Below, piece after piece: positions 1 through 25,140 of a DNA stretch of 25,140 bases. The notes below the pieces were generated by a model. It saw nothing but the letters and a program-made list of their open reading frames with translations, did not search any database and was not told the DNA's origin. The stretch spans positions 1 through 25,140 of the IMG/VR virus record IMGVR_UViG_3300043400_000002, one strand, 5' to 3'. The position numbers were made by a program, and so were the translations under genes. The stretch comes from a virus (taxonomy: Duplodnaviria > Caudoviricetes). The first letter of the stretch is position 1. The number at the start of each line of letters is the position of its first letter.

Positions 1-736
1 TCTTCTGTTACCTCTGTCTACAGTAGTATTTTTTGATCTTGAAGATATCGAAGGTACAGACGTAACAGATGTACTTGGTATTATCAAATGGGAGAAACCA
101 ATGAATGCTCAACTCGCTGGTATGGCACGAGGTAATTTCCCTGCGCTTGTACCAAAGACTGATCAAGAGCGTATTCAAAACCTTACACGATCTTTTGAGC
201 AGTACCAACAAGATACGTGGTCAATCACAGAAAAACTCGATGGTTCATCTTGCACGTTCTATCTAGATGATGAAGACGTATTTCATGTATGTTCACGTAA
301 CCTAGATTTGAAAGAAGATGAAGCAAATTCATTCTGGAAAATAGCACGTAAGTTTCAAATTGAAGATATCATGCGCCGCAATTTCATGAAGGGTATGGCT
401 ATTCAAGGTGAGATGATCGGTGAAGGCATCCAAGGTAATCAGTACAAAACTCAACTTGACTTCTACGTCTATGACATGTACAATGTGCATACTGGTCGAT
501 ACATTCTACCTGTACAACTTAAAGCGGCTTGTGAGCGTTTGGGATTAAAGCACGTGCCTATCTTGTGCGAAGCTACAGAGATTAAAGAACAAACGATTCA
601 AAGTCTGTTAGAATATGCAGAGGGTAAGTCTGTACTCAACGGTAGCAACCGTGAAGGTGTTGTACTGAAGAGTAACACTGTACATGATCGCTCATTCAAG
701 TGCATCAGTAACTCATGGTTGTTAAAAAATGAATAA
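1..736 (+). CDS. ATP-dependent RNA ligase, Rnl2/DRB0094-like family (5' truncated)
   Basis: Frame is open from base 2 (LLLPL...GTDVTDVLGIIKWEKP), so the ATG at 101 is internal. Ligase motifs I TEKLDGSS, III IQGEMIG, IIIa FYVYD, IV REGVVL, V FKCIS. Confidence 0.88.
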   Translation, partial: LLLPLSTVVFFDLEDIEGTDVTDVLGIIKWEKPMNAQLAGMARGNFPALVPKTDQERIQNLTRSFEQYQQDTWSITEKLDGSSCTFYLDDEDVFHVCSRNLDLKEDEANSFWKIARKFQIEDIMRRNFMKGMAIQGEMIGEGIQGNQYKTQLDFYVYDMYNVHTGRYILPVQLKAACERLGLKHVPILCEATEIKEQTIQSLLEYAEGKSVLNGSNREGVVLKSNTVHDRSFKCISNSWLLKNE

Positions 737-751
737 ACTATAAGGAGTAAA

Positions 752-2470
752 ATGGCAGCTTTCATCAAACATACTAGTTGTGAAGCTTGCGGATCATCAG
801 ATGGTAAAGCAGTGTATGAAGGTGGTTCTTCGCATTGCTTTGTTTGTGAGCACACAGTACCATCTGAAGAGTTCAAAGAAGCAAATCAAAAGAAACCATC
901 TAGGGTTCGCTCTAGCGTTAAAAAGGAAGTGGAGAATATGGAAGTTAAACCAAGTACAAAACCTGCTCTGACACCAGAAGAGAATGCAGATATTAAATCT
1001 GAAACTTCTGTTAAGGCAAAAGGTTTTCGTAACATTGATGACAACGTATATACTAAGTTTGGTGTACGTCATGCTTTTGCAGAGGATACAGGCGAAGTTA
1101 TCGAACAGTACTATCCTTGTACACAAGAAGGTCAACTCGTAGGTTACAAGGTCCGTGAAGTACCTAAGAATTTCTACTCTAAGGGTCGTACTGGTGCAGA
1201 TTGTGAATTGTTCATGCAGTTCAAATTTAACCGTGGTGGTCGCTATGTAGTAATTACCGAAGGTGAAATTGATGCGCTATCTGCATATCAAATGCTGGAA
1301 GAATACAATCAAGAAAAAGGTGGTGTTTTTGAAACTGCTGTAGTATCTCCAACTACAGGTGCTAATTCACAAAAGCAAATTGCAGCCCAATATCGTTTCT
1401 TTGATTCATTTGAGAACATCATCATTTCTTATGATAACGATAAAGCTGGTCAAACTGCCACAGAACAACTTTTAAAAGTACTACCAAAAGGTAAAGTCAA
1501 GATTATGCCTATGCGTTATAAAGACGCAAATGAATATCTTGAGAAAGACAAAGTTAAAGAGTTTATCAATGACTTCTATGAAGCTAAGAAACAAGTTCCT
1601 GTAGGTGTGTTAGCATCTAGTAAATTGTACGACCGCATCATCAGTCAAACTGCAGTTGCTAAGATTCCATTTCCACCTTTCATGGAAAAGCTCAATGAGC
1701 TGTTTGTTGGTGGCATGCCTTTAGGTCACATTGTCAACATCGCTGCTGATACAGGTATCGGTAAAACTACACTGGTGAATGAATTGATTTACTACTGGAT
1801 TTTTAACTCTCCACATACTGTAGGTATTGTATCAATGGAACTTGATGCAGGTCAGTACGGTGAAGTACTCCTGTCTCGTCACCTAGAGAAAAAGCTTGCA
1901 TTGATCGAAAGTCAAGATGAAAAGATTGCGTACCTTACTACAGATCGTGTAGTAGAAAAAGCAAAGGAATTGACCATTAAAGAAGATGGTGATTCACGTT
2001 TTTATCTGCTAGACAATCGTGATGGTAGTATTGAAGAGATTCAAGATACTGTTGAAGAGTTAGTCTCTGCTTGTGGTGCTAAAGTAATTGTTTTGGACCC
2101 ATTGCAAGATATCTTAGATGGTCTATCCAATGAAGAGCAAGCTGAATTCATGAAGTGGGCTAAAGGCTTTATCAAGAGTCACGGTGTTACTTTTATCTTC
2201 ATTAACCACATGCGTAAGACACCTGCAGGTCAAAACGGTGCTGATAGTGAGCAAAACATTATGGGTTCTAGTACGATTATCAAATCTGCATCTGCTAACA
2301 TCTTGCTCAAACGTGATAAGATGGCTGAAAGTGAAATCACACGTAATAGTACTGAGATTAGTGTAACTAAAAATCGTGTATGCGGTTTGACTGGTCCTGC
2401 TGGTTTCATCTACTACGACAACGCCACCCATACACTGCACAGCTTGGATGACTGGTTAAATAATCATTGA
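752..2470 (+). CDS. T7 gp4-like DNA primase-helicase
   Basis: SD AAGGAG before ATG; N-terminal Zn ribbon CEAC...HCFVC; TOPRIM motifs ITEGEIDA and YDNDKAG; SF4 helicase Walker A ADTGIGKTT, SME, Walker B IVLDPL, INHMRK, KNR. Confidence 0.95.
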   Translation: MAAFIKHTSCEACGSSDGKAVYEGGSSHCFVCEHTVPSEEFKEANQKKPSRVRSSVKKEVENMEVKPSTKPALTPEENADIKSETSVKAKGFRNIDDNVYTKFGVRHAFAEDTGEVIEQYYPCTQEGQLVGYKVREVPKNFYSKGRTGADCELFMQFKFNRGGRYVVITEGEIDALSAYQMLEEYNQEKGGVFETAVVSPTTGANSQKQIAAQYRFFDSFENIIISYDNDKAGQTATEQLLKVLPKGKVKIMPMRYKDANEYLEKDKVKEFINDFYEAKKQVPVGVLASSKLYDRIISQTAVAKIPFPPFMEKLNELFVGGMPLGHIVNIAADTGIGKTTLVNELIYYWIFNSPHTVGIVSMELDAGQYGEVLLSRHLEKKLALIESQDEKIAYLTTDRVVEKAKELTIKEDGDSRFYLLDNRDGSIEEIQDTVEELVSACGAKVIVLDPLQDILDGLSNEEQAEFMKWAKGFIKSHGVTFIFINHMRKTPAGQNGADSEQNIMGSSTIIKSASANILLKRDKMAESEITRNSTEISVTKNRVCGLTGPAGFIYYDNATHTLHSLDDWLNNH

Positions 2471-2473
2471 TAG

Positions 2474-2502
2474 TTGACATAGGCCTCAAGTTGTGATAGA
2501 CT
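2474..2502 (+). promoter_or_regulatory. sigma70-like promoter upstream of DNA polymerase
   Basis: TTGACA (2474-2479), 17 nt spacer, TAGACT (2497-2502), extended -10 TG at 2494-2495. Confidence 0.7.
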
Positions 2503-2518
2503 TGGGGCTTATTTTATT
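2481..2518 (+). terminator. Intrinsic terminator-like hairpin overlapping the promoter
   Basis: AGGCCTCAAGT (2481-2491) pairs with ACTTGGGGCTT (2500-2510), followed by ATTTTATT. Confidence 0.65.
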
Positions 2519-2530
2519 GGAGAAGTATAA

Positions 2531-4714
2531 ATGGATTTGACAAGAGACTGGATTTATGACATTGAAACGTACAAGTCAGCGTTTACGTTTGCTGTCATTC
2601 GTGCAGATGCTAAGTTTGCACGAGTATTTGAGGTTTCTGAGCGCACAAATGAGCTTGACCGTATCTATGCTTGTGTAGATCACATTGAAGCTACGGAAGG
2701 TCGTTTGGTGGGGTTTAATAACGTAGGTTTCGATTATCCCATCCTACATGAAGTACTGACCAATCGTAGGTCTTGGGAAGCTAAGAGTGGTAAGCAAGTT
2801 GCTGCTGCTGTACACAAGCTTGCACAAAAGCAGATTGATTCTTTCAAAGATAATGGTTTCGGTCATAGTATCAAAACAGATGAACAGATTGTCCCACAAG
2901 TTGACTTGTACCGTATTCATCACTTTAACAACAAGGCAAAAGCCACTGGTCTAAAGATGTTGGAATTTAATATGCGTATGGACAACATCGAAGACCTACC
3001 GTATGCTGTAGATGCTGAATTGACAGATGCTGAGATTGATAAGCTGAAAACTTACAACATGCATGATGTACGCTGTACTCTTGCGTTTTATCTCAAGTCA
3101 TTGACACAGATTGAATTCAGAGACAATCTGAGTATTAAACTTGGTCGTGACTTCACCAATGCAGACGATACAAAGATTGGTGCTGAATACTTTCAAATGA
3201 AGCTTGAGGATTCAGGTGTTAAGCTGCATAAGTTCAAAGACGGTAAGAAAGTCATGATGCAAACTAAGCGAGACAAGATCGCAATTAAAGACTGTTTGTT
3301 CAAGTACTACAAGTTTGATCGTCCAGAATTCCAAGCTGTTTATGACTGGTTTTCTAAGCAGGTAATCACTGAGACTAAAGGTGTGTTCTCGGATATTGAA
3401 GAGCACAATCTTGGTGAAGTTGCAAACTATGCAGAACTTACTGTAAAGCGCAAGAAGTTCAAGGGTGTGCCAACTGAGCGAGATACTGATGATTTTAAAA
3501 ATCAGCATCCCTTGGGTTGGATCGAAGTGGAAGAACTAAAGGCTACTGAATATTTATTTGATGCAAATGGACAACATGTAACTGAATACCCTTTAGATGC
3601 AGACGGTTCTCCAGACCTTACAAAGAAACCTAAGAAGGTTAGAGTACCAAAGAAATCATATTGGGGATGTTATCGCATTGCTGAGACGCTGAACGTTCTC
3701 GTGGACGGTTATCGTATTGACTTTGGTGTAGGTGGTGTACATGCATCATTGACTGAAAAGATTGTCAGTGCAAATAAAACTTACATGGTCCGTGATGCTG
3801 ACGTTAGCTCAATGTACCCGAACATCGCTATCTCAAATAAGATTTATCCTGAGCATCTTGGTGAAGAGTTCTGCGTTATTTATAAAGATATGTATGAGCA
3901 ACGTAAATCGTATGCAAAGAATACTGCAGAAAATGCAATGCTTAAACTTGCACTGAATGGTACATACGGTAAGAGTAATGATAAATACTCTGTGTTCTAT
4001 GATCCGAAGTTCACAATGTCAATTACTATTAATGGTCAGCTATCTTTGTTGATGCTTGCAGATCGTTTGCTGCAAATTCCAAAGCTTAAACTTGTACAGC
4101 TAAATACTGACGGTTTGACTGTAGCTATGACACGAGATACTGAAGAGCAGTACAATGCTATCTGCGCTCAGTGGCAAAAAGATGTAAAGCTTGATTTGGA
4201 ATTCGTAGATTATCAAAACATGTACATTCGTGATGTTAATAACTACATTGCTGTATACACAAATGGTAAGACAAAGCGAAAAGGTGCATATCAGTATGAA
4301 GATTTGGGATGGCATCAAAACCAAGGTGGTCTGGTGATCCCAATGGCTGCAGAAGCTGTAATGCTACACGGTAAAGATGTGCGTGAATTTATCAAAGAGC
4401 ATTTCGAAGCTGGAAACATTTTTGATTTCATGCTACGTACAAAAGTTCCACGTAGTTCAAAACTTGTGCTAGAATTTGAAGATGCAAGAGTAGAGCAACA
4501 ACAGAACATCTGTAGGTACTACCCTTGTAAGACTGGTGGTAAGCTGATCAAGTTGATGCCAGCGTTGGAAGATAGCGAAGATAAATCAGATCGTAGACTA
4601 GGTATTGATACTGCTTGGAATGTCAAGACATGTAACAACATGCAAGACTTTGCTGGTGATATTGACTTTGATTACTATGTGCAAGAAGCTGAAAAGCTAG
4701 TTATTGGAGGTTAA
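2531..4714 (+). CDS. DNA polymerase, family B-like, with 3'-5' exonuclease domain
   Basis: Exo motifs YDIET, FNNVGFD, YNMHDV; polymerase motifs DVSSMYPN (A), KLALNGTYGK (B), LNTDG (C). Confidence 0.92.
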   Translation: MDLTRDWIYDIETYKSAFTFAVIRADAKFARVFEVSERTNELDRIYACVDHIEATEGRLVGFNNVGFDYPILHEVLTNRRSWEAKSGKQVAAAVHKLAQKQIDSFKDNGFGHSIKTDEQIVPQVDLYRIHHFNNKAKATGLKMLEFNMRMDNIEDLPYAVDAELTDAEIDKLKTYNMHDVRCTLAFYLKSLTQIEFRDNLSIKLGRDFTNADDTKIGAEYFQMKLEDSGVKLHKFKDGKKVMMQTKRDKIAIKDCLFKYYKFDRPEFQAVYDWFSKQVITETKGVFSDIEEHNLGEVANYAELTVKRKKFKGVPTERDTDDFKNQHPLGWIEVEELKATEYLFDANGQHVTEYPLDADGSPDLTKKPKKVRVPKKSYWGCYRIAETLNVLVDGYRIDFGVGGVHASLTEKIVSANKTYMVRDADVSSMYPNIAISNKIYPEHLGEEFCVIYKDMYEQRKSYAKNTAENAMLKLALNGTYGKSNDKYSVFYDPKFTMSITINGQLSLLMLADRLLQIPKLKLVQLNTDGLTVAMTRDTEEQYNAICAQWQKDVKLDLEFVDYQNMYIRDVNNYIAVYTNGKTKRKGAYQYEDLGWHQNQGGLVIPMAAEAVMLHGKDVREFIKEHFEAGNIFDFMLRTKVPRSSKLVLEFEDARVEQQQNICRYYPCKTGGKLIKLMPALEDSEDKSDRRLGIDTAWNVKTCNNMQDFAGDIDFDYYVQEAEKLVIGG

Positions 4715-4715
4715 T

Positions 4716-4892
4716 TTGAGTTATAATTACAAGTACGATAAAGAGTATCAGACGTTGCAACAGTTTGATAAATATGGTATACTTCGGTCTAGTATGTCGA
4801 TGCCTCAGTCTGATCTTAACGAACTGGCTAGGTTGAACATCAAAGAAAATATTTTGCGAAAGGTAAACAATGACAGTCACACTAAAAGTTAA
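4716..4892 (+). CDS. Small hypothetical protein
   Basis: Fills the gap between pol and the Prs-like gene; GGAGG at 4706-4710 precedes in-frame TTG at 4716. Confidence 0.5.
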   Translation: MSYNYKYDKEYQTLQQFDKYGILRSSMSMPQSDLNELARLNIKENILRKVNNDSHTKS

Positions 4893-5676
4893 CGGGGTAC
4901 ACACTGACTTTAAACAGTGGAAATTTCCTGCTGGTGAAGTTGGTGTACAAGTCCCTCAGATTTCTCCTCATAGTAAAGTGCAAGTTTGGGCGCTTATGCC
5001 CACTTCAGATGATATCTTTACATGCTTGAATCTAATTGATGCAATTGGTAAACAAATCCACTGGTATAATATCGATGTGTATATGCCATATTTACCATAC
5101 GGTCGTCAAGATCGTGTATGCTCTACAGGAGAAAGTTTTGCGTTACAAGTTTTTGCAAAAGTTCTGACTTCTGTAATGTTCAATAAACTCGTAATCTTTG
5201 ATGCACACAGTAAAGAATCTATTAATCAATTTGGTTTTTGCGATACTTATGTAGAAAACAAGAGTCAAGCTGAATGCGCTAAATATCTTCCTCGCTTTGA
5301 TGCATTGATTGCACCAGACAAAGGAGCCAAAGATAAAGTAATTACACACTACCAAGTCTCTGCGTTTCAAACTCCAGTATTTACAATCTTGAAAGAACGT
5401 AAAGATGGAAAAGTTACCTATTTGGACTTTTCATATGATACAATCAAAGGTGATGTATGTGTAGTTGATGACCTTTGTGATGGTGGTGCTACTTTTATTG
5501 CGTTAGCTGAAATGCTAGACCGTACACAACCAAACATCGGAAAGTTGAATTTGTATGTAACACACGGAATTTTTTCCAAGGGTGTATCTGATTTGTACAA
5601 ATACTATGATACAATCTATGTTCACAACCTGATGAACAAAATGGTTGAAGAAGCCGAATCTGTAACTGTTATTTAA
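4870..5676 (+). CDS. prs: Ribose-phosphate pyrophosphokinase-like protein (probable NARP1 Adps, ADPR-PP synthetase)
   Basis: FPAGE, PYLPYGRQDR, DAHS, APDKGA, PRT loop VVDDLCDGGATF, VTHGIFS; directly upstream of the Nampt-like gene. Confidence 0.9.
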   Translation: MTVTLKVNGVHTDFKQWKFPAGEVGVQVPQISPHSKVQVWALMPTSDDIFTCLNLIDAIGKQIHWYNIDVYMPYLPYGRQDRVCSTGESFALQVFAKVLTSVMFNKLVIFDAHSKESINQFGFCDTYVENKSQAECAKYLPRFDALIAPDKGAKDKVITHYQVSAFQTPVFTILKERKDGKVTYLDFSYDTIKGDVCVVDDLCDGGATFIALAEMLDRTQPNIGKLNLYVTHGIFSKGVSDLYKYYDTIYVHNLMNKMVEEAESVTVI

Positions 5677-5684
5677 GGAGAACT

Positions 5685-7409
5685 ATGACTTACATCGATC
5701 CAATTACCGCTTGTGATTTCTACAAAGTAGGCCACAAAGCTATGTATCCTACAGGTACTGAAGTTATCTATAGTAATTTCACACCTCGCTCTAATAAACT
5801 TGCACCAAGTGCTGCTGGCGTAAAACCAAACAAAGTACTGTTTTACGGTTTGCAAGGTTTCATCAAGTCGTTCCTAATTGAACAATTTAACGAGAACTTT
5901 TTCAACCGTACAAAAGAAGAAGTAATTGCTAAATACAATCGTCGCATGAACACTTCACTTGGTCAAGGTTCTGTAGATGCTTCACACATTGCAGCTTTGC
6001 ACGATCTAGGTTTTCTACCAATTGAAATCAAGGCACTACCTGAAGGTTCACTTGTAGATATCAAAGTCCCTGTTCTTACTGTAAAGAATACACTACCTGA
6101 ATTTTTCTGGTTGACCAACTATCTAGAAACCGTATTCAGTAATGAACTGTGGAAACAAATCACTACAGCCACAACTGCATTTGAATACCGCAAAATTCTT
6201 ACTCGTTTTGCTAAAGATACTGGCGCTCCTTTGGACTTTGTACTTTGGCAAGGTCACGACTTCAGTTATCGTGGTTTGAGTGGTGTTGCTGATGCTACAA
6301 GCGCCAGCGGACATTTGGTTTCATTCCTTGGTACTGACACTATTCCGGCTATTGACTATCTGGAAGCTTACTACGGTGGTTTGAATACATTTGTAGGTGG
6401 TTCTGTTCCTGCTACAGAGCACTCAGTGATGTGTGCAGGTGGTAAAGAAACTGAAGAAGACACTTTCCGTCGATTGATTACAGAAGTACATCCTTCTGGT
6501 GTAGTTAGCATTGTTAGTGATACTTGGGACTTCTGGCACACTCTGACTGTTACATCTGCAAATCTGAAACAAGAAATCTTGAATCGCACACCTAATGAGA
6601 TTGGTCTAGCTAAAGTTGTATTCCGTCCTGATAGCGGTGATCCTGCGGATATTCTTTGTGGTACTGAAGTAATCGTTGCTGAATCTCTAGATAAAGCTGA
6701 GGAATTTGTACAAGACTGTGTTATGGCTGAGAATGCAGATTTGACTGCTTATGAATGCGGAGCTTCTTCTTATACACAAGTAGTTAAAGTAAAAGACAAA
6801 TACTATAACTTTACTGTGTTTCCAGAGTGGAATCGTCACGATAAAACTTACTATTATATCGATGGTTGGAACATGCCTATGATTGAAGAAATTCAACTAA
6901 CACCTACACAAAAAGGAGCTGTAGAATGCTTGTGGGATATTTTTGGTGGTACAATCAACGCTCAAGGTTACAAGATGCTGAACGAGCGTGTAGGCTTGAT
7001 TTATGGTGATTCAATTACTCTTGATCGTGCTGAGGATATTTTGCGTCGATTGAAAGAGAAAGGTTTCGCATCCAGTAACATTGTGTTTGGTGTAGGTTCT
7101 TACACATATCAGTATGTAACCCGCGATAGTTTCGGTTTTGCTATGAAAGCAACATACGCTGAAATCAATGGTCAAGCTACTGAATTGTTCAAAGACCCGG
7201 TAACAGACGGTGGAACTAAAAAGTCAGCCAAAGGTCTATTGCGAGTTGAACGTGAAGGTGATAATTTCGTCCTTTATGATCAGCAAACTAAAGAGCAAGA
7301 ATCTCAGGGTTGCTTGCAGACAGTATTCAAGGATGGTGTTCTTGTGAAAGAAACAACTCTTGAAGAAATTCGAAAATTAGTTGACCAACAGCTTGAAACT
7401 GTGGTATAA
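5685..7409 (+). CDS. nadV: Nicotinamide phosphoribosyltransferase-like protein (probable NARP1 Namat)
   Basis: DFYKVGH, HDFSYRG, GTDT, PATEHSVMC, SIVSDTWD, RPDSGDP, IYGDSIT, GVGSYTYQ, RDSFGFAMKAT, KDPVTD...KKSAKG; SD AAGGAG. Confidence 0.93.
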   Translation: MTYIDPITACDFYKVGHKAMYPTGTEVIYSNFTPRSNKLAPSAAGVKPNKVLFYGLQGFIKSFLIEQFNENFFNRTKEEVIAKYNRRMNTSLGQGSVDASHIAALHDLGFLPIEIKALPEGSLVDIKVPVLTVKNTLPEFFWLTNYLETVFSNELWKQITTATTAFEYRKILTRFAKDTGAPLDFVLWQGHDFSYRGLSGVADATSASGHLVSFLGTDTIPAIDYLEAYYGGLNTFVGGSVPATEHSVMCAGGKETEEDTFRRLITEVHPSGVVSIVSDTWDFWHTLTVTSANLKQEILNRTPNEIGLAKVVFRPDSGDPADILCGTEVIVAESLDKAEEFVQDCVMAENADLTAYECGASSYTQVVKVKDKYYNFTVFPEWNRHDKTYYYIDGWNMPMIEEIQLTPTQKGAVECLWDIFGGTINAQGYKMLNERVGLIYGDSITLDRAEDILRRLKEKGFASSNIVFGVGSYTYQYVTRDSFGFAMKATYAEINGQATELFKDPVTDGGTKKSAKGLLRVEREGDNFVLYDQQTKEQESQGCLQTVFKDGVLVKETTLEEIRKLVDQQLETVV

Positions 7410-7410
7410 T
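7381..7410 (+). promoter_or_regulatory. sigma70-like promoter for the tRNA/ncRNA array
   Basis: TTGACC (7381-7386), 18 nt spacer, TATAAT (7405-7410), extended -10 TG; overlaps the Nampt stop codon and lies 9 nt before the first RNA gene. Confidence 0.75.
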
Positions 7411-7419
7411 TAAGGTTAA

Positions 7420-7498
7420 GCGAGTGTACCGGAACGCTCTTCTAAAGCGTAGTACCGTAATGGAGTCAATGGGGGTTCGAATCCCTCCACTCGCACCA
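7420..7498 (+). tRNA. Non-canonical (D-armless) tRNA-Arg(UCU)
   Basis: Acceptor GCGAGTG/CACTCGC + A-CCA; T-arm GGGGG-TTCGAAT-CCCTC; anticodon arm ACGCT-CTTCTAA-AGCGT (TCT at 7441-7443); only 7 nt between acceptor and anticodon stems; 20-nt extra region. Confidence 0.8.
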
Positions 7499-7504
7499 AA
7501 CAAT

Positions 7505-7606
7505 GTAACTGTAGCTCAGTTGGTAGAGCAGGAACCTCTTCACGGTGAAGGACCAAATGCCAGAGGGTAAACCAAGCCGATGGTTCGAATCCATCCAGTT
7601 ACACCA
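7505..7606 (+). ncRNA. tRNA-like RNA with enlarged non-canonical anticodon arm (no assignable anticodon)
   Basis: Acceptor GTAACTG/CAGTTAC + A-CCA; D-arm GCTC-AGTTGGTA-GAGC; T-arm GATGG-TTCGAAT-CCATC; 43-nt arm 7531-7573 instead of 17 nt. Confidence 0.8.
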
Positions 7607-7610
7607 AAAC

Positions 7611-7700
7611 GGACAAATTGAAATGATCATCTGATGCTGATGTGAAACTTCCTAATAGCATAGGAGGAAAATGAGAGTTTGATTCTCTCTTTGTCCACCA
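7611..7700 (+). ncRNA. tRNA-like RNA: acceptor and T-arm with two internal hairpins
   Basis: Acceptor GGACAAA/TTTGTCC + A-CCA; T-arm GAGAG-TTTGATT-CTCTC; hairpins CATC/GATG (7628-7642) and CTTCCTA/TAGGAGG (7648-7667). Confidence 0.72.
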
Positions 7701-7703
7701 ATT

Positions 7704-7771
7704 TAAGATGAAGATATTGGTTCGATTCCAATCTTGTGAAAGTAGTTTAATATGGACAAACATTCATCTTA
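7704..7771 (+). ncRNA. Circularly permuted tRNA mimic (T-arm before D-arm; YrlA Y-RNA-like topology)
   Basis: Closing stem TAAGATGAA/TTCATCTTA; T-arm ATTGG-TTCGATT-CCAAT; mini acceptor CTT-GTGA-AAG; TA; D-arm GTTT-AATATGGAC-AAAC. Confidence 0.72.
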
Positions 7772-7782
7772 TTCATAAATTA

Positions 7783-7968
7783 GTCCCGCTTATGCCTGTT
7801 GCTCACATCCCTAGAGTTAGCGGCACACTTCAAGCGCCATATGAGCATAAATCTTGCCGCATATGGGTAAAACATACGAGTGATGGTGGACTTCGTATGC
7901 GGATTTTCTAGACCAAAGGATCGTCGTCCGGATGTAACAAGACACTATAATACCTGTTTAGGGACAGG
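7783..7968 (+). ncRNA. Putative structured RNA with pseudoknot
   Basis: Helices ACATCC/GGATGT, CTAGAG/TTCTAG, CATACGA/TCGTATG, and crossing helices GCGGCA/TGCCGC and CCATAT/ATATGG; boundaries uncertain. Confidence 0.55.
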
Positions 7969-8087
7969 AGTTATAGTTCAGTATATTTCAGGTTGGGTAA
8001 ACGAACGTGGTTTACTATTTGGGATGACAAATCAGGCGTTAATCTGAGGGGTAGCATCTAAGATACGGAATATGCTGAACTATGACT
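7969..8087 (+). ncRNA. Putative ~120-nt three-way-junction RNA
   Basis: 21-bp closing stem 7969-7989/8067-8087 (three G-U pairs) enclosing two hairpins; ends 1 nt before the tRNA-CAU. Confidence 0.62.
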
Positions 8088-8088
8088 T

Positions 8089-8164
8089 GCGACAGTAACT
8101 CAGTGGTGAGAGTAGGGAACTCATAATTCCTTGGTCGGTGGTTCAATTCCATCCTGTCGCACCA
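8089..8164 (+). tRNA. tRNA-Met(CAU), elongator Met or Ile2 type
   Basis: Canonical 76-nt cloverleaf: GCGACAG/CTGTCGC + A-CCA, ACTC/GAGT D-stem, GGGAA-CTCATAA-TTCCT, GGTGG-TTCAATT-CCATC. The 1-72 pair is intact, so it is not an initiator. Confidence 0.95.
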
Positions 8165-8178
8165 AACAAAGGAGAACT

Positions 8179-8997
8179 ATGAAAAACTTATTGATCGGTT
8201 CACAAGCGTTACAATACTGGAGTGCTACCTTCAAAGCAAAGCCAGATTCAGATTCAGATTGGGATATTATCAGTGAACATAAGATAACTGACGATATAAA
8301 ACGCATTGAGCATCATACGTTTGATCAGGTCGGTAACTATGATCTGCTAAACTATGCAAGTACGCATTGGATTGAAATTGCAGGTCAAAGAGTTTACGTA
8401 GTTAATCCTATTGGTCTTACTATTGTAAAGCGTAGTCATCTGTGGCGTGATCGCAAGTTTGAAAAGCACATGACGCAATACAATATGCATTTAAAGACAT
8501 ATCGTGAATTCTTTACAGATAAGGATGAAGATGTACTAAATAAGCGCATCAAGCTTACTATGTCAGAATACCCACAAGGTAATCCAAACTTGATGCAAAC
8601 AGTAGAAGATTTCTTTGATGATGCAGTAACTAAGAAGTACAATCATGATTACTTACACGAGTTGTTTGCTTACCATGAAGAGCCCTTGTATAAAAAATTA
8701 CAAAAAGATTCGAGTTTAGCTTGGTGTGACAAAAATCTGTGGTACAATCTAAATCATGTAGACAAACTTAGATGCATTGCAGAGGAAGCTTATGTTATTT
8801 CAACCGAAAGGTTCTTAGTACCTAGCGATTGGACTACACCAGCTAAACTAGCGTTTTACAAGTCGGTCAACAAGATTTGTACTACACTATGTTCAGGTTG
8901 GTTTCGTGACTATGCAATTGACAACTATACAGAAGTCTTGGATATGTTTGATACTGCTAAGGTTGAGAATGTTAAACAAATTTTACTAAAGGAGTAA
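8179..8997 (+). CDS. Putative Pol-beta-superfamily nucleotidyltransferase-like phage protein
   Basis: Start moved to ATG 8179 (SD AAGGAG; the track start 8131 lies inside the tRNA). N-terminal LIGS...DSDWDII matches the hG[GS]-x(n)-DhD NTase signature. Confidence 0.6.
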   Translation: MKNLLIGSQALQYWSATFKAKPDSDSDWDIISEHKITDDIKRIEHHTFDQVGNYDLLNYASTHWIEIAGQRVYVVNPIGLTIVKRSHLWRDRKFEKHMTQYNMHLKTYREFFTDKDEDVLNKRIKLTMSEYPQGNPNLMQTVEDFFDDAVTKKYNHDYLHELFAYHEEPLYKKLQKDSSLAWCDKNLWYNLNHVDKLRCIAEEAYVISTERFLVPSDWTTPAKLAFYKSVNKICTTLCSGWFRDYAIDNYTEVLDMFDTAKVENVKQILLKE

Positions 8998-8998
8998 T

Positions 8999-9358
8999 AT
9001 GCAAAATAAACTAATTGATAAAGTCGAAGCATTACTTGTAGAGGCTGATCGAGATGTTCAACGTGAATTTTTTAATAACGAGATTAGTGGTTCTGAACCT
9101 AGCAGGTGGGACGAACAAGAAGTTGTAGAGTTCAAAAGTGAAATGAAAGAAGCTGGAATTGCTTTTGAATTTGTAGACCGTTATGGCGGTGAAGAGCAAG
9201 GATCGGACTATTGGAGTGTTTACTCATTCTCAGATGGAATGCAAGTTGTATTCATCAAGTTCGATGGTTACTATGCATCTTATGATGGTTCAACCTACGA
9301 GGAGTTCTACGAAGTGCGAGCTGTAGAAAAAACCATTACTGTATTTGAAAAGAAATAA
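8999..9358 (+). CDS. Acidic hypothetical phage protein (paralog 1)
   Basis: SD AAGGAG; shares VD.YGGEEQGSDYW.V..FS...F.KF.GYYAS..GS.Y with the next ORF. Confidence 0.85.
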   Translation: MQNKLIDKVEALLVEADRDVQREFFNNEISGSEPSRWDEQEVVEFKSEMKEAGIAFEFVDRYGGEEQGSDYWSVYSFSDGMQVVFIKFDGYYASYDGSTYEEFYEVRAVEKTITVFEKK

Positions 9359-9368
9359 GGAGAGTAAC

Positions 9369-9680
9369 ATGAGTCTTAAAGAAACACTGGACATCATCTT
9401 TGAAGAAGTAAAGCATGGTGATTTAGAAGGTATGATGCAAGAAGGTTGCTATGGTACAATCGAAACTGCACTTGACAATCAACTCATCAGTTGTGATGTT
9501 GTAGATAGTTACGGTGGCGAAGAACAAGGTTCTGACTACTGGTGTGTATGGAAGTTCAGCAAAGATGGTGAAGAATGCTTTGTTAAGTTCTATGGTTATT
9601 ACGCATCGCACTACGGTTCAGAATACCAAGGTTTTAAATTTGTAACACCTGTACAAAAGCTTATGACTGTTTACGAGTAA
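9369..9680 (+). CDS. Acidic hypothetical phage protein (paralog 2)
   Basis: SD AAGGAG before ATG 9369; same motif as the previous ORF. Confidence 0.85.
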   Translation: MSLKETLDIIFEEVKHGDLEGMMQEGCYGTIETALDNQLISCDVVDSYGGEEQGSDYWCVWKFSKDGEECFVKFYGYYASHYGSEYQGFKFVTPVQKLMTVYE

Positions 9681-9695
9681 ATATCAAAATAAAGC

Positions 9696-9724
9696 TTGAC
9701 TTGACTAACAAGCTTTGTTATAAT
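9696..9724 (+). promoter_or_regulatory. sigma70-like promoter upstream of ssb, overlapped by an inverted repeat
   Basis: TTGACT (9696-9701), 17 nt spacer, TATAAT (9719-9724), extended -10 TG; inverted repeat AAAGCTTG (9691-9698)/CAAGCTTT (9709-9716). Confidence 0.8.
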
Positions 9725-9814
9725 CCGTTTTATAGCGTAAATTCTTGCGCTATATTAGTCGCACATTTTAGTGCATTTTAGTCTGTAACATAATTAGTCC
9801 TCGAAAGGAAATAT

Positions 9815-10456
9815 ATGAATAAATTAACCGGAACTCTACTCTACGTCCAACTCAACAAGCCTGTAAAAGCTTTTGTTAAAGCTGGAGAAGAAAAGAAACC
9901 TGATGAATGGAAAGCATCTGTAGCTATTGTAGATGAAGATACTGTTGATGCGTTTGAAGATTATGCAAAAAGCATTGACGCAAAAGTATCCGTCAAGAAA
10001 GTAAAAACTGCAGAGTTTGAAGCTGTCTATAAAGTAGCACCACCAGAAGGCGCAGGTAAGAATATTTGGGTTGTAACTCTACGCAAATCTACAGAGCTAG
10101 GTAAAACTGGTAAACCTGTACCTGATCTATACAAACCAAAAGTATTTGAAAAGGTCAAGAATACTCTAGTTGATGTAACCAATACCAAGCTACCCGCCAA
10201 TGGTTCAATCGGTTCTATCAGCATCGATGTATTTACTCGCAACAATGGTACAAGTTCTCTTTATCTAAAGAATGTTCTCGTAACTGAAATGATCGAGTAT
10301 GTACCCGAAGAAGGTTCAGCAAGCGATTACAATCCCGGTGATGAATTTAGCGATGAAGCACCAGCAGAAAAAGCAGTAGAGAAACCTGCCGCAAAACCTG
10401 CAGCTAAAGCAAAAGCTAAACCTGTAGCAGAAGACGAAGAAGACGCACCGTTTTAA
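9815..10456 (+). CDS. ssb: Single-stranded DNA-binding protein (T7 gp2.5-like)
   Basis: Size, replication-module context, flexible Ala/Lys/Pro linker and acidic C-terminal tail ending in an aromatic residue (EDEEDAPF). Confidence 0.7.
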   Translation: MNKLTGTLLYVQLNKPVKAFVKAGEEKKPDEWKASVAIVDEDTVDAFEDYAKSIDAKVSVKKVKTAEFEAVYKVAPPEGAGKNIWVVTLRKSTELGKTGKPVPDLYKPKVFEKVKNTLVDVTNTKLPANGSIGSISIDVFTRNNGTSSLYLKNVLVTEMIEYVPEEGSASDYNPGDEFSDEAPAEKAVEKPAAKPAAKAKAKPVAEDEEDAPF

Positions 10457-10463
10457 TCATATA

Positions 10464-10487
10464 GTAGGGGCTTCGGCCCCTGCCTTT
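10464..10487 (+). terminator. Hairpin/terminator after ssb
   Basis: GTAGGGGC-TTCG-GCCCCTGC (cUUCGg loop) followed by a short CTTT tract. Confidence 0.7.
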
Positions 10488-10506
10488 AACATTGACAGGA
10501 GAAATT

Positions 10507-10713
10507 ATGACAAAACAAACTAAAGATATTATTACGATTCTATCTATCCTAGTACTGGCAGTGCTTGCAATCATTTTTGTACCACTGGCTACAATCTGGT
10601 CGCTCAATACTTTGTTTCCAATTTTGAGTATTCCTTATACATTCTATAGCTGGTTAGCTGTAGTTGTAATGAATCTCACATGGATGTACAAACCAACTTT
10701 CAAAAAGGATTAA
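10507..10713 (+). CDS. Small membrane protein
   Basis: SD AGGAG before ATG 10507; two hydrophobic segments. Confidence 0.75.
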   Translation: MTKQTKDIITILSILVLAVLAIIFVPLATIWSLNTLFPILSIPYTFYSWLAVVVMNLTWMYKPTFKKD

Positions 10714-10714
10714 T

Positions 10715-10933
10715 ATGCAAAGTAAAGAAGCAATCGCAAAACTAGTACGACTGTACACACAAGAACAATCACTAGGTGAAGAAATCAAAGAGATTAAAGA
10801 CGAAGCCAAAGCTGCAGGTCTTGATCCTGCTGTACTAAGTGCAGTAGCCAAAGCTATCGTAAAAGATGGTGTTGATAAGCTAGTAGAAAAATCAGAGCTA
10901 ACACTAGAAGCTATTCAAGCTGCTCGTAGCTGA
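10715..10933 (+). CDS. Small dsDNA-binding protein (GapR/T4 DsbA-like)
   Basis: Helical 72-aa protein with EEIKEIKDEAKAAGLDPAVL, resembling the DUF2312/GapR core. Confidence 0.6.
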   Translation: MQSKEAIAKLVRLYTQEQSLGEEIKEIKDEAKAAGLDPAVLSAVAKAIVKDGVDKLVEKSELTLEAIQAARS

Positions 10934-10937
10934 TAAT

Positions 10938-10972
10938 AAGACCCCGAGGTTAATCCCTTGGGGTTTTTCTTT
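10938..10972 (+). terminator. Intrinsic terminator
   Basis: AAGACCCCGAGG-TTAATC-CCTTGGGGTTTT followed by TCTTT. Confidence 0.85.
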
Positions 10973-10982
10973 AAGGAGAATT

Positions 10983-11360
10983 ATGAGAGTTATTATTGCT
11001 GGTGGTAGAAATATTACAGACTATAATGTTGTAAAAATTGCATATCATAAATCCGGTCTTCAAGCTACCGAAATTGTTTCAGGTGCTGCTAAAGGTGTAG
11101 ATTATCTTGGTGAACTATTTGCAAAAGATAATGGTATTTCAATTAAAAGATTCCCTGCAGATTGGAACAAATATGGTAAACGTGCCGGACCGTTGCGTAA
11201 TCTAGAGATGGCTGAATATGCAGATGCGTTGATTGCTATTTGGGATGGAGAAAGTAAAGGAACAGCTAACATGATTTCACAAGCTAGATTAAAAAATTTA
11301 AAAGTCTTTGTTTACTTAGTCGGAGAAAAATACTATGACGCAGCGAATCCTAATCATTGA
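10983..11360 (+). CDS. YspA/DUF2493-type SLOG family protein
   Basis: MRVIIAGGR, IVSGAAKGVD, FPADWNKYGKRAGPLRN.EM, AIWDGESKGTANMI. Confidence 0.85.
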   Translation: MRVIIAGGRNITDYNVVKIAYHKSGLQATEIVSGAAKGVDYLGELFAKDNGISIKRFPADWNKYGKRAGPLRNLEMAEYADALIAIWDGESKGTANMISQARLKNLKVFVYLVGEKYYDAANPNH

Positions 11361-12312
11361 TGCTGACCTGATTGCATATCAATATGCTGCAGCAAATGAA
11401 AAGCGCAGTATTGTAGCAAAGCATTTAAAATCAGGTAGAGAGAAAATCTTTAAAACCCGCACAGAATTAAAGACGTTACTCAAAGAAAAGAACATGGAGT
11501 TTAACCCTGAAGACTATGAAATTGAAGATGTGCAAACTGCAGCTTCTATTCGATTTGCTCTACGTAATGTAAAGAGTGTTATTCAGCGTTTAACGGACCA
11601 TACGTGGGCTGATCGAGTAGAGCTATACCTTGGTACTGGAAAGACGTTTAGACACGCTCTAGCCCTTCCTACACTGTATAAGGACAATCGTGATGATCTG
11701 ATCAAACCTTTACAACTTGCAGATGTACGAAAATATTTACAAGTAAAGCATCGAGCACAGTTGATCAAAGGTATTGAAACCGATGATATGATTACGATTA
11801 GAGCTTATGAAGAGTTAGCCAAGGGTAACTATCCTATCATTGCTTCTGCAGATAAAGATGCACAACAATCTCAAGGTGTAGAGATACTGAACTTTGGTCA
11901 AGAAGAGTGGCAAGGTAAGGTTGTACCGATTGTGGGTTCACTGTGGAAAGAAAAGACCAGTTACAAAGGTGATGGACTAAAGTTTTTAGCATTGCAGGTA
12001 TTATCAGGAGACAATGCAGATACTTATAAAGGTTATCAGTTATCCAGTGTAAGTTACGGTCCAGCTAAAGCTATGAAAGCACTAGAAAAAGCAAGTACCG
12101 AAAAAGAAATCCTTGAGGTGTTAATCAGTGAGTTTAAACGATTATATCCAGAACCTTTTGAATATGTAGATTGTCATGGTGTACAGCACAGTGATGCAGA
12201 TTGGTTTGACATGCTACAAATGTACTGGACTTGCGCATACATGAAACGCAGTATTGATGATGACAGTAGCTTTATTCAGTTCGCAGCAGAAAGAGGTGTT
12301 TATGTCAATTAA
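11335..12312 (+). CDS. 5'-3' exonuclease (T7 gp6/FEN-like)
   Basis: IIDADLIAY, FR, YKDNR, IETDD, SADKD, GDNAD.Y.G acidic motifs. Confidence 0.88.
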   Translation: MTQRILIIDADLIAYQYAAANEKRSIVAKHLKSGREKIFKTRTELKTLLKEKNMEFNPEDYEIEDVQTAASIRFALRNVKSVIQRLTDHTWADRVELYLGTGKTFRHALALPTLYKDNRDDLIKPLQLADVRKYLQVKHRAQLIKGIETDDMITIRAYEELAKGNYPIIASADKDAQQSQGVEILNFGQEEWQGKVVPIVGSLWKEKTSYKGDGLKFLALQVLSGDNADTYKGYQLSSVSYGPAKAMKALEKASTEKEILEVLISEFKRLYPEPFEYVDCHGVQHSDADWFDMLQMYWTCAYMKRSIDDDSSFIQFAAERGVYVN

Positions 12313-12568
12313 ACCTGATAAAGTTATCAAGTATTACCGTCTAGACAATACAGGATTTACGGCAGGTACTTCATGGTTCGAAGGTTGTAGATATGAAACA
12401 TTTAAACAAGCTAAAGAAATGTACAATAATCGAAATTGGAAAGATAAATCTGTCAAATGGAGAATAGTTGAAGTTACAATCTTCAGATATTTTCAAGATG
12501 AAACACAACCATTTTTAGAAACACAAAAAGTAACACAAGAAAGGTATCTCTATGTTAATCAAGATTAA
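12302..12568 (+). CDS. Hypothetical protein
   Basis: SD GAGGTG before ATG 12302; overlaps both neighbours. Confidence 0.7.
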   Translation: MSIKPDKVIKYYRLDNTGFTAGTSWFEGCRYETFKQAKEMYNNRNWKDKSVKWRIVEVTIFRYFQDETQPFLETQKVTQERYLYVNQD

Positions 12569-12785
12569 ACAACAAGAAGACTCTTTGATTTATCGTTTGA
12601 GAAAACGTGCAGAAATTCGTAGAAGTATTAATTCACGGAAATCAGTACAAGAAGGTAAACCTGATAGAATCTCTGATTTACTTGAAGAGGCCGCTGAAGA
12701 AATTTGTAAGTTAGAAGCTGTAATTGGCGAAATGGACGATATCATTGATCGACTAGAGCGAAGGTTAAACGATAATGACGACTGA
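12552..12785 (+). CDS. Hypothetical phage protein (C-terminal coiled coil)
   Basis: Closely packed ORF with SD AAGG; helical heptad pattern at the C-terminus. Confidence 0.72.
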   Translation: MLIKIKQQEDSLIYRLRKRAEIRRSINSRKSVQEGKPDRISDLLEEAAEEICKLEAVIGEMDDIIDRLERRLNDNDD

Positions 12786-13278
12786 CCTTTATAATACAGC
12801 AGATGTTAAAAAGGTACGAGAACTACTTACAAAAGAACAGAACAATAAGTGCGCTGTAACTGGTTTAGAAATTCCAGTTAAGCAACACGTTCTGGATCAT
12901 GCGCACGATGAAACTCAATTAGTTCGTGGTGTGTTACATCGTCAAGTGAATGCTTTTGCAGGTAAAGCCGAGAATGCATTTATTCGATTGATTGCTTGGT
13001 GGTATCCTAACGATTTACCTACCTTGTTAAGAGAATGTGCAGACTATCTTGAGAAAGAACCTGATACACGCTACAGACACAACGGTTGGATCAAAAAGAT
13101 TAACACTGAGTTTAATAAGCTGAAAGAAGCACAAAAAGATTCAGTGTTAGTTGCTTTGGGTAAAGCTGCAGGTAAGAATGCTGTTGAACGCAAGAAATTA
13201 TTTCAATCTGCAGTGTTGACAAAGCAGTTCAGCTATGATACACTGCGAGACATTATCAACAAAGAGAAGGATGTGTGA
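12775..13278 (+). CDS. Recombination endonuclease VII-like (His-Me finger) nuclease
   Basis: EQNNKCAVTG...VLDHAH...VRGVLHRQVNAFAGK. Confidence 0.85.
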   Translation: MTTDLYNTADVKKVRELLTKEQNNKCAVTGLEIPVKQHVLDHAHDETQLVRGVLHRQVNAFAGKAENAFIRLIAWWYPNDLPTLLRECADYLEKEPDTRYRHNGWIKKINTEFNKLKEAQKDSVLVALGKAAGKNAVERKKLFQSAVLTKQFSYDTLRDIINKEKDV

Positions 13279-13679
13279 TGAAAGTAACCGAAGTACAAAA
13301 AAATGTCTGGGGTAATTATTATTATCCAAAAATGTCTGATTTAATTGGACGAGTGTTCACAGAAGTAATCGAAACTAGTGACGAACTTATCCTTAAGAAC
13401 GATAAAGAGTTCTTCAAGTTTTATCACCAACAATCTTGTTGCGAAAGTGTATCAATTGAAGATATTACAGGTGATTTAAATGATCTAGTCGATTCACCTA
13501 TCCTATTTGCGGAAGAAGCAGTGAACGTTGATCCAGATGCAAACGAATCAGGCATATGGACTTTTTACAAACTTGCTACAGTTAAAGGATGGGTTGATAT
13601 TCGTTGGTACGGTTCATCCAATGGTTACTACTTTGAAGGTGTAAATCTTACATATGATAAATACGAAAATGAAAATTAA
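13275..13679 (+). CDS. Conserved hypothetical phage protein
   Basis: HQQSCCESVSIEDITGDL...WTFYKLATVKGWVDIRWYGSSNGYY resembles a widespread phage family of unknown function. Confidence 0.8.
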   Translation: MMKVTEVQKNVWGNYYYPKMSDLIGRVFTEVIETSDELILKNDKEFFKFYHQQSCCESVSIEDITGDLNDLVDSPILFAEEAVNVDPDANESGIWTFYKLATVKGWVDIRWYGSSNGYYFEGVNLTYDKYENEN

Positions 13680-13851
13680 AATTATTAAATGTAAAGATAT
13701 GCTACTTTGGTATAGAAATCGAATTGGCGAAGAATTTGAAGTTCAGTTTGTTGAAGATAAAGCATATTGGACAAGAGAAGGTGGTACATTCAATGCGTTA
13801 AATTGGGTGTATAAAGAAGATGCAACTATTACGGAAGGTAATGTAGGATGA
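13669..13851 (+). CDS. Small hypothetical protein
   Basis: Overlap-coupled ORF; probable start ATG 13669 (MKIKIIKC). Confidence 0.65.
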   Translation: MKIKIIKCKDMLLWYRNRIGEEFEVQFVEDKAYWTREGGTFNALNWVYKEDATITEGNVG

Positions 13852-14795
13852 AATATACACATGAAACAATTGAGAAAATTTGCGATATGAAACTTGCAGG
13901 TTTCTCTTCACGAGCGATTGCAGCAGCTTTAGGTATCAGTAAATCTGGTATTAATGATATGTTTCAACGTGGAGTACCTTTGATGTATAATCCTCGTGAT
14001 GTAGCATTCAAGAGCAATGGACCTAAGATTTTAATCTTTGATACTGAAACTGCAGCTGCTACTGCACTTACATTTGGACGTTTTAAAGTTAACTTATCGC
14101 AGGATAATATCTTAGATAACGGCGGCTGGATTCTATGTGCTTGCTGGCGCTGGTTGGGTCAGAGTGAAACACAAAGTATCTACCTCACACCAAAAGAGGT
14201 TCTAGCTAAAGATGACAGTCGTATTGTTGCAAAGCTGTTTGAATTGTACGAAGAAGCTGATGCTGTACTTGCACATAATTCATTAGGTTTTGATCACAAA
14301 GTTGTGCAAGCAAGAGCAATCTTTAATAACTTCCCACCACTACCACAAGTTAAAGTATTGGATACACTGCAGTTGGTACGTAAGTATCTAAAGCTACCTA
14401 GCAATCGCTTAGATGCAATTGGTGAGTTCTTTGGTTTAGGTCGCAAAGTATCTACTGGTGGAATCTCACTATGGCGTAAAGTCCAAGAAGGTGATGTACA
14501 AGCTATGAAAGATATGGTGACATACTGCGAACAAGACGTAGATTTACTGTATGATATCTACTTGCGTACTCGTCAGTTAGGTCGCGCAGGTTCAGACTTT
14601 AACGCAGCTTTGTACTACGATGACGATCAAACCCGTTGCCGTGTATGTGGTAGCACCGATGTTGAACACACTGGTCGTAACGTAACAACTTCTGTCAGTG
14701 TATTTGAAGAGATTCGTTGTAATGAATGCGGTGCTGTACATCGTACTCGAACAACTAAGGCTTCAAAAGAAAAACGAAAAAGCTTGATTGTATAA
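13848..14795 (+). CDS. HTH + DnaQ/RNase H-like (YprB-type) 3'-5' exonuclease + Zn ribbon
   Basis: N-terminal HTH SSRAIAAALGISKSGI; DEDD motifs FDTET, AHNSLGFD, LDTL, YCEQDV; C-terminal CRVC...CNEC. Confidence 0.85.
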   Translation: MKYTHETIEKICDMKLAGFSSRAIAAALGISKSGINDMFQRGVPLMYNPRDVAFKSNGPKILIFDTETAAATALTFGRFKVNLSQDNILDNGGWILCACWRWLGQSETQSIYLTPKEVLAKDDSRIVAKLFELYEEADAVLAHNSLGFDHKVVQARAIFNNFPPLPQVKVLDTLQLVRKYLKLPSNRLDAIGEFFGLGRKVSTGGISLWRKVQEGDVQAMKDMVTYCEQDVDLLYDIYLRTRQLGRAGSDFNAALYYDDDQTRCRVCGSTDVEHTGRNVTTSVSVFEEIRCNECGAVHRTRTTKASKEKRKSLIV

Positions 14796-14813
14796 AGCAA
14801 TCCATGCTATAAT
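14784..14813 (+). promoter_or_regulatory. sigma70-like promoter
   Basis: TTGATT (14784-14789), 18 nt spacer, TATAAT (14808-14813), extended -10 TG. Confidence 0.65.
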
Positions 14814-14829
14814 CACTGCTAGTTCCAAA

Positions 14830-14855
14830 CCCCGAGTAACGCTCGGGGATTTTTT
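14830..14855 (+). terminator. Intrinsic terminator
   Basis: CCCCGAG-TAACG-CTCGGGG followed by ATTTTTT. Confidence 0.85.
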
Positions 14856-14874
14856 ACATCTTGAAAGGATTCAC

Positions 14875-15036
14875 ATGCTTGCACCTTGGTTTAAATATTT
14901 TGTTAAAAATATTCTTAAATTTATTCTTGTTATTGTTTGGCTTATTATTCTTCCGTTATATTGGTTGAGTTATCTTAAAATAGCAATGCAAGATGCAATG
15001 TATGATCTAGAAAACACAAAGAAGGAGTATCTATGA
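14875..15036 (+). CDS. Small membrane protein
   Basis: SD AAGGA before ATG 14875, downstream of the terminator; one hydrophobic segment. Confidence 0.65.
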   Translation: MLAPWFKYFVKNILKFILVIVWLIILPLYWLSYLKIAMQDAMYDLENTKKEYL

Positions 15037-15536
15037 GCAACGAATACAATATTTCAGATTTTCAACTTGATTGTTACGCTTTCAATGAGATTGCAGGTAA
15101 GCACAATTTAACTGCACTGAAAGATATTGAGTTTCAGTATAACCTAATTGCTGAAGAAGCTAAGGAGATTAAAGAAAAAGGTATCGACAAGAACAACGTC
15201 AAAGAAACATTAGACGGTGTTATTGACGTAATGGTTACTGCACTTGGTCTATTGCAAAAGCTAGAATATCTTGGTGTAGACACTAACAAAGCAATGAAAG
15301 ACACAGCAGAGAATAATCTAACAAAATATCCTGCAAGAGAACTAACCGCAATTCAAACTGCACAAAAATATGAAGAAGACGGTATTCCGGTTACTGTAGA
15401 ATACAACTCAAATTACGAACTATTCGTTATCAAAAACTGGAATGATAAAGTTATGAAACCAATTGATTTTGAATCTAACGATCTATCTAATTGCATTCCT
15501 GCAGAACTATTGGAGAAAGGTTTTCAAGATGAATGA
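15033..15536 (+). CDS. MazG-like/PRA-PH-family NTP pyrophosphohydrolase
   Basis: LIAEEAKE...ETLDGVIDVMVTALG acidic motif, NNLTK, KVMKP. Confidence 0.78.
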   Translation: MSNEYNISDFQLDCYAFNEIAGKHNLTALKDIEFQYNLIAEEAKEIKEKGIDKNNVKETLDGVIDVMVTALGLLQKLEYLGVDTNKAMKDTAENNLTKYPARELTAIQTAQKYEEDGIPVTVEYNSNYELFVIKNWNDKVMKPIDFESNDLSNCIPAELLEKGFQDE

Positions 15537-16068
15537 GTATAAATTTGACAACGGGCTTTTATACAAGTATGAACCTCACGAAGAAGATTGTGTTGATTGT
15601 GTTTTTCGAAATAATTCACATGGTTGTATAGAATCACAACACTACGCAGATTGCAGTGAGCACGATATTATTTGGTTAAAAGTTGAAAGGGAGGATATGA
15701 AAAGTATTACACAAGAAATCAAAGACTGGAAAGATCAAGATGTAATTACCGAACAAACTCCCGGTACTAAATATGATCAAGGTAAGTTACAATATACATT
15801 AGTACCTCCGTATGCATTACGAGAAGTTGCACGTAATCTAACCGAAGGTCTAAAGAAGTACAAAGAGCGTAACAACTGGCAGAAGGTTGAAGGTGCAGAA
15901 CAACGCTACATGGATGCTCTTATGAGGCATTTTGAGGCTATTAGAAGGGGTGAAATCTATGATGTAGATAGTAGTGACCCAACTATCAGCCATATGTCTG
16001 CTGTAGCCGTTAATGCAATGTTCTTGCTTGAATTTATGTATAACCCTCAGCTGAAAGGTGAACAATGA
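15529..16068 (+). CDS. dATP/dGTP diphosphohydrolase (DUF5664-like) with N-terminal Cys-rich extension
   Basis: GTKYDQGK...LVPP.AL.EVA..LT.G..KY...NW...YMDALMRH...GE..D.DS...HM.AVA.NAMFL; start taken as ATG 15529. Confidence 0.85.
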   Translation: MNEYKFDNGLLYKYEPHEEDCVDCVFRNNSHGCIESQHYADCSEHDIIWLKVEREDMKSITQEIKDWKDQDVITEQTPGTKYDQGKLQYTLVPPYALREVARNLTEGLKKYKERNNWQKVEGAEQRYMDALMRHFEAIRRGEIYDVDSSDPTISHMSAVAVNAMFLLEFMYNPQLKGEQ

Positions 16069-16211
16069 ATATTTTACTTAGTATTTGTACGTTTATTGTA
16101 GTTTTCATTGTAGTACTACTTTATGTTGCTACTCGTAAACTAATCCAAGATCACCAAGATTTACATTCTTCAAAAGAAGATGAAACTCTTGATTTACCCA
16201 AAACCCTGTGA
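16065..16211 (+). CDS. 48-aa membrane peptide (not in the ORF track)
   Basis: ATGA overlap with the previous stop, SD AAGGTG; MNILLSICTFIVVFIVVLLYVATRK...LPKTL. Confidence 0.65.
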   Translation: MNILLSICTFIVVFIVVLLYVATRKLIQDHQDLHSSKEDETLDLPKTL

Positions 16212-16217
16212 TATAAT
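16189..16217 (+). promoter_or_regulatory. sigma70-like promoter upstream of the RNR cluster
   Basis: TTGATT (16189-16194), 17 nt spacer, TATAAT (16212-16217), extended -10 TG. Confidence 0.75.
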
Positions 16218-16247
16218 CACTATTCTCTTAATTTTTAAAGGTAGTAC

Positions 16248-16667
16248 ATGAATAAAAAATTAAAGTTCCCACCTCGTCCAAGCGCAATCGTAGCATTGTG
16301 CATTATCTCAGAATCAGAAATTATTAAGGTAATGCCAAACTATTCAGCGGAATTTGAAAATGAAGAGATTAAGTTTAAAAGCTTTCTTTATTCATTAGGT
16401 ATGGATGTTGATAAACCATTTCAACGCCAAGATGGATTACAGCATCGTAATCGCTTGAATGAAATTGTAGTCTGTAGTCGATGGGTGGGTGAAGAGAGAG
16501 TCGATGAAGCTTGGATCATGAGTGGTTACGCAAGTAAACCTGCCATTGATAAGGCAAGCGGAAGTAAATTAACGGAAGATTTGTATCGTGCAAGATATGA
16601 GACACAAGACGCTCAAGACATGTTAGAGGCACGAGATAGATACAATACAATCACAGAGGAAGAATAA
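16248..16667 (+). CDS. Hypothetical protein
   Basis: 139-aa ORF with SD AAGGT, abutting nrdB. Confidence 0.75.
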   Translation: MNKKLKFPPRPSAIVALCIISESEIIKVMPNYSAEFENEEIKFKSFLYSLGMDVDKPFQRQDGLQHRNRLNEIVVCSRWVGEERVDEAWIMSGYASKPAIDKASGSKLTEDLYRARYETQDAQDMLEARDRYNTITEEE

Positions 16668-17663
16668 ATGCTAGAAAAGCACCTGTTGCCAATTAATGAA
16701 CGACAAGAACCAGTTGAGTTTGCAGATCAACAATTAAAAGTATTTTGGCTACCAGATGAAATTAAAGTAGAGAAAGATATTCAAGACGTACTGGTGAATT
16801 TTACACCTGCAGAAAAACATGCTGTAATTACTACGTTAAAACTATTCAGTATCTACGAAACACATGCAGGGTCTGAATATTGGGGTGGACGGTTTAAGAA
16901 CATGTTTGATGGTGCAGAATTCCATCGTATGGCTTCCGTCTTCTCTATGTTTGAACTTGCAGTACATGCACCGTTTTATAACAAGATTAACCAGCTATTG
17001 CACATTGATACACCTGAGTTTTATACATCGTATTTGAACGATCCTGTGTTAAAACAACGTGTAGAGCATATTGGTGAGATTATCGATCATCCCGATGACT
17101 TGATTTCACTAGCAGCTTTTTCGATGGTGGAAGGTGTAATCTTGTATTCATCTTTTGCATTCTTAAAGCACTACCAATCTCAAGGTAAGAACAAGTTAAT
17201 GAATATTGTACGAGGGATTAATTTCTCAGTGCGTGATGAAAATATGCATTCTACTGGTGGAGCTTGGGCTTTCAAGTACAACTTAGAGCAAGAGAAAGCT
17301 TCAATGACTTCTGAGCAATTCGAGAAAAGAAAAGCTGAGATTGAAGCACAAGTTCGATTGGTAGCACAAAAGCTATATGAGCACGAATGCCAAATCATTG
17401 CTAAGTTATTTGAGCAAGGTGAAATCAAAGGTATTACTGCACATCAACTGGAAAATTTTGTACAATCTCGTGTAAACGAATGTTTAAAGCAACTAGGGTT
17501 TGCAAAAGAGTACGATGTAAAGTATAATCCAATTGCGGAATACTTCTACAAGGGTATCAACGATTACACATTCAATGACTTCTTCAGTGGTATGGGTAAT
17601 CAGTATCACCGTAATTGGGACAGTGCAGGATTTGTTTGGAAAAAGGAGAACGACAGTGAGTAA
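16668..17663 (+). CDS. nrdB: Class I ribonucleotide reductase beta subunit
   Basis: FWLPDEI..EKD, ELAVHAPFY (ExxH plus radical Tyr), VEGVILYSSF, RDENMH, FNDFF...NQY. Confidence 0.95.
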   Translation: MLEKHLLPINERQEPVEFADQQLKVFWLPDEIKVEKDIQDVLVNFTPAEKHAVITTLKLFSIYETHAGSEYWGGRFKNMFDGAEFHRMASVFSMFELAVHAPFYNKINQLLHIDTPEFYTSYLNDPVLKQRVEHIGEIIDHPDDLISLAAFSMVEGVILYSSFAFLKHYQSQGKNKLMNIVRGINFSVRDENMHSTGGAWAFKYNLEQEKASMTSEQFEKRKAEIEAQVRLVAQKLYEHECQIIAKLFEQGEIKGITAHQLENFVQSRVNECLKQLGFAKEYDVKYNPIAEYFYKGINDYTFNDFFSGMGNQYHRNWDSAGFVWKKENDSE

Positions 17664-17844
17664 GAATAAAAATTGTATTGAATTACGCAAATGCACTAGC
17701 GGCGATTGGGTTCAAATGATTATCAACCATCGTCTTGTTTTTGAAGGTCATCATATTCCTGATTTTATTTGGTTAGATGTACTAGCAGACACGAACTTTG
17801 ATGTTTCAGAAACCGAATATAGTGAAGAGGAAATTGATGAGTAA
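17656..17844 (+). CDS. Small acidic hypothetical protein between nrdB and nrdA
   Basis: SD AAGGAG before GTG 17656; overlaps the nrdB stop and nrdA start. Confidence 0.65.
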   Translation: MSKNKNCIELRKCTSGDWVQMIINHRLVFEGHHIPDFIWLDVLADTNFDVSETEYSEEEIDE

Positions 17845-19531
17845 TATTTATAAAGAACTAAGCGAAGAGCGTAAGAAACTACAGGAGCAAGATTTAGTCC
17901 CTCAGTGGTATACAACTGCAGGTTATCAGATGTTCAAGGATAAATATGAATATCAAACTGAAGGTCGCTCTGTACGTGGTCAATTTGAGAGGATAGCCCG
18001 TACTGCAGCAAAACACGTTCCTATGCTCCCTGAAGCTGAAGCAGAGTTCTTTAAACTGCTATGGAACGGTTGGTTATCACCCAGTACTCCTGTACTAGCT
18101 AACATGGGAACGACTCGTGGAATGCCTGTATCATGCTCAGGAACCATTGCTGATGATTCTGTTGATGGTTTCTACAGTAACTTACATGAAGTAGCTATGC
18201 TAACTAAGTATGGCTTTGGTACAGCTACTGATTTAAGCTCTATTCGCCCTCGTGGTTCTCCTATTAGCGTAGGCGGCAAAGCTTCTGGTGTTCTACCTGT
18301 GATTAAAGAGCATGTTAACGCTATGCGTAATATTGCACAAGGTACTGCACGTAGAGGTGCATGGGCTTTCTATCTAGATATTGAACACGGTGACTTCAAT
18401 GAAATCGCTGATCATATCTTAGCTGAACCGGACGATCTCAATGCAGGATGGACCATTCGCCAAAGCTTTATTGACCGTTTAGAGAATGATGATCGAGATG
18501 CTATTGAACGATTCCAAAAGACAATGAAAATTAAGATGGTAACTGGTAAAGGTTATTTCTTCTTCATTGACAAAGCCAATGCTAAACGTCCAATTACTTA
18601 TGTGGATCATGGTCTGAAGATTAATAACTCGCAGTTATGCTCTGAGATTATGTTATTCAACGATTTGGACCATACATATACTTGTGTTCTATCTTCAATG
18701 AATGCAGCTAAACGAAGAGAATGGAAAGGTACAGATGCACCTTATTGGGCAACTGTCTTCTTAGATTGTGTAGCTTCAGAATTCGTAGAACGCGCTAAAG
18801 GTATCAACGGTTTAGAGAAAGCTGTACGGTTTACTGAAAAGAGCAGAGCTTTAGGTTTAGGTCTTTGTGGCATCCATACATTGTTCATGCAAGAAATGCT
18901 ACCGTTTGAAAGCTTCGATGCACACAGATTAAGCCAAGAGATTCAAGCTGATATTTGGGAACAAGCTCAAAAAGCTACCAAAGACATGGCAGTAATCTTA
19001 GGTGAACCTGAGTGGTGTAAAGGTTATGGTATTCGCAATACGCACTTAATTGCTATTGCACCTACCAAATCTACTGCATTACTAATGGGTGGTGTATCTG
19101 AAGGTATTAATCCCGATCCAGCTATGAGTTATAATCAAATGACTTCTGCAGGTGAAATTGATCGCTTGAATCCTGTACTACTTGAGCTAATGAAAAAGAA
19201 AGGTGTTTACACCAAGAAACATGTACAAGAGATTACAGATAAGCAAGGATCGGTCCAGCATGTAGATTGGTTAACTGCAGATGAGAAAGAGATTTTCAAA
19301 ACTGCGTTTGAAATTAACCAGAAAGCTGTGTTAAGATTAGCATCTGCACGTAGTCGGTATATTGATCAATGGCAGTCACTAAACCTGTTCTTTGCAGCAG
19401 ATGAAGACCCTGCTTGGATTGCTGAAGTTCACTCTGAAGCTTTCCGTGATCCTAATATCTTAGCGTTGTATTACATTTATACTCAAGCTGGTGTACAAGC
19501 CAGTAAGGGTGAATGTGAAGCTTGTCAATAA
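17837..19531 (+). CDS. nrdA: Class I ribonucleotide reductase alpha subunit (no ATP cone)
   Basis: SPSTPVLAN, PVSC, QGTARRGA, SQLCSEI, TCVLSS, RALGLG, RNTHLIAIAPT, IDQWQSLN, LYY, C-terminal CEAC; SD GAGG before ATG 17837. Confidence 0.95.
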   Translation: MSNIYKELSEERKKLQEQDLVPQWYTTAGYQMFKDKYEYQTEGRSVRGQFERIARTAAKHVPMLPEAEAEFFKLLWNGWLSPSTPVLANMGTTRGMPVSCSGTIADDSVDGFYSNLHEVAMLTKYGFGTATDLSSIRPRGSPISVGGKASGVLPVIKEHVNAMRNIAQGTARRGAWAFYLDIEHGDFNEIADHILAEPDDLNAGWTIRQSFIDRLENDDRDAIERFQKTMKIKMVTGKGYFFFIDKANAKRPITYVDHGLKINNSQLCSEIMLFNDLDHTYTCVLSSMNAAKRREWKGTDAPYWATVFLDCVASEFVERAKGINGLEKAVRFTEKSRALGLGLCGIHTLFMQEMLPFESFDAHRLSQEIQADIWEQAQKATKDMAVILGEPEWCKGYGIRNTHLIAIAPTKSTALLMGGVSEGINPDPAMSYNQMTSAGEIDRLNPVLLELMKKKGVYTKKHVQEITDKQGSVQHVDWLTADEKEIFKTAFEINQKAVLRLASARSRYIDQWQSLNLFFAADEDPAWIAEVHSEAFRDPNILALYYIYTQAGVQASKGECEACQ

Positions 19532-19544
19532 ACGAAAGGAATGT

Positions 19545-19787
19545 ATGAAAAAATTAGTAGTATTCAAAGCACATTGGTGCGCTCCATGTAAGATGCTCGG
19601 AAAAACCCTAGCTGATACAGACCTTGGTATTCCGGTAGAAACAGTAGACATTGACGCTGATCCTACGTCCACAATTGAATATGATATTCGCGGAGTACCA
19701 ACCGTACTTCTGATGAGTGATAATCAAGTTATGAAGCGTAGGTCAGGTTACATGAACGCTGAACAATTGAAAGAGTTTGTACAGTAA
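19545..19787 (+). CDS. Thioredoxin
   Basis: F.A.WCAPCK active site, IRGVPT; SD AAGGA before ATG 19545. Confidence 0.92.
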   Translation: MKKLVVFKAHWCAPCKMLGKTLADTDLGIPVETVDIDADPTSTIEYDIRGVPTVLLMSDNQVMKRRSGYMNAEQLKEFVQ

Positions 19788-19798
19788 AGTACAGACGT

Positions 19799-19845
19799 AA
19801 AAATACCCCGTAGGCTCCTTAGTTGGAACTTACGGGGTTTCTTTT
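19799..19845. terminator. Bidirectional intrinsic terminator between the convergent blocks
   Basis: AAAAAT-ACCCCGTAGGCTCC...GGAACTTACGGGGT-TTCTTTT; A-tract before and T-tract after the stem. Confidence 0.88.
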
Positions 19846-20290
19846 ATTTGAAAAGGCCAGATAAATACATAGTCTTATCGTCAATTTTCTTAGCAGTTAA
19901 CACTTGCTCACGGTTACTATTAACATCGTAACTAATGTGCGTCCATTCACCGAACTCTTGAATCGCTTGATCAAACTCAATGTTCATGTCTAGTAAGAAT
20001 TGCACAACATCATGTGGTGACATACCTTCAACTGCGATATCTACAGCTTTACCTTCGCTATGTTGGCTTGTTTTAACGCCACCAACGGCTTTATTTACCG
20101 CAGGACTACGGTAACCACTGGTAACTCTAATTGATCGCCCTAGAGCCGTTCTAAGCGGTTGCAGGACGTTTGTTACAAGCAGTTGTAGATTAGCAATAAC
20201 TTCTGGTGTTGGTTCGTTAGAGATACCAAGTCGTTTAGCTGAAGCTGATTGTGTGAATTCATCTAATGTAAAATTTGTAGATAATTTCAT
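19844..20290 (-). CDS. Endolysin, peptidase M15A (M15_3) family
   Basis: LSTNFTLDEF, VTSGYRS..VN.AVGG...SQH..G.AVD, WTHIS zinc ligands. Confidence 0.92.
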   Translation of the reverse strand: MKLSTNFTLDEFTQSASAKRLGISNEPTPEVIANLQLLVTNVLQPLRTALGRSIRVTSGYRSPAVNKAVGGVKTSQHSEGKAVDIAVEGMSPHDVVQFLLDMNIEFDQAIQEFGEWTHISYDVNSNREQVLTAKKIDDKTMYLSGLFK

Positions 20291-20298
20291 ATTATACC

Positions 20299-20790
20299 TT
20301 ACTTGGTTAGTTTACTGATGGTTTCATCTTTAACTTGAGAATTACGTGATGAACCACGATGAAAATTAATGATAGTACCTGTAAGCGTCCATAAAGAACC
20401 CAATGCCATATAAACAATCTCTTTATTCTCAGAAGGAACACCTTTGAAGAATGCAAGCCAAGATACAATAACGGCAGCACTAACAATTATGAAATCTAAA
20501 ATATAAGCTGCATTCTTAGCCAATGTAGACGCATAGTTTGATTCTTGAACACGGGAATTCATGTCACGAGCACTTGCTGTATTTTTATTGTGCTGCTCTT
20601 CTTGAAATTCTTCGTGCTTAAAAGCTGCTAGTTTTAATTCTGCAATTTTCTCAGCAGACATATCAGGCTCCAACTTTACACCTGTTTTCTCTTCTACATA
20701 GTCTAAACCTTTGTCCACTACGGCTTGTGCCATTTTGGGAAGGTTATTAGCTATAAGAGAACTTACAATACTAGCAACTAATGGTAACAT
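20299..20790 (-). CDS. Putative holin (3TM holin/GTA-holin-like)
   Basis: SARDM motif followed by two hydrophobic helices and INFHRGSS; directly upstream of the endolysin. Confidence 0.65.
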   Translation of the reverse strand: MLPLVASIVSSLIANNLPKMAQAVVDKGLDYVEEKTGVKLEPDMSAEKIAELKLAAFKHEEFQEEQHNKNTASARDMNSRVQESNYASTLAKNAAYILDFIIVSAAVIVSWLAFFKGVPSENKEIVYMALGSLWTLTGTIINFHRGSSRNSQVKDETISKLTK

Positions 20791-20807
20791 TTTATAATCC
20801 TATGTTC

Positions 20808-21035
20808 TTATAAACCAACTATCATTTTTAATACATTAGTAATACCCATTGATTGTGTAAGTACAACTAATACCGCACCCATTGCTAAGTACTTGATTTG
20901 GTTCAACGTCTTTTCAATACCAGATAAAGAATTTCGTAAATCTGTAGAAATATCCTGAAGTTTCTTTAATTCTTCTGCGTGATCTTCAACTTTTAATTCA
21001 AGTTTAATAATACGGTGTTCAATTTGTTCTGACAT
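20808..21035 (-). CDS. XhlA-like small membrane protein (lysis cassette)
   Basis: N-terminal coiled coil (RIIKLE...L..IEKTL.QIK) plus C-terminal hydrophobic helix. Confidence 0.6.
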   Translation of the reverse strand: MSEQIEHRIIKLELKVEDHAEELKKLQDISTDLRNSLSGIEKTLNQIKYLAMGAVLVVLTQSMGITNVLKMIVGL

Positions 21036-21073
21036 ACTAATACCTTTGACTACAATGCATAATACAATGCTAC

Positions 21074-21122
21074 AATAAAATAAAGCCTGAAAACCTGCTG
21101 TATTACCAGAAAGCTTTCAGGC
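21074..21122 (-). terminator. Intrinsic terminator upstream of the lysis genes
   Basis: On the - strand GCCTGAAAGCTT...AGGTTTTCAGGC followed by TTTATTTTATT. Confidence 0.75.
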
Positions 21123-21135
21123 GAAAGTTAAAACA

Positions 21136-21164
21136 ATTATATCATGATCTTTGATTAAAATCAA
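21136..21164 (-). promoter_or_regulatory. sigma70-like promoter upstream of the lysis genes
   Basis: On the - strand TTGATT (21164-21159), 17 nt spacer, TATAAT (21141-21136), extended -10 TG. Confidence 0.75.
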
Positions 21165-21167
21165 GGT

Positions 21168-21992
21168 TTAAACACACTCACGAAGAGTGTATTCTATGAT
21201 TTTTCCATAAGATTTTGTTGCGTAACCAAAGACACCTTTGTCATATTTAAAATCACATGACTTTAATTCGTTTTGAAACTCATAAGGTAACTCTAGCGCA
21301 CCGATCATGCCATGTGTTGTTACTGTATCTAATTCATCGGAATTTGCGTTGAATTTATATAGTTGTGTTAAACCATTAATCTCTTCAGTTCGGATGTAAT
21401 ATTCAATAACATCACCTGTTATTAAATCCAACGCGACCCATTCGACAGAGTCATCATTATGAACAAGTGAATCACTACTCTTATACCATTCAACAACAAC
21501 ACCATCTTTTACTTTGATATGATACAATACAGTACTATCATTTTCAATTTGCGAATACGCAAATGTATTTGACCAATGATCCTTATTGGTAATGTTATAA
21601 ATAGAATGACTATATAATAAACCATAAGTACCAAAACCGTGTTTAATATTGAGAATAGCATCAACATTGTTATCCATCACTAAATTTACTTTATTACAGT
21701 AAAATTCATACGCAACATACCAATCACTTTGCATTAAAAGTTCAATCGAGACAGTAATGTTTTGCTCATGATATTCGTGTAATTCTTTTATAAAATTATC
21801 TCCACCATGTTTTTCTAAGGCATATTTTAATAATTCAACATCTGTGTTTTCAGAGTAATTAGAATCTAAAGAAACCTGTCCTTGACCTGTTGATGTAGCA
21901 ACACCGTTTGATACACCACAAACCCAATTAACAATTGTTTTATCATTTTCTAGATATTTATCGATTATTTTAAACTTAACTGAAGTGTTCAT
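21168..21992 (-). CDS. Hypothetical protein (tail-module associated)
   Basis: 274-aa ORF coupled by ATGA overlap to the upstream adhesin-like gene; no recognised motif. Confidence 0.75.
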   Translation of the reverse strand: MNTSVKFKIIDKYLENDKTIVNWVCGVSNGVATSTGQGQVSLDSNYSENTDVELLKYALEKHGGDNFIKELHEYHEQNITVSIELLMQSDWYVAYEFYCNKVNLVMDNNVDAILNIKHGFGTYGLLYSHSIYNITNKDHWSNTFAYSQIENDSTVLYHIKVKDGVVVEWYKSSDSLVHNDDSVEWVALDLITGDVIEYYIRTEEINGLTQLYKFNANSDELDTVTTHGMIGALELPYEFQNELKSCDFKYDKGVFGYATKSYGKIIEYTLRECV

Positions 21993-22456
21993 GGTTTTTC
22001 TGCTCCATAAAAATTAGACAAACTAATTGTACCGGAAGTAGGTATATTTGTATTAATATTTGTAGTTGTTGTAGAACCAGATGTTCTATATACACCATAA
22101 TAATAATTGGAAATACCGTATGATCCAGACTGAGTATACCTTAAAGTCCCTCTGTAATATGTATAACCACCTGCACTAATACTTGTTACACTATTATCTG
22201 CGGGATTGGCAACAACTGCACTATTCCACCGAACTTGTTTACTAGCTGTTGTCATAATCATCCACACATAAGTTGTCCATCCGTTATCGTAATACTCACC
22301 ACTCGATGGTTCTCGAACAGTGGTGCTTACTGTCTTTGTTGAAGGTATATAAGCACCTCCTCTGTAATAATTTGCAAGAGACGGTGAACTTGGTCCACCG
22401 AATAAATTTCTAATATCACTAATAGATATCGAACCTGATGATTGCAAAAACGGCAT
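21989..22456 (-). CDS. Putative tail-fibre tip/adhesin protein
   Basis: LQSSGSISISDIRNLFGG..P.SLANYYRGG and IPTSGTISLSNFYGA motifs, familiar from small proteins following tail fibres; Gly/Ser/Thr/Tyr-rich. Confidence 0.6.
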   Translation of the reverse strand: MPFLQSSGSISISDIRNLFGGPSSPSLANYYRGGAYIPSTKTVSTTVREPSSGEYYDNGWTTYVWMIMTTASKQVRWNSAVVANPADNSVTSISAGGYTYYRGTLRYTQSGSYGISNYYYGVYRTSGSTTTTNINTNIPTSGTISLSNFYGAEKP

Positions 22457-23514
22457 TATTTCTGTAACCTTTCCTCTAATTTTTGTATTTCTGCTTTCAA
22501 GAGTAAAATTTCTTTGGCTAATTCAACAACAGAAACCATTGCTGCAGAACCGTAATTTACAGATAATACACCTTGTGAATCTTGTCTAACCGCATGTTGT
22601 AAAAACTGTTGTAGACTTTGAGCACCAACACCTACTTGTATTTCACCTGTGTCAGTTCTGGTATAAATACCGGAACGCAGATTTGCTAACTTAGTAATAA
22701 AATCAGAAGGTAAATCTCGCCAGTTGGTTTTCAATCTTTCATCAGAATATGCAGTAACATTACCGGATGATGTAATATCACCCGATGCAGTAATTGTTGT
22801 AGCTGATACATAACCACCGTCTAGGTTAGTTGCTGTTGCAGCACTACCAGCACTACTTGCATAACCAGCACTACCTGTAATGTTGATACCGTAAGTACCA
22901 CCGTTGTTATAAACACCGTTGGTTACAGTAGCTGCATTACCGTTAATACTAATTCCCCAAGTACCACTTGCATTAGTACCAGTTGTACTAGGTGCTCCAA
23001 CACTATTATAACTAATGGTCATTGCTGAACCACCATTAAAAGCAGAACCTGACGTAGCACCAGAACCTGAATTATTGAAAGTTAGTGAAGTATTTAAGTT
23101 AATGTTAATACCTGCTGTACCATCAAAGTTAACACCGTTAATAGCACGAGCAGTGATTAATCTTGTAGCAGTACCTGAATTACCCGCGATATCTCCAGTA
23201 ACTTTAGAACCAGAAAGTGCAGTAATCCAAGAAGGGTTTGAATAAGAGCCTGATGTATAAACACCATTGGTTACAGTAGCTGCATTACCAGAGATGTTAA
23301 TCGAATAAGCAGCAGCTAAATCAGCCCAACTTGAACCATTAAATTTCTGCCATTTAGTACTGGAGCTACTCCATCTGATAGTGTTTGTTGGTGCGTTAGT
23401 GACAGTAGTGACAGCGGGGTCAAGCCCCACTGCCAAATCATCAAAACGACCATCAAGCTCGGTAACAAAATTTGAGTAAGTACTCGTAATTGTTGGCTTT
23501 AAATGATCTGCCAT
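22456..23514 (-). CDS. Tail fibre protein with C-terminal intramolecular chaperone (peptidase S74)
   Basis: GNAATVT and ARAINGVNFDGT fibre repeats; TAYSDERLK autocleavage motif, G..AQ, VNY and terminal coiled coil. Confidence 0.88.
   Translation of the reverse strand: MADHLKPTITSTYSNFVTELDGRFDDLAVGLDPAVTTVTNAPTNTIRWSSSSTKWQKFNGSSWADLAAAYSINISGNAATVTNGVYTSGSYSNPSWITALSGSKVTGDIAGNSGTATRLITARAINGVNFDGTAGININLNTSLTFNNSGSGATSGSAFNGGSAMTISYNSVGAPSTTGTNASGTWGISINGNAATVTNGVYNNGGTYGINITGSAGYASSAGSAATATNLDGGYVSATTITASGDITSSGNVTAYSDERLKTNWRDLPSDFITKLANLRSGIYTRTDTGEIQVGVGAQSLQQFLQHAVRQDSQGVLSVNYGSAAMVSVVELAKEILLLKAEIQKLEERLQK
22908..23289. repeat. 34-bp direct repeat pair within the tail fibre gene
   Basis: TATAAACACC[G/A]TTGGTTACAGTAGCTGCATTACC at 22908-22941 and 23256-23289 (33/34 identical). 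Confidence 0.9.
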
Positions 23515-23517
23515 TTT

Positions 23518-25140
23518 TTAATATCCTTTAATAGACCAAGAAGCTGTTGCGCTTTGTCGATTTCCTGAGTTTTTAAATAAGTACGCTCTAAAAGATTGAG
23601 GATACATTGAACAAGTTCCACTACCATTTGCAGTAAGCATTGCTACACTAAATGAATTAGTAGTATAGTCAGTGATGATATATGTTCCTGTGAGTCCTAC
23701 ACCATTAGAGAAAAACAACTTAACTTTTTGACCTGTGATCAAATCATGGTTGTTTATGTTTACAGTACAAACATTTGATGTAATTGAATATGAACCTGAA
23801 ACAAATGCATCTTTAAAATCATATACGGCCATTACAGGTTCCGTACCGGATGATGATAATACAATACTTTGTACATCGATAAAATCTTTGTTCAAATTAA
23901 CAATTGTACCATTAGCATCATACTCAGAAATATAAGTATTACCTGCATCGTTTTTAAGCTTTGCGTCCAACTTCACAGACAAATCTGTAATTTCATACAA
24001 ACCAACATCAGTTAGTTCTGTTGCTGAAATTCTGATTTTTACATATCTGAAGTTTAATCCGTATACATCTGTTACACCATTATAATCTACATATGTAGAA
24101 TTGTCAAGTGATAAACTGATTCTCGTACTGACTGTTGGACTTCCAGCTAGAACAGTACCTTTATAAATCAAAGAAACTCTACTTGATGCCAATGGTTGAC
24201 CAAAATCAAAAACCTCTTCATAGTAACCAGAGCCACCAGAAGGTTGAATAAAGATTGGATAACCAGCATTTACTTGATCTTGTGGAGTACTCCATGATCT
24301 ATTAGCAAAGTGCTCTTGCCAAGTTTCTGTTGTATTAACAGGTAAAGCAATTCTAGTACCATCGGAAGAAGCAGAAGATTTTGTACCGCTATAATCACTG
24401 ATGAACTCACCATGGAATACGAAATCAGGGGGCTCAGATACTACAGTAGTCACAGACGCTGGAACGCTCTCTGCACCTTCTGTATCTACACAAGCTAACC
24501 AATACGTATAAGTCCCACCTTGATTTTCAGTAATCGTAGTGAATGCACCTTTCTTATCACCGATCAGTACAGCACTATTCCATGTTGTACCTTTCTTAAT
24601 TAAGATGTGGTCAACAGGAAGAGATGTTCTTTCGGGTACTGTCCAATAAAGCATAACCGTATTGTCAATAACTTGAGCACGAACATCTGCAGGTGCATTC
24701 GGTGCAATTTTAGCAACAGCTTCAGAATAACCAGAAGACTTGTTACCGTGCATATCAACTACTTTTACAGTAAACACTCTATCACCTGTCCAATCGGCGG
24801 GTAATGTAATACTGTTCGACTTAGTTGTTCTAACTACTGAATCATAACTAACTTCATAATAAGCAATATCAAATTGTGAAGTAGTAACATCAGACCAATT
24901 CAAAGTTACTGTAGCACTCGTAAGAGCAGTATCAGCATAAGAATATGTAACATCCGTAATGTTAGGCAATGCAACAGGTGCAAAACTAACGACAGAAGCC
25001 ACTTGACTATAGTTACCAGATGAATCAATCGCCTTGATGTAAAAAGTAGCAGAACCATTGGTTGCATACTTTATGAAAGCTTTAGTTGAATCACCGTAAA
25101 AGACACGACGATAATCGTTCACACCCCAACCAGCGTCTTC
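23518..25140 (-). CDS. Tail tip/central fibre protein, C-terminal part with FN3-like repeats (5' truncated)
   Basis: Frame is open to the window edge (EDAGWGVNDY...); repeated FN3-like units (LNWS...YYEV...VKVVD..GN.S; IKAIDSSGNYS; LACVDTEGAES). Confidence 0.8.
   Translation of the reverse strand, partial: EDAGWGVNDYRRVFYGDSTKAFIKYATNGSATFYIKAIDSSGNYSQVASVVSFAPVALPNITDVTYSYADTALTSATVTLNWSDVTTSQFDIAYYEVSYDSVVRTTKSNSITLPADWTGDRVFTVKVVDMHGNKSSGYSEAVAKIAPNAPADVRAQVIDNTVMLYWTVPERTSLPVDHILIKKGTTWNSAVLIGDKKGAFTTITENQGGTYTYWLACVDTEGAESVPASVTTVVSEPPDFVFHGEFISDYSGTKSSASSDGTRIALPVNTTETWQEHFANRSWSTPQDQVNAGYPIFIQPSGGSGYYEEVFDFGQPLASSRVSLIYKGTVLAGSPTVSTRISLSLDNSTYVDYNGVTDVYGLNFRYVKIRISATELTDVGLYEITDLSVKLDAKLKNDAGNTYISEYDANGTIVNLNKDFIDVQSIVLSSSGTEPVMAVYDFKDAFVSGSYSITSNVCTVNINNHDLITGQKVKLFFSNGVGLTGTYIITDYTTNSFSVAMLTANGSGTCSMYPQSFRAYLFKNSGNRQSATASWSIKGY

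Follow-up and report, generated by a model that had tools for sequence, protein, structure and literature searches.

A modular phage cassette of tRNA-like and other structured RNAs, headed by a strand-swapped tRNA-Arg(UCU)

The window (the whole stretch of 25,140 nt that was analysed) belongs to a freshwater lytic phage near Limnohabitans phage DC31. It contains an array made of a promoter-like site and seven predicted RNA units, with spacers of 6, 4 and 3 nt among the first four and ACCA 3' ends on units 1 to 3, as the first-pass annotation had described. The array and its neighbouring genes are arranged as follows.

4870..7409, + strand: PRPP-synthetase-like and NAMPT genes (Pfam, PHROGs), upstream neighbours of the array
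7381..7410, + strand: promoter-like site, sigma-70-type with extended -10, 11/12 consensus matches, overlapping the end of the NAMPT gene
7420..7498, + strand: unit 1, strand-swapped tRNA-Arg(UCU); Rfam tRNA, 44 bits with the D arm deleted
7505..7606, + strand: unit 2, tRNA body (acceptor, D arm, T arm, ACCA) with a predicted mini-pseudoknot replacing the anticodon loop
7611..7700, + strand: unit 3, acceptor, two inner hairpins, T arm and ACCA; fold z -2.5
7704..7772, + strand: unit 4, circularly permuted tRNA elbow (closing stem, T arm, sealed mini-acceptor hairpin, D arm)
7781..7977, + strand: unit 5, conserved ornate multi-pseudoknot RNA, 197 nt (184-245 nt in relatives)
7782-7786/7901-7905: P1 of unit 5
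7884-7887/7912-7915: pseudoknot of unit 5
7918-7929: hairpin of unit 5, the loop of which pairs with 7941-7943
7808-7813/7959-7964: loop-loop pair of unit 5
7970..8086, + strand: unit 6, three-way junction in a 20-bp closing stem, 117 nt; z -6.6
8089..8164, + strand: unit 7, canonical tRNA with CAT anticodon, Met or Ile2 (ARAGORN; Rfam 68.5 bits)
8179..8997, + strand: DUF7277+DUF7275 protein with an N-terminal nucleotidyltransferase (NTase)-type fold (Pfam)

The promoter-like site, which includes the extended -10 TG, occupies the slot ahead of the array in 35 of 41 distinct arrays, in line with the single promoter proposed earlier; weaker promoter-like sites are found at chance level (9 vs. 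8.5 in shuffles). The count of seven units also held, but not their separateness, because units 5 and 6 have 8 nt in common (7970-7977), where their helices are mutually exclusive. The cassette has the form of a modular operon of tRNAs and stable RNAs, and its content varies among 43 related arrays. Its slot order is constant (promoter, tRNA-Arg slot, optional units, unit 5, long-stem slot, NTase gene), optional units turn over between close relatives, and at least five further modules swap in. Unit 2 is present in 5 of the 43 arrays, unit 3 in 6, unit 4 in 3 and unit 6 in 21; unit 5, which is not tRNA-shaped, is the most constant part. This strain-to-strain turnover fits an arms race. As for the flanking genes, which had been named as NARP1 and an NTase-like gene, only the second association stood: the NTase-fold gene (RBS 8169-8174, no strong terminator between it and the array) lies downstream in 34/43 arrays, whereas the NAMPT gene, which with the PRPP-synthetase-like gene forms what we take to be the NARP1 pair, lies upstream in only 4/43. 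The link of NARP1 to the cassette is incidental, and this neighbourhood is not conserved. Two ORFs over the array (67 and 55 aa) were rejected as genes, since the region tolerates indels of any length and the longer one has no Pfam or PHROG match. Four metatranscriptome runs from one study yielded contigs of relatives only, with small word shares (0.06-0.17), in which coding and non-coding stretches are covered alike and begin or end sites are absent.

The expectation that standard scanners would report only part of the array was borne out: Rfam labels units 1, 2 and 7 as tRNA, and ARAGORN units 2 and 7. At E up to 10 on positions 6500-9000, Rfam returned nothing beyond tRNA matches and sub-threshold junk, namely Plastid-ycf2 on the minus strand, YrlA over the unit 1/2 junction and a beta_tmRNA T-loop. 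Units 3 to 6 are without a family match, and their novelty passes this check; a literature search, mostly of open-access main texts without supplements, found no description of units 2-6 or of the swapped tRNA. Folded as single sequences, units 1, 2, 4 and 5 have ordinary energies (z from -0.9 to -1.7) and units 6, 7 and 3 strong ones (z -6.6, -2.8 and -2.5, respectively); in a sliding MFE z-scan with windows of 120 nt, the array did not stand out clearly. The signal beyond chance is covariation, not folding energy: the homologue comparison that had been recommended revealed compensatory stem changes in relatives of units 1, 2, 4, 5 and 6, which agrees with the earlier argument for selection rather than decay.

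Unit 1 had been described as a tRNA without D-arm, but the corresponding helix does form, in swapped order. It has the 7-bp acceptor, U8-A9, T arm and anticodon arm with U33 of a canonical tRNA; the D stem-loop between positions 9 and 26 is absent. A 3-bp helix follows U8-A9, its partner strand lies 3' of the anticodon arm, and only after this helix come the D-loop bases (GG and A20), U48, the T arm and ACCA. The L shape would be kept by strand exchange, in which A9 would replace A21 and the post-anticodon strand would replace 10-19, with A15-U48 kept. We found 71 viral examples of this plan with a search pattern that left the anticodon and position 20 unconstrained. All 71 have U8-A9, U33 and U48, only 40 encode CCA, and the swapped helix covaries (136 paired cells vs. 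a shuffle maximum of 79). Unit 1 is identical to the DC31 copy over its 79 nt. The swapped tRNA is unannotated in the records of DC31, PAK_P2, LPML1 and SSBI34, and since ARAGORN misses it, phage tRNA sets are undercounted. Other non-canonical tRNAs (D-armless mitochondrial tRNA-Ser, tRNA-Sec and tRNA-Pyl) also depart from the cloverleaf and yet work (PMC7609411, in whose main text the words 'bacteriophage', 'viral' and 'permuted' are absent). However, the mitochondrial D-armless tRNAs lose the D arm, whereas unit 1 retains the helix and the loop bases and swaps the strand order.

The base after GG is A20 in 55 of 56 swapped tRNAs with an Arg anticodon, while all 15 of the Ile/CAT type have U20 and A73. 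In bacteria, Arg identity depends mainly on A20, and the bases listed for Ile include U20/A73 (PMC9976931, in part). Unit 1 itself carries the Arg set A20, C35 and U/G36, numbered by analogy. With the swapped helix covarying and the base at position 20 following the anticodon, the swapped tRNA, unit 1 included, is probably charged. Canonical tRNA-Arg(TCT) is present in 12 of 14 close loci (the other two are cut short). Of 8 genomes that carry the swapped form, 7 showed no canonical copy in the tRNA regions scanned, and one of these 7 has 42 tRNAs and two other Arg isoacceptors; a jumbo genome contains both forms. On the basis of its anticodon-matched synthetase identity bases and of this replacement in 7/8 genomes checked, unit 1 looks like a decoding tRNA and is probably a working one, which speaks against reading every altered unit as a decoy. 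The statement that only the last unit is a normal tRNA fits unit 7, which is canonical, but needs correction: Rfam also labels units 1 and 2 as tRNA, ARAGORN unit 2, and unit 1 probably works as one. The codon demand for unit 1 is modest, given that only 18 of the 164 Arg codons counted in ten genes of the window are AGA. The swapped tRNA is also rare in cells: in a GTDB scan of 185,579 genomes, 13 of 82 matches passed the filter and two of these look spurious, leaving 11, which may be proviral. A natural tRNA whose core is swapped and whose identity bases still match would extend the range of tRNA folds known.

Units 2 to 4 depart from the tRNA plan in other ways. The 9 distinct variants of unit 2 differ in the acceptor, with pairing mostly kept; a U-A pair changed to C-G in the inner 3-bp stem in 2/9, a U-A to G-C in the closing stem in one, and acceptor pairs and CCA were lost in 3/9. 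Unit 3, which had been taken for an acceptor and T-arm only, has two further hairpins. It is without a 7-nt anticodon loop carrying U33, and its inner loops are complementary over 5 nt, a possible loop-loop pair; its 4 distinct variants show two compensatory T-stem pairs and a nearly invariant inner part. The pattern scans for both units gave mostly chance matches (true relatives at 6 of 12 loci for unit 2 and 8 of 27 for unit 3). A hammerhead in unit 3 was rejected, as the required pairings and an Rfam match are missing. In unit 4 the closing stem is 8-9 bp in 7 distinct variants, with compensatory changes; a general permuted-elbow scan gave 97 distinct matches, 32 of which passed a crude stem filter, and only 2 are close relatives. 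Unit 4 shares with YrlA (RF02553) the T, acceptor-hairpin, D order and the elbow bases (PMC4201824, in part). It differs in its length of 69 nt and in having neither the Ro-binding motif GNCGAAN0-1G, nor the V stem-loop, nor an Rfam match. The YrlA cut-off was reached by none of 20 permuted-elbow loci scanned, and the only YrlA match (23 bits; cut-off 69) lies at 7470-7529, across the unit 1/2 junction. A TROVE gene was found in 0/5 related records, where the complete genomes, DC31 and G002, are without unit 4 and the two records that contain it are fragmentary; the window has no unexplained ORF of Ro60 size close to the array.

Unit 5, which also contains a T-loop hairpin slot, gave 55 pattern matches, of which five were dropped as chance matches (L044, L052, L055, L056 and L062) and a further two lacked the length for alignment. 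Over 41 sequences, its 43 pairs are 97.3% paired and 18 of them show double changes (0/500 shuffles), for a structure partly chosen on the same alignment as that tested. Only stacked covarying pairs were used, because the all-column covariation list holds many kinship-driven pairs. The pseudoknot test gave 102 vs. 91.6 ± 3.3 (6/5000 shuffles); the loop-loop pair is 99% paired but almost invariant. A group I intron was rejected in unit 5, with the required pairings and an Rfam match both missing. In unit 6, the closing stem is fully re-paired in one relative, and the 7-nt loop at 8003-8009 bears a 4-nt palindrome, which keeps the same register in 26/26 distinct variants as three different palindromes. 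This hints at possible multimers, and unit 6 is predicted to form a homodimer through a kissing loop. The phage RNAs GOLLD and ROOL, of unknown function, also lie near tRNA genes and have pseudoknots and kissing loops (PMC12286853, in part); units 5 and 6, with predicted pseudoknots and a predicted kissing loop, respectively, are far smaller (197 and 117 nt) and match neither Rfam model. Unit 7 is not of initiator type, as it has G1-C72 and is without the three G-C pairs.

The NTase-fold protein (model pLDDT 92.7) has G7, S8, D27, D29 and E44 invariant in 64 sequences, that is, the GS and DxD..E motif. GS with an acidic triad defines the Pol-beta type. The best structural matches for its N-terminal half are MenT1 (Z 7.5, rmsd 4.1, 120 aligned), MenT4 and TglT, at 10-15% identity and Z 7.5 or less, with a Foldseek E of about 0.02 and a Z such as unrelated models commonly give; nothing matched the helical C-terminal part, and a PDB sequence search gave no match. 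MenT-type enzymes modify tRNA 3' ends by nucleotide addition.

The explanation that we put forward, and that we hold to be about evenly balanced between right and wrong, is a modular tRNA/stable-RNA cassette, expressed from one promoter and cut by host RNases, that protects phage translation through working tRNAs and non-decoding decoys. The array would be transcribed as a whole; units 1-3 and 7 would be freed by RNase P and 3' trimming, and units 4 and 6 could carry RNase III-type release signals in their long stems. Unit 1 would be arginylated through A20/C35/U36 and read AGA. Its swap, by removing the canonical D-arm sequence and shape, would shield the gene from homing endonucleases that cut tRNA genes and perhaps also the RNA from shape-reading nucleases. 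Units 2-4 may titrate tRNA-binding effectors by presenting an elbow or a CCA end in a molecule that has no anticodon fit for decoding, and RNA 3' ends would be the substrate of the NTase. The explanation is weakest as to what units 5 and 6 do. There is a known precedent for phage tRNAs that rescue infection from tRNA-cutting defences: the tRNA-Tyr of T5 and T6 does so against retron-Eco7 and Septu, perhaps as decoy or supplement, and its genes adjoin homing endonucleases, as in relatives of the array (PMC13096335, in part). Those tRNAs are described there as cloverleaves of the canonical form, changed locally or raised in dosage, and the array units are only candidate counterparts. No defence system was linked to any unit; a counter-defence role of the array is plausible. 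If the decoy reading is true, it adds an RNA-only counter-defence against tRNA-targeting immunity. A bolder version, which we regard as tentative and rather doubtful, would have unit 1 as a second tRNA architecture, charged and read but missed by tRNA-cutting enzymes, at the head of a swappable RNA-only counter-defence island of elbow/CCA decoys, a self-dimerising unit 6, a pseudoknotted unit 5 and a co-transcribed 3'-end NTase. Four uncatalogued RNAs, natural presence/absence variants and the cultured DC31 (units 1, 5 and 6) make the role of such non-tRNA RNAs directly testable.

The same array could instead be the product of selfish turnover, in which the units are reshuffled by homing endonucleases directed at tRNA genes and by recombination between the tRNA-like ends that the units have in common; unit 1 would be an allele that escapes cutting at the DNA level, and the remaining RNAs would do late-infection housekeeping with no part in defence. 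In DC31 and L078 an HNH gene lies between a 10-nt canonical tRNA-Arg stub and the swapped copy, and the window has this layout minus the HNH segment between the 9-nt repeats. Within the 43 arrays an HNH gene adjoins 4/5 swapped alleles, through two distinct insertions, and in a wider set a homing endonuclease is adjacent to 13/45 swapped tRNAs vs. 3/45 canonical tRNA-Arg (Fisher p 0.011, kinship uncorrected; 0.021 once one generic 'endonuclease' is dropped). What the non-tRNA RNAs of phage tRNA rows do has, to our knowledge, been an open question ever since species 1 and 2 of T4. The T4 row is similar to that of DC31, with segB, tRNA-Arg(UCU), rnaD (species 2) and rnaC (species 1) in this order; the array RNAs share with rnaC and rnaD the position behind tRNA-Arg, and rnaC resembles unit 3 in plan (T arm near the 3' end, inner hairpins). 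On the other hand, the T4 tRNA-Arg is in canonical order, its endonuclease is GIY-YIG rather than HNH, the units of the present row swap between strains, and a blastn comparison (word 7) of rnaC and rnaD with the array and 10 loci gave only a 13-nt T-loop in the array. SegB cuts within tRNA genes and reads a T-loop motif (PMC2330249, in part) that the swapped tRNA keeps, so SegB would not be escaped. Moreover, 32/45 swapped tRNAs are without an adjacent endonuclease, as in the window and L669. Homing endonucleases alone could explain unit 1, and its spread is tied to them at least partly; they leave the upkeep of units 2-6 unexplained, and selfish turnover as the whole explanation seems to us unlikely.

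With respect to the cassette reading, unit 5 with the overlapping unit 6 stem might rather be the partner of the NTase (ligand, scaffold, riboregulator or processing ribozyme), the tRNA-like units being passengers or substrates. The NTase gene follows unit 5 in 34/43 arrays, and 5 of the remaining 9 are truncated; the last helix of unit 5 and the unit 6 stem are competitors; the packing of three long-range pairings into less than 200 nt is in keeping with a compact fold for catalysis or binding; and the nearest NTase folds are of the MenT type. Yet four full-length loci (L040, L047, L049 and L053) have unit 5 without an NTase within 1.2 kb, no Rfam ribozyme or riboswitch matched, and the NTase family is widespread without unit 5: it occurs in 734 phage records, among them DSS3_VP1, whose NTase has no tRNA gene within 4 kb, and under a strict motif unit 5 was found in 23/63 and absent in 40/63 of its metagenome loci. 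This partnership is distinctly improbable. Decaying tRNA pseudogenes are a far remoter reading, even though the low folding z-scores of units 1, 2 and 4, the acceptor and CCA losses in unit 2 and the nearly invariant interior of unit 3, which hence lies outside covariation, would agree with it. By sequence comparison covariation largely refutes decay, as every unit with enough variants shows compensatory changes, the unit 1 helix far exceeds its shuffles, and the same altered plans recur in unrelated phages.

The window holds genes for an RNA ligase, a primase-helicase, a DNA polymerase, a PRPP-synthetase-like protein and NAMPT, and the RNA array lies between NAMPT and the gene of a DUF7277+DUF7275 protein (NTase). 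The closest cultured relative is Limnohabitans phage DC31, whose DUF7275 protein is 62% identical; this phage is lytic, with 6 tRNA genes reported, and the consulted portion of the paper's text mentions neither non-coding RNAs nor HNH genes (PMC12195039). Two small tandem paralogous ORFs (8999-9680; phrog_8206 and phrog_18295, function unassigned in PHROGs) stand directly behind the NTase gene, and the replication block includes a YAcAr SLOG-family gene (10983-11360) and a gene with a dATP/dGTP diphosphohydrolase domain (15463-16068). The features of the array are as follows.

7381-7410, + strand: promoter-like site, 11/12 consensus matches, extended -10
7420-7498, + strand: unit 1, Rfam tRNA, ACCA end
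7505-7606, + strand: unit 2, tRNA by ARAGORN and Rfam, ACCA end
7611-7700, + strand: unit 3, no Rfam match above threshold, ACCA end
7704-7772, + strand: unit 4, no Rfam match above threshold
7781-7977, + strand: unit 5, no Rfam match above threshold
7970-8086, + strand: unit 6, no Rfam match above threshold
8089-8164, + strand: unit 7, tRNA by ARAGORN and Rfam

A promoter-like site followed by seven packed units, as described in the first-pass annotation, was recovered, with gaps of 6, 4 and 3 nt separating units 1-4; as it had also anticipated, standard scanners saw the array in part, ARAGORN calling units 2 and 7 and Rfam units 1, 2 and 7. The same slot bears a promoter-like site in 35 of 41 distinct related arrays. 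Folding energy alone gave a weak signal for units 1, 2, 4 and 5, so the case rests on relatives; the covariation proposed as a check is present in homologues, for example in the swapped helix of unit 1 and in unit 5. Contigs of related phages in metatranscriptomes (4 freshwater runs of one study) span the region, and such contigs show neither RNA ends nor levels.

Unit 1 had been read as a tRNA devoid of a D-arm. In fact the helix forms, in swapped order: U8-A9 and four bases are followed by the anticodon arm, a link of 3-13 nt, a strand pairing with the bases that precede the anticodon arm, the D-loop signature and the T arm. A pattern requiring only the D-loop and T-loop signature, with the anticodon and position 20 unconstrained, matched at least 120 loci (about 220 estimated). 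Among the matches listed, 104 were distinct and 71 passed acceptor, anticodon-stem and T-stem filters, none of which uses the swapped helix. The three helix pairs were kept in 71, 71 and 65 of these 71, the pattern fixing one partner of pair 1; the two free pairs gave 136 paired cells as compared to 60.8 ± 5.5 after shuffling (maximum 79), and at least 12 different helix sequences occurred. Within these 71 listed matches, U8-A9, U33 and U48 were invariant, A20 accompanied 55 of 56 Arg anticodons (TCT 49, TCG 5, ACG 2), and U20 with A73 accompanied all 15 TAT, GAT and CAT types. In bacteria Arg identity depends mainly on A20, and the determinants listed for Ile include U20 and A73 (PMC9976931). 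The swapped form is the sole Arg(TCT) in the scanned tRNA regions of 7 of 8 genomes (5 kb being covered in SSBI34), and the eighth has swapped and canonical Arg(TCT) together. These sequence features suggest that tRNAs of this type are probably charged and decode, although CCA is encoded in only 40 of the 71 listed and the counts are inflated by kin, both of which weigh against this reading. In cellular genomes the swapped tRNA was rare, with 11 credible cases out of 82 matches. Swapped tRNAs with Ile-type anticodons were found at viral loci L157, L165, L169, L175, L185, L188, L196, L204 and others, at least 10 being TAT, an anticodon that is rare in bacteria.

Units 2-4 depart from the tRNA plan in other ways. 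Nine variants of unit 2 keep the acceptor, D and T arms and, as first described, have no anticodon loop, its place being taken by a small element whose loop is predicted to pair downstream as a mini-pseudoknot; the inner stem changes from U-A to C-G in 2 of the 9, and the 'Arg(ACG)' label of ARAGORN depends on bases that differ from one relative to the next. Unit 3, initially described as acceptor and T-arm only, contains two additional hairpins between these; in 4 variants two T-stem pairs are compensatory, the interior is almost invariant, and a 5-bp loop-loop pair is predicted. Unit 4 was rightly called permuted: it has the element order of YrlA (PMC4201824) and retains a closing stem of 8-9 bp in 7 variants, but the Ro-binding motif is absent, and a search of 5 records turned up no TROVE gene. 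It would work like the YrlA elbow, yet by the tests run it is not a Y RNA. Permuted elbows are a common design, with 97 distinct matches to one pattern, and tandem ones (T arm, sealed acceptor, D arm) occur in unrelated viral contigs (L288:801-913, L295:801-909, L650:880-1060). In a jumbo phage record (G008; L712:12488-12564 and 17149-17516), the ARAGORN calls include a tRNA with the anticodon CTA and a tmRNA of the permuted type.

In unit 5 (41 sequences), the 43 named pairs were 97.3% paired and 18 of them showed double changes (193 cells), a score equalled by 0 of 500 shuffles, with slid controls at 33-45%; the structure was partly derived from the scored alignment, and scores of this kind can be raised by kinship among the sequences. 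Both P1 and the loop-loop pair hardly vary, and hence are supported by complementarity only. A separate test of the P5-loop pseudoknot gave 102 as compared to 91.6 ± 3.3 (6 of 5000 shuffles), and a second pseudoknot showed 2 double changes. In the slot of the T-loop hairpin the window, like three of its relatives, has an alternative module. DC31 was the one annotated phage to match unit 5. Unit 6 is a three-way junction closed by a 20-bp stem (folding z -6.6) that overlaps the last helix of unit 5 by 8 nt, and relatives retain the long stem and exchange the insert. In all 26 variants its 7-nt loop contains a 4-nt palindrome, always in one register (ACGT 21, CCGG 4, CGCG 1); these variants amount to only about three independent states. 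The palindrome predicts a homodimeric kissing loop, as in the multimers of GOLLD, ROOL and OLE (PMC12286853).

We pooled 43 distinct arrays from an NTase search (21 loci), a scan with a pattern for unit 5 (55 loci, of which 5 were discarded as chance) and two further loci; the constancy of unit 5 is thus partly built in. Units 2, 3, 4 and 6 occur in 5, 6, 3 and 21 arrays, at least 5 other modules are exchanged in, and the first slot mostly holds tRNA-Arg(TCT) (12 of 14 close loci by ARAGORN, the remaining 2 ending early). The NTase gene lies 3' of 34 arrays, 5 of the other 9 loci ending early, and NAMPT lies 5' of 4. In an independent set of 80 metagenome loci collected by NTase, 63 with sufficient upstream DNA, the upstream 1 kb contained T-loop motifs in 36 and the strict unit 5 motif in 23. 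On these counts, of the two flanks named by the first-pass annotation, the NARP1 side is incidental, and the NTase side is a frequent but not obligate partner.

Among the exchanged modules, a tRNA body with two hairpins replacing the anticodon arm occurs in 6 of the 43 arrays (L014:3485-3600; L001, L051, L059, L063, L073), and shares a loop motif with another exchanged RNA that sets a conserved inner hairpin inside a long stem or tRNA-like acceptor (L011:3450-3570; L038, L064, L074). The long-stem slot 3' of unit 5 holds a sequence-conserved alternative insert in 9 of 43 arrays (L014:3900-3990 and 8 others). Upstream of unit 5 in the L069:1238 region (minus strand), the first-slot tRNA-Arg(TCT) combines an ordinary D arm with an additional hairpin in the variable region. 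In Curvibacter phage P26059A (L023:3020-3990, KY981271) the same NTase gene is preceded by a row that lacks annotation, with tRNA-Arg(TCT) and then at least 4 differing long-stem-closed RNAs, none above Rfam threshold. DC31 (L022:5990-6090) has, behind tRNA-Met and downstream of the NTase gene, an RNA that ends in CCA, contains two T-loop hairpins and is not annotated.

The fast turnover of optional units suggests that diverse host defences exert pressure. The array is likely one transcript that is processed into tRNAs and stable RNAs: units 1 and 7 would supply decoding, units 2-4 would present tRNA surfaces that lack a usable anticodon, and units 5 and 6 would be compact RNAs alongside; we give this scheme as a whole an even chance. 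Phage tRNAs are described as countering Septu and retron-Eco7 either as decoys or as resistant supplements (PMC13096335). Simple decay of the units is very hard to credit beside the compensatory changes; end pairs and CCA are lost in 3 distant variants of unit 2. Selfish turnover combined with housekeeping roles is a weightier alternative, albeit an unlikely one. In DC31 and locus L078 an HNH gene separates the swapped copy from a stub of the canonical gene. The window shows that layout except that the HNH segment is absent between 9-nt repeats; unit 1 of the window has the same sequence as in DC31. An HNH neighbour is found in 4 of the 5 swapped alleles of the 43 arrays (two insertions) and for the swapped tRNAs of PAK_P2 and SSBI34, with none adjoining in LPML1. 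Endonuclease ORFs adjoin 13 of 45 swapped tRNAs with flanks vs. 3 of 45 canonical tRNA-Arg(TCT) controls (42 of 43 rechecked with ARAGORN were Arg(TCT)), an excess with Fisher p 0.011, or 0.021 by strict count, in statistics that ignore kinship. The link to homing endonucleases is real but partial. T4 SegB cleaves inside tRNA genes via a T-loop motif (PMC2330249); the swapped form retains this motif, so that escape would require an enzyme reading the D or anticodon side. An RNA-NTase partnership or a ribozyme is less probable than selfish turnover.

No strong terminator was found separating the array from the NTase gene, whose product may act at RNA 3' ends. G7, S8, D27, D29 and E44 are invariant across 64 homologues, and the structure model (pLDDT 92.7) best matched nucleotidyltransferase-fold proteins, MenT1 first (Z 7.5, a value common by chance; rmsd 4.1, 120 aligned, Foldseek E 0.023); a nucleotidyltransferase fold is likely. 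For the locus, the T4 row of segB, tRNA-Arg, rnaD and rnaC is a precedent in layout but not in sequence. The swapped tRNA and units 2-6 were not found in Rfam as separate families or in the literature searched (mostly open-access papers), and the swapped form does not appear in the consulted parts of PMC7609411 or PMC12482277. The NTase homologue of phage DSS3_VP1 (L027) has NAMPT, a metallophosphoesterase and an RNA ligase 2 nearby, and tRNA genes are absent within 4 kb; this neighbourhood hints at an RNA-repair context.

Follow-up and report, generated by a model that had tools for sequence, protein, structure and literature searches.

A conserved tRNA-shaped RNA in phage tRNA clusters, predicted to retain the tRNA elbow and lacking an anticodon arm

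The tRNA-like domain of tmRNA and the YrlA-type Y RNAs present the upper half of a tRNA, and their D region is reduced or rearranged. In phages, the stable RNAs encoded in or near the tRNA clusters of T4 and T5 are still listed as being of unknown function. RNAC and RNAD of T4 are late RNAs (PMC9697503), and the T5 record AY543070 annotates RNA1 and RNA2 as "tRNA-like stable RNA with unknown functions" and RNA3 as "putative tRNA-like RNA." Allo-tRNAs and the tRNAs of irregular polycistrons have non-canonical cloverleafs, some with five-stem junctions, and some of them are not employed in translation (Mukai et al., PMC5389517). Canonical tRNAs close their elbow with the contacts G18–Ψ55 and G19–C56 (PMC7609411), and in the Alu domain found in signal recognition particle (SRP) RNA, two loops are joined by three base pairs in humans or five in B. 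subtilis (PMC4231752). Here, we describe an apparently undescribed family of phage RNAs that is a small case of this kind with a covariation-supported structure, including a tertiary pair.

The locus and the distribution of the family

The window, i.e., the whole stretch of 25,140 nucleotides that was analyzed, is a 25-kb virus record with genes for phage replication, NAD salvage, lysis, and the tail. Its RNA cassette, for which the best nucleotide match is Limnohabitans phage DC31, lies between a nicotinamide phosphoribosyltransferase gene and a DUF7275 gene. The predicted promoter upstream (Table 1), which has a promoter-like motif at the same site in relatives, likely transcribes the element within a precursor. 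The content of the cassette varies among the 21 relatives compared, and the element is accessory, with 12 of these 21 close relatives having a copy. The copies are distributed over two sites in the cassette, the second of which is taken in DC31 by another tRNA-like RNA.

Table 1. Coordinates of the predicted promoter and of the parts of the element in the window
Feature	Position	Strand	Basis or remark
Putative sigma-70-type promoter, TTGACC, 18 nt, TATAAT	7381..7410	+	11/12 consensus match, extended TG
Whole tRNA-shaped RNA gene, 90 nt, short subtype	7611..7700	+	Sequence, fold, alignment
Acceptor 5′ strand	7611..7617	+	Pairs G1-C, G2-C, A3-U, C4-G invariant, 28/28
Mini D-hairpin, loop U-G-N-N	7617..7624	+	Closing pair T7618-A7623; possible second pair A7617-T7624
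Hairpin 1: 4-bp stem, 7-nt loop TGATGCT	7628..7642	+	3/4 pairs covary, with changes on both sides
Linker YGAAA, conserved	7643..7647	+	1 minor-allele cell in 140
Hairpin 2: 6-bp stem and 8-nt loop AATAGCAT, alternatively 7 bp and 6-nt loop	7648..7667	+	5/6 pairs covary, with changes on both sides
T arm, loop TTTGATT	7673..7689	+	T stem covaries; T7680 = position 56, partner A7621
Acceptor 3′ strand, discriminator A7697, encoded CCA	7690..7700	+	Discriminator A in 28/28

Among the 52 member loci of the family, ARAGORN placed a tRNA in the locus in 50, a CCA occurs within 15 nt upstream in 43, a called tRNA lies within 50 nt in 42, and base –1 is U in 43. The U at –1, the upstream CCA, and the nearby tRNAs fit a route in which the element would be transcribed together with the neighboring tRNAs and its precursor would be cut by RNase P and trimmed at the 3′ end, as in tRNA maturation (PMC10424219). 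These features, together with G+1, the encoded CCA, and the kept elbow described below, could also belong to a mere processing signal for RNase P cutting of the cassette transcript. We consider this improbable, because true tRNAs with cut sites are already close by in most loci and because the invariant loops and acceptor sequence would be left unexplained.

Several other parts of the cassette were recorded alongside the element. Positions 7420–7498 of the window hold a tRNA-Arg(TCT)-like gene. It has no D arm, and its variable region contains a conserved stretch with GG, which gives the impression of a D-loop displaced to 3′ of the anticodon arm. Its counterparts are L001:2885–2963 (DC31), L002 at approximately 1497–1574, and copies in L359 and L371; the design also occurs, unannotated, in Pseudomonas PAK_P2-like phages, and close relatives have a normal tRNA-Arg at this site. 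In DC31, a 5′ fragment of the first tRNA-like gene is duplicated, and an HNH-like gene (L001:2540–2885) separates this fragment from the full copy, which suggests an insertion at the tRNA start. At 7505–7606, and likewise in L006 and L013–L015, there is a tRNA whose acceptor, D, and T arms are normal and whose anticodon arm is enlarged and branched; the ARAGORN call of Arg(acg) for it appears questionable. L003, L016, and L338 have a related design in which the insert differs. Positions 7704–7772 form a 9-bp stem around a perfect T-arm-like hairpin (7713–7731), followed by a GG-containing loop, and the folding of this region is unremarkable (z –0.69). YrlA-type RNAs have T before D, an order that 7704–7772 resembles, and a T-like hairpin similar to 7713–7731 is found within the DC31 tRNA-like RNA at L001:4510–4604. 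A conserved structured RNA at 7780–7965, present in nearly all relatives, combines fixed motifs with swappable modules; some of its pairs covary, and it gave no Rfam match. Positions 7971–8085 encode a long, very stable hairpin RNA (z –6.2), the outer stem of which is kept among relatives while the interior is exchanged, in some of them for a tRNA. Immediately downstream of the cassette, 8179–8997 encodes a DUF7275/DUF7277 protein of 272 aa. Its N-terminal GS...D-x-D pattern is presumably of the type found in nucleotidyltransferases; the family searches returned DUF7275/DUF7277 only and did not confirm a nucleotidyltransferase. In L005, L011, and L013–L015, an initiator-like tRNA-Met(CAT) with an aberrant T-loop, not called by ARAGORN, precedes the DUF7275 gene.

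The family comprises 28 IMG/VR contigs and 24 metagenome records, some of the latter being the same contigs as viral members. Together they give 28 distinct sequences that are 63–99% identical, 10 of 90 nt and 18 of 91 nt, and the alignment of all 28, including that of the window, needed only one gap column. Among the carriers are DC31-like phages as well as contigs of 214–385 kb. Diverged copies were first exposed by a loop-based pattern. A scaffold-only pattern in which both loops were free gave 28 viral matches, all of them members, and 41 matches in metagenomes, 24 of them members. The acceptor was left unconstrained in two viral scans, which recovered the same 28 viral contigs: the loop-only scan gave 34 matches (28 members and 6 non-members), and the scan with both the kiss core and the acceptor free gave 75, of which 28 were members and the other 47, lacking the stems, were not. 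No variant with an altered GCU/AGC core was found among those 75 viral matches, and none of the two viral scans and the scan of GTDB genomes found the two-hairpin payload outside the tRNA chassis. Two further patterns were set aside. The exact hairpin-1 pattern was too unspecific, matching at least 121 stretches, with only 3 members among the matches listed, and the first scaffold pattern gave 119 loci that were chiefly chance matches or true tRNAs. Because the patterns were derived from known members, the scans may have passed over more distant relatives, and pattern-fixed columns, GAAA above all, may look more constant than they are. A CCA-ended sister RNA, which shares the chassis (UGG directly after the acceptor, and C56) and differs in its two-hairpin payload, is located at L012:2074–2157, L343:612–694 (minus strand), and L362:598–680, and also in L327 and L346.

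The searches of described sequences gave the following results. A BLAST search with the element as query across 50,697 phage records matched 55 of them, none of them with 80% coverage, so no named isolate in this collection has the element; among the matches listed, nearly all were 3′-end matches to T5-like tRNA-Ala. Rfam has no family for it, with only RF00005 matching weakly (23.7 bits against a gathering threshold of 29) and the middle left unaligned, and ARAGORN called neither a tRNA nor a tmRNA on the element. None of the 11 matches of the pattern scan in GTDB genomes was a member. The yjdF riboswitch, a cis element in bacterial mRNA leaders, was likewise rejected as an identification, because the element is CCA-ended and lies between tRNAs and because no GTDB match proved to be a member. 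In the literature covered, which largely leaves out the older papers on the T5 RNAs, we found no published account of the family. The accessible text on DC31 (PMC12195039) mentions six tRNA genes only, and four motifs and six contig ids are absent from the readable supplements of PMC10690425, among whose 10,006 candidates the family may nevertheless be included. Family members were present in the contigs of two of four RNA-library runs (X3 and X9, from two studies); these contigs extend past the element into flanking sequence, and no RNA ends are visible in them. The element was not covered in X1 and X2, a result that does not speak for its absence there.

Structure, covariation, and sequence constraint

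A sequence-only reading of the window had proposed a CCA-ended tRNA-like RNA gene in which a 7-bp acceptor with A-CCA and a T arm with the loop TTTGATT enclose two hairpins. Sequence and fold place each of these parts where that reading had put them, and covariation in all internal stems backs the proposal; the two "internal loops" of which it spoke are both hairpin loops. The four-arm fold is the minimum free energy structure (–24.1 kcal/mol, z –2.49), and 2 of 200 shuffled sequences were equally good. The acceptor (7611–7617/7690–7696) and the 5-bp T stem (7673–7677/7685–7689) stack to 12 pairs in the window; in the 18 longer variants, the acceptor stem is irregular, with U-U or bulged bases. 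The family model scored the element at 105.7 bits, a value to be read with the element being part of the training set.

Across the 28 sequences, 98.8% of the 756 cells were paired, compared with 40–58% in the slid controls, and none of 500 shuffles reached so high a value. Changes on both sides were present in 14 of the 27 pairs, including three of the five pairs of the T stem (for hairpins 1 and 2, see Table 1). A reading frame is open in at most 12 of the 28 members. This stem covariation, together with the lack of a more widely open frame, indicates that the element is under selection as RNA. An origin as a decaying tRNA pseudogene or a protein-coding by-product is scarcely credible: although the last 33 bases resemble the tRNA-Ala of T5-like phages and a 54-codon minus-strand frame overlaps the element, compensatory changes have accumulated in every internal stem at identities down to 63%, and no frame extends across the family. 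In T5, the family model matched only true tRNAs, at no more than 28.5 bits, with tRNA-Phe (28.5 bits) alongside the best tRNA-Ala (28.4 bits). The phage tRNA-Tyr genes in L055 and L096 share the first six acceptor pairs and A73 with the element, so that tRNA-Ala is only one of the candidate ancestors.

Directly behind the acceptor stem, the mini D-hairpin has a standard pair between columns 8 and 13 in 27 of the 28 sequences, with three pair types, and a pair between columns 7 and 14, also in 27. G7620 in its loop is invariant and may play a G18-like role, and A7621, the third loop base, is the equivalent of position 19. This column (column 11) is Watson–Crick complementary to T-loop position 56 (column 70) in all 28 sequences, as U-A in 20, A-U in 6, and G-C in 2; G at position 19 and C at position 56 are thus each found in only 2 of 28. 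Among 3,828 column pairs, 11–70 is the only non-helix pair that is strictly Watson–Crick with at least two pair types. On a tree from which these two columns had been left out, and in which resolution is weak (6 of 25 inner branches are starred), they changed four times, always together and with no mismatch, and both columns were unconstrained in the family-wide patterns. We therefore predict that the elbow pair 19–56 is kept, in the window as A7621–U7680.

The sequence-only reading had concluded that the elbow contact was lost. It was right that there is no GG in a normal D-loop and that a T replaces C56, but T7680 is matched by A7621 in a mini-hairpin that it had overlooked. Because position 56 covaries with column 11, the T-loop substitution is better described as a compensated change. 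Its wider proposal of a minihelix-type mimic that has no elbow and is held by kissing loops would accommodate the missing GG, the rarity of C56, and a loop complementarity over 5 nt in 24 of the 28 sequences. It is contradicted by the repeated joint change of columns 11 and 70 and draws no help from loop–loop compensation, of which there is none, so that we regard it as very improbable.

The complementarity of the two hairpin loops is nevertheless real. TGCT (7635–7638) and AGCA (7657–7660) are present in the sequence and can be extended to 5 nt. In this register, G7636–C7659, C7637–G7658, and U7638–A7657 never vary, and each of the two outer pairs is broken in 2 of the 28 sequences and compensated in none; loop–loop covariation, which had been offered as a check, was thus found in none of the five loop pairs. 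If the register is shifted by three bases, the pairs form in 28, 27, 2, 26, and 28 of the 28 sequences, and this second register better accommodates the repeated A-to-C and U-to-C changes. Taken by itself, the match is modest: random 7-nt and 6–8-nt loops of local composition have at least four complementary bases in 4–7% of cases and at least five in 0.6–1.1%. On this evidence, we put the odds of a kissing loop between hairpins 1 and 2 at about even. Within the loop of hairpin 1, the last three bases, GCT, are invariant and variants occur in 4 of 28 sequences; in hairpin 2, L361 has lost the innermost A-U pair and retained its U. Neither hairpin is an anticodon arm, for which a 5-bp stem and a 7-nt loop with U33 and a purine at position 37 are expected: hairpin 1 has a 4-bp stem with G at position 33 (A in one sequence) and C at position 37, and the loop of hairpin 2 has 6 or 8 nt.

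The distribution of sequence changes is uneven. Minor-allele cells make up 21% of the stems and 2.4% of the two hairpin loops, so the loops are approximately nine times more conserved than the stems, and this conservation could be caused by pairing, by protein binding, or by both. In acceptor pairs 1–4 and the discriminator, there was no minor-allele cell in 252, even though the discriminator was unconstrained in the search patterns. Constraint of this kind is a sign that both the acceptor end and the loops are read sequence-specifically, and the invariance of the acceptor end while the other stems drift suggests that a protein reads it. The linker may form a U-turn or a T-loop-type motif; its invariance is partly selected, because GAAA was set in every family-wide pattern. 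The core of the hammerhead ribozyme has CUGA-N-GA and GAAA flanking stem II. A hammerhead was rejected for the element because CUGA has C in place of its A in 2 of the 28 sequences, GC stands in place of GA, and there is neither a stem II nor an Rfam match.

Possible roles of the element

We propose, with a probability of roughly 0.4, that the element is a conserved, non-decoding, tRNA-shaped phage RNA that keeps the upper half of the L, including the predicted elbow, and acts as bait for a host protein that recognizes tRNAs. This proposal is based on the intact upper half, the lack of an anticodon, the sequence-fixed acceptor end, and the exchange of the element between phages. After maturation, the two hairpins would be packed side by side, perhaps through a GCU/AGC kiss of 3–5 bp, giving a compact lower half in which no anticodon is free. 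As bait, the mature RNA would tie up a host enzyme reading both the acceptor end and the elbow, most plausibly a tRNA-attacking defense toxin or a synthetase, and the real tRNAs would thereby be spared during infection. The swapping among relatives and sites fits an arms-race gene. Among described systems, the toxSAS FaRel2 relies on the acceptor stem to select tRNAs, which it modifies at the CCA end (10.1101/2024.07.05.602228), and the tRNA-Lys of T5 counters PARIS (PMC11464382). In the latter case, the countermeasure is a non-cleavable working tRNA rather than a decoy, and the word "decoy" is absent from that paper.

The conservation of the loops speaks against a bait, and the lower module, rather than the tRNA half, may be the working part. 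In a second, doubtful reading, the tRNA half is a chassis for maturation and stability, and the two-hairpin module is an aptamer that binds a protein or the ribosome, folded similarly to the SRP Alu 5′ domain. The far greater conservation of the loops and linker than of the stems favors this reading, as does the sister RNA that combines the same chassis with another payload in the loci given above, and the Alu domain, whose helices 3 and 4 are connected by a short loop, itself resembles tRNA (PMC4231752). However, the sequence invariance of acceptor pairs 1–4 and the discriminator goes beyond the needs of a chassis, the linker is YGAAA instead of UGU, and no covarying closing helix is present. 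Additionally, no SRP family matched at E values up to 10, and the scans found the payload only on this chassis. A more speculative and unlikely extension is that lytic phages use the upper half of tRNA as an exchangeable chassis, the payload of which is here a self-kissing, Alu-like second elbow. Such a double mimic might block a tRNA-targeting defense enzyme or sit on a ribosomal factor site in a host group whose SRP has no Alu domain.

The acceptor end and the elbow also bear on a possible role in aminoacylation. A synthetase that ignores the anticodon, such as LeuRS or SerRS, might charge the element, which would then serve as a non-decoding amino-acid carrier or an EF-Tu ligand. A73 is invariant, the D/T contact is kept, and the acceptor and T arm form the 12-pair stack in the window. 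E. coli tRNA-Leu without its anticodon and variable arms is still leucylated given A73 and the D/T contacts, and serine identity comes chiefly from the long variable arm (PMC9976931). In contrast, leucylation needs G18G19, A15–U48, and A20a (PMC9976931), of which G19 is rare in this family, and serine identity favors G73. Furthermore, the alanine signal G3–U70 (PMC9976931) is replaced by A3–U70 in all 28 sequences, and the U-U or bulged acceptor bases of the longer variants would not suit a carrier. We consider this role rather unlikely, and the bait reading remains our preferred one.

The invariant acceptor end and loops pinpoint the bases to mutate, so that a role as a phage tRNA mimic is testable. 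Genes such as this one are missed by ARAGORN and by the Rfam cut-offs, and phage tRNA clusters therefore likely hold more of them.

Comparison with known systems

The element differs from each of the described RNAs that it resembles. Allo-tRNAs have an 8/4 or 9/3 acceptor branch and an anticodon arm (PMC5389517), whereas the element has a 7/5 or 6/6 branch and no such arm. Unlike tmRNA, it is only 90 nt long and has no tag frame and no G3–U70. Unlike YrlA, its parts stand in the normal tRNA order, and there was no YrlA match on 7611–7700; a Ro60/TROVE gene was found in none of five carrier records, two of them complete, in a search whose control was positive in 2 of 14. A CCA-adding enzyme (PF01743) was also found in none of the five carrier records. 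The resemblance to the SRP Alu 5′ domain, i.e., two hairpins, a short conserved turn, and loops able to pair over 3–5 bases, is an architectural analogy only, since the element has no UGU, closing helix, S domain, or Rfam match.

T4 RNAC and RNAD are, by description, of the same broad kind as the element, the sequence comparison having covered the T5 RNAs only. With local alignment scores of 16–24, the element shows no sequence kinship with T5 RNA1–3, but like them, it is a tRNA-like gene inside a phage tRNA cluster. Compared with canonical tRNA (RF00005), it has no anticodon arm, and its D arm is a tetraloop hairpin of 1–2 bp (some variants reach 4 bp) in place of a 3–4 bp D stem with a G18G19 loop behind a 2-nt connector. 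It shares with canonical tRNA the acceptor, the discriminator, the CCA, the T arm, the predicted 19–56 pair, and the placement among tRNAs. The element thus appears to be a minimal rebuild of the elbow, in which a tetraloop sits directly behind the acceptor stem and the G19–C56 pair is free to become U-A or A-U, as it has in most members.
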